Source: Harriotta raleighana
Taxonomy: Eukaryota
Direction: 5' to 3'
Assembly: GCA_050575255.1 (NCBI GenBank)
Contig: JBNZDD010013646.1
Coordinates: 2,433,229 to 2,497,228, forward strand
DNA length: 64,000 nucleotides
Shown here: positions 1-64,000 of the stretch, piece by piece
How positions within the stretch are numbered: the first letter of the stretch is position 1
Layout of the letters: every line of letters starts with the position of its first letter
Program-made: the position numbers and the translations under genes
The notes under the pieces: model-generated
What the model saw: only the letters and a program-made list of their open reading frames with translations
Database searches by the model: none
Told to the model about the DNA's origin: nothing

Positions 1-205
1 CTTAAGACCCTAATTTTTGAACATGCCTATGTTCACCTTCTTATCCCTACCCCATCACTGCCCCACTCCCTGACCCTCCACCCATGCTGATCCCAAACCC
101 CGGTTGAGGTCCAAATTATAGATTGTCCAGTGCCTAGGATGTACTTCCGATGTGGAATGCACTATGTTGTTGTTGCTGTATATAAATGGAATTTGTTGTT
201 GTTTT
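1..205 (+). mobile_element. L2 LINE 3' end
   Basis: Pyrimidine-rich 3' UTR and tail ...aatttgttgttgtt, shared with the other L2 copies. Confidence 0.7.
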
Positions 206-246
206 TGAGGAACCATGAATCCAAACTCTTTGAATTCTAATGCATG

Positions 247-555
247 TGGACTTCTGTAGCGCAGTGGTTAGAGCAACCAATTTACAAGCGTGAGACCTGT
301 GTTCAAATGCAGTCAGGGTGAAAACTTGGACAAGTTTCCTTACTCCACATGCCTAATAATAATCCCTCCAAAAAAAAATAAAAAACCATAACAATAAATT
401 GGTCATTTCAATCCACGACTGGATGCCATGTTTTGTCCACAAATATACAGTCAATTCACTTTACAGTATATTCTGTGAAGTGCGTTGATATATCTAGAAG
501 ACGTGGGAAGTGCTATTTCAAATGCAAGGATTATTATTATTATTATTTTATTATT
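247..555 (+). mobile_element. tRNA-derived Deu-domain SINE
   Basis: tRNA-like head with A/B boxes (tagcgcagtggttagagc...gttcaaatgc), tail ...tcaaatgcaagg(att)n. Confidence 0.85.
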
Positions 556-1801
556 AAAGTAATCTGCAAATTTTGTGTGGAACGGGACTGCTCATTTTAA
601 CACAACCTGGACTGTAGCTGAAAAACACCATCTGTACTGGTGGCAGCTTCGACTGACCTACTGTGCCACGAGAGTTGTTTTGCTGCCATCCTCTCCAGTG
701 GCATGACCTTGCTACTCTAGATGTCTTTTCCTTCTGTGAACTTTGGAGATAAGCAATGTAAACAATACTCACAATCACTAATGTCTTTCCCAGAGCTGAC
801 ACCATTTGGTTCATTATCCTTTCAGAGATCTGCTTCTGTAATGGTTCTCATTAAAAAGCAATTAGGGATGAATATGGATTCCAGCCAGAGTGCTAAGTAA
901 ACATAAACATATCCTAGGTTAAGATTGAGTTTTACCTTCCCCAAAAAACGTAGTTCTAGCTCTTTAAACAAAAGCACCACGTATCAGAAACTAATTTGCG
1001 ATATTTGTAAATTTTATTTACTGAGATCATTGCAACTTCTGGAAAATGCAAATAAACCAACAGATACAATTTGCGTGTAATACTAATTAGATCCCAAACT
1101 CAATATTTCCTAAATGTGTCGCCTGTGGTTTCTCGCATTCATTAAAATATATCACGATACAGAGCAAAATTGCCTAAATAATACCATGTTGAATGATTCT
1201 CAAAGATTACTGGAGGGAATATTGAATATCAGGTGTACAAGCCCACATGAATGCATCATTTTAAGCTGGAAGCAGTCATCCAGAAGCTTCCAACATTTGT
1301 TACAGGTAAAGCTTGTCTGGTGAGTCTGAACATTAGCTTAGGGTGAAATGTGGAAATTGCACTCGGAGACCCTGGAGACACAACTGTGGAAATTGACAAT
1401 ATTTGTCACTGGAAGCATGATGTAGGATGTTCAGGAAGTACAAGAGAAGCTATCAGACAGTCAGATATTACCAACAGTTAAATTGAGAACATTGTTCCTA
1501 GGTAGAGAACCCGCTACAGAAATTGGAATTATTATTATGAATAACAATTGTTTCATTTTATATAGTGCATTTTTGTCAGAAGGAGGCTCAAATCATTTCA
1601 CAGGATTTACTAAAAGCTAAATGTGACCCTATCATACTTATCCTCAGCTCCACTGGCTCCCCATCCCTTAGAATTCAAAATTGTTGTCCTCATCTTCAAG
1701 GCCCTCTATGGCCTTGTCCTATCCTACCTTTCCAGCCTTATCAACATTTCTCTTCTTTGGTTGAGACCATGACTCCTTGTTGTAGACTTGTTAAGTGCAA
1801 A

Positions 1802-2165
1802 GTGGATTTCTACAGCTAAATGGTTAGAGCACTCGCCTCGCAAGTGAAAGGACATGAGTTTGATTCCTCAGCAAAGTGTTAGATAAGTTTCCTTACACCA
1901 CACACCTCTGTATACTTAGCAGTAAGTAGGAATCCAGTTGTTAGTCAATTGGTGGATTATTTTTCGGAGGGTAATAATCCTTTAAAAAATAATATTAAAC
2001 ATTTGGCCACTCAATCCACAACTCTTTGTGGGACACTGCTGTGCATAATTGGCTGGCACATTTTGCTCACAAAATATTTATTCAATTCAAAGTATATTCT
2101 GTGAAGCACATTGTGACATCTCAAAAATGTGATGAGGTGCTAAAACAAGTGTAAACATTATTATT
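1802..2165 (+). mobile_element. tRNA-derived Deu-domain SINE
   Basis: Head ggttagagcactcgcc, core tgtgggacactgctgtgcataattggctg, and the shared tail. Confidence 0.85.
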
Positions 2166-3688
2166 TTGTGTTTTATTATTTGGTTTCCCTTATTTTGTAT
2201 TGGAATGTAGGGTCTTTCTCTTGCAGGTGAATGGATTTTTTTCTGTTTAAGATGTGTTTTGTAACGCATTATTCATAAAGTTTTGACCCTTTCTGTGTAC
2301 CAAGTTACTTGTTGCTAAAGAGCTTTCTCTGAATTTCAAAATCATTTTCTGTGGTAAATTCTACAGGGCCAAAAAAGTACAATTCATATAAGTTGTCTCT
2401 CATCTCAGCACTTCTAGGAGGTTTACTCTATTAGAAGAACACAGACTGCTCTCACAGTATAAATCACTTTTGCCAATTCACTGAATGAAAAATGAGTGGC
2501 ACTGAGTGCTACTCACAGCTGGATGTTCTTCATTCTATCTTTAAATTTCTGGAAAACGATGGGATTGCATGCCGTCATTCAAGTCCACAAAAAGGCTATG
2601 CATGGAGGTTGAGTGGACACAGTCTTTTATTAATTTATTAATCAACAGCTGCTGTCTAGTAATTCTATGAAAAATATCCTTTCACAGCATATCAGTGTTC
2701 ACTTCCATATATCCTGTAATGCACCTTGAGACATCCTAATAACGTGAAGCCTGCGGTATCAAATGAAAGATTATTTACTTCTATTTATCATTCTATAATA
2801 ATTATTCTTGCATTTGATGTGTTGTTATTAAATCAGAAGGATGTTTCATAGTGCTCTGCAGGATATACTGGGAAGTGCAGTTACTATGAATTTTGTAGGC
2901 AACGTCAAAATCAATGTGTTGTACGCAAATTAATATCCAGCAGCTCATCGATGTGTAAAACAGGAGAAGAAAATGCGCTTTAGGACACATGTTTCTTTGC
3001 TTGTTTGCCTCTTAAACTTTGCGTGGCAGAATGTGTTCAATTATTAGACCATTTATTAGAATAAGTGTTTCTCAGAAACAAGATAACATTCTGCAACATT
3101 TAGCTCAGGTGACGTTTGATTTATTTTTAAATTTGAACTTCAGAAAGGGTCTTGTTCACAGTATATTGCTTCATGAAACTGTATTTTGTGCTCTTCAGGG
3201 CTAGTAACACAATAAGGTTAATTGCATAAACCAAGTTAATGGGATATCCATTGATATAGAATGCGACATTAATGATTAATCTAATGAAAGGACCTGTGCC
3301 TTGGGGCAGGCGGCAATAGCTACTGTTTGATAACCATCAACCCAAACTTGCAGTCCTGTATTTTCCAAGTTTGAACATAATTTCTTTGCTACGATAAAGG
3401 AGTTTTTCCAAGTGTCCTGGTCAAAAAAGGGCACTCATTCCATGCTTGTTATTGGACAGCGCTGTGCACAAATTAGTTGTGCATTTGTCCACAAAATACA
3501 CAAGACACATCGCTTTATAGTATATCCTGTGAAGTGCTTTAAAACATCACAACAATGTGGTAAATAAAGCACTATATTAGATGCAAGGATTACTATTAAT
3601 AATAACTGATGTATGGGAACTGCATTTTGAACAAAACATATCTGTAAAAACTATGGTTTATTTCAAGTTATACTTGAAATCACAATAT

Positions 3689-3754
3689 CAGTAAAACCTT
3701 GATAATCTGTGAGGTTAGTGGGCCCAACTGTGCCGGATTATCTAGGTTTTACTG
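3689..3754. mobile_element. Minimal 66-bp hairpin MITE related to family A
   Basis: cagtaaaaccttgataatc...gattatctaggttttactg. Confidence 0.75.
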
Positions 3755-6094
3755 TATAATCACAATATATTAGTTTCTTGAGAAGCAACAGAAATTCCAG
3801 GCTACACTGCAAGGTTTCACACTGGAGCTGCAGTGACTCTTTCTGTTCCTGTGACATCAAAATGGTGCAGATTGACAGACTCAGTGCTAGGTATTTAATT
3901 ACTCATTCGACACAAGGATTTTACAGGTAGAATTGTGGACTCAGTGGTTGCAGCTAAGATGTTACAATGGGATCTTCACAAAGGATGCACCTGGTCTGAT
4001 CACAGTCACATGAAGTTCAATTTGGACATTATATATAGGAAGTGAAATAAAAGAGGCACTGCGTGAATTGCATAGATCTTGATAAAAGGCAAGTGCAAAG
4101 GATATCAGGAGTCAGTTGTCTTTTTGCCCACGATTTCCAAACAATGTCAAATTGTAATAAAGGAAAGTTCCTTAGAACAGAGGAGTTTAAGACGTAATTT
4201 GGTAGAGATAATTTAATGGAAGATCAACCATTACTTGAGCAGTGGAAGTGTGAACGGATAAAGCAAAGAAATGAAGTACTTGCACAAATAGTTGTGGATT
4301 TAGTGACCACATTTTTTTAAAGCGATTATTATACCCAGAAGAGCAATCTGCCAATCGATTAACAACTGGGTTTCTATTTACCTCTAGGTAAACTGATAGA
4401 AAATAGCCTGTGGTATAAGGAAACTTGTCCTAGGAAATGATACGCCCTGCCTGGGAATCAAACCCAGGTCCTTTCACTTGTAAGGCTAGCGCTCTATCCA
4501 TTAATGTACAGGACTCCATATGGTACATTGGTGCAGTATGCTTCAATAACTAAATATCCCTCTCCTGTTTCTATTTTCCTATGTTCTTCAATCTATTGTG
4601 CAGTTATGAACCCCGAAGAGGAGCATAGAGCATTGAGTCTCTTTCCCGATGTTAGAGATATCAGCTTTGAGGAATAAACGCAAAAGCCAGAGATGTCTCA
4701 AATGGCTAAAGTTTGGGAAAAACACTTAACAAGATAAATAATAATAATCCTTGCATTTGATATAGTAAACATCATGTCTTCGAGATCTCAAAGAGCTTCA
4801 CAGAATATATTGTAACGGGGATTGAATGTAAAAACAAAGCAAACTGAAGAAAAAATATCAATCACCTACTGCTTTCAGTGAAACCATATTAAAACTTTAT
4901 TTTTTCTTCAGTCGGTTGTTTGTTGCAGGTGGAAACCCATCACCATGTTTAAGAGTATCTTGTTGTGCTATACTTAATAATAATATTCCTTGCATTTGAT
5001 TATAGTGCTTTGTTATGTCTTTGATATATTTCAGAGGGCATTGGAGGATATACTATAAAATGTAGTGACTGTATGTTCTGTGGGTGAAACACAGCAGCCA
5101 GATTCAATATTGTATTATTTTAACATGGCTCCTTACAGGTTCAAACAGCTGTGGCCTGCGAACCTACAGGTTTGGCTCTAAATAGTTACTACAAGTTAAA
5201 ACTTGGGAAGCACTTTGAAGCATTTTGAGGATGTGATAAAATGGTACTTAAATGCAAGGATTTATTACTAACCTCTTATTATAATCCCTTCAAAAAATAA
5301 ATAATAATTTTGCCACTCAATCCATGATTGTTACCTCTAATACACAAGTCTTGCATCTCCACTTGCACTCACTCATTGCTTTTTATGTAACACATTGGAG
5401 ATGAAATATCTTTGTGTTTGTTTTTAAGAAACCACCGTGTTCCTTCATTTCTTTTTTTCTCTCTGGCTAATGGACCTTTACATTATTATACAGTGGTCCA
5501 GTCAAGAGGTGAATATGTGTAAATCACAGCTGCTCTATGGATCAGCTGGCAAGGCAAATATTACAGTATCAAGATGAGTGAAGAAACACTTTTAAAAAAA
5601 TCTTTGAATAAGTGCTAAGTTATTTAAAATAATTAAATTACTTCTTCCTCAAATAACACATTAGTTAAATACACTCGAAGGTGTGGTGTCTGGCTGCTGA
5701 ATTATCTGAGCTCAGTAGATGTTCTCTAAGATATTGCCACTGACCTTCTGATATATTGTGAGTAATTTTCCATCCAACATGCAGCGTAAATGGATGTTGA
5801 TGTAGCCTGCATTGAACTGGAGCACTGAGGAGGAGATTTCAGGAGCAATGTGATTCACACCCACATATCATAAACACAGCAAGCGTGAATTGCAGTGGGC
5901 TCATTCCCCCATGATTTGTCCATTGGGCAGTTAGAGAACTTTAAAAGGTTCATTTATAAATATCTTTGAACACTCAATTTATAATAATCATATATATCTG
6001 GCTCAAAGATAAAATTCTAATTGAAAAGTTTGCCAAGGTGCATGTGAAAATCGGTTAAAATGCTGATGCAGAATGAAAAGTATGATTCAGGGTC

Positions 6095-6232
6095 AAAAAC
6101 AGAAGTCGTTGGGAACATTCAGCGGGCAGACAGCATCTATGGAGAAAGGAAAGGGAGTCAACGTTTTGGTTCTGCCACCCTTCGTTAGAGACAAAGTTTC
6201 AGATTTCCGGCATCTGCAATGTTTCACATTTT
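6095..6232 (-). mobile_element. Penelope-like terminal fragment
   Basis: Same repeat as 23790-23900 (cagcatctatggagaaaggaaagggagtcaacgtttt) with a decayed hammerhead core. Confidence 0.6.
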
Positions 6233-6654
6233 AGTTTGATTCAGGGTGCCTGTTTCACATTGATATATTGTCAGCACAAAGCGTTAACTGAGAAAAATGA
6301 GGAAAAATTGGATAGAAAATTAAACAGTTTTCAACACAGCATGTGCAAATCATAACATTAAATACTGGAAGTGCAACTCATCAACGATCACATTTCAGAC
6401 ATTAATGAATTTAATTGCTAATATCAAGAATTCTTTCATTTCAAGCATGAAAAAACATAAATTTGGTGATGGAATTTTTTTGAGTTATTATGGAAATAGT
6501 AGCAAAGTGCCAAATAGTTCTACCATAAACTGATGTTCTATTTTGTTGTCAAAAATGGTAACTTTCTCACCAGAACAAATCAAATAAACATATTAAACAG
6601 CACACTCAGAGCAATTGAGATAGATTTCCATTCATCTCCAAAACCTGTACCTAC

Positions 6655-7446
6655 AGGTGACATCATCCGCAGATATGGGGTTAACTTCCACATGTACGCA
6701 AATGACTCCTAAATCTATCTCTCTGCCTCCACCCTCAATTACAGGACCACTGATGTCCTAACAGATTGCCTGTTAGACAGTAAGTCCTGAATGAGAGCCA
6801 ACTTTCTACAATTGATCCTCAGCAAGACCAAGGCCTTTTTGATTGGCTTGTGACAGAGGCTTCGCACCTCAGGCAATGGCAGTATCAGCATCCACTGATA
6901 CACACTCCACCTCACCAAGCCAGTCAGCAACCTAAGCATCTTGTTTGATCCTTTCTCTCACACAACTGAAGCCTTCACAACTCTTCCTCTTCCTTGCAGA
7001 TGATCCAGAATTCTGCAGCTCATGTCCAAGCACCAAGCTCCATGAAAACAACACATCCATCCTTGACAAGCTCCATTGACTCCCCGTCCCTCAGAGGTTC
7101 GAGTTCAAAATTCTTGTCCTCACCTTTAAGATACTCCATGGCCTTATCCCATCCTACCTCTCCAACCTGCTAAACCATTATTAATATTTCCCCTCCCACC
7201 ACTCAGCAACCTTACTCCACGTTTCCCACCTGGCGTACGTCACCATCAGCAGTTGGGCCTTCAGCCTCTCTGACCCCATCCTCTGGAACTCCATCCCACA
7301 ATCCATTTGTTTCCCTCCCTTGCCTTCTTCAAAGCTCATCTCAAGACCACCCCACTTCGACTGAGCCTATGGGCACCCTCCTACCCTCTGTGCCCTCCAC
7401 ATCCTCCCAACGTGAAAGGTGCTTTACAAATGTAATTTTGTTTTGC
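6655..7446 (+). mobile_element. 5'-truncated L2 LINE (RT C-terminal part and 3' UTR)
   Basis: DIIRRYGVNFHMYAND (YADD motif), LH*LPVPQRFEFKILVLTFK, tail gtgaaaggtgctttacaaatgtaattttgttt. Confidence 0.85.
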
Positions 7447-7553
7447 ATTGTATAAAATGACAGCCAATCTTATTCACAGCATGGGTCAGATTTGGTTCTG
7501 GTTATCAGCAGTGAAACTAATGCAGATGTTAAGCTCTGTTCTCAAAAATAGTA

Positions 7554-8437
7554 CAGTAAAACCTTGTTTATCCGTGACTCAAATAATCGGAAAACCCGTT
7601 CAACCACCACCTAAAAAAAAGGTCCCGATTCGATTAACCGGAAGTTATCTGGCGACGCGTTTAATGTTGGGTATAAACTCATTCCTGCTCCTTTTTAAAG
7701 TCTCTTTTTTTTACCTCGTTCGGATGAGTGCCTATCGTTGGGAAGTTAAGTGTACAGTACCTAATAAATATCACTGCAGGTAGCAGCCAGGGAGGAAGGG
7801 AGGGAGTAGGGAGTGGGAGAATGGAGGAAACGGAAAGAGAGAGGGAGAGGGTGGGTGGGGAAGGAGAGACAGAGAAAGAGAGAGGGGGGGAATGAGAGAT
7901 GGGGGGAATGAGAGATGGGGGAAAGAGAGAAGGAGAGAGATGGGGGAAAGTATAATGGAGCGAGAGAGAGAGAGAGGGAGAGTAATGGTTGATGCAGAGA
8001 GAGAGAGAGAGAGAGGGAGGGAGAGAGAGGAAAGGGACAGTGGGGGGTGAGGATTGTGGGCAGAATTTATATGATGGATTCAGACTAAATATCTTTGAGG
8101 GTTTGTGTCTGTGTGTGTGTATGTGTCTGTTTGTGTGTCTATGTGTGCGTGTATCTGTCTGTGTGTGTGCTGGTCGTTAGGTCTAAACTCGTTGCTTTTT
8201 AAAGTTGCGTTTTATTTTACCTCCGTCGAATCAGTGCTGCCATTGCGAAGTTAAGTATAAATAAGTGTACTAATAGAATATCCAGTTATTATTTAGTCTA
8301 TTATTAATATGGTATGTGTTAAAGTAATTTTTAATTAAAAAAATATATTCAGAAAAAATGTAAAACCCGTTCAACCAGAAATCCATTTAGCCGCCACTAC
8401 TAGGTCCCGTGGGTGCCAGATAAACAGGGTTTTACTG
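7554..8437 (+). mobile_element. Non-autonomous Tigger/pogo-type (Tc1/mariner superfamily) DNA transposon, family A
   Basis: TIRs cagtaaaaccttgtttatc / gataaacagggttttactg with TA on both sides. The interior holds GA- and TG-rich simple repeats. Confidence 0.85.
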
Positions 8438-8989
8438 TACCACCTAAAAATATCAAAATATGCAAGTGCTTATTGCTCTTTGAGGTGAAAGAAGTAACAC
8501 GTGATGTGATAATTATCACTAGTGATAATTCTTCCATTGACAAAATCTGTGGTCAAAGCCTGTCAGTAATTAACTGTGTGTGTGAACTGCTTCTCCCCTC
8601 CCCTGGATTGCAATACAATAGTTGGGCTTAAAGCCAGCCCAAAGTTTCTAGCTGACAGTATAGTTGCAGGGAGGCGTATGAATGTTACTTCATAGGATAT
8701 GGATTAAACTCTGATTGAACCAGCATTGAATGTTGAAGAATTGTGGCTGGGGTAAAGTTCTATTACTTCAGAATTGACTGATATACCAATATCGATGAGG
8801 AGGTATATTCCCAGGGGATAATTATCCATGGTTTGGAGTGCAATACTTGACAATGTGAAAATCATAATTAGATTATTTTTCTATCCTAATATTTCTTCTG
8901 TTTGGTACCACTGAAGGAAATATTTCCAAATTAGTTTACTCTTGGATGAAACCATACACTCACATACATTAATAACTGAGGAGTGTTGT

Positions 8990-9420
8990 ATGTCAGTTTG
9001 GCTCAGAAGTAGCACTTTCGCGTCTGAATCAGAAGGTTGTGGTTTCAAACCCCACACTGGGACTTGAAGAACTCATATCATCTGAGTTGACATTTCAAAG
9101 CAGTTCTGGGGATTTGCTGCAATCTTTTGGATGAGGCGTTAAATCCAAAGTCTGTTTGCTGCTCACGTGAACATTACTATTCGAAAAGAAAAACAGAGTT
9201 TCTCCTGGTATCCTGGCCAAAAATTCCTCCAGATAAAATTGGTCATTCATTTCATGATTGTTTCTGAGGAACTGCTATATGCAAATTGCTTGCTGCATGC
9301 ACCCATAAATATATATAGTAGTCACCCCACTTCATAGCAAATCCTGTGAAATGTTTTAAGACTTCCTTGCAACATGATATGTTGCTACAATAAATGCAAA
9401 GATTACTATGAGTATTATTA
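8990..9420 (+). mobile_element. Older DeuSINE (SacSINE1/AmnSINE1-like)
   Basis: Head ggctcagaagtagcact...ctgaatcagaaggttgtggtttcaaacccca, core gctatatgcaaattgcttgctgc, tail taaatgcaaag. Confidence 0.7.
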
Positions 9421-9579
9421 TTTAGAATTAGAGCATTATTGTTCGTGTTCACCAAAGATCCAGGATTGTCCTCCTTAAACATTGCATTACAGAGGGCCTT
9501 CTTTTTACAGCCATTTGTAGACCAAGGAAGTGCAAAACAGGAGGAAGTTACTTTTTGGGAATTTTACTTATTTTATCTA

Positions 9580-10252
9580 CAGGAAGTCCTCAAGTTACGT
9601 CAGGGTTCGGTTCCTAAGATGTGGTGTAAGTCGAATTTGTATGTAAGTCGAGTCACCCCCCTATAATGCTTACAGTAACATACAGTGATTGGTTGTAGTG
9701 TATAGTGGGCTGCCCGCTCTCCCCTGCACCCCTCCTAATAAGTACAGTACTGTAAATAAAATAAAATATTACAATGTACAGTACTTACATGGCTTCATTG
9801 TGAGTCTGGCATACTGGAATAGGTGTCACATGGCAGGAGATTTACATAGAGGATGATGGTGTTGGTGGAGAATCTGGATCTAATGAAGATGTTGGGGATG
9901 GAGCTTCTGGAGCAGGAGAAACTGGAGCTGGTGGAGCAATTGTCTTCTTCTTAAAATATTTGTCAATCTGTCTAAAGGCTCGAGAGTACTGTACCGCCGA
10001 GCTCACAGACTCACACAGTACACATTCATGTCTCGCCTCCATCCTGTTCCTGTCCTGAACGCGTATCGTGGTCCCGTAAGTGTTGAGAGCGGCGACTCCA
10101 ATTTTCTATCACGCGTGGGGGAACTAAAGTATTTACATAGTAGTGTCATAACTTCGAGACTTTGGATGTAACTCGGACGTAATTTTACTGATATTAAGTG
10201 TCGTAACTTTGAATTGTCGTACCTCGGAACGTCGTAACTTGAGGACTGCCTG
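9580..10252 (-). mobile_element. Internally deleted Tigger-like DNA transposon (family B) carrying a transposase C-terminal remnant
   Basis: TIRs caggaagtcctcaagttacg / cgtaacttgaggactgcctg with TA TSD. Minus-strand ORF 9842-10042 ends RQIDKYFKKK plus a Pro/Ser-rich tail, resembling Tigger transposase C-termini. Confidence 0.8.
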
Positions 10253-10683
10253 TACTTGGAAATGCTAAGGGGCTAAAGGACAATAGCTAATATTATAATA
10301 CCTTAAATAATTAATTGAGAACCAATTAAAGAGATTATATCAGTAAACATTGTTAATTACATCATAAAAGGACTTGTAAATCCCTCTGTACTTATGTATT
10401 TAGTAATGGTTAATGCATGGTTTACAAAATTCACATAATTCACTCATTTGTGTCAATTGTAGGGGAAGAGATAATTGCTTGAATTCCTAAGTAATCATTT
10501 TTGTTTTCTTAAAATCTTCAAGCTGCACTATGAATACCATGGAAATATGATGCAAGTAGAGGATATATATGCAAAAGTGATGGAGCCATTTAACACTAAT
10601 GAGCGTTAGATGCTTTGAATGACCTGTGGATGACTCCTCCAAGACACGATAAGGTGCTATATCAAATGTAAGGATTATTGTTA

Positions 10684-11686
10684 CAGTAAAACCTTGATTA
10701 TCTGTGACTCGACGAACCGGAAAACCCGTTCAACCGCTATCTCAAAAAAAGTCCCGATTCGATGAACCGGAAGTTATCCAGCAGAATAGTAAAGACGCAT
10801 TTAATGAATGGATTCCTGCATGCGAGTACTGCTGCAGTTATATTGGCAGCCGCTAGTTGATCCTAAAGTCGTACTACAGACGTTTTTTTCAAAACTCATG
10901 ATACTACCGTTTTTTTAAAAAATGCCGTTTGTCTGATTTTTTTTCCTCTTTTANTATCCAGCAGAATAGTAAAGACGCATTTAATGCATGGATTCCCGCA
11001 TGCGAGTACTGCTGCAGTTATATTGGCAGCAGCTAGTTGAGCCTAAAGTTGCACTACAGACGTTTTTTTCAAAACTCATGATACTACGTTTTTTTTTAAA
11101 TGCCGTTTTTCCGATTTTTTTTTTTCCTCTTTTGNTTTTTCCTCTTTTAATAGCCATTGTAGAAGTTGAGTGTTAATTATAAAGTACTAATACAATATTC
11201 TGTTAGTACAGTATCTGTTATTAGTGTATTTAGTCTATTATTTATATAGTATTGTTCAACATTTATATGTGTTTGTGAATGTATGTGTGTGTGTGTGTGT
11301 ACTCTCNTGTTATTAGTATATTTAGTCTATTATTCATATAGTATTGTTCAACATTTATATGTGTTTGTGAATGTATGTGTGTGTGTGTGTGTACTCTCAC
11401 TCTCTCTCTACAAGTCCAGCATATTCAATCAATTCAAAATACCTCGCAAGAAGGCTTCACAGTAATTGACCGTGCCTTCCCCTCGCTGAGGGATAGCAGC
11501 ATGGGAACAGCAGATTCCTGTGTTTGCACAGGGTGGGAGCTGGTAATCTGTTATTACTGTGTAAAAATATTTTATTTTTTATTTTTTAATTTAAAAAAAA
11601 ACGTTTTTGTTTATCCATTTAACCAGAAAACCATTTAACCACCATTGGCCAGGTCCCGTGGGTGCTGGATAAACAAGGTTTTACTG
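10684..11686 (+). mobile_element. Family A Tigger-type element (length inflated by assembly duplications)
   Basis: TIRs cagtaaaaccttgattatc / gataaacaaggttttactg with TA TSD. Subterminal sequence matches 7554-8437. Confidence 0.85.
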
Positions 11687-13321
11687 TAGTAAGATAATTG
11701 TCGGCAGTAAATATCGATATAAAGGTAGAGCACAACTGTTGGTTTCAGCATATTTGATAAATATTTGTTTGCCCTTGGTAGACCTCATCTAATCATATTC
11801 ACACTACCAGCACTCTCTGCATGGTTTTATACCAATAGAAAGAATAAATTTAATGTTTTATAAAGAATTCCAGTCATAAATTATACACATTTAGTTTTGA
11901 AAGTGAGGTCAGCGAGTTGAATTACAATAAATGTTTTTACTTAATTTGAGTTTATTATGTGTGCGCTATTGAATTGGCAATTGATATTCTAAGTGCAGCC
12001 AAAGAAATGCAACTAATTAACTCATAAAGCCTACATTATATACATTGCATGCAAACTCATCTACTGCTCAATAAAGTACTGATTTCACATCTTTGTGAAC
12101 AATCTTACATTATTGTTAATCTCTGTTAATTTTCGTATGGCTGACAATGTTTCAAATATTGCATCAACTGTTTTAAAGCAATTTGGCAACCTTTTTTTTT
12201 ACACACACAATCTTGCAATACTGCTGCGTGTACAGAATAATTGGAATTGCTGTCCTTTGGATGAAATATTAAACCAAGATCTGCACTGCCTGTTCAGGTT
12301 AGACATTAAAAATCCTATTGAGCTGTTCAAAAGGGAGTTTTTCGCTGTATACTGGCTAACAATCCCGATAAAATTGATCATTCACTTCAAGTCTGCGGTG
12401 GGATCTTGCTGTGCACAAATTGGTTGCTGTGTTCACCTACAAATATACTTGCTTTCTGTTACAGCAATTCCAAGTGAAACACTTTTGAGATCATTTGGAT
12501 ATTAGCATCTCTTTACCAAATGCAAGAAATAGTATTACAAATATTTGCTCCATGTTAGATTATAAAATTTACCATAAAATATATGTTTGCTAAACACACT
12601 CAAATTACTTACTAAAAAATCCATCAAAACAACAAAGCAAGTAGGTGACAGACCAATTGAATTCCTTATGTAATACCAATAGCTTCTACATGGAGTAACA
12701 CAACAACTAACTCCCCAATTTACAAGAATAATTATGATGTCTTTCCTCATATCCCTGACTGCATTCATATATTAAAATAATTTAAAATATTATCAGTCAT
12801 GCTTCATTTTACACTCAGTGCTCAAATCTTCCTCTCACCATTCAGTCAGCACCATTCTTCGCTGTAGGTATAAAAATTCACAAAGAAAACCCAAATAATT
12901 TAACTTTTACATTATAGTTGAGAGTCAAACAAGACACCAAAATTCTGGAGTGGCTCAGTGAAGTGGAATGTGCATCCTTGAATGATGATGCGGTCAGTGC
13001 CCGAGGTGTGGAGGTGCCGTTGGGAGCCTATTACGAGGGCCTCAGTCTTGCAGACATTCAATAATAATAATCATTGGATTTGATATAATGCATTTCACAT
13101 CTTCTAGATACCTCAAAGCATTTTTACAGAATAAACTGTACAGTGAATTGACTGCTTATTTTGCAGGTGAAACGCGACAGCCAATTTCGGACCTCAGTGT
13201 CCCACAAACGGTCGTTGATTAAAATTTAAATGTATTATATATTTAGGGATTATTATCAGGCATATGGAGTAGGGAAACTTGCCCAACTCTAGAGACTTAG
13301 CTCTTATATAGGATGTGATGT

Positions 13322-14310
13322 ATAACAACAACAATAACAACAACAGTTGTACTCGTACGGAGCCTTTCACGTCAAGAAGACGTCCCAAGGAGCAGGACGG
13401 TCGCTGTTTCAAAACCGAGCTGGGGACAGGGGGGTGGGAGAGAAGAGGGAGATTTGGAATTGCCGATGGGACCATCGAAGAGGAGAGTCTTGAGGCGGGA
13501 CTTGAAGGAGCCAGGGAGGGGGTGAGGTGAAGGGTCTGTGGGATGGAGTTTCTGAGGTTTGGGGTCGGAGTGGCTGAAAGCTTGCCCACCAATGGTGCAG
13601 TGGGGGATGTGGAGCAAGCTAGAGCCTGCTGAGTGGAGGGGCTGGGCAGGTTGGTAAGGGGTTAGAAGGTCACAGATGTGTGGTGGGATGAGGTTGTGGA
13701 GGGCTTTAAATGTCAGGACCAGTATCTTGAATTGGATCCTCTGGATGATGCAGAGCCAATGGAGTTGGGCAAGGACAGGGAAGATGGGGTCACAGAGTTT
13801 GGAACAGTAGAGAACACGTGCCGCAGAGGTCTGGATTATCTGTAACCTCTGGACAGATGTTTTGTCAGGACTGTGGTCATCCTGAAGTTGAGGGTGGAGG
13901 CAGAGAGTTAGAATAGAATATCATCACATACATGTGGAAGTTGACCCCATGTTTATCCCTGATTTCACCAAAAAGGTGTTTGTAGTTATTGAAGAGGGAG
14001 GGACCAATTATGGAGCCCTGAGAAACGCCACACAAGACCATACGGGCTCTGAAGGAAAAATTATTTGTGACGACAAAGTGGAGACAGTGTGAATGGAATG
14101 ATCTGAAACAGTCAAGGACAGAACCATGAAGGTTGATGTCTGAGGAGGTGAAGGAGGATAGAATGGTCAATGGTGTTAACGCCAGCGAGAGGTCAAGGAG
14201 GACAAGGAGGTAGAGGGTGCCCTGATCATTGATAGAGAAAATATTATTTGTCACTTTGACCAAACCTGATTTTGTGCTGTGGGTGGCATAGAAACCTGAT
14301 TGGCACAGAA
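13322..14310 (-). mobile_element. L2 LINE fragment with internal deletion
   Basis: Minus-strand ORF contains QSGF..HST..LVKVTN, LVLLDLS, GVSQGSIIGP and GVNFHMY. (ttg)n tail at about 13322-13345. Confidence 0.85.
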
Positions 14311-15829
14311 TCCTGTGTAATGCTAAGAGTGAAGAACTGTAAATGCAATTACTTGTGCTCTCTCTCATACCCCTCTCCCATAGACACTTTATATCTAATT
14401 CGCTGTTGAAATTATGAATGATTCTGTCTATATAATACTTCTCTGGACAATCTGTGCCACACATACACCACTTTCAAATATATTACATTTAAATTGTTCA
14501 CCTTTCCTCTTTTGAGATTGGGAATGCGAGCCATAGTTGTAAACCTTTGACTACATCAAAGATGTTATTTGAGTCTAGCTTGGAGTCCATTAAACTTCAA
14601 TAACATCACCTATTAATCTTTTTTTCCCTGTGTAAACATTCTTATTTTCTCCAGACTCAGCGTAGTTCAGATGCTTAATCCTACAAGTCAATTTGGTCAT
14701 CCGTCACTGAACACTCTCCAGCACCAGGAAGATGTTCCCAGTTAATTCCAGAACCGTATACCAGTTACAGCTTTGCACAAAATTACTGTTGCTTCCTATC
14801 TTGCGTTATCATGCCTTTTCTGTCCAGTTAAAAAACAGAAAGTTTGTTTCCTTTACATGTCACTGTAAAAAAAAAATCCATGGCAAAAGCATATGAAAGA
14901 CCAACTTTTGCTGTTAGGAATGATTCCTAAATTTCCTTTTATTATGGAAAGTTATGCTGAATTTATAATATAAAAAACAATTAAAATAACAATTGCCAAA
15001 GACAGTAATTACATTTTCGAATGGATTTTTAAAATCAGAACTGAGATGATCTTCACTGATTAACCATGGCTTTTCACTCACTTATTCCAGTGTCAGGCTG
15101 TTTTGTCATTGACTACCAGTATGTTTTATCCAGTCAGTCAAACCAATTGCTTTGTTCTTGAAAAAACAGGTGGAAAAAATAGTTTCACAACCTTTAGAGT
15201 TCAAGATAACAGTTATTAGCAGTGTCCCAAAAACTGCATTGCTGAAAATTCAATAGTGCCGTGTATTGTAAATGCAGATTTTATTTATATTAATGACAAC
15301 CCAAACCTTAACAAACATAGACCCACTTAAATTTATAGCATGGAAGGAAGCTTGTTAGTCCATTGTGCCTCTGAAATTAGTTATGTGCCCATATTCTTTA
15401 TACAGTATTTCTGCTTTCCAACTATTCATCCAATTCACTCTTAAAAACTTGGATTCTGTCTGAACCATATATCCAAGTAGAATATTCCAATGAGGAGATA
15501 TCCATACTACTGTAATCAAAATCCGCAATGCTATCAAAAGCAAATGTATTTTAAGAATTTGCAATACTCCCTTTCGTTTCCCTATTAGATTCCATAATGA
15601 ACTTGGTAAGAATGTGCTTTCAAACTCAAAATACGATCACTACATTTTAAAGTATACAATGAAGTGCTTTGGCTGTCCTACTGATTTGAAAGACACTATA
15701 TTAAATGCAGATTTTTTTTTATTACATTACTATTAGATTTTGAGAGATTTTCAAGAGGCAGATTATTTTGGTCAACTTCTCTGTGGCATTTAGTAAAGAT
15801 TTACTGTGAGCATTCTAATATTTCTGAAA

Positions 15830-17560
15830 ATACAATACAAAATTACATTTTCACAGCACTTTTCACATTGAGAGGACTTCTCAAGGCACTGAACAGTCAG
15901 GAGTTAGGACCCAAGTCTGATGGAGGTTGGGATCAGGTTGGCTGAAAGGCAGCGAATGTATAAGGGTGGCCAAAGGCACGGTAGAAGAGAGAGAGGCAAA
16001 GTAAATGTGGACTTTCAGAGGGTGGGTATAGAGAAGCAGAAAGCTTGACTACCAATTTTGGCACAGGTCGGGCAAGGGACATGGAGTAGGCTGGAGTGAG
16101 CTGACCTGAGGGAGCAGACAGGTTGATAAGGGGTTAGTAGGTCAGAGAAGTACGATGGAGTAAGGCCATAGAGGGCCTTGAAAGTGAGGATGAGAATTTT
16201 GATCTAGATCCTCTGAGAGATTCCTTGAGGCTCGGGGAGAGAGCGGAGTCAGATGAGGGTGGGTGTGATGGGGTCACAGATCTTGGTGCGGGAGGAGTCA
16301 AGGGCTGCAGAGATCTGGATGATCTTCAGCTTGTGGAGAGATATGTTAAGAAAGACAACTAATCAGTGCATTTGCATAGTCCAACCTGGATGAAATTAAC
16401 GCATGTATGAAGGTTTTGTGGGCTGAGCGATGAGGCAGTGACAAAGTCGGGCAATGTTGCGAAGATAGGAGAAGGAAGAGTGGGTCATAGCATGAATGTG
16501 GTGAGAAAGGACAATTGATGATCGATCAAGTTGTCTAGTTTCCTGACTGACTTGGTGAGGTGATGTGGGCATCCTTGGATGCTGATGCTGTTGGTGCCTG
16601 AGGTTTGAAAGAGATAGCATGAAACAAACAGGAGGGCCTTGTTCTTGCTGATGTTTAATTCTACAAAAATTGGATCTCTTCCAGGATTTAATGCCTGACA
16701 TCAATTATACGAGAATCAAGATAGAGAGATAGAGTTGGGTGTCATGCATGTTCATGTGGAAATTGACCCCATATCTACGGAGGATGTTCACCAATAGGGA
16801 GTATGCATATGTTGAAGAGAGGACTGAGTATGGAGCCCTGACGAAAACCATGTGAGATAGTACAGTTATCTTTCGAAAGAACGGCACTCGGAAGAATGGC
16901 ACATTCGAGCTAATGGCATTTCTGAAAAGCCCTCCTTTTTCAAAATGCCACTGACGCATGGCAACAGAGAGCTTCATAGCAACATACAGTAGGTATATAT
17001 ATATATATTATAAATACATTTATATAAATACATAGCACATGTAATACAAATACATAATATGCTGTAAATAGCATGTAAATTACTTCTTTTTTAGAAAACA
17101 AACCTTATTCCACCTTTTGATTTTGTGCAATTGTACTTAATTTCTCCCCTGTTTCTAGCCCCATCTTTTAGAATCTAACCTAAATTTCCTGCTTGCAGCC
17201 TGATGTTCTGTCCATTTCCTTGTCCTTCTCTTAAAGTAAAAACAGCAGTCTCCGCTCTGTCACGGCATCTAGTGTCTGCGGAGACTGCTGCTTTTGCTTT
17301 AATCGTCATCTGAACAGGAAGCTAGGTTAATCAAATATCCTTTTACCTCTGAGTGGGGTAGTATTGCGGAGTGAAATGTTTCGGGCTGCTAGCGTTTCCT
17401 CACCGTAAATGCAAGTACTGTATGTCACTCTTGAGATAACGGAAAATTTGAAAGAACAGCACAACTCGATCCCCGAGGATGCCGTTCTTCCGAAAGTTTA
17501 CTGTACGGGGCTGGAATAGAAGCCTTCTGTGGAGACAAAGTGGAGCTGGTGTGAGTGATA
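15830..17560 (-). mobile_element. L2 LINE fragment interrupted by the family C DNA transposon
   Basis: Minus-strand ILRRYGVNFHM..DTQLY and LRNIARL. L2 tail at about 15830-15895. Confidence 0.8.
16863..17503. mobile_element. Non-autonomous Tigger/pogo-type element (family C) inserted in an L2 RT region
   Basis: TIRs cagttatctttcgaaagaacggca / tgccgttcttccgaaagtttactg with TA TSD. L2 sequence resumes after 17504. Confidence 0.8.
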
Positions 17561-17762
17561 GTATCTGAGAACTTAGTCTTGAACCATAATGTTAAAAGTT
17601 AAGATGATGCAGAATTTTGGAAAAATTCAGGCTTAATTCAGAAAGTGTTTTTCAGCAAATCTTAAAATAAATTTGCTCTTTTCACCGGACCCGTGTGTTT
17701 TATGACTTTATTTGTTCTCTTGGGATTCCACATCCAAGAGACAATTGTGCCCAGTGAAATGG

Positions 17763-18210
17763 AGAATCATAGAATTATACAGCAAAGAAGAAGGCCATTC
17801 AGCCCACTGTGCTGGCTTTTTGAGTGGAGCTATCCAAAGCAATCCCAATTTCATGCTCTCTCCCCATAGCCCTGCATACCTGTCCTCTCCAAATATCTGT
17901 CTACTTCTCTCTTAAAAGTTGAAACGTTGTTATTGAATTGGCATCCACCCACCCTTTCAGGCAATGCATTCCAGATTGGAACAATAGGCTGCATGAAAAA
18001 AATATTCCTCACTTCCCCTCTGTTTCTTTCAACAACTATTTTAAATCAGTGTCCTCTGGTTACTGACCCTCTCCTGATCACAGAAGCCCTCGTATCTGGT
18101 ATCATTCTGGTAAATCTCCTTTGCACCCTCTCCAATGTCTTCACATCCTTCTGAAGTCTAGTGCCCAGAGCTGGACAGACTCTCTAGTTGAGATCTAATC
18201 AGTGTTTTAT
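17763..18210 (-). mobile_element. CR1-type LINE 3' fragment
   Basis: gaatcatagaa...aaggccattcagccc and ctggtaaatctcctttgcaccctctccaa (ERVQRRFTR on the minus strand). Confidence 0.8.
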
Positions 18211-18214
18211 AATA

Positions 18215-19000
18215 CAGTATATTATTTTTATCCAGCACCCATGGAACCTGGCCAATAGCGGTTAAACGTTTTTCCGGTTGAACGGATTTTTAAAAAAAAC
18301 ATTTTTTAATTAAAAAAAATTATTTTAACACATACCATATTAATAATAGTCTAAATAACAACAGAATATTGTATTAGTACTTCTATTTATACTCAACTTT
18401 GCAATCGCAGCCCTCAAATCGACCAAAGTAGCAACTTCTGAGTTTTAATAGCTTTGATAAGCATCACTATGCGTGAGTTTCCATTAACAAATACAAACGA
18501 CCTAGGTAAGAAAAACCACGACTTTTTCTCTCTCTGTCTCTCTCTTTCTCTCTTTGTGTTCTCTCTCTGTGTATTTGTGTGTCTCTCTTTCTATCTGGGT
18601 ATGTGCCTCTCTGTCTCTCTGTCTGTCTACGTGTCTGTGTGTGTCTCTAACTCTCTGTGTCTCCCTCCCTCTCTGTATCTGAGTGTGTGTCTCTGTCTCT
18701 CTCTGTGTCTGCGTGTGTGTGTCTCTCTATCTGTGGTCTGTTTCTTTGTCTGTGTGTGTGTGAACCTCTCTGTGTGTCTCACCTAAAAATGGCTGCTGCC
18801 CAGGGTTCTGAGCGTCTCACCAGTTTAGACATGCCTAGTGGCTAACCGCGAGTACTGCACTCGCTTGCAATAGTCCATTCATTAAACCCGTCATCACTAT
18901 TTGCCGGATAATTTACGGTTAATTGAATCGGGACTTTTTTTAGGTGGCGATTGAACAGGTTTTCCGGTTCATCGAGTCACGGATAAACAAGGTTTTACTG
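18215..19000 (-). mobile_element. Family A Tigger-type element, reverse orientation
   Basis: Ends cagtatattattttatcc... and ...ggataaacaaggttttactg, TA-flanked. CT/GT microsatellite interior. Confidence 0.8.
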
Positions 19001-19739
19001 TAATAGCTTTACTCACCTCTGCAGAGTAGCGCTAGTCTCCTCTACCTAGAACCTGGTAGCAGAATGGTTGTTCAAGGTCTGGTACTTTCAAAAGATCCAA
19101 GAGGACATAGGACCGACAATCAAGCACCCTACTGTGTCATCTGCTCAGTAAAAAACAGCTCCAATTGATTTCACACTAACATTTTACAATTGACACCATC
19201 ATCAACAGTTTCCTTGAAGCACCGCAGTATATGGGATGTATAAATAGTTTGTGGAAATGCCATTGCTGCGGGGCCTGAGAATATGTTTTTTCATCAGGAT
19301 TTATATGCATAGCAATGTTCCCAGACAAAATCAAATGCAGAACAGCCAGATGCATGACAGTGTTGCACTGTCAAACATTTTGCTTAAGATTCAGTCATTT
19401 TTTTGTCATTAGTCGATGGGTTCAGAAAACCTTGCACATTTGTGCATAATTGTTTTAATGCCTTGCCAAAGGCCATTCTATCAAAAGCTTCATGGACTAA
19501 TATGTGTTAATAATAACCACTGCAGACATCTAATGCTTCAAATCATACTGATAGTTTAATTAGGCATTAACAAGAAAGAACATAACAAGATCCTGAATAA
19601 AATATGTCCTAAACCTCCTTAATTTTGGTGTTATTTCACATTTCAGGCTGAAGTAATTTGATTCAGGACATTTTATTTCTTCTTCATTTCTTCTTCCATT
19701 TAACGGAAATTCACACTATTGACTAAGGTAATTAGTAAG

Positions 19740-21645
19740 TCGGGTGAGAATAGGGTCACAGAGTTTGGAACGGTAGAGGACATGGGCCGCAGAGTTCTGG
19801 ATTATTTGCAGCCTGTGCAGGGAGGAATTGGGAGGCTAACAAGCAGAGCATTTGCATAGTTGAGCGGGGATGTAATGAAGGAGTGTCTGAGGGTTTCAGC
19901 GGCTTGGGGTGAGGTAATAGCGGAATCGGGCAATATTGCGGAGGTGATAAANATAAGGAGTTTGGTGTGGGTAAACACTCGTTTTCTGAGAAACCTGGTA
20001 AAGGTATTGGCTCTAGGATACACTTAGGTAGGGTAGTAAATAGTGAGGAGGACTGTAACCAACTGCAAGCAGACATACACAGAATGGTGGAATGGGCTGA
20101 CATGTTGCAGATGGATTGCAATGTGGATCAGTGTGAGGTCATACACTTAGGTAGGAAAAGTGATAGGAGGTAATATAGGCTTGGTAGCTCAATCTGAACG
20201 TACAGAGAGATTTAGGTGTTCAAGTAAGCGAATCATTAAAGGTAGCAGGGCAGGTAGATAAGGCAGTAAAAAAGGCATTTGGTGTACTGAGCTTTATTAG
20301 TAGGGGCANNNNNNNNNNNNNNNNNNNNNNNNNNNNNNNNNNNNNNNNNNNNNNNNNNNNNNNNNNNNNNNNNNNNNNNNNNNNNNNNNNNNNNNNNNNN
20401 NNNNNNNNNNNNNNNNNNNNNNNNNNNNNNNNNNNNNNNNNNNNNNNNNNNNNNNNNNNNNNNNNNNNNNNNNNNNNNNNNNNNNNNNNNNNNNNNNNNN
20501 NNNNNNNNNNNNNNNNNNNNNNNNNNNTTTTACTGTAATAGCTTTACTCACCTCTGCAGAGTAGCGCTAGTCTCCTCTACCTAGAACCTGGTAGCAGAAT
20601 GGTTGTTCAAGGTCTGGTACTTTCAAAAGATCCAAGAGGACATAGGACCGACAATCAAGCACCCTACTGTGTCATCTGCTCAGTAAAAAACAGCTCCAAT
20701 TGATTCCACACTAACATTTTACAATTGACACCATCATCAACAGTTTCCTTGAAGCACCGCAGTATATGGATGTATAAATAGTTTGTGGAAATGCCATTGC
20801 TGCGGGGCCTGAGAATATGTTTTTTCATCAGGATTTATATGCATAGCAATGTTCCCAGACAAAATCAAATGCAGAACAGCCAGATGCATGACAGTGTTGC
20901 ACTGTCAAACATTTTGCTTAAGNGAATGATCTGCCTGAAAGGGTAGTGAGGTCCGATTCGATAGCAGCTTTTAAGAGAAAACTGGATAGATATCTGGGGA
21001 AGACGGGTTTGCAGGGTTATGGGGAGAAAGCTGGTGATTGGGGTTAATAAAAGTGACATTGCTCTGTCAAAGAGCCGGCACAGACTCGATGGGCCGAATG
21101 GCCTCCTTCTGTGCTGTAACCTTCTATGATTCTATGAAGAGATTGAGTGTGTAACCATGGAAGTTGTTGCTGCCAATGCCTGATGCACTGGTATGAGCCA
21201 ATCAGTATTGCCTCTGACTTGTTGACATTCAACCTCAGAAAGTTACCTCTCATCTAGGTCTTGATGTCTGACAGACAGTTTGTCAGGACAGTGGTAGTCC
21301 TGGAGTCGACGGTAGAGACAGAGAANCTTCTATGATTCTATGAAGAGATTGAGTGTGTAACCATGGAAGTTGTTGCTGCCAATGCCTGATGCACTGGTAT
21401 GAGCCAATCAGTATTGCCTCTGACTTGTTGACATTCAACCTCAGAAAGTTACCTCTCATCTAGGTCTTGATGTCTGACAGACAGTTTGTCAGGACAGTGG
21501 TAGTCCTGGAGTCGACGGTAGAGACAGAGAAATAGAGTTGGATGTCATCCGCATACATGTGGAAGTTAACCCCATGTCTGCGGATGATGTCACTAAATGG
21601 GAGCATGGAGATGTTGAAAAGTAAACGGGTAAGGACAGAGCCCTT
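19740..21645 (-). mobile_element. L2 fragment (minus) split by a plus-strand CR1 insertion (about 19990-21135) that spans an assembly gap
   Basis: L2 IIRRHGVNFHMYADDIQLY at 21460-21669 and LNYANALL at about 19850. CR1 LQADIHRMVEWAD..CEVIHLG and tail ttctatgattctatg at 21122-21136. Confidence 0.75.
20309..20527. other. Assembly gap
   Basis: Run of N. Confidence 1.
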
Positions 21646-22914
21646 AAATATGTTGGGAAGACATCTCAAACTGCTTCAATGGATATACTGTACTGTAAAG
21701 TGCAGTGATTACCATAGATAATTTGCCCACAGCAATATGTCACAGATAGCTTTGAAGTGAATGGTCACTTTTTTACAAGAAAAGCTCCTTCTAGTTCATA
21801 ATGCAGGTCCATAAATACCTTCTGCCTCTTCCCTTCTTAATGGGGTCTAAATTGTGGGGCTGTAACTTCTATCTCAATTTTGATTTACATGAGTTTTGGG
21901 GTTCGAATGGTTAAAAGTGACAACTCCCGAATTCATGATTTCCTGCTCTTTTTCCAATCCCTGCAAAGTAGTTCTCAGTGACATGAATTTGTACTTTGCT
22001 ATCGTATACTTCCCTACTTCAGTCTTTTCTTCCTCTGGTAATCTACACACAGTTTAAGTTCCAACTTTGGTGGGTCATTAAACAGTCTATTTTGATTTAT
22101 ATATTATTTTTTTCAATTCAACCTGGATAGCAAACCCTGTTTTACGGGTATTGGATCCTCACCTAGATTTTTCCTCTGAGAAAATATGAAAATCCTTATT
22201 CTCTATTGCAATATTTCCCTTCTGATATTGCCTCATTTTGATTCATTTACTTTCAGAGAATTTAGCCCCATGACTGCAATAATTTAGCAATCTGATCAAG
22301 TTTTCGTTGATCATGTCTCCTATCTTAATTATATTATGCAAAATAGCTATGATAAATACAGTAGATATCTTCTAAATTACATAGACCAGTGAATAGTTAT
22401 AGTTATACCTGACCACTGCTTGACCATAGTACAACTGAGAGATGAAATTCAATATATTCACTGCAAAACGGGAAAAACTACAAATAAACACTAAACCTGA
22501 GACTCTTAGAGCAAGACAACATTTAAAAAACAAGTTTTACTTGTGAAAGTAATTTCATTCTATAATGCAGCAGAGAAATTCCTTGAGGGATATTGGTGAC
22601 AAAAGGCAGTGCTAGAAAAGACAAGTGATGATCCTTCATCATTATTATTATGAGATTCTGCTAAAATACGCTACAGCAGTGATAACCTTGATTTGTCTGT
22701 TGCAATAAATGGCTCCATTACTTTGATTAAGCACCTTAGCCTCCAGCCTTGGCACTTAATGAATGCAGGGACCATTTACTGACAGACGGAAGTTATATGT
22801 TAAATATACCCGCAGCATTTGAGACACTAGGTGCAGCCTGAGAGAAAAGCAGCACAGAGAGGGAATGTGAAATAATACAGCTACAATCATCTTATTCCTA
22901 TGAGTTAAAACAGC

Positions 22915-23170
22915 AATAACAACAACAACAAAAGTACATTTCTGTAGAGCCATTCAGCTCAGGAGGACGTCCTAAGGCACTGGACTGTCAATGTTTCAAA
23001 CCGAGCTGGGGTCGGAATTGGGGAGGGTGGAGAGAAGAATGGGGAAGTGGGAGGTGGGGGTTGACCTATGCCATGATTGAAGAGGAGCGTCTTGAGGCGG
23101 GTCTTGAAGGAGGCTAGGGAGGGAGCAAGACAAAGGGATTGCGGGATGGAATTCCAAAATTTGGCAGTAG
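22915..23170 (-). mobile_element. L2 3' end
   Basis: WNSIPQSL..SFKTRLKTLLF on the minus strand, with an (aac)n tail. Confidence 0.8.
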
Positions 23171-23789
23171 GCATGGAGCAATACGCACCAAGCTTAAGGT
23201 GAGAGTTGTGCATGGATGAGATCTAGCCCATGTGTTCTATTTTGTCAGACCATAATAACAATGGCAAGGTAAGTGGTTTTAGCTGGTTAAACTCTGGCAA
23301 TACTCCAAAGCACAACAACATCTTGCACTTATATAGTGACCTCCACACGGAGAAGCATCTAAGAGCACTTAAACCCCAACCCTAAGCCAACGTTTACCTG
23401 ATACTTTCTTGAATTAAATAAGCAAGATGCATTCCTTTTGGGAGAAAATACACTTTCCCTTCCAACAACCTGTATCTGGAATTTCCATGTGTATGTGGGA
23501 TATATGGCTTGGATTTGAATACTCTTAAACATGATGTTGGATTTCCAGGCATGCTATTATTGTGGAATGCAATGCTTCTTTGCATGTTGGGACAGCATCA
23601 AACACTTCCAACTCAAATGCAACATAATGGAATATTGGAATGAGTGCTGCTACCCTCTGCAAGGAGATGTTTTCATTGCAATCAGGGAGTCTTTCAACTT
23701 AATACTTAGGTCTTGGAGTGACCTGAACTTTTCTCTTCAATGTACGTTTTCTGACCTGGATCAGCCCAAATGGGGAGAAGCCCACAATA

Positions 23790-24325
23790 CTCAAAATACT
23801 GCAGATGCTGCAAATCTGAAACAAAAATAAAACACTTGGAACACTCAGCAGGGTCAGGCAGCATCTATAGAGAAAGGAAAGTGAGTCAACGTTTTGGGTC
23901 CACAATGAGGTGTGGTCTGCTTCCAGCAAAGCAGGAAGACCCTCCCATCCCTTCTACCATACTCAGTCTTTATACAATCACCTAATCCCTCCCCTCTTCT
24001 GTGAACATTACCAGTTCCCAGACACAACTTTTCTCTCTTTGGTCTGCCCTTTCTATTACAATTCCCCCCTTTTTGTTTTGTATTATTAACACCTCTTCTC
24101 TTCCATTTTAAATGGATTGTTGCAATCCCCTCACTTTGTATTGCACCATCTACTACATTTTCTCCTGTGTCTCCCTTGCCCTGCTTCTCTCCTCTCTGTT
24201 ATTCTTTAAAAGACCCTCTCTCCCACATGTCTCAGTTCTGAAGAAGGGTCATGGATCCGAAACATTGACTCCCTTTGCTTTCTCTCCTGATCTGCTGAGT
24301 TTTCCCAGCAATTTCTGCTTTTGTT
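23790..24325 (+). mobile_element. Penelope-like element 3' fragment with an inverted terminal copy and a minimal hammerhead motif
   Basis: 23790-23900 (aaatactgcagatgctg...ctcagcagggtcaggcagcatct...gagtcaacgtttt) is an imperfect inverted copy of 24238-24325. The motif CTGAAGA-stem-GAAAC is at 24238-24263. Confidence 0.7.
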
Positions 24326-25899
24326 TGGGAAGTCCACAATTCTTTGTACAGTGTCTACCATCCATCTAGCAAGGGCTCATTCCAGACTGTTAGTAGTTTA
24401 GTGTAGTGTATAACACTAACCTGATAAGGTTTGAGAGGTAATGAAGGTGGGGGATGTGGAAAGTGAAGACAATATGAAATTGCATTACTGAAGCGGAACA
24501 AGCCGTATTCTGTTTCTGAACACTTTGCAATTAATTTAGGATACATAGAATTGGTGCAAACAGTGAAAAAAATGATTCATTTCCACAAACTAACATTTCT
24601 GGTCTCCATGAGCACATAGTTGAACACAAATAGCTTTTTTACAAGATAAATATGATTTGCTTTTAGTGGATACCTGTATCCACTTTTCTACTATGGCCCA
24701 AGAAAGACATTATGGGGTTTTATTGTTAATATTGTGACAGTGAGCAATGATAATATGATTCTGCATTATAATATATGCCAATGTTTAATAAACTTATAAA
24801 CCATTAAGAGAAATATTATATTAGTATATTTACAGTACTAGCAAGAGTCAAAACAATAGCTTGCATCAATTTCTTCAGAATGTTTAAAATCCAGAGTTGA
24901 TTTTATTTTGATTATGAATGTTGACAGGGTTCCCAGTAAATGTAGGCTACTGTTACAGGTTTGAATAGTGATATTGGAGTGACTCTAGGGATAAGAATAA
25001 TACAGAAAATAAATTGTGTAAGTTTGTAAAAGAATGCAGAGATGAATCTGCAATTCTCCAAGGGATAATTTCCCATTTGCTATAAACTAAAGTCATTTGA
25101 ATGTCAGTTCACAAGCATGAGACTTTAAAGTAATTTTTTTTAAAAAAAATGGTGTTCCATCCACCCTCCAAAAAATTAATGTTGATATTTTACAAACATG
25201 TACAGTAAATAACAGTTCAAATAAAGATTGAGCATATGAGCTGCTGAACCAATCACTCGATACAATGCTTATTTCATCCTCAAAGGAGTACAGCTGATGT
25301 GGAAGACACATACCAATGAAACCTTTAACAAGGAAAAAATAGCAGAAAATGAATAGCGCTCTCACATTCGCCTGACCTCCACATCAGTGGAAACGCAACA
25401 GCGTCAAGTTTCGGAATTCTCTGCCTTAATGCTGTTCAGTTAAACAGTGTATTAAATGCATGCTTTTCATGCTCTGTTTCATAAACCCAAAGAATGACCT
25501 TTTTCTCGATAACCCTGAGTGCTGATGCTCTTTGAAGCTACTGGTTCACTGAACAAGTTGATAATAAATGTAGAAACAGGCCAAAGCTACTTTTCGGAAG
25601 TGAAGCTTCGCTCTGTCATTTTATACCCAGACTTAATGCATGGTGAGCTTCAGTTCTTCCAGTTTGGGAGAGGGGTGGAGTGCAGACTCATTATTTACCT
25701 TCAGGGCGTCTCATTCACCTCATGGTGACCAGCTGCAGAATAGCTCACTAAGGTTGCTTAAATGTCCTATAGCAATGATATAAGCAGTGACCTTTTAAAT
25801 TATGAAGGGTTATGATAATGTTAATAGATTATTTGACTGTTCATCAAGTCAGTAACAAGAATCAATATGTTTAAAATGGATTTTTAAAAACTGTTTAAA

Positions 25900-26372
25900 A
25901 TGGAAATTTACAACACAGAGGTAGGCCATTTGGGCTATCAAATCAGCGCTGGCAGTTTGAAAGATAAATTCATTCCATAACATTTACCTGCATTTCCTAA
26001 TATCCCTGAAAATTATTGTTCTTTAGACATCTCTCCAGTTTCCTCTTGATGGATCTTGCCTCGACCACTGCATCTGGTATGGCATTTCCACATCCTATTA
26101 ACTCGCTATGTAAAAAAATCCTTCTAATCTCCCTTGTTAATGAATTTAAATTGATGCTCTCCAGATATTGACTCACCAACCAGTTGAAATAATTGCTCCC
26201 TATCTACTTGATCAAACCCCTTACAATCTCAAAGGTTTCCATCAGGAATCCTATCAAACTTCTCTGTTCCACTGAAAATTGGTCAAGTTTCTTCAGTGAC
26301 ATCTCATAGGTCAAACCACTCATAGCATGTATCATCCTAGTAAATCTTCTCTGCACTCTCTCTAAAGTCGTG
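25900..26372 (-). mobile_element. CR1-type LINE 3' fragment
   Basis: Minus-strand LERVQRRFTRMI..GLTYE..L and DAVVEARS. Confidence 0.8.
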
Positions 26373-28564
26373 GCATTATTGCTGTGTAATGGAAGACTAA
26401 AACAAATTAAAGGAAAGGTTAGAAAAAAATTGTTGGAATGTGACATTTTCTCCCACAAATTGTTTCTCAAGTGAATTGGATAGATGTTCAGAAAAGATAA
26501 AAATTAAAGGAAGTGGATACGACAAGACAGAAAGGAAAAGTGGCTGTGCAGATACGATAAGCCGATTATGTGCTGTCACATTCTACGATGTTAGAGGGGA
26601 GAATGCAATATTCCAAATGGTATTCTGTTCCCTAATTAACAGCGGGTAATTAGAAATGTTTTATTGATGGCAGGGAAAATGCAGTTCAAGCATGCCCTTA
26701 AAACTTTTCCTTAACAAGAGGTTTGGAACTGAACCCTCACCCCTCCTCCCGCCCCACATACACACACACACAACATACTAAGGCAATTAATTTTGCCATA
26801 GATGTTAAACTACTAAATAATAATAAACATGATTATCCTTTTGATTTGCCAATAGCACCTTTGAAGTCAGGAGGATATTCCAAAGTGCTTCACAGGATTT
26901 ACATGGCTCTGAGACTGTAGTCCACACCAAGGCCACTATTAAAACGTGACTGCAAAGTGTGAACACCGCATGGTTGTAGGATAGCAGCAGCCCATTTGCC
27001 CGCAGTGATGTACCACATGCAACTATGAAATCAATGACAATTTCATATTGAAGATTGTTTGACAGAGAAACTCTGTTCTCCAAAGCTAAAGAGCAGCTGT
27101 GGGAATTGGAAATAAAGTTCTCAGGGCCTTGAGTAAAAAATCATGGCCCACTGTATAAAACTGTCCATCGCCAATATTGTGGTTAAGGGGCATGAATAGT
27201 TTATCCTAACTACTTCTCTATCCAGCCGCAATACGTAGAGAATGCAGATACTACACATGATGATTAATAAAAATAATCCTTACATTTTAAAAGGCCTTAT
27301 ATCGGAGATAAGACATGTCAAAGTCACAAAATATACAGTTACATGAATTAACTGAAGATTTTATGGGGGGAAATATACAAGCATGATTGTTAATTGGTAA
27401 GCTGATAAATATTGAAGAGCCAACCACTTTTTCTGTTTGGCTCCTCAATACTTATCATCTTACCAATTGAACACACAATAAATTGGTTTGGTTTGAAATG
27501 ACTGTCATTTGAATTTTATTAAAATGGGAGTGAATAGTACAGAATATGTGTGTTGGATGGTACAGAAGTTAATGGAGGCCTTAGAAGGGATGTTGTAAGA
27601 AATCTGTAGTCTGAAATTTGTGGTAGGTGAAGGTGAGTGAGGAGGGCATTGGAAAAGTTGAGTCTGGAAGCGACAAAGAGTTGGATGAGATTTTCAGCTT
27701 TATTAATGTCAGGTAATGGCAAAGGCAGGGCTATGTTGTAGAGATGCAAGAGAAAAAAAANGAGTGAGGAGGGCATTGGAAAAGTTGAGTCTGGAAGCGA
27801 CAAAGAGTTGGGTGAGATTTTCAGCTTTATTAATGTCAGGTAATGGCAAAGGCAGGCTATGTTGTAGAGATGCAAGAGAAAAAAATTATTCAGGGCCTGA
27901 TGCAAAATTTTAAGAACAAAACACCAAAGGTCTGAATAGCTCAGTAATCTGGAGTGAGCAGCCAGGGGCATTGATACAATTAGTGTCTGAAAGAGGAGAT
28001 GCAGTTAGGAGCTGAGAAACATAGTTTTGTTGGTTAAGGGCTCAGCTAGGATTTAATATTAATAGTCTGTCGGATCAGCAATGGCGCTAGAACTGAGGAT
28101 AGAGGCAAAAAGATAGAATGAAGTATCTTCTACAAAATCTACATCCAGTACTTGTGTAAGTGAACTTTATTCCCGTAGAGAATGTATAATACAATACAAT
28201 AAAAAAAACAAAAGTTTTGTTTCAGATTCCCAGCATCTGTAGTATTTTATGTTTTGACAATAAAAATTATATTTGTATAGCACCTTTCAGATTGGGAGGA
28301 CGTCCCAAGGCATCGATATGCAAGTCAGGAATTTGGACCGGGGGAGAGTGGCCATCTCCCAGGAGATTCTTGGGAGGTGCATTTAAGAAGGCAATGGAGG
28401 TAGTGAGGCAAAGTGAATATGGGGTGCAGTTCCATAGGGTGAGGGCATCAGGTTTCTAGATGATTACATTAAGGTGGAGCATACAGATGCTGAAACAAGA
28501 GGAATTATGTAATCAAGCATAGCTTTATTATCTCCCAAAAGCTAAAATGTTTCATTTTCACCTA

Positions 28565-28866
28565 AATAATAATAATTCTTGCATTTGATATAGTGCTTTT
28601 CACATCTTCTAGATGTCTCAAAGCGCTTTACAGAATACACCGTAAAGTGAATTGACTGTATACATGTGGACGAAATGCAGCAGCCAATTGCATACAGCAG
28701 TGTTCAACAAATAGTTGTGGATTGAAATGAACAATTTTGTTTTGAGGAATTATTATTAGGCATGTGGAGTAAGGAAACTTGCCCAAGGTTTTGTCCTCCT
28801 TGGAAATGCTCCCAGTTCTCTCGCTTGTAAGGTGAATGCTCTAACCAAAGAGCTACAGGACTCCAC
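28565..28866 (-). mobile_element. Full-length Deu-domain SINE
   Basis: Reverse complement of the family consensus, from (aat)n-tcttgcatttgatatag to gagctacaggactccac. Confidence 0.85.
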
Positions 28867-28878
28867 AAATAGAGTGCT

Positions 28879-29687
28879 ATGTCTGCTAGACTCTTTCACA
28901 CGAGAGAAGAGTGCAAAAAAATCAAAATTCTAGAGACCACTTTAGCCTTATATAAAAAAAAGTGATCTGTAATGGAACAGAAATTGTATAATACACTGAA
29001 GATTTTTCTGTCAGCTGTAATAATCTCCTAAAAGCACCCTAAAATTCCAAGTTTGAGCATTAGAAAGGCCAGTTTCAATGCATACTGTGGGACTAGGTTG
29101 GATTTTCCACCATTGTTAAGTGCTCTGAGACATCACCTGGATCGAGTGCACTATATAAATACAAGTTGTTTAAATATTGAATGTTTGTTCATATTGGTTG
29201 ATTACGTATTGTTGTAATTATTTTATTTCGAACCTGTTATCTATAGCCAAAGGTAATAGACAAGAACCCTTCCCCTTTGAATCAAATACTCTCTCATGAA
29301 ATCGCACTGGAACAGCCCAACTGTACTTCATGTTTTTCTGATTAGTTGGGTGTCTGATATGGGGAAACTCATCACCATGTTTTAGATTATGCAGTTGAAA
29401 ATATGACTGCTACCTACATATGAAAATTTTCATCTACAACACAAATCTATTACTCCACGTTTAATTTTATGCAGAGTTCAGGTTAACATGCTCAATTTAT
29501 TTCAAAGGCCACATTAATACTTTATTTGTAGAGAAAGAAGATTATTACAGCTGACAGAAAAATCTTCAGTGTATTATACAATTTCTGTTCCATTACAGAT
29601 CACCTTTTTTTTATATAAGGCTAAAGTGGTCTCTAGAATTTAGATTTTTTTGCACTCTTCTCTCATGTGAAAGAGTCTAGCAGATAT
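28879..29687. repeat. Inverted repeat, arms 28879-29026 and 29539-29687, spacer about 510 bp
   Basis: The arms are reverse complements over about 148 bp with 3 substitutions and 1 indel, counted by eye. Confidence 0.95.
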
Positions 29688-32190
29688 GTATCTATTTTCA
29701 TAGACACCTGTAAAGAACTGAAGTGGCAAGTGTGAATTTTATTTTAATTAATATTCAAAGGTGTAGGTTAATTTTGAAGAAGAAAAATGCAAAGTGCAAT
29801 AATTAGCACGGGCAAGGTGATAATTATTAGGCTGGTATCCTGTGCACCATCACTGAAACATCACACATAAGAAACAACATGTAACGTGCGGTGGGAGGAA
29901 ATAAATATAAGACTTTAATATAAATCGAAAATTAAAGACTGATTTAGATTGTAATTTAGGGGAGTGTGATAATTGACAAATATCATTTTGGTACAGCCCA
30001 ACACATATAAAAATGCATAAACTCATGACTCACTGTTTCAAAGAGCTGGATTTCTTGTTCTGAAAGGTTTCAGTTTCGGCTTCACCCTCGTAGTCCAAGT
30101 GTGTAGTAATGTCAAAGATAAAGATCCGCTTCTAATCCAAGTCCTGCAGAGTGAATCATATGAAATTAGGAAATATAGACCCATCTTTGGGATGTTACAA
30201 GATGACAGTCAATGAACTATGGACAGAGGTGTCAGGTAGCTCACTTAACTAAAGGAGAGTATCTACTTACTTGGATCAAGTTTCCTTTTGAATGAATTAA
30301 CAATTAAAATAAAATACAACAGTATGAGACATCTTCGTTTTGATATTTCATTGTGGATTTAAATATTAAAGTATGCTATGCTACAACTGCATCCAAAATA
30401 TTAATAAAACATTTGATATAATTGTAATGAGTAGAAAACAAGTTAATAGTTCATATTGGAATTTGTAGATATGTTTATACATTCATAAAATAAAAGTCAC
30501 AATTCCCCATTGCATTCACACTCACTTTACACAAATGAAGACCTATATCTTGTTTTCTTTATGCCAGAAACAGATTCATGGGACTCAGAATGATATGATT
30601 ACCCAAGATCCCATCTGCCTGTTCCCATGAATGTCTCATGAAACTACTTGAAAAGAGAAGTTTCTCCTTGCATCTGGTCAAAAATCCTCCAATTCAAATA
30701 TGTTTTGATCTTCTTCTGGGAAAATTGCTGCAATGTTTGCCACATTAACAGTTACCACATTTAATATAATTAAAGTAATGTACTTTGTGATGCTTCAGAG
30801 TGATAAAGAACAATAAAAATTTCTATACATTAGTCTATCCTGTCCATGGAAGTGGAACTATAATCTGAGTCGAAGATCAATGAGTATGATTACTCACAAG
30901 AACATTATGTATGTGAATCACTTGATGTTCATTTCAATAATCTTTTCCAGCTAATAATCCTATTCTTTCTTAATGGTTGCTGGATGCCAAAACACGGATT
31001 CCATGGCAACATTAAGCAGTTTAGAGACAAAACATTCATAAATCCTCAACAGGTAATAAAGTATGCCAGTCTACCATTGCATTCAAAATATTAATTAAAA
31101 AATTAATTTAATTATCAAGCATAGAAAGGCAAGATAACAGTCCATATTATATTTTTGCTGTAATACTTTCCCATTACCTTTTCATGTAAGGGCTCGTGAA
31201 AACTAGAACTTCTTTCAAAGCATTGTTTTGCCTCTTACTGAAGCAATTCTTTCCTGAATGTATTGCTTGAGACATCCAGTAGTGAATACATCAGTTCTGG
31301 TAAACCAACTGGCAGAACCAATGATGATTATAAAAGCAAAGGAGCAATGGAGAACATTTCTCTCCATCCAGGGATAATTTATTTAACTTGAAGTAAAAAA
31401 ACATACAATACATGTCATTGGTACAATATCCAGGAATAAATGGCCCTTAACATTTATGGTTAAGCTTGCCTTTTCCTATGTTTGTAGATAAAGGCCCACT
31501 TCATTTAAAAATTGACATGTGATTATTTTTAGTCCTTGGAAATAATTTTGATGACAGAAAACAATACTATTCTCATAACATTGAACAATAGGTTTCAGTG
31601 ATTCCTGCATATTTATTTCACAAGTTCAAAGTGTGCCATTTGTATCAAAGATGAATTTAATGATTCATTATTGCTGCGGGCATAAGGAAATTATTATTTG
31701 ATTAATAAATGGAACATCACATCTCAAAGCTTCTCTGTTGCTTATCTTTGCGCCATTATTTCCCTTTTATGTTTCTACAAACATTTATCTCTTTAATTTT
31801 CTGGATGTGTATGGTTTATACACTGATTACTGATCAAAGCAATCCTGACAGTTGCATTCTCAGATGCTATAGATTCAAAGGATGCAAGATCAGTCTATCT
31901 GTTGCAGCATTTATCCTGTAGTTCTGTTGGTTATGCAGTTGCTTGAATGGGAAACAATAAAAGTAGGTGCATATTCTATTGTTGCAGTAGAACATGCCAA
32001 TGGGATATCAATTATAGGATCACAGAATCTTACGGCCCAAAAGGAGGCCATTCGACCCATCGAGTCTGTGCGGCTCTTTGAAAAGAGCAACTCAATTCCA
32101 TTCCCCAGCTCCCCATAACCATACAAACTCATCCTCCCCAAATAAATCTCTACCTCTCTTTTAAAAGTTGCTAGCGAATCGACCTCCACC

Positions 32191-32932
32191 ACCTTTTCTT
32201 CAGCTCAATGTCCGGAAAACCGAGGTCCTCCTGATTGGCTCGCGTCAGCGCCTCCGCAACTCAGGTGCTGACAGCATCAGCATCCAAGGCTGCACTCTCC
32301 ACCTCGCAAAGCCAGTCAGGAACCTAGGTGTTCTATTTGACCNNNNNNNNNNNNNNNNNNNNNNNNNNNNNNNNNNNNNNNNNNNNNNNNNNNNNNNNNN
32401 NNNNNNNNNNNNNNNNNNNNNNNNNNNNNNNNNNNNNNNNNNNNNNNNNNNNNNNNNNNNNNNNNNNNNNNNNNNNNNNNNNNNNNNNNNNNNNNNNNNN
32501 NNNNNNNNNNNNNNNNNNNNNNNNNNNNNNNNNNNNNNNNNNNNNNNNNNNNNNNNNNNNNNNNNNNNNNNNNNNNNNNNNNNNNNNNNNNNNNNNNNNN
32601 NNNNNNNNNNNNNNNNNNNNNNNNNNNNNNNNNNNNNNNNNNNNNNNNNNNNNNNNNNNNNNNNNNNNNNNNNNNNNNNNNNNNNNNNNNNNNNNNNNNN
32701 NNNNNNNNNNNNNNNNNNNNNNNNNNNNNNNNNNNNNNNNNNNNNNNNNNNNNNNNNNNNNNNNNNNNNNNNNNNNNNNNNNNNNNNNNNNNNNNNNNNN
32801 NNNNNNNNNNNNNNNNNNNNNNNNNNNNNNNNNNNNNNNNNNNNNNNNNNNNNCAGCGCCTTGGGATGTCCTCCTGACGTGAAACGCGCTCTATAAGTGT
32901 AATTTTGTTGTTGTTGTTGTTGTTGTTGTTGT
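32191..32932 (+). mobile_element. Young L2 insertion (mostly N-gap) nested in CR1
   Basis: FLQLNVRKTEVLLIG..VRNLGVLFD before the gap. Intact tail cagcgccttgggatgtcctcctgacgtgaaacgcgctctataagtgtaatt(ttg)n after it. Confidence 0.85.
32343..32853. other. Assembly gap
   Basis: Run of N. Confidence 1.
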
Positions 32933-34167
32933 TTCCAGGCAATGCATTCCAGATTCAAACAACTCACTGAGTGAAAACATTTATTCTCACCTCCCCTCTG
33001 CTTCTTTTAGAAACTATTTTAAATCTGTGACCTCGGGTCACTGACACACCCACCAGTGGAAGCAGTTTTTCCCTGTTTACCCTATTGAATCCCCTCATAA
33101 TCTTGAAAACCTCTATTAGGTCTCCTCGTAACCTTCTCTGCTTGAGTGAGAATAAACCAAACCTCTAGTCTTTCCTCATAACTGAAGTCCGTCATTCCTG
33201 GTACCATCCTGGTAAATCTCATCTGCACCCTTTCCAATGCCTTAACACCCTTCCTAAAATGTGATGACCAGAATTGAACACAGTACTCTAGCTGAGGCCT
33301 AACCTGTGAATGACACCCAGATACTGAAATAACAAATAACTTGTCTCCAAACAGTTTGAGGCACCAATAAGCAAGACAAAACAGTATGCTGGGCAATATT
33401 GACAAATGAGTTGAATTTAGCTCCACAAGAGTAATGCTTCAGCTGCTCATGTGAGTTTGTGCTTGGAGAAATCCATAGATTTGCGGGCACTATGGAATAA
33501 GAGCTCTGCCTAACCTCCGGAGAAAGTAAAGTACTAGAGGCATGAAATACAGCATAATGAATAACATATAAAATAGGGCTTTCAAGTTTGAAAAGTTGAT
33601 TCTCAAAGGAGATCTTCTAAAGGGATGTAATATCACTGATGGGATAGAAAAACTAAAGGCAGAATACTGTAACTTTTTTCAGTTAGATCAATGGAACAGT
33701 GCAGGGCAATTTTAGGAGAAACACTAGGAATTTATTGATTATTGATTGAAAGAGATGGTAATCAATAATTACAACAGGTTACCGAGAAGAGTGTGTGAGG
33801 CCTGAAGACTGAATATATTTATGATGCAGTTTGATCCCTTAATGATAGAGTAGATATTCTGATAATATGGGATCAAATGGACAGAATAGTCTTTTCCATC
33901 CAAACCTCTCATTATTTCTGAAAGAACAAAACCTTTTAAATGAGCCCTTCACACCCACATATTGCTTTTGTGGCTAAATCAGTGCTGGCTTAAAATATGC
34001 ACATCGGCATCTCAGTGATCGGAGTACTCACCTCGCAAGCGAAAGAGCTGGATATGATTCCCGGCAAGCCAAAATGTGGGACACTGTTGTGCGCAATAGG
34101 CTGCCACATTTTCCGCACAAAATATACAGTCAATTCATTTTACCATATATTCTGTGATGCGCTTTGA

Positions 34168-35235
34168 GCACTTTCAAGGCCCTCCATGGCGTTGCCCCCG
34201 CCTACCTCTGTGACCTGCTGACCCCATGTCAACTTGTCCGCTCCCTCCATTCAGCAGCCTACTGCCTGCTTGATGTCTCCCACACAACCCTCCCTCCCAT
34301 CGCTGACCGGGCTTTCAGTATCTCTACCTCTTTATTTTGGATGGGTCTCAAGACCCTCCTTTTCGACCGTGCCTTCCACTGTACCCCTACTTCTGTGCCC
34401 TCCCTCATTCCTACCCTACCCCACTCTTCTCTCCCATGCTCGAGTTCTGAGGACTGTGTTTAGTGCTTTGAGACTTCTTCCTGTTGTGAAAGGCACTCTA
34501 CAATGTAATTTTTGTTGTTGTTGTTAAGATTCCTCAATGAGATGATCTTCGATTGTTTTGCTCCCTCCCTTGTCTCCATCAAGTTACATCTCAAGACCCT
34601 ACGACCCTCCAAACTCCCTTATCACAATCCATTCCCCCTATTCGGGTCCAAGTCCCTGACTGTGCAGCACCTTAGGACGTCACCCTGACATGTCTTGACA
34701 AGTTCTGCCTTTCTCCCACTTCTACAACATTGCCCAGCTCTGCTATTGCCTCATCCCTAAGATGTCAAAACCCTCATTCATGCATTCATCACATTTAGGC
34801 GTGACGACGTCAACTCCTGTCTTTGACCGACTCCACTGGCTCTCCATCCCTCAGAGGATGAAGTTCAAAATCTTTGTCCTCAACTTTCAAGGCCCTCCAC
34901 GATCTTGCCACTTCCAACCTCTGTGACCTGCTAACCCTGTATCAACCTATCCGCTTCCTCTGCTCAGCAGGTTCCAGCCTGCTCCACATACTCTGCCCAA
35001 CAGCCTTTCCACCCCCAGCTTTGGAACTCCATCCTACATTCCCTTTGCCTTGCTCTCTTACTTGCTTCCATCAATACCCTCCTCTTCAACCATCCATTCA
35101 GTCATCCTCTTACTCTCTCTGTCCTCCATCCTATCTTATTCCAACTCCCCACACTTTTCTAGCACAACCCTTACTGTCGAGCACCTTGGGGCATTCTTCC
35201 AACGTGAATGGCGATAAAAAGCTGTAATTTTGCAT
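34168..35235 (+). mobile_element. Cluster of tandem L2 3' fragments
   Basis: TFKALHG/DLA..LCDLL occurs twice, with two or three L2 tails. Confidence 0.75.
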
Positions 35236-35382
35236 TACAACCAAATGCAAGAATTATTATAATTCATATATTCTCATTGATAAACTCACTGGCATAATCA
35301 ATACAATGAATCCTCCCACCAATCCCAGTTTAGGTGGCTTTTTGCTTATAGAGTTTTTCAATTTCAATAAATATTGCAAAAA

Positions 35383-35909
35383 CACTAAAAGCCCATTTAT
35401 CTAGCACCAGTGGGACCTAGCCAATGCTGGTTAAATGGCTTGCTGGCTAAACGGTTGGATCCGATGTCGAAAACCCAACACAAAAAAACTTAACATATTT
35501 GAACACATACCATATTAATAATAGACTAAATAATAACAAAAAATAACAGAATATTGTATGGGTACTTTATTATAAATGTTATATACTGTACCATATTATT
35601 AATAGACTAAATACACTAATACCAGATAGTGTAATAACAGAATATTGTATAAGTATTTTATTATTTATACTTAACTTTTGCAATGGTGGCCGCTACGCGA
35701 GGAAAAAAAATGGCAGAGTGACTTTAAGGCTTTACTAGCAGCAAGCCAAAATACCTGTACAGTATCCTCATGCGACAATCGATTAATTAAATGCGCCACC
35801 GCTATTCTGACGAATAACTTCCGGTTAATCAGATGGAGACTTTTTTTTTGACGTACCGGTTATACGGAAGTTCCAGTTCATCGAGTCACGGATAAATGGG
35901 CTTTTGCTG
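35383..35909 (-). mobile_element. Family A Tigger-type element, variant TIR
   Basis: TIRs cactaaaagcccatttatc / gataaatgggcttttgctg. Shares the subterminal ...gttcatcgagtcacggataaa with the 18215 copy. Confidence 0.8.
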
Positions 35910-37319
35910 TACATGAAAAATAAATGATCAGTTGTCTGATTTAGAGAAAGAACAGCATAATTAGAATATGTGTGATTTGATAAGAAGATCTTTCTGGAAT
36001 CTTTAAGTAATTGGGTTGCGTCCATTCATATTTCCTAATATACTGGCTGACATTAGATATTGTAACATAATTTTTTTAAATGTGTTTGAGGTAATGTATA
36101 CATTAAATATGTATTGTATTCTGTAGGCTTTATCAGGATCACTCTGGAAGTCCCTAGCACCTTGTATTCTTCCTTCTGACTCCAGGTACAATAATACCTA
36201 ATTCCAAAAATGAAGTACGGACAAGTATGAAATAAAAGTTAGGAAACACAAACTAAATACAAGAAGTCCAATGCCTTTGCTATTTAACAAAAAGAAAAGG
36301 ACAGTTCTTCATTGGTTAGACAGTGATATCTAAAAGAACATAGAATATATTCCATTGAAACTTGAAGCGGTTTTAAATGTCCACTACATCAAGTGCAAGG
36401 ATTATTATTTCTACAGTAAAATTTGTATTTATAGTTGGAAGTAAGATCCATATTACTAATAGTAAAGTACAGGTCTGCAAAAAGAAAATCATGCATTATT
36501 AATCGAAGAAGAAGTTTACAAGAAAGCGACATTTGCAAATGCCATACTTAGTGTTTAAATAAAACCACAGATTCTAATATTTTCCAGAGCAATTGATGTT
36601 TCACTTTCCCTACCAATAATTGTATTCATTGGGTGGTGAGGGGGAGAATCTATGAACTAATTTCTTAAAATATTATGAAGGTCTCTAAAGCCATGTATGA
36701 ATGAATACACATTAAACAGTTCTTTCATGGTAGAAGATGAAAAGAATTTTTCATCAAAGAATTTTGAAAACAGAGTTTCAGCCTTGATGTGTTGCTGCTT
36801 CTTATTGGAAAGATGTGCAAGTTACTTAGATGTCTCATAAGTACAATACATTTTAGCAAACTTTGGCATTAACTGTAGCTGTTGTTAATTAATATAAATC
36901 TGGCACTAATCCAGAAATGAGCACTGAAAGATATGGGAATAGAAAGTGAAAATATAACTTGTTTTCTGTTATAGAAGGATAGAGGATTTTCAGGTAAAAA
37001 TAATAATCCTTGCATTTAGTATTGTGTCGTTCTTGTCAGGAGGACATCCCAAAGCACTTTTATAGGATGTACTGTGAAGTGAAAAGACTGTATTTTTACC
37101 AATAATTTTCATGAAGTGAATGATCCATTTTATTTGGGCACTTGATGGCCAAGACACTGGAAGAAACTTCCCCTCGCTTTTCAAATTTTGCCAAATTATT
37201 CACATCCACCTTAACAGGCAGACAGGAACTCAGTATAACATCTCATTTGAAGGACAGCAGTGTAAGTTTTAAAACTGTTCTGTCCTATAAAAGCTTAAAT
37301 TGATAACATTAATATTTAC

Positions 37320-39540
37320 AGGGTGGGGTGGAGAGGGAGTGGTTCTCCCTGTTGCTGGTAATGGGTTTCCAGCTGGAAGAAAACACAAGACCAGTAACTC
37401 CTAACATGAAGCCATGAGTCTGAAATGCAAGACCCAATACTGCATTCTCTTCACTCTCCACGCCATTAAACCTCTTGATCAGACCAGGAGACTCAGCTGT
37501 TAACCAATGGATCCTTGTGCTGTCAGTGAACAATTTGGACAACACAGCCTCAAGAACAATGTTTTATCTCAAATGTTACCATTTGAGGGAGGGCCCTGTA
37601 TGTGCCCATTGCCCGTGAAAGGACTTTGAGGAAAGTTTGGTAGTAAGGAAGAATTGCTGGAAGAGGTACATATATATATCGATGTGTCATCATACCAAGT
37701 TAATGGAAAGCCGCATACAGTACATGAATTTCATCGCACACCCCACAAGGAAATCATCACTTCAAATGCATCCCACACACTGCCCAATATGTAGAATTAG
37801 CAATTCTAATTTTGCCTATGCTAGCAATACAACTTTGTTATTGCCCTTGTATCACAAAAGTGCTATCTGGAGAACTGATGGAAAGCTCTTGGAGAGTGTG
37901 ATAGTGCTACAAGAATGACGGCAAAGTTTGAAACAACAGCATAGTCTATGTTATTTTGGAAAGCTCACGAATATGGGAAAGACATTCAGAGGGTAATGGT
38001 AAGGAAGATCTACAAGCCGAAAAAACTCCTAGGGATGAAGAAATGTGGGAGGCACCAACGGGGAACTCTAAACACAATTAAGAAAGTTGAGGGCGATTTG
38101 AGAAAATTACAAATTGACCACCCGCCACAGTAGATGGTAAGAACAGGGACAACTACTGGCATAATAATAACAATAACAATAATAATAATCCTTATTTTGA
38201 TATAGATGTCTTCTAGACATTTCAAAGTGATCACAGAATATAGTGCAAAGTGAATTGAGTATATATTTGTGGGTGAAACGTGGCAGGCAATTGCACACAG
38301 CAGTGTCCCACAAACAGTCGTGGATTGAAATTACCAATTTTTTTGTTGTGCTTTCTTTTGGAGGGATCATTATTAGGCATGTGGCATAAGGAAACTTGCC
38401 AAAGGTTTCACCCTAAGTTGCCTGGATTCGAACACACTTCTCATGCTTGTAAGGTGAGTGCTCTAACCACTGAGCTACAGAACCATGTGAATGGGCAACA
38501 GATACAAAATTGGTGTGGAGGGATCAGCAAGAGGTATTGATGTGAGAAGATCGGGGGTACACAAATGATGATTACATGCATAATACCATTGTTTAGGGGG
38601 AGAAATATATCATCTGTGCCACTTCTGCCCAACAGCAGGACATGGCTCTGCAAATGTGACACTAGATAACATTAGGAATTAGATTGCATGTTCATGAATG
38701 AAACAGGATATTGAATTTCAATGCCATATATGATTGGTTTGCTTGAAACATAACACTACATAGCATACTAGTGGAACCTTCATAAGAACAGCAGCACTGC
38801 CAGAAGGACCCTGGATTCACCTATAAATAGATTTTTTGTGCTATTAACTAAACTGGTGGGTTACCAATATTGCTTCTTAATCATGGCCAAATATACTAAA
38901 TAGATACAGTAGTTGAATTCCTGGAGGGGATTACCTCTCTGAAAAGATAGCGACCGAGGATTCCATTTTACAGGGGCTGAGTTCACAGAGTTGCAAAAGA
39001 TATTAGGCATTGAGCAGAAATTATAGGTTGCGCATCACCCACAATCATCACTGGTTTTGAGAACTTGGACACTCAAAACCAATTACGGAAATTTTGTGCA
39101 GATATTCTTACAAATCGGATGAGGATGTTGCCTATGTATTTAATGGCAATCACATTAGCTCCTCACTCTACCACTGAAGTACACTTTACCAGGTCATGAC
39201 TAAAAGATTGATGAGAAAACCTGGTTACTTTTTAATGCCACATGTGGCAACATTGGCACAGGTATGAAAAAGGTAGCTGATAGCCATGATTGATTTCATG
39301 AGGCAAACAAACAAATTTGTGGACAAACACACAACCCAAATGAAGAACTATTTTAATGAAAAGGTCAGACCTTTTAAGCATGAGTTTGCACTGAATTTAA
39401 ACTTCATGATTTTGTGCCCAAATGGAAGAAACCACACCTTATTGCAAATTAAGCTAGTACAGTACATCATTACATTCAAAATCTGGGGAAAATGCAGAAA
39501 AAGTCTATCAAAAGGCATCATATAAACTGGATGAAAACAG
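37320..39540 (+). mobile_element. Degenerate endogenous retrovirus-like pol remnant (tether, RNase H, integrase), interrupted by a SINE
   Basis: Motifs read across frameshifts, in the expected order. Tether: STPLNLLIRPGDSAV..W and FEGGPCMCP. RNase H: IYIDVSSY (DGS-like), HTAQYVELA, RTDGKLL, WKAH, EGNGKEDLQA. Integrase: EGPWIHL*IDF, SDRGFHFTG, HHPQSS, MKNYFNEKVRP, PKWKKPH, HINWMK. Confidence 0.8.
38161..38486 (-). mobile_element. Full-length Deu-domain SINE inserted in the ERV-like pol
   Basis: (aat/aac)n tail, core cacagcagtgtcccacaaacag, head ctctaaccactgagctacag. Confidence 0.85.
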
Positions 39541-42500
39541 TCAATGATGATAATTATCAGGAATGCAACTGAGAAGAAATCTTGCTTTAGTGTCTCATCT
39601 GAACAATCACTGAAATACCCCTGACATTGCAGTACTCTCCAGCACTGCAATGGAATGCCAACTTGGACTACGAACTCAAGTCCTCACATGGTGTTTAAAC
39701 CTGCAGTCATCTGGCCCAGCAGTGACAATGATAGCTATTTAGCCATAGACACAATATTATCTTTTGATCAGATAATGCTAAAATTGTTTTGTAATATAGT
39801 ATAGTAGTGGAAATATAGACATGTTCAACATGGAGGAAGGCCACTTGAACAACTGGTGGCTATTCTCTATGGGTATGAGGTAAGTGGGATCTTTTTAGAG
39901 CTGAGCTAGTTCCAAGGTATCTGTCCTAGGAATGCAATATCTGAATAAATTCAATCCTCGGTGGTGATCTGAATAGTCCAGTTTTTTCTAAACTGGGAAA
40001 CTGGAATCATGACTTACAAGAAAAAACATTCATTTCAGATGATAGAATTTCACACATTTTGTTGGTATCATTGTTAGAGGCTTGAGACAGACAGCCATAT
40101 GGCATTACTGACGGAGCACAGCATGCACACTTATTCACTGCTCAGCAAATGATTGACCTGGCACGGAGCTGCAAGCAAATCTATCAATCTTGTTGGACTT
40201 TTATTCAAAGCAATAGTGATTTTAACCCATGTCTAGAAGGGTTGACTTTGAACTCTGTTGTAAATTGGTTGGCAATGCCTGTTTTTTAAAAAAAAGTTCT
40301 ATTTAATCTTGTATTGTTTAATCTGCTGCCTCAATGCAAAATGAATTTTAAAAAAGGTTGTTCAATTTAACCACAATTTCACATTGAAATGCTTAATGCT
40401 TGTTCTAGAATGTATTATTTCATTCTCTATGTGGCCTCTTACGTGAGGAAATAAAATTACTGTATTGCAAAAAATACATTACAGGAGCCAATGCCATTAT
40501 GGTATTTGCAAAATATTTCACTATGTTTCTACACTCAGAGCAAGGCACTACTAAGAACAATTATCCCCTTATGATCTTGTCTAATGTAATACATTTATTA
40601 TCATTATTACCTTAGTTTAGAAGAAAATGAAGGTCAAAAGAAAACCATGATACACGTTTCCAAAGCAACTGTTAAAAATGTGTTCTCATGAAAAGGAGCA
40701 GGTAAACAATGTAATTGTTTCCAGTGTGATGAGATTTTCAAACTCAAGTATAACCACAGCTTTAGAAAGCCAATATCCCTATAAACAAGTGGTGTGGGAG
40801 CATTACCCAGAAGTAAGCTCCCAAATGCTTGGAATTAAATATGACTATAATCACTGTAAAATCCAGTTAAACAAGCAAGTGCTCCATATGAAGGATGAGT
40901 ATAAATGCAAGTTGTTGTAAATCCGAGGTCCAGTTCAGTGTCAGCCTAGCTCAATTGTTTGCACCCACACTTCTGAGTCAAAAGGTTATGGGTTTAAACC
41001 CTAAATTTGGGACAGACACTCCAATAGAGTGCTGAGGAAGATCTCAAACATTGTCCTTGGGTTAAGTATTCATCTGAGGTCCTGTCTGTCAGGTGCAGTA
41101 GGGAACATCTGCAGTGTTTAAGAGTATCTAAACCAGACTATGATTTACACATAACTACTACTTGGCCATGGAAATTTATCTTTGTCTGGAATGGTGAATA
41201 CTCTTTCCCAGAGAGATGCCCTTCCTACTGACTTTAACAACTGACAGACAGGACCTTAGATTTCTAAGAGATTACTAAAAATGAGTGAACTTTAAACCTT
41301 AAAGATTTCTTGACACTATTCTACAATATGATTATTTTTCTAGTGTCCGAACAAAATATAAATACTGTATAAAGAAAAAGTAAAATAAATACTCAAGTGC
41401 TAGTTTGAGATCTGAAGGTTAAATTCATATCATTTTCTGTCCTCACTCCCAGGTATTCGCAAAACTTTATACAAACACCATTACTCCTTCCCTCAGTTAT
41501 CCTCTCAAAACTTTTTTAAGATCCTTATTTTGGACATGAATTCCTTCAACTCATCTCATTCCATGAAACAACAGGCTTTATTACCGAAGCAACCTTTTCT
41601 CATTCCACATAGTCTCACCTCATCTCTACAATGTTCTTTGGTCCTATATTAGAACTCTTATTTGTCTCTGTTCACTCTGGTCTATAAATTGTTTCTCCGT
41701 TACTTCAACCATCACTGTGCTCCAGTTCACTGCAGCTCTCATCCAAAACCGCTTTGCCTCGCTCTTCGCTCTCTCGCTGCATGGCTTGAAAAACCTTCTA
41801 GCTATATATCTATTTAAACTTTATCAACATTATTAAATCTATTTATTTTTTTACTCCAACTGCAGAATAACATTTATCAAGTGCTTTAAGATGTGTTTTT
41901 ATGTGAAAGTTTGTATAAATACAGAGTGCTGTTGCTGCATTGCAGCAGATTGCTCTGAAACTACTAGACAAATTTGCCTGGGCTGATTCAGTGCACCAAA
42001 TACATTTGCTGTGATTGTTTTCCTAAATCAGATTTTGCCAGCATGTGATTCATGTTTTCTTCCAATACAACAGTATGGGCTCAGCCTCTACTACAAATAG
42101 TGCATTGTTCCTGTTTGCACATTGTAATCTCATAAAGCAAAGTGCAAACACATAAGCTGGCAGACACTTCATTTGGAAAACAATCTATGTTAGTGGAGTA
42201 ATAGGACCCTTCATCTATTGTCACCTTGACTTATTAACACATCCTGAGGCTTTCTATCTGAATATGGGTTTTGGTCATTAATGGATAATGATAAGACTAC
42301 AGGACACAAAGGTAAACTGTAAATCATGGAAGAACAGTTCTGCAGAAACACAGTTTATAACCAAATTAGTTTCCTCATAGCATCAATGTAATAATGTTAC
42401 ATAAATGAATGGGAAAAAATGTCTTACAAAGTGCCAATGCTTTTAAATTGAAAATGTTGTTACCTAATTTGATTTAGGTATGTTATAAGAACATAGGAAA

Positions 42501-43355
42501 TGCTAGATGAAAACAAACGATTAATGTTCATCTAGTTTTACTAGCTCCATTGTTTCTTGCCTAATTATTTTAAACAGATTTGCCCATTTTTTCCTTTCTT
42601 CTTTCTCAGGTAATTTACTTTGGCATTCTCATTTGAAGTGGTCATAGGGGTTGATTGTTTTAGATGAGGCTATTTCCTTCTCTTGTTGGAGGCTGCACCC
42701 TGAGATCAGGGTAAAGCCAATTTTTCTCTACAGCTGTCCCTAACCTGGGAGTGTTTAATAGTAAAGCGGGTAGACAGTTGTGAAGAAAAATACATATCCA
42801 TTCTTCCTCTGAACACTGACATTCTTCTTTTTGGAATATTGGAAGAGGAATATACATTTTTGCTCCCTCCCTTCCTGTCGAAGTCCTGTCTCAGGATGTT
42901 CCTCTTTGACTTTCCTTTCCTTTATTTTACCCCCTCCCCTCCTCCTTAGGCTTCAACTCCCAGCTGGGGCGCCCAGCAAACAGCATTAAGCACTGAGATT
43001 TCCTCCCAACATAAAAGGCAGTATATGAATGCATAAATTATTTTGTACTGTACCGGCCAGGAAAAAGCATTTTATTTTTCAGCCTGATAAAATTAAAAAC
43101 TAATAATACGCCACACCATATTTTACAACACACTTCAATCATTGCTTCATTAAATACCTAACCAATTCTCTCTTGAACCACTTCACTCAAAATGTGCCTT
43201 CAGCCCCTTTATATATTTATCTATTCATCAAAATCATTTACATATCTTCTCTATTCTCTAAGTGAAGTAATTAAGCCTGAACTGTTTGTGTACCTTCTCT
43301 CTTTTGAGCTCAGTTCTGTCATCTCTTGCAGTTTGTGAATTTGTTCAATATATTA

Positions 43356-43952
43356 AGTAAAACTCCGTTTATCCGACCGAGACTGGATGAACTGGAAAAC
43401 CTGATGAACCGGAAACTCAAAAAAATAGTCCTGATTCGATACACCGGAAGTTATCCGGCAGTATAGTGATGACGCATTTAATGAATCGATTGTCGCATGT
43501 GAGTCCTGGTGCAGGTAGTCGGCTGGCCGTTAGTTGAGTCTAAACTCGCTCCTGCTCCTTTTAAAAGTCGCAATACTGACGGTAATTGTTCCTCCGTGGG
43601 TGGGGGTCACCATTGCGAAGTTAAGTACAAATAATAAAGTACTAATACAATATTCTGTAATTACAGTATCTGTTATTAGTGTATTTAGTCTATTAATTGT
43701 ATAGTATTGTTCAACATTTACAATAAAGTAGCCTTAAAATATTCTGTTATTACAGTATCTGTTATTACTGTATTTACTCTATTATTTATATGGTACAGTG
43801 TATAACATTTACAATAAAATACCCATACAATATTGTTATTATATGTTATTATTTAGTCTATTATTAATATAGTATGTGTTAAAATAATTTTTAATTAAAT
43901 AAAACATTCACTGGCCAAGTCCTGTGGGTGCCAGATAAATAGGGTTTTACTC
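43356..43952 (+). mobile_element. Family A Tigger-type element inserted in a decayed CR1
   Basis: Ends agtaaaactccgtttatcc / gataaatagggttttact, TA-flanked. AT-rich internal subrepeats. Confidence 0.8.
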
Positions 43953-45399
43953 TATTATGATAGAGTTGAGTGAAAGCATTCAGCATCTTGAATACCTTAA
44001 GTAGATCTCACCTGAACCTTCCCTTCTCCTTCAGAATATTCCCAGTTTCCATATCTTTTGCAGTAATTCATTCTCTAACTCAGGTTATCAGCCTAATTAC
44101 TCATCACAATAATAATAACACCAATAATATTAACAATACTTGCATTTGACATAGTCCTTTATAACATCCCTCTCTAATCAGAGGATATCTGCAATGGAAT
44201 AAGGTGCCAGCACAATACACAGTGCTTCATTATGGACCAAATTATTTATCTGTACAAGTTCAATTTCACTTTCAATGAATTTAGCTCTTTCTTTTTAGCT
44301 TGTATTTTTACTGTGAAGATGTTTGCCATGTTTTAAAGTTACACGAGATATAAAAAAGCAAGTTATTCCTTTCTTTTAGTACAGTCCAATATCTTGTTTG
44401 CTTATTTTACTGCAGTCTGGATGAGTACCAAGGTTGACCAAAATTGAATGCTATGACATAGTGGGTAAGTAGCAAAGAGGAGTTACCAAGCATGACAGTG
44501 TGAGGGAGATGAATTAATACACATAGTTGAAGTGGCACAATCACTGAAGTGCTCTGTGTTAATGAACATATCTCTTCTGATAATAATTCAGTTTCAGATT
44601 TGCAGATTAATGACTAAAGTAACCCTCTCCACAATCAGGTTCAGCGATGTCTGCAAACCAGTCGTTCCCCATCATCACTTACCATTTAAATTCAAAGCAT
44701 CCACATGAATTAGTCAAAAGTACAATGGGATATTAAAGTTAATCGTTATTCTCCGTGAATTCTTTTTTGAAAGACAACAATAATAACATTGTGCTGACTT
44801 GCTGTGTTGAATGTTTACACAGGTAATCACAAACTCAACCTGTTTCTTGAGGTTTTAATCAAACATTTGTTGTAACTGAGAATCTGCATTAATTTAGATT
44901 TCCTGTAGATGTATGAAGAATGTAGATTTCCAAGCATGTTGCAGGGGGTTCAGTTAGTGTGCAAATAGTTCTCATCCATGATCTAGATAGGCCTTGGTAT
45001 CCACACATTTTTGCAGTTTATATTGTGTTCGATGTGATGAGATTGAGGGCATTCTGAACTGTCATGAATTTTCAGGATTTTCAGCTAAAGAAAGCTTTAT
45101 AACTGATTGTCGATTCACAAGATTTTTCAGTGTTGGATGCTGAAGTGAAGAACAAATTGCCGACACCCTTTAAATCAGGGAATACAAGATACTGCATCAA
45201 TTTAAAATAGTAAGCAAACTGGCAAATAGGGAAGTTCATTTATTTTTGCACAAAGTAGATAGGATATTAAATGTCTGTAAATAATTATGATGTGTACAAA
45301 TTGAACCCTGTAATGTTATTTGTCATGAAATGAGCTGTAGGAATGGAAATAGTGGCAATGCTCTCATGCATTTCATGTTGAGATGTGGTGCTCACCAAC

Positions 45400-45945
45400 C
45401 TCAACAATTTGCATTAATATAGTGCCCTCCACACCGGGCAGCATCTCAGACTGTTTCACAATGTTGGAGCCCTAGGCCAAGCCTCGAGGGAGAGGTCGAC
45501 TGTAAGCACAGTCAAAGAGAAAGTTCTTCATGCATGACCTGAAGATGGTAAAGGAGAAGGCAAGATGAAGGGGTTGAGGGAAGGATTTCCAAAGTTTTGG
45601 GGTGTTGTGGCTGAAAACACGGCCACCGGTGGTGCAGTAAAGGATTTGGGGAAAGAAGCTTGAGGTCGGACCCATTGGATTGGAGGCAGCAGGTACTGTT
45701 GTGAAGAAAGAGGAGGTTAGAGAGGTGCAGAGGAGTGGAGAGTTTTAAACACTAGAATGAGCATCTTGAAGTCAATGGGCTCTGTGAATGGGAGCCAGTG
45801 CAGTTTGGCAAGAACAATGGAGTGCAATTTGGTTTGGGTGAGAATGGTATGAGCTGACTTTTGTGGATGGTGGAGGAAGGGAGACAGGTGAGGAATGCAT
45901 TAGAATAGTGCAGGCAAGAGGTGACAAAGATATGGGGGATTGAAT
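45400..45945 (-). mobile_element. Old L2 3' fragment
   Basis: Minus-strand FVTSCLHYSNAFL and LWKSFP..FRSCMKNFLF. Confidence 0.7.
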
Positions 45946-46987
45946 CTAAATTGCCCATGAATTCTGAGTGTTTTAATGAGGCTCCCAACAGTTTCTAGCC
46001 ACCCAATGAGAGCTCAAATGGCTTCAAGGTGATATGCTTGCCAATGAATGTTAGAGTCAAGACAGCCTTCATTGATGGTCTCATTTTCTGGTTTCCGAAC
46101 CAGGTGCATATTACTGCAGGGCACTGCTGATGAGAGCTCAGACAGCCTGGCAGCGCAGTATGTCTTGGAAGGGCAGGTTCGTCACTATTTTACCTACTCA
46201 GCATCTGTTAACCCAGAAAAACAAAGTCCTAACAAATAGGATGATACTAGCTGGACATGGCTTCAGTTGGCAATGCTTGTAAAATAGTCCTACCAATGAC
46301 AAGCTGTACAGTTTTACCTGGTTAAACCCCAGCAGTCCTCAAACCTACACTCTGGAATAGCCAACTCGTGGCTCTTACCAAATTTGTTGTGACTGCACCT
46401 AATATTGTTTGGCATTAGGTAAGCAGGGCGAGAGTTAGAATTTCATTCTAGATACAAGAATTTCTATTAGTAAGTGAGATAAATGTAACGTTTAGTCATA
46501 GCGATGAGTTTCTGAATCATCAACTGGCTGACCAAAAACAAAGTGACTTAGATCTCTGAAAGCTTTGCATCTGACCTCTAATACATAGTCACCAGCAACA
46601 TTAAATAAAGAAATCTGACCTTGAAGAGAAACATGTCTATCCATTTGGCCAAACACCCGAAAAGGTGTAATTACAACTCTTCAGAAGCATTGTGTGAAAA
46701 AGTATTTCAAAAGCAATCACTTTGTGAGCTGCAGCAGACAGCTGAGAGGGGTCTGTGATGGGAATGACATGGTGAAATCCCCATGCTACGTATCTGTATG
46801 TAACTTATAACTTGAAATGTGCCAAGTTGGTTAGTGGGATAGAAAAAAGAACCAATGATCACTACTTTCATATTGCAAAGCAATTAGACAAGAGAGCACA
46901 GGTTCAGGGCAATTTATACCAGAAAGTATTTCTTCATGGAGAAGGTAATTAATAGTTGGATTGTGTTACCAGGAGGGATTGTTTAGG

Positions 46988-47260
46988 CAAGGATTTCCCA
47001 AACGTTCTGGGCTCAAGGCCCCAAGGATATTAGGCATCTTGACTGAGGACCTCAAGTTGGGCTGTGCAGGCTTCCTGTGGGGCAATGAGGCATAGCTGCC
47101 ATAGGAGAGGAGTGAAATTATTCTTGGGGACGGAGGGCTAACTAAGACAGGGCTGGTTGGCCTACAGACTTCTCAGTCAAATTAACAGGCAAAGCCTTTA
47201 AGACAGACAAAGCCTTTGCACATCCTGTCAGTAGCCCCACCCAAGCCCAATTTGGGAACA
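46988..47260. mobile_element. Possible decayed hAT/Charlie-like MITE inside a CR1 fragment
   Basis: Imperfect termini caaggatttcccaaac ... aatttgggaaca. No clean 8-bp TSD is visible. Confidence 0.3.
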
Positions 47261-47329
47261 AAGATAGTGTGCTCATTTAAGCAACAAAGTAATAGGAAGA
47301 TAATAGATGGAGTATACATATACACACTT

Positions 47330-47660
47330 AGGGTGCGGCATAGATTCATTAGGTTAGTTCCTGGGATGAGGGGACTGACCTATGAGGATAGGTTGAATAA
47401 ACTAGGGCTGTATTCTTTAGAGTACAGAAGAATTAAGGGGGATCTTATACAAACATAAAAGAGTTGGATAAAGTAGACACTGAGGGACTGTTTCCCCTGG
47501 TAGGAGAATCTATAACCAGGGGTCACAGTCTTAAAATTAAGGGTCAGCCTTTCAGAACATAGTTGAGGAAACATTTCTTCACCTAGAGGGTAGTGAATTA
47601 GAAGGCTGTGGATGCTCAGTCCTTGAACGTTTTCAATGACTGAGAGATTTTTTAAGATTT
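47330..47660 (+). mobile_element. CR1-type LINE fragment just upstream of the NIF3L1 copy
   Basis: RFIRLVPGMRGLTYEDRLNKLGLYSLEYRRIKGDLIQT, then TRGHSLK. Confidence 0.85.
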
Positions 47661-47873
47661 TGATTTAAGCTATTACACCCCACAATTCAAGAAACCAATA
47701 TATAAAAAGAGATAAAGGCATCTGAAGAGATATCTACTGTATATTCTAATCACAAAATAACATGTTTTTGTTGTTATCCACCAGCAATCCCATAATCTTT
47801 GCATCTTTGTCACAGAGAGAGTGACACACAGAGACACAGACAGTCACAGAGAGAGTGGGAGAGACAGACACAC

Positions 47874-48966
47874 ATGGCCAGTCAGGGGAGGGGGTGAGGG
47901 GTGGGGGGGAGGTGAGTGTGGATGAGTTGCTGGGGATCCTAAGCTCCCTGTTCCCCCATCACTTGACCGAGAGCTGGGACAATGTGGGGGTGCTGTGCCG
48001 GCCCTCGGTGGGGAGGGGGGTGGTGGGGGCTGTGCTGCTGTGTCTGGACCTAACCCTGGCTGTGCTGCGGGAGGGGGTGCGGGAGGAGGTGGGGGCTCTG
48101 GTGGTGTATCACCCTCCTGTGTTCTACCACCTGAGGAGCCTGGGGGGGGGGCGGAGAGGACACACAGGCTGTTCGTGGCCACCATCGAGGTCAAGATGGC
48201 CGTCTTCTCCCCCCACACAGCGGCCGACAGCCTCCCCTGGGGGATCAACACCTGGCTCAGCCAGGCCCCAGGCCCCTGCCACACTCGCCCTCTCTCTCTG
48301 GCTCAGGCTGGGGGCTCCATGACTCACCGTGTGGAGCTCACTATGGACAGAGAGAGAGAGACTGTGCTGGACAGAGAGAGAGAGACTGTCCTGGACAGAC
48401 TGAGGAACATCCCGGGGGTTAAACTTACTCACTTTCCCGTCAGTGAAGGGATAAGACTATCTATGACCTGTGGACCTAAATCTTTGATTGAAATGGTGAG
48501 AATTCTCTCAGAATTTGAGGGATTTGCACAAAAAATGGAGATTACAGCTTTAGAAAAGTCACTGTTGTTGGACACAGAAATGGGGAGGTACTGTACATTG
48601 ACAGAACCCACAACGATTTCTACATTAGTGAAAAGAGTGAAAAGTTTCCTTCACTTAAATCATCTCCGTCTTGCTCTTGGGGACGGACACACCTTGGACT
48701 CTCTAATCTGTACAGTTGGTGTCTGTGCTGGATCCGGAGGCAGTTTACTGAAGGAAGTGGAGGCTGACTTATACCTGACCGGTGAGATGTCTCATCACTC
48801 TGTGCTGGATGCCTGTGCGTTTGGTCGCAGTGTAATTCTGTGTAATTCTGGCAACAGTGAACGAGGCTTTCTGACTGTACTACAGGCGAAACTCACACAG
48901 TTACTGAAGGGGAAAGTCCATGTGTTAGTCTCTCAGGCCGATCAACAGCAGATTGTGATCGTCTAA
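47874..48966 (+). CDS. NIF3L1: NIF3-like protein 1 (NGG1-interacting factor 3 / DUF34 family), intronless copy. Retrogene or young processed pseudogene, with a frameshift in the G-run at 48142-48151.
   Basis: Two overlapping ORFs together give the whole NIF3L1 sequence in order. ORF 47855-48322 supplies ESWDNVGVL...LCLDLT...YHPPVF. ORF 47995-48966 supplies FSPHTAADSLPWGINTWL, THRVEL, LEKSLLLDTEMGRYCTL, LRLALGDGHTLDS, VCAGSGGSLL, EADLYLTGEMSHHSVLDA and ERGFL. The frame switch falls in the G10 run. There are no introns. Stop TAA is at 48964-48966. The nearest ATG (47874) is out of frame by one base across another G-run. Confidence 0.9.
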
Positions 48967-49058
48967 AATCCTCCCCATCCCCTCTACCCTCCCTTCCCTC
49001 CAGTCTCCCTTCGCCTCCTTCCAGTCTCCCCTCTTTCCCCCCTCCCTACAACACTACA

Positions 49059-49064
49059 ATTAAA
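49059..49064 (+). promoter_or_regulatory. Candidate polyadenylation signal ATTAAA for the NIF3L1 copy
   Basis: ATTAAA lies about 90 nt after the stop codon and is followed by GT-rich sequence (ctgtgtctgttgtcg) near 49100. Confidence 0.4.
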
Positions 49065-49184
49065 GACGTCTTTTGTCTAGACCTCCCACCACTATCTCGT
49101 CTGTGTCTGTTGTCGCTCTACCTCTGTTCCTACACACACCCCCCCCACCCCCCCCCCCCACCTCCCTCTAACCTGTGTGTCTAA

Positions 49185-49365
49185 TCTAGACTGAGACTAA
49201 CTGAGAGAAACTGACTGAGACTAACAGACTGAGTCACAGACTGACAGAGAGACTGAGAATGAGAGAGAAAGACTAAGAGTGGGAGAGAGACTGACTGAGA
49301 GAGAGAAAGAGAGACTAAGAGTGAGAGAGACAGAGACAAGAGAGAAACTGAAAGTGAGACCGAGT
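49185..49365 (+). repeat. Degenerate gact/gaga low-complexity repeat
   Basis: Runs of gactgagaga and gactaa. Similar gaca/gaga runs lie at 47816-47872. Confidence 0.8.
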
Positions 49366-50919
49366 GACGCAGAATGGGTTCATTTGGGTTTATTTGTGTG
49401 TGTTTGTGGGACACTGCTGTGCGCAATTTGGCTGCCACATTTCGCCCCCAAATATACACCTGGTTTTCCTGCTCTCTTCCCTCTACCTCGACCACTCCCC
49501 TTACCCTCTTTCCCCCTTTCATCCCTGGCCCCCTCACTTCCATGACTGTTTGTGGGACACTGCTGTGTGCAATTTAGCTGCCACGTTTTGCCCACAAATA
49601 TACAGTCAATTTTTCCTACTTTCCTTCCCCTGAGCCCTCCTCCCCTACTTGACTGTACAGCGCCTTGGGACGTCCTCCCGACATGAAAGGCGCTATATAA
49701 ATAAAATTTTGATTTGATTTTGATTTAAATTAATCCTTCCAGTTAATAACACATTTCACATTGGGATAAGGTCTCAAACTGCTGCGCAGAATTTTGCTGT
49801 AAAGTATAGTGACTATGCATTTGTCAGCTGATCAAGCAACAAAGGGATAATTATAATTCCTGCATTTGTCAAGATGTTGATCATCTCACCTACAGTGTCA
49901 AGACATCTCAACGCACTTCATAGAATATACTAAAAAGTGAATTGACTGCACATTTTGTGGATGAAATTCTCTAGCCAATTCCACACAGAAGTGTTCCATA
50001 AACAGTCATGGGTTGAAGTGGCAATTTTTCTTACAGAAGGGATTATTACCCATGGTAATGTGATCCACCAATTTCTTGCTTGTGAGGCAAATGCTCCAAT
50101 TACTAACCTATAGAGCTCAACAAAATCAATTGAGATTCTTTGTAAATACTTTTGAGATGTATAAACTTCAATTTGCCACTCTGCCTGCCCCCTTTAAGTG
50201 GACGAGATGTTACTCGTGCACATTTGAATTCAGCTGCAACACCAGAATGATATTGATCATCTAACATCACATCTTTGACTGTGAGCCATAAAAAATGTCT
50301 AGGATGTATCAAAGTAGCAACTCCTGATATATAGAGCAGCTAGGCATGCATAACCTCTAGCAAGAAGAGTGGCATGCTCTGCACCTTATAGCATGTGCCA
50401 GAATTGACCTTTCTGCCAAACGTAGTGTCAAATGATAATTGTTACTGATAACACCTGAAACAAACTTTCAAAATGTGAGCAGAATCTCTCCTCCACCCCT
50501 TTCCCTCATCTACATGTTGTTTAGGCAATAGCAGAGCAGGACATGTAAATTTAATGGCCAATTAGTTATTTTAATTGTCTGTAAAGCAACTACTAATTAT
50601 GTGGTTGATGTCTGCCCAGCAGCATCCTGTTGAATGTGCTTCTCCTACAGCCCAGCCGTTTAACACTCTCTGTGCATGTTACAGCTAGGATAATTAATGA
50701 CTAACCATCAACATTATAAACTCACCTCAAACATGCAGACATCCTGCAGCCTAAATCTATAGGGCACCGTTAACATATCGCAAAGCCTTTGTTACAACAT
50801 GATACTGGTGAGAACTTCTTGCCCCAAAAGGGTTGCTCTCACTCTAAGATTAAATTGCTTGTTCTGAGTTCCCAGGAGCACTTACTATTTATTTAGAAGG
50901 TATGAAAGTACCATTCCCT

Positions 50920-51233
50920 TCCATATATCAACCTGTCAGCTCCCTCCGCTCAACAGTCTCCATCCTGCAGCATGCTGCCCAGCACGCCCCACCACGGATA
51001 GTCGAACCTTCAGCCTCTTTGCCCCATCTTCTGGAACTCCATCCCACATTTGCTTCGCTCTCTCCCTTGCCTCCTTCAAGCCATGTCTCAAGACCCTCCT
51101 CTTCGATCACGCACCTATCCCTAACTTCCCTTCACTCCACCCTTGCTGACCCTGACGCCCCTGTTCGGTTCCAAATCACTGATTGTCCAGCACCATGAAA
51201 AGGAGTTATTCAAATGTAATTTGTTGTTGTTGT
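50920..51233 (+). mobile_element. L2 3' end
   Basis: ctggaactccatccc...ctccttcaag...ctcaagaccc, with a (ttg)n tail. Confidence 0.75.
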
Positions 51234-52939
51234 TTCTTTAAATAGAAAAACATCCAGTAAATATTCTTCTTTATATAAACGTAAATAAACGAATAAAAGT
51301 GGAATTAATGTATGGAGCAAATTAGTTTGAACAAACATGTTTCTTAGTTGCTTATGTGCAAAATATCATGCATGAGCTTAGGTGCAAAAGGCACCTTACT
51401 ACTCCAATTCAAATCTATATCANAAATTAGTTTGAACAAACATGTTTCTTAGTTGCTTATGTGCAAAATATCAGGCATGAGCTTAGGTGCAAAAGGCACC
51501 TTACTACTCCAATTCAAATCTATATCACACATTGTCACACAGATATGTAATTGAATATATATATATCCAAACAAAATGTGTCTCACTATTAAATTGCAGG
51601 ATTTTCTCTTTGTCTTTCTTAAATTTATACAGAATAATATGAAACTCTCAGAAGTACCTCTTTAGGAAAATGCATCTTTCTCCCCCATTTCTAGTACATT
51701 TGCATTCCCTTGGTGTTAGCCTGTAATGGCAGGTTTCAGCAGCAGCGAAAGCAATTGCTTAAGGAATATTCTCACTTTGGCAGCATCAGTGATTAAAGCC
51801 CAAACAGTTCTGAGGCTGCCCTGCGGATCAACTAATTATGCTTTTCAGTAATTAAATTTCATATAATGTAATAGACAGGAAAATATAACCAGCAGATTTT
51901 CTTGTGGGAAAAAAGTCACTGCAGTTATGAATTATGTTTGCTAGATAACCTATGTGCTCACTTATTATATTACTGCAATACATAGCAGTAATATAATAAG
52001 ATACAACATCCATTGATATCCTGGAGTCTCCCATTGGAAGATGAAGCACAAATTCTCAGTTCAGTGCTACATTTCAAATAGGATGTCTGGCAATTCAATT
52101 GCACTTCAGCGATTTATTTCAGATCACCGTAGATGTAGATTTCTTGGGATCAATGACCTAAGACCTAGCAGATATTATAATATGGGCTTCAATATCTGAG
52201 AAGGAGAAATTATATGGCAAACCGACCAATAAAAGTGCAAAGTTGTGAAGCTGGGATTTGCTGCGAAAGTTGTGTGGTAATCAAGGATAGTTTTAATTAA
52301 AAATCAAAGATATGACATGAAAATTATAAACAAATGGAATGGGCTAAAGCTCCAAACATGTTAGGATTTTAATTTATAACATTTTCTTTCACATGAAATA
52401 ATAATCATGCTTGCATTTAATATGGTGGCTTACCATGTCAATCAACTCATCTCAAAGCACGTCATAGGATTTTACTATAAACTGTAGAGAAAGTGACAGT
52501 CAGTGACGGACCACTTGGACCTGACAGATTGTTGGCCAAGATTTTAGGTGAATCTCCCTTCACGTTTCTTTTTTGCTGGCTAAGAAAGTGGAGTGGGGTG
52601 GTGGTGGGGGAGCAGTATGCTGGAGTTGTGATGCAGTCACCAAACAGAATTGCAAACACTGGGCAAAAATCCCAACTTTTTACAATTCAGGCGAGTGGGA
52701 TCACTCAGAGTTTGATCACAGAGAAGCAGGAAAGGCTGGAGTTCTTATGCTCGAGGCTGCCCATGGTGAGCTGCCTGTAGCGTGTCCCTTGCCTTACATG
52801 TGAGCAAGGCCTGAAACGAGGCTATCACTAAGTGGGGCTCAATGGTAACTCAGGAATGGGATCCAATGCCCCCAGTGATGACCAGATCCAACATAGAGAC
52901 TGAGGTTAAAGGGTAGCTGTGCCCAAAGTGTCATTGCAC

Positions 52940-54540
52940 CATCGCTGACTCCCCTGATTAAAATCTGAGCTCATGTCATCACATCCGGTCCCCATTTTTG
53001 AATTTTTGACCTTAGATTCTCACTGGAACTAAAGCATAATCTCCCTCCCCCCATGGTGATCCACACCAATGGGCTAACCATGCCATGCTGACCTCCTCCC
53101 CCGATTCACAGACATCATAAACTCCTCCCTGTCCACTGGCACTGTTCCCACTCCAAAAAGCGTTGTCATCACTCTCAACTTAAAAAAAAAACACCCTTAA
53201 AGTAGCCCTGCTCTCAAACTACCATTCATCTCCAACCCACCATTCCTTCCTAGTGTCCTAGATTGAGTTGTTCCTTCACATCTTCAATCCATCCACTTCT
53301 TCCACTCATTTCACAAATCCTTCCAATCAGCTTTCCGTGTCACTAACAGCACAGAAACAGCATTGCTTTCCACCTGTGACCAGGGCTCCCTTTGCCTCCT
53401 TATCTACATTGACTTCTCTGCTTTGTTTAATATCATTAACTACTCTATGCTCTTCCACTGCCTCTCCTCTCACCTCAACCTACATGGTTTTGTCCTTGAA
53501 TTGTTCAGGTCCTACGTCTCACACCGTCTCCACTTCATCTGCACAAACCTAGTTTCTCCTCCAGCCCTCACACCATCTTGAATAGCATTCCTCAGGACTC
53601 TATCCTTGGTCCCCTCCTCTTCAAAATCAATCTGCTCCCTCTTGATGACATAATCTACAGACATGCGGTCAACTTCCACGTACATTTGGATGACTCCCAA
53701 CTCTATCTCTCTGCCTCGACCTTTATCTTCAGGACCACTACTGTCCTGACAGAATGTTAGGACAGAGTCCTAGACATTAGGTGAGTCCAGACATTGAGTC
53801 CAAGGTGATATCAAGCTTTCCACAGTTCAAAATCAACAAGACCAAACCACTCCTGATTGGCCCTTCACAACTCAGGCACTGACAGCATCACCATACATCT
53901 CACTGAGCCAGTGCAGAACATTTGCATCTTATTTGACCCTCAACTATCCTTTCTGCCCCACATCCTTGCCATGACCCATTCTGCCTTTCCCCCATCTCCA
54001 CAACATCATGCAGTTCTGCCACAGTCTCACACTGTAGGCCGCTGAGACCCTCATTCACACATTGATAACTTCCAAGCTGGACTATGCAAGCTCCCATCTT
54101 GTTGACCTCCCCAACGTTTCACTAAACAGGCTACAGATCATCCAGAATTCTGCACCCCATGTCCTCTTTCACACCAGGCTCCATGATCCTATCACCTCCA
54201 TTATTGCCCGACTCCACTGGCTTTTTATCTCACAGAGAACATAGCTCAAGCTTCTGATTTTCACTTTCAAAGCCTTCCATGGCCTTGCTACCCTTTGCAA
54301 CTTTCTCATCCCCTACCAACCTGCCTGCTCCCTCTGCTCAGGTTCCGGCTTGCTCCACAATCCCAAACATTAGCGGGTGGGCCTTCAGCCACTCTGTCCA
54401 CACCTTCTGAATTTCCATCCTAGAGTATCTCTGCCTCATCTCTCCCTAGCCTCCTTTAAGGCCTATTTCAATCACCTTCTCCCCCTCACCCACCCCTTTC
54501 TTCCAACTTCCCCAATCCAAACCTCCAGCTGTTATTGTTG
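52940..54540 (+). mobile_element. Longest L2 ORF2 remnant in the window (decayed)
   Basis: IPQDSILGPLLF, HAVNFHVHLDDSQLY, ITSKLDYASS, RLQIIQNSA, ARLHWL; many stops and frameshifts. Confidence 0.85.
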
Positions 54541-55366
54541 ATATCTACCTGAACAGGCAGACAGGATCAGATTTCAAAGAAGCATTTTAACAACAACTTA
54601 CATTTATAACAGCCTTCACATGGGATAGCATTTTGCAGCACTGAAGGTTGGCACCTCTAACAATAGAATGATCTTCCACATTGGACTGGAGCATCAGCCA
54701 AGTCTGTGCTATATAACATGAGGATTGAAAATGCTCCTCTGTTAGCTATCAGCCACTGGTAAAAACATCTCATATTTGCAATAGGACATTTTTAAAAAAT
54801 CATATTGATCCACAAGACCTGGCTTCTGAGATGATGTTGGTTTGGAGCCTGGGACATTTGATTCAACTTGAAGTATATGAAGCCCCCTTTTGGTAAATGT
54901 AGTTAATGTCGCAAAGTATTTTTATTTCTAGTGGCAAGGCACCACCAGTATGCAACTAACTATTTTCAGACAAGCACTCTTTCAACCCCAATGACTGTAT
55001 CTTTCATGATAGTTTACATAAAGCAATGCGTTATTGATAAAATAATTTGCTTCTAATAAACCAGTTGCAGTAATAATAATCAGATCTAATACTTCTGAAA
55101 CTTACGTAATCTGAATGCAGTATAATATTTTTACAAGTTATGATTTCTCTTGTATCCAATTGAAAAGCATACAGAGTATCCACTTCCAGTACATTGTTAT
55201 CTTCACTCTGTGACTGGTAGCTAAGAATAGTATGAGAGCAGCAATGGCTGACTTCCTATTCTGTTGGATGTACACTTCAATGGGAGTGATATGAAAGGGT
55301 GCAGAAGAAGCATAGGGATTGGGGAGTAGAATAGAAGGTATTAGCTTGGCTGAGCGGATAGCATTT

Positions 55367-56050
55367 ATAGAATCATATAATTATATAGCATAGAAGGAGG
55401 CCATTCGACACATTGTGTCTGTGCTGGCTCTTTGAAAAGAGCTGTCAAAATCATTCCCACTCCCCAGCTTTCTCCCCATAGCCCTGCAAATATGTCCTCC
55501 CCAAATAATTATCTACTTCTTTCTGTGGAGTCCTGTAGTTCAGTGGTAAGAGCACTCGCCTTACAAGTGTGAGACCTGTGTTCACATCCAGGCAGGTCAG
55601 GGCAAAACCGTGGGCAAGTTTCCTTGCTCCACAAGTCTATAATAATCCCTCCAAACAAACACAATACTAAAATTGGTCATTTCAATCCATGACTGTTTGT
55701 GGGACACTGCTGTGCACAATTGGCTGCCACGTTTCGCCCACACATATACAGTCAGTTCACTTTATAGCATATTCTGTGAAGCGCTTTGAGATGTTTAGAA
55801 GATGTGAAAAGTGCTATATCAAATTCAAGGATTATTATATTCATTAAAAGTTGTTACAGAATTGGCTCCACCACACATTCAGGCAATGCATTCCAGACCC
55901 GAACAACTCTCTGCGTGAAAAGATTTCTCCTCACCTCCCCTCTGTTTCTTTTAACAACTATTTTAAATCGGTATCCTCAGGTTACCGACTCACTCGTTGG
56001 TGGAAATGGTTTCTCCTTGTTTATGCTATTGAATCCCTTGATCATTTTGA
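55367..56050 (-). mobile_element. CR1-type LINE 3' fragment
   Basis: atagaatcat...gaaggaggccattcg and ttcaggcaatgcattccagac. Interrupted by the SINE at 55524-55840. Confidence 0.8.
55524..55840 (+). mobile_element. Full-length Deu-domain SINE nested in a CR1 fragment
   Basis: gtggagtcctgtagttcagtggtaagagcactcgcc...gtgggacactgctgtgcacaattggctgcc...aaggattatta. Confidence 0.9.
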
Positions 56051-58287
56051 CAGGACTTTAAACTCATGTAAGTCTCAGTTGATACTTCAGAACAATGTTG
56101 GAATGCTTTGCATTGTTGGAGAGGCCATCCTGCAGAAGAGAAGTTAATCCAACATTGCACCAGAATGTTCAGATGGATATTACAGATCGCATGGCATTAT
56201 TTAAAGAGAAAAGCTCTTGTCATCTCCCACAGCAGGCTCTGTGATCCTATTGTACCCAACACTCACCCAGCCCCATTGGCTCCCCATCCCTTAGAGGATT
56301 AAGTTAAAAATTCTCGTCCTCACCTTTAAGACACTCTATGGTCTTGCCCTTTCCTACCTCTCCAACCTGCTAACCCTTTATCAATCTGTCCACTTCCTCC
56401 ACTCTGCAGGCTACAACCTGCTCCATGTCCTCTGCCCGGCCGTTAGTGGTCGGGCCTTGAGTTTGTTGAAATCACAAAAAAATTCCCTTATCAATTTGAC
56501 CTCAAATTAAAATGTATCCATCCCACAAGCAAGCATTATGTATAACACATGCATTTTTCTTCCTTTTGCCTTGATGGAGTATTCTATATTTTTCAATGAT
56601 TCTCCTGTGGTGAAATTATACTGTAAATTTATTAATCTCGGAAGTATGCTACTATTACTGCGCGATGAACAAATACCAGCAGTGCCAGTCATTTAACTCC
56701 CGATGGGTCTTAAGCACAATCCTACTGCACCAGTGTGTCATCTCTATTGGAGCCTGTCTGAGTTGAACCATCAACTTTGTGCTGAGAATTTGTGACCACT
56801 AGGAACTAGGTTGAAAATGCTGACAAACATTTGATACAGGACTCCTCAAGCTTCCAGAAAAATTAAACTTTCAGCCAATTGATCAGCCTAAAATTGAAAT
56901 CTAAAGATTAAAGGGTATAATTGTAGCTCTGCCATACAATCATCCAATCTAGTCAGTATGCTTAGGGTTTAAGTTATATACTTTATCGTACATTGTGTAC
57001 TTTATATAGGTGATGTACTTTATTATGTCTGAACACTGATCACTAATAATAATTCTTGCAGTTGGTATAGCGCTGTTAGCGTCCAATGAGCTCACTGAAT
57101 TTACTGTGAAATGGAGTGACTATACTTTGTGGGAAACTACAGCACCACAATTGCGCACAACAATATCTCACAAACAGTCATGAGGAGAATGATCAATTTT
57201 ATTTGGGGGATTGTTGGCCAGCACATCTGGACAAAGTTGCTTCTCCTTTCCAATAGTGCCATGGGATCTTTAATGTCCATCTGAACAGATACAGATGGGA
57301 CCTCGGTTTAATATTCATCCACGACAATGGATGGATCCAACTTTATTCTGTTGATTCATGTTACAATCATGTCACTTTGATGTCAATAATGCAGCTTTTA
57401 TTACAGGGTTTGGATGGATTTGTAAACGTTGAGTACTTTTGTGGAGTTTACACTTTTCAAGTAGACTCAGTTGAATAGTGGAAATTCTTCTAGATCCATC
57501 AAAACAGGATGGCTACTGTAAGAGAGTGTGGCATAAACTCATTTTCTGGCGGAATTCAATGTCCCACTTTGTCCCACTTTTGACTCCATTGCATCCTCAA
57601 TAAGATGTCTTTATACAAGCTGTCTAAATATGGCCATGAGTAAGAAGGAAGTAAAGAAGCCTACTCCAACATATTAATCTATTTCAGATTTATTTTGAAA
57701 ATATATTTTTTGTTGAAGACCAATGTCAGAAAGAGTGTTGTTAATGTATGGAATCAGTCCACCAGTTGCTGCTTGTTTTACTTGTCACAAATAGGAAAAT
57801 TTAAACATACTGTACCTAAGAAAGATGTCTCATTCTGAAACAAAGGTCATTTAAAAGCAAACAGTGAGGGGAATGGTGCAATTTTCAGTTGTAATTGTCC
57901 TTACTTCTACAAAAATACGAAAACTATGAACCACAAGTAATTCAAATTGTCTTATTCTGTGTGTTTGTTTAAGTTGATACTCTTTCTGACTGTAGGATGG
58001 CTACTGTATTACAACACACACTCCTTCTAGCCAACAGGGCAATTGGACAACCTTTGGCATGTCTTGCAACAGCACATCTTTGATACTAGCTACCAAGAGA
58101 CCTGAAAGATAATCCGTATGATGTTCTGTGTCTTCCGGGGTAAGTGCCTGGCATCTGCTCAGTATTCCCTTGTCAGTTTGGCTGTGTTTGAGAAACAGGC
58201 ATCTGGAGTACTAGCCTAAATCCCAGCACTCTACACTTGGCCTATACATCAATGTATTTAGTTATGTATCATCTAGTTAATGGATCT

Positions 58288-59131
58288 AGGAATCCTGTAG
58301 CTCAGCAGTTAGAGCATTTGGCTCACAAATTTGATTCCCAGCAGCGCAAAATCTTGAGCAAGTTTCTTTACTCCAGAAGCCTGATAATAATCCCTCGCGA
58401 AAAAATAACAATGAAAAATTAGTCACTTCAATCCACGACTGTTTGTGGAACACTGCTGTGCTAAATTGCCTGCTTTGTGTTGCCAACAAATATACAGTCA
58501 ATTCACTTTTCAGTATATTCTGTGAAGCACTTTGTCATATCTACAAGATATGACTCCATTCCCACCCAACTCCACTAGAGGATTCACAGAGGATTCAATA
58601 AAAAATCCTGGTCCTCAACTTCAAAGTCTTCCATTGCCTTGCTGCACCCTGCCCCTCTGACCACCTAACCTCCTACTAACTTCAGCACCTTGGGTCATCC
58701 TCCTGATGTGAAAGGCACTATACAAGTGTAATTTTGTTGTTGTTATTGTTGTAACTTGTCTGTTCCCTCTGATCAGTGGGCTCTGGCCTGCTCCATATTC
58801 CTGGATCCACCCACCCCACCTACCCATCAACAGGTGGGCCTTCAGCCACTCTGCTCCTAACATTTGGAATTCAATCCCGCAATCCCTCCACCTCTGTCCC
58901 TCCATTGCCTCCTTCAAGTTCTGCCTCAAGACCCTTCTCTTTGACCATGACATTGGTCAACCCCTTTCCATCCTTCCTTCCACCCTCCCCGATCCCGACC
59001 CCGACCCCAATGGGTCCAAAACATTGACTGTCCAGCGCTTTGGGAAATCCTCCCAACGTGACAGGCACTATACAAATATAATTTTGTTGTAGAAGATGTG
59101 AAAAGCGCTATTTCAAATGCAGGGATTATTA
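58288..59131 (+). mobile_element. Deu-domain SINE split by an L2 3'-end insertion (about 58553-59089)
   Basis: The SINE body stops at ...tacaagatatga. After the L2 (ttg)n tail it resumes with tagaagatgtgaaaagcgctatttcaaatgcagg. Confidence 0.8.
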
Positions 59132-61295
59132 ACATTATCTATATGAAGAGACTGGTAGTTCTATGAGTGTCAAATATGTGTGCAATTATGGAACACATAT
59201 AAATTGATAGTAATACGTAAATTTGATATTGCACTTCCTGTTTCACAAGGGTGTCTCATAACACTTCTCAAGATCTACTGTTAAATGTAATGATTGTGTA
59301 TTTAATCAATGAATTTGGCAGCCAATTTGTACAAAGCAATGTCCAACAAACACCCATGAAATTAATGATCAATTGTTTTGGGAAGATTGTTAACCAGGAT
59401 ATGAAGAGAGACTGCCTTCTTTCTGAATAGTGCCATGGGATCTTTAATGTTCACCCGAACAAGCAGACATTTCATCTGAAAGATGGCATCTCCAAAAATA
59501 CATCACTGCCCCTCTCAATCGCTCCCCCGCAGAATTGTATAGGACTTTCAGCCTCGTCTATGTGAATTCAACATCCATTGACTAATTTGCATCAGGGAGT
59601 GGGGTCTTGGTCTACCATCACAACTGAAGTAACTCACCTTCAACAATACAACTCCCACCCCATCCCTTCCAGCACTGCACTGGTGTATCAGTGTGGACTA
59701 TATGAGTTCCAAGTCACAACTGTCTGACTCATATGCAAAAATGCCACCATCTAAGCCATGCTGATACAAATTATGAAACTCTTATCTTTATGATCTGTCA
59801 GAGGAATAGGCCGATGGAGTTTACTAACTTTAGATTAAATACGCAAATAGGCAATTTCCACCACAAATATTGTGCAACCACATCAGATTGAGTACAGCAT
59901 CTCATGGGCACTTCACATCATGCCAGTTGGAGTCGTCCCCATTATCATTGTGAGGACAGGTGTTCTACCATACACTCTTTTTTCAGTGTTTGACATTTTA
60001 GTTTATCAGGGATTAAAACAGTCGACTTAGATTTCAATGTCCAGAGATGAAGAAACATCATAAGCATAATAAATAATCTTAACAGTTGGACAATATTATG
60101 TGGAAAAATGTTCAGGCAAATTGTGGGTTTGATGTTCCCTTTTTTTTTTGCAGTCAGAATACTGGCCAAAACTTCCTTTTCTTTTCGAATGGTGCTGTGG
60201 GAACTTTATCTTTTGCCAGAATGGGCAGATAAATACTTAGTTTATTATTTCATCTGTAAAGTAGCATCTCTGAGTATCTATGATATAAGTTCAAGTTCAC
60301 CCACAACTTTTTTACTCAAAGATGATAGTGCTATCAACCAAGGCAGGATATCCCTCAAACTGGCTCATTCAATGCACTACTGTGTGCATGTGCATGTGTG
60401 ACAAAAGTACACAGATACTGCACTTGACAGTATATTTTGTGAAGTGCTTTGAAACATCTCAATGGTGCAATAAAGGCACTATATCAAATACAAGGATTAT
60501 TATTTTTGTTATTAAATAGTATTATAATTTTAATATATATTAATGATCTGGATTTGGGTGAAAATGTTAAGTTTGCAGATGATGCAAACTTGGAAACATG
60601 GTAAACAGTGAGAAGGATGGCAGCAGACTGTAGGAGGACATGGACAGTTTGGTCCCTGGTCGCGATTTCTGATGTCAGGAAAGGAGGTGAAGTTGTAAGT
60701 AAGGAGACAGTAGGGATAGGGGTCAAGGGAGCAGGTGGTCGGTTCATGTGTGTCATGGTGGTGATGAGAGAGGAGGGGGAAACAGATTTGAAGATGTGGA
60801 GGGAGGGAGGAATAGGTAAGGGCCAGGGTATGAGATGAGTAGAAGTTGGGGAGGTGGTGGTAGATGGAAGAGCAGAGACAGCTGAGTGAATTCACTTGAC
60901 TTTGGGTTTGAGGAAGTCAAAATTTGAGGAAGTCAAAATGCAACTGAATTTCTATAAAACCTTGAAACAGCAACAAAATTACATATGTATGGTGCCTTTC
61001 ATGTTTGGAGGAAGTCCCAACAACTCGCACGTTTATCAAGCCCTCCATGCAGGATAGCATTTCAGATCGCTTACCAGTGGCAGAGTCTGACTCTGAGCTG
61101 GGTGGGTGGTGGCTGGGGGGTAAGGAGATGTAATTTTACCTATTATATTTGTACTTCCACATTAATGATGAAATGTAGCATCTCTGCACTCCCCGAACAT
61201 TTTACTGGAGTGTTAGTCTTGATTATGACCTCAAAATCCCAACATGGAGTTCTACAACTGCTAGCTGTCTCAGGAGTGAGAAAGCTAAAACTCGA

Positions 61296-61590
61296 CAAAA
61301 GGCAAAATACTGCAGATGCTGGAAATATTAAATAATCCAGGTCACTGGTAACACTCAGCAGGTCAGGAGAGAGGAAAGCGAGTTAACATTTCAGCCGATG
61401 CCCTTTCGTTAGAACTGGAATGCAGCAGATTCTAAGGACAAGCAACGAAGCCGACTTTTGGGGGAAAAAGACAAAGGAACAAAAAATAGGTGGAGGACAG
61501 GAGATGGTGGGATCAGGGGTGTTGAATGTGTAAGACAATAGAAGACAATAGTGGGGGAGTATAGAAGGAAAATATTTGTCTGAGATGATG
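61296..61590 (-). mobile_element. Penelope-like terminal fragment
   Basis: aaatactgcagatgctggaaat...actcagcaggtcagg...agttaacatttcag...ttcgttagaactgg, followed by purine-rich sequence. Confidence 0.6.
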
Positions 61591-61599
61591 TGAGCTGGA

Positions 61600-61880
61600 C
61601 TGACATGGTCTGATATATGGTGCTCTCATATACGAAACAGGTACCTCTCTTGAATGTGACTAGCGCTGTTGTGGAGATAATTTGGTTGACAAACTGCAAA
61701 CATGTTCTTGCAAAACAATTACATTATGACCATCACAAAAGGATTCAGCATCAGTGTGCTCCAGTTCTTTGCTCCTATTCCATGTTCCTGAAGATCCATG
61801 GGCATCTTGAGGAAACAGCCTCTGTTAGTGGCATATATGGAGAGGACAATACATGAACCAATGGAGCTGCCTCTTCCAGG
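61600..61880 (+). mobile_element. Probable PIF/Harbinger (HARBI1-like) transposase relic
   Basis: Eroded motifs in order: NVTSAV (VTxAL), TNCKHV (IDCTHV), TKGFSISV (RKGFHSINVQ), ILRKQPL (ILRNS). Several frameshifts are needed to join them. Confidence 0.4.
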
Positions 61881-62407
61881 ATGGATCTGTAACACCTGCA
61901 GGTAATGTGAAGATGAGATAACGCATAGGAGAAAGAAAGAAATGAAGCACACTCAGATAGGTTTAACTCAGCTAATTAAGTGGCTCAAATTAGACTGAGA
62001 CTCACAAAAAATTGGTTTGTAATCTTTCCCCGGAGTATTCTTTCAAACCTATATTTAATTGTAATTTATAGCCGCAGTGAAGTAAATTGGTATTTAATTT
62101 GTAAAGTACTGGGTGGCTTGGTTTTATCAAGGCTACTCCAGTAATTGGGTTAGCTGCTGGTTTAGTCAGTGTGTATCAATGTGCTCTTCAAACTAAGTTT
62201 CATTTCCTCTAGAAAATGCAATTGCTGTAATTTTACCCAAATTGGTGGTTTGTTTTCCCAGTAGCTGGAGTAATATTTCATCGTCTCCACTCTGAAAAAT
62301 TGTCAGGATGTTATCGTTCATATTAAATCCACTCCTAATGCTGGGGTCCCTCTTACTGGTGTAAACCACATGCTGTAATTACTAGCAATTTGGTCATCAT
62401 GTTCATT

Positions 62408-62709
62408 GGGAGTCCTGTAGCTCATTGGTTAGAGCACTCGCCTTGCAAGCGAAAGACCTGGATTCAATTCCAGGCAGAGGGCAAAATTTTGGGCAAGTTT
62501 CTGTATTCCACGACTGATAATAATCCCTCAAAAAAAAATGTGGTCACTCAATTAACGCCTGCCTGTGGGAATCTGCTGTGCGCAATTGGCTGCCACGTTT
62601 TGTCCACAAATATACAGTCAATTCACTTTACAGTTCATTCCATGAAGCGCTTTGAGACATCTAGAAGTTGTGAAAAGCACTATATCAACTGCAAGGATTA
62701 TTATTATTA
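62408..62709 (+). mobile_element. Full-length Deu-domain SINE
   Basis: ggagtcctgtagctcattggttagagcactcgccttgcaagc...gcaaggattattattatt. Confidence 0.9.
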
Positions 62710-63671
62710 ATTTCTGTTGTCAATTACCACACACAGTAACATTACTACAGACAGTAACTTTAACTCAGACAATAATATAATCACAGGGAATAACATTACT
62801 GCAAACAGTGCGGTCTAATTTATGAGAGGAACAAAAGGATTTAAATCCTTCAGGTACCCAGATGTGATGGAAGACAACTCTTTGGAATTCCACTCAGAAT
62901 ATGATTGATGCTAATTTCCTGTCAAGCATGAGAAGCCTCTTCAAAGCGTAACCTGTTTTTCTAGAAGACACATCTGAGAATGGCACCCAAGTAAAGTGCC
63001 AGTGGGTCAGTGTTCGTCATATCAAGTGCCTTCAAGATTTACTGACAAATCCTTTTGTAATTCTCACAAATTAAATCCTATGTGACTCTAGTCGGTGGCA
63101 TTCTGATTCGAGTCTTTTTTTGAATAAATGGTGTTTGATAATGATTCTTTTGGGGATTCAGATAAAATTCAGTTTACTGAGTCACAGTGCAAGGAACACA
63201 TACTATCATAACAACAATTTAAAATCACTACACCACTGGGCTGAGGATAATCTCTGCTCATGTTCATGCAACTCATCAAGTTGAGAAACTCAACTGTTCA
63301 ATTCCTCTACAAATCTGATCATCAGTTGCATGATAAACTGATGATTTTTTTGCAAAGAGGACAATAAAAAAGCAGGAATTAAAGAATTAATGTTTTACTA
63401 TATTTATTCAAATTGTACTTAGTCATAGCTTGTTAAGCCATTTTGTGCTGGATTCTAAGATTATAAAAAAGTGCGGAAAATTCTTAAATTCAGTCTTACT
63501 TTGGTAACATCAGTCTTACAGATCAAAAATCCCTTCCAAATAATGTTAAAATTAAGAATTTTCCACTATTTTGCAAGATTTCAACTAGAAGATGAAATGT
63601 TCTCACATACTCAGTGAACTTGTACTCGTCCTCCTGACGTGAAACGCACTCTATCAATGTAATTCTTGTTG

Positions 63672-63742
63672 TATGCCAGTGATTTACAAAGAGTCTCTTT
63701 CGAGAGAGATCCTAAAGAGACTCTTCTAAAATCACTGGCATA
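63672..63742. repeat. 71-nt hairpin (29-bp stem, 13-nt loop)
   Basis: tatgccagtgatttacaaagagtctcttt / aaagagactcttctaaaatcactggcata; 26 of 29 positions are complementary. Confidence 0.9.
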
Positions 63743-64000
63743 AAAATCAACAGTAATATATAGAGTCTGTTGTTGTGCTGTACACAGTGTGGAGACTTTT
63801 TTTTTAATGTTATTTGTTAAGACCAAGTTCATCAGAAGTTACAAAAATGAGTTGCCATAACTTTGTCTGACATTTGACTGAAGCTCATCTGGTGCAGGTG
63901 AAACATTACAAAACATTACATTTTTAAAAAATGGTCATTTCAATCCACAACAATTGGCCACGTTTTTCCCACATATACACAGTTAATTCACTTTACAGTT

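What the first reader, a model, noticed from the sequence alone, without database searches (positions are those of the whole stretch)
47874..48966. Intronless NIF3L1 copy, stop-free and broken only at G homopolymers: retrogene or young pseudogene?
Seen: a complete NIF3/DUF34 coding region of about 1.05 kb with no introns and no stop in the stitched frame. The frame changes inside G10 at 48142-48151; G8 or G11 would restore it, and G8 matches the vertebrate spacing between YHPP and RL as I recall it. One extra G in the run at 47885-47888 would also put ATG 47874 in frame (MASQGEGVRGGGEVSVDE...). The codon aligning with the usual Met is GTG (47912). Known: vertebrate NIF3L1 is multi-exon. Inference: this is a retroposed copy. 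Strong protein divergence without stops suggests it was under selection for some time, and the frameshifts may be homopolymer sequencing errors.
Basis: partly seen in the sequence, partly recalled or inferred. Interest (0 to 1): 0.75.

Follow-up and report, generated by a model that had tools for sequence, protein, structure and literature searches.

The report
Young processed NIF3L1 copy, odd parent
This is an intron-free copy of the NIF3L1 gene in a cartilaginous fish, most likely a recent, dead mRNA-derived copy; its strongly altered protein appears to be inherited from a near-identical intron-bearing parent gene, which likely lost a conserved metal-binding histidine.

Summary
The intronless NIF3L1 coding region is real (Pfam DUF34 in two frames, switch at G10, 48142-48151). 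Contigs of an independent run are 94.5-99.3% identical to it. Two of their ends fall exactly on vertebrate intron positions (48558|9, 48697|8; chance about 5e-4), so a near-identical intron-bearing gene probably exists. The copy is therefore young, and its 45% identity to shark NIF3L1 is mostly inherited, not a sign of selection on the copy. The G4 run is confirmed without a gap in that run, so ATG 47874 stays out of frame. The conserved Met is GTG, and no in-frame ATG precedes 48196 even if G10 were wrong. Three residues conserved in relatives are altered in the window but intact in sister sequences. G10 itself was not covered well enough to test. Verdict: young processed pseudogene (0.7), one of several near-identical copies. 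The lead worth keeping is the parent: 26 of 104 near-invariant positions differ, including the HxxxE metal-site histidine, and most of these changes are shared with the sister sequences.

The parts
47805..47911 (+). GA/CA-rich 5' leader of the copy; holds the out-of-frame ATG 47874 and the G4 run 47885-47888. The 5' boundary near 47805 is approximate.
   Evidence: GC rises from 0.41 (44800-47800) to 0.64 (47805-48420); contig 47700-47906 joins flank and leader with 1 difference and no gap
47912..48141 (+). N-terminal NIF3L1 coding part (frame 2), starting at GTG where homologues have Met; keeps WDNVG and YHPP; no ATG in frame
48142..48151 (+). G10 run, frameshift (+2 against the spacing of homologues)
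   Evidence: not resolved by reads
48151..48966 (+). C-terminal coding part (frame 1) to TAA; keeps HTAxD, AGSG, LTGEMSHH and the Glu-Arg of HxxxER; His of HxxxE is Ser (48847)
48344..48399 (+). 24-bp tandem duplication, in frame, in the variable central insert
   Evidence: period 24, 2.3 copies, 96% match
48557..48560 (+). Fused exon junction 48558|48559 (LEK|S); contig ends of run X1 at 48558 and 48557
   Evidence: table 8; partial protein P0209 begins exactly at the matching residue
48696..48699 (+). Fused exon junction 48697|48698; contig ends of run X1 at 48697 and 48697
   Evidence: table 8; P0121 and P0259 skip the 28 residues that start here
48831..48850 (+). 10-bp tandem repeat lying where the conserved E-H-S codons should be (C-N-S-G-N-S-E instead of C-E-H-S-N-S/T-E)
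48967..49400 (+). Likely 3' untranslated part: CT-rich then GA-rich, ATTAAA at 49059, no poly(A) tract
   Evidence: one X1 contig of depth 20.6 matches 48820-49130 and runs 270 letters further
49401..49727 (+). Two pieces of a short interspersed repeat core plus a LINE-type 3' tail ending in (TTTGA)n, same strand as the copy; may or may not be part of the insertion
   Evidence: self-BLAST: core at 7 or more other places in the window, tail at 4; stem-loop z -2.9; the label L2/SINE is recalled, not from a call

Best explanation
The locus is an intron-free NIF3L1 copy that was most likely made recently from a spliced mRNA of a near-identical intron-bearing gene and is probably a non-coding processed pseudogene. 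Shown: no introns, a frameshift in the assembled sequence, no in-frame ATG before 48196, near-identical sister sequences. Inferred: a LINE reverse transcriptase copied the parent mRNA into a gene-poor, repeat-rich region; the copy then picked up slippage in a G run that once encoded Gly-Gly (G8 to G10) and point changes at conserved residues. Its large distance from other shark NIF3L1 proteins arose earlier, in the parent lineage, where the frame was kept open by selection.
For: (1) X1 contig ends at 48558/48557 and 48697/48697 coincide with intron positions and overlap by 2 and 1 bases, as expected where a GT..AG intron path leaves and rejoins (junction letters); chance of 2 or more exact hits among 6-8 ends 3e-4 to 6e-4, or about 0.01 with +-2 tolerance. 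(2) Depth accounting at 48697 fits a junction path of 3.5 plus a second path of 4.3 under a contig of 8.1, against 4.2 in the flank (one of several possible solutions). (3) The 7 longer contigs inside the copy are 94.5-99.3% identical to the window. (4) At 3 of 16 listed coding differences the other letter gives the conserved residue: Val 48244, Leu 48269, Gly 48578; the Gly is in 207 of 207 full-length homologues and in 16 of 25 raw reads. (5) G4 confirmed by a gap-free contig; no in-frame ATG in 47825-48195. (6) Simulated neutral decay to 65% identity left 2% of 300 replicates stop-free, decay to 95% left 54%: a young copy needs no selection to be stop-free. (7) Pooled raw depth 17.8 in the 3' half against 3.6 in the flank, and contig depth rising 4 to 21 towards the 3' end, fit several, partly 5'-truncated copies.
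Against: G10 was not spanned, so the central frameshift is unconfirmed. No intron sequence was seen directly: most joints and loose ends were hidden behind repeat-derived reads (158 and 363 rows not shown). Listed contigs run unbroken across the other three expected junctions (48271|2, 48443|4, 48781|2). Differences in 48370-48818 are 4 synonymous of 5, more than a neutral copy plus constrained parent predicts (P 0.07-0.13; 6 of 7 with two more listed sites, P 0.014-0.033, though 4 differences of that contig are unlisted). No poly(A) tract and no target-site duplication over 7 bp. The flank depth rests on a handful of reads, and the low depth of the 5' half may be GC bias.
Confidence: 0.7

Rival explanations
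1. Young but functional retrogene: G10 is an assembly error or a rare allele, and translation starts at GTG 47912.
For: No stop in the stitched frame; synonymous excess among differences in the 3' half; G10 unresolved.
Against: G4 confirmed, so no ATG is in frame; replacements at conserved Gly, Val and Leu that sister sequences do not carry; single-N gaps inside tandem duplicates suggest a short-read assembly, where such run-length errors are less usual (inference).
Confidence: 0.12
2. This is the species' only NIF3L1, an old intronless replacement; the other letters in the reads are alleles.
For: No closer protein than 47% identity in two searches with the full C-terminal part; a long branch of 2.2 inside the chondrichthyan group; three junctions spanned without a break.
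Against: Exact contig ends at two intron positions; depth 2-5 times the flank; 2.6-5.5% differences in the 5' contigs against 0.5% in the flank.
Confidence: 0.07
3. The intron-bearing parent is itself a decaying duplicate or pseudogene, and a conventional NIF3L1 exists elsewhere or the gene is being lost in this lineage.
For: 26 of 104 near-invariant residues differ, most shared with the sister contigs; a gene under 80% DNA identity would not have been laid.
Against: So much divergence with no stop is unlikely without selection (2% at 65% identity); differences between copies lean synonymous. This rival is compatible with the window copy being a processed pseudogene.
Confidence: 0.11

Closest known systems
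Chondrichthyan NIF3L1 (Heptranchias P0001, Heterodontus P0005, Pristiophorus P0121, Scyliorhinus P0122, Mustelus P0123; unnamed P0482/P0484)
   Same: DUF34/NIF3 domain over the whole length; shares the 4-residue deletion in the central insert that these proteins have against coelacanth and gibbon; groups with them (SH-aLRT 99; 90/97).
   Different: Only 42-46% identical, while the five named sharks are 65-79% identical to each other; no introns; frameshift; GTG for Met; no in-frame N-terminal extension; HxxxE His and C-terminal D-P-L lost.
Vertebrate processed pseudogenes (retrocopies)
   Same: Exon junctions fused, near-identical parent inferred, frame broken. PMC13320880 (passages seen) reports that about 70-98% of retrocopies outside mammals, birds and turtles are species-specific and that about 45-90% lack an intact ORF.
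   Different: No poly(A) tract or target-site duplication found; a LINE-type tail lies 700 bp after the stop instead.
DUF34/NIF3 family (E. coli YbgI, B. cereus YqfO; PDB 2gx8, 2fyw hit)
   Same: YH, HxxxxD and Dxxx(T/S)G(E/D) motifs named in PMC8469502 (passages seen) are present.
   Different: The C-terminal HxxxE motif, called a likely contributor to the metal pocket in that paper, has Ser for His.

Membership tests
Processed retrocopy | Continuous alignment across exon-exon junctions of a multi-exon parent | tested here: met
   No intron at five positions; three are backed directly by fetched proteins (P0209, P0121, P0259), one roughly (P0072), one only by recalled human exon sizes
Processed retrocopy | Intron-bearing parent elsewhere in the genome | tested here: inconclusive
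   Indirect but strong: contig ends at two junctions. No genome held; intron letters not seen
Processed retrocopy | 3' poly(A) tract and target-site duplication | tested here: not met
   No run of 5 or more A in 48967-49900; best flanking repeat 7 bp. These marks are typical of L1-made copies, not required of all (recalled)
Processed pseudogene | Disabled reading frame | tested here: inconclusive
   No in-frame ATG, G4 confirmed by a contig; G10 frameshift present in the assembly but not covered by reads
Functional retrogene | Expression from the locus | not testable with these tools
   No RNA holder listed
Functional retrogene | Purifying selection on the copy's own branch | tested here: inconclusive
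   9 of 16 listed coding differences synonymous; 3 replacements at conserved residues lie on the window's side; differences cannot be assigned to branches in general
DUF34/NIF3 | Pfam PF01784 above the curated cut-off | tested here: met
   47.8 and 100 bits against 23.4
DUF34/NIF3 | YH, HxxxxD and DxxxTGE metal-pocket motifs | tested here: met
   YHPP, HTAAD(S), DLYLTGE present
DUF34/NIF3 | C-terminal HxxxE(R) motif | tested here: not met
   Ser at 48847 where 207 of 207 full-length homologues have His
Ordinary NIF3L1 orthologue | Conserved synteny | tested here: inconclusive
   No other gene found: 0 of 212 scanned ORFs (of 232 of 62 aa or more) reach a Pfam cut-off; short exons can be missed

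The most novel reading that the evidence does not exclude
In this cartilaginous-fish lineage the working, intron-bearing NIF3L1 has lost the HxxxE metal ligand and some twenty other near-invariant residues yet stays under purifying selection: a natural metal-site variant of a near-universal protein of unknown function. Its mRNA has spawned a small family of retrocopies, perhaps by carrying a LINE-type 3' tail that a tail-specific reverse transcriptase recognises.
Probability: 0.2. Interest if true: 0.55.

Novelty: new member of a known kind. Interest (0 to 1): 0.3.

Why it matters
The copy itself is ordinary: young processed pseudogenes are the commonest kind of retrocopy in fishes. It matters as a pointer. 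NIF3L1 is conserved from bacteria to humans and its function is unsettled (PMC8469502 proposes a metal chaperone or insertase). A vertebrate lineage whose gene dropped a metal-pocket histidine that 207 of 207 homologues keep would give a natural test of whether the two-metal site is needed, or would mark a rare loss of this gene in progress.

Tried and rejected
No whole genome is held, so no tblastn for the parent. No RNA holder listed; says nothing on expression. Protein searches found neither the parent nor a close relative: best 47% among 657 hits, best 47% among the top cluster representatives, no fragment above 62% among 120 listed short hits. Reads showing a base left out at 47885 were set aside: each has 6 or more other differences and they pile up on the GA-rich repeat. 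The first conservation count mixed in 120 short fragments and was redone on 207 full-length proteins. Pfam scan of the other ORFs gave 6 weak hits below cut-off, two of them reverse transcriptase. Rfam: nothing in 46500-50500. Earlier findings: none by place or sequence. Paper searches: NIF3L1+retrogene 0; NIF3L1+pseudogene 6 listed, one opened and it concerns NIF3L1BP1, a different gene; NIF3L1+shark 3 listed, none relevant by title and abstract start; NIF3+DUF34+mutant+active site from 2022, 0. Folding was not run: only half of the protein is an unbroken frame, and a model would not separate the rivals. LINE-tail capture is kept as a lead only: the tail folds but such repeats are dense in the window, so adjacency may be chance.

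Full report
Observation. The sequence is as described. A frame-2 ORF (47825-48322) and a frame-1 ORF (47926-48966) match Pfam DUF34_NIF3 positions 2-75 and 81-253. The switch lies in G10 at 48142-48151; ATG 47874 is in the third frame and ends after seven codons. GTG 47912 aligns with the Met of 203 of 207 full-length homologues. G8 gives the spacing of the homologues, and two unnamed chondrichthyan-type proteins read L-G-G-E-S-W there, so the run probably began as Gly-Gly codons.

Identity. The best homologue is Heptranchias NIF3L1 at 47% over the C-terminal part; no cluster representative is closer. The stitched protein falls among cartilaginous fishes on an end branch of 2.2 changes per column, against a median of 0.26-0.33 (the exact place of so long a branch is unsure) and shares their 4-residue deletion. 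Of 104 columns conserved in at least 95% of 207 homologues it differs at 26; the median homologue differs at 0 and the worst at 8. The changes include the His of the C-terminal HxxxE motif, named in PMC8469502 (passages seen) as a likely contributor to the metal pocket; a 10-bp tandem repeat at 48831-48850 stands in place of the E-H-S codons.

Intron positions. I recalled the human exon sizes and checked them on fetched proteins. P0209 is a partial protein that begins at the residue matching 48559. P0121 and P0259 skip the 28 residues matching 48698-48781. P0072 has an insertion near the site matching 48443|4. The site at 48271|2 is recalled only. The window has no intron at any of them.

Reads. 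Four of seven listed runs were laid: contigs of X1 and raw reads of X5-X7 (one sample, 4.65 Gb read). The eight longest X1 contigs cover 47700-47906, 47906-47996, 47967-48139, 48214-48367, 48370-48558, 48557-48697, 48697-48818 and 48820-49130, at depths 4.2, 5, 5.8, 3.2, 7.9, 8.1, 12.6 and 20.6. Two breaks fall exactly on intron positions, with overlaps of 2 and 1 bases, which is what a branch into a GT..AG intron would leave given the letters at those junctions. The chance of two or more exact hits is 3e-4 to 6e-4. Extra depth around 48697 fits a junction-spanning path of 3.5 and a second path of 4.3; other solutions exist. X1 is only guessed to be DNA; if it were RNA the breaks would be alternative splicing, which also needs an intron-bearing, near-identical gene. 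Against this: three other junctions are spanned without a break, and no intron letters were shown.

Age and origin of the divergence. The seven contigs inside the copy are 94.5-99.3% identical to the window. They hold too few differences to carry the consensus residues: 47967-48139 has 2 unlisted differences where 13 would be needed; 48557-48818 has all 3 differences listed and keeps 3 of 4 losses; 48820-49130 has 4 unlisted where 8 would be needed. So most of the 26 changes are shared with the sister sequences. The His itself needs two changes and cannot be fully excluded, since 65 of 105 difference rows were hidden, but no such row is among the 40 shown at a well-covered place. Three listed differences go the other way: the sister letter gives the conserved Val (48244), Leu (48269) and Gly (48578; 16 of 25 raw reads), so the window carries its own damage. 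A simulation shows why the missing stops prove little: neutral decay to 95% identity left 54% of 300 replicates stop-free, decay to 65% only 2%. The long divergence happened under selection, but in the parent.

The two breaks. The contig over 47700-47906 has one substitution and no gap, so G4 is real in an independent sample and ATG 47874 is out of frame. No ATG is in frame before 48196 whatever the length of the G run; a product from there would lack the N-terminal 95 residues with YHPP. G10 was not tested: listed contigs stop at 48139 and resume at 48214, and pooled raw depth there is 1.6.

Copy number and context. Pooled raw depth is 17.8 over 48420-48947 and 3.6 over the flank; contig depth rises towards the 3' end. 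Both fit several copies, some 5'-truncated, but the flank figure rests on few reads. The 5' half is 64% GC (GC3 0.83-0.93), the 3' half 44%, the flanks 39-41%. No poly(A) tract or target-site duplication was found. A short-repeat core and a LINE-type tail follow at 49401-49727 on the same strand. PMC3747384 (passages seen) describes LINEs that need a specific 3' tail, so tail capture is a possible route, untested here. No other gene was found in the window (0 of 212 ORFs above a Pfam cut-off), so synteny could not be tested.

One result against the pseudogene reading: differences in the 3' half lean synonymous (4 of 5 in the fully listed stretch), somewhat more than a neutral copy and a constrained parent predict (P 0.07-0.13). 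Numbers are small and the contigs may mix copies.

Verdict. A young processed copy, probably a pseudogene (0.7); functional retrogene 0.12; sole orthologue 0.07; degenerate parent 0.11. Young, species-specific, broken retrocopies are the usual case in fishes (PMC13320880, passages seen; its supplementary tables were not read). No paper on a NIF3L1 retrocopy or on shark NIF3L1 turned up, which cover only the open library. The copy is ordinary; the unusual parent is the lead. Interest 0.3.

Noticed in passing
window 10954, 11307, 21326, 27761, 51423: Single-N gaps sit inside near-perfect two-copy tandem repeats of 92-206 bp: probably scaffolding artefacts of a short-read assembly.
   Followed up: partly
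window 32165-32933: LINE fragment (end of the reverse-transcriptase ORF, N gap, 3' tail, (TTG)n); its tail is 85% identical to 49658-49711. Clade label L2 recalled.
   Followed up: partly
window 13880-14473 and 21463-21675 (- strand): Weak RVT_1 hits below the Pfam cut-off: decayed LINE pieces.
   Followed up: no
window 47909-47917: The GTG that replaces the Met lies in AG|GTGAGT, a match to the splice-donor consensus (recalled); may be chance or may let the leader splice onward.
   Followed up: no
proteins P0328, P0477-P0484: Unnamed, transcript-sized chondrichthyan-type NIF3L1 on a long branch (about 0.95-1.0) that keeps EHSNSE but shares E-to-R, loss of the Asn of TND and L-G-G with the window: NIF3L1 evolves fast in more than one such lineage.
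   Followed up: partly
Only five named chondrichthyans appear among the listed NIF3L1 hits, three on contigs under 1 Mb; no named ray, carpet shark or chimaera in the top 120 of either search. The gene may be hard to assemble or divergent there.
   Followed up: no
window 48010-48015: One X1 contig has an in-frame 3-base deletion at 48013 and a cluster of changes at 48007-48025 relative to the window: a second version of the 5' half.
   Followed up: partly
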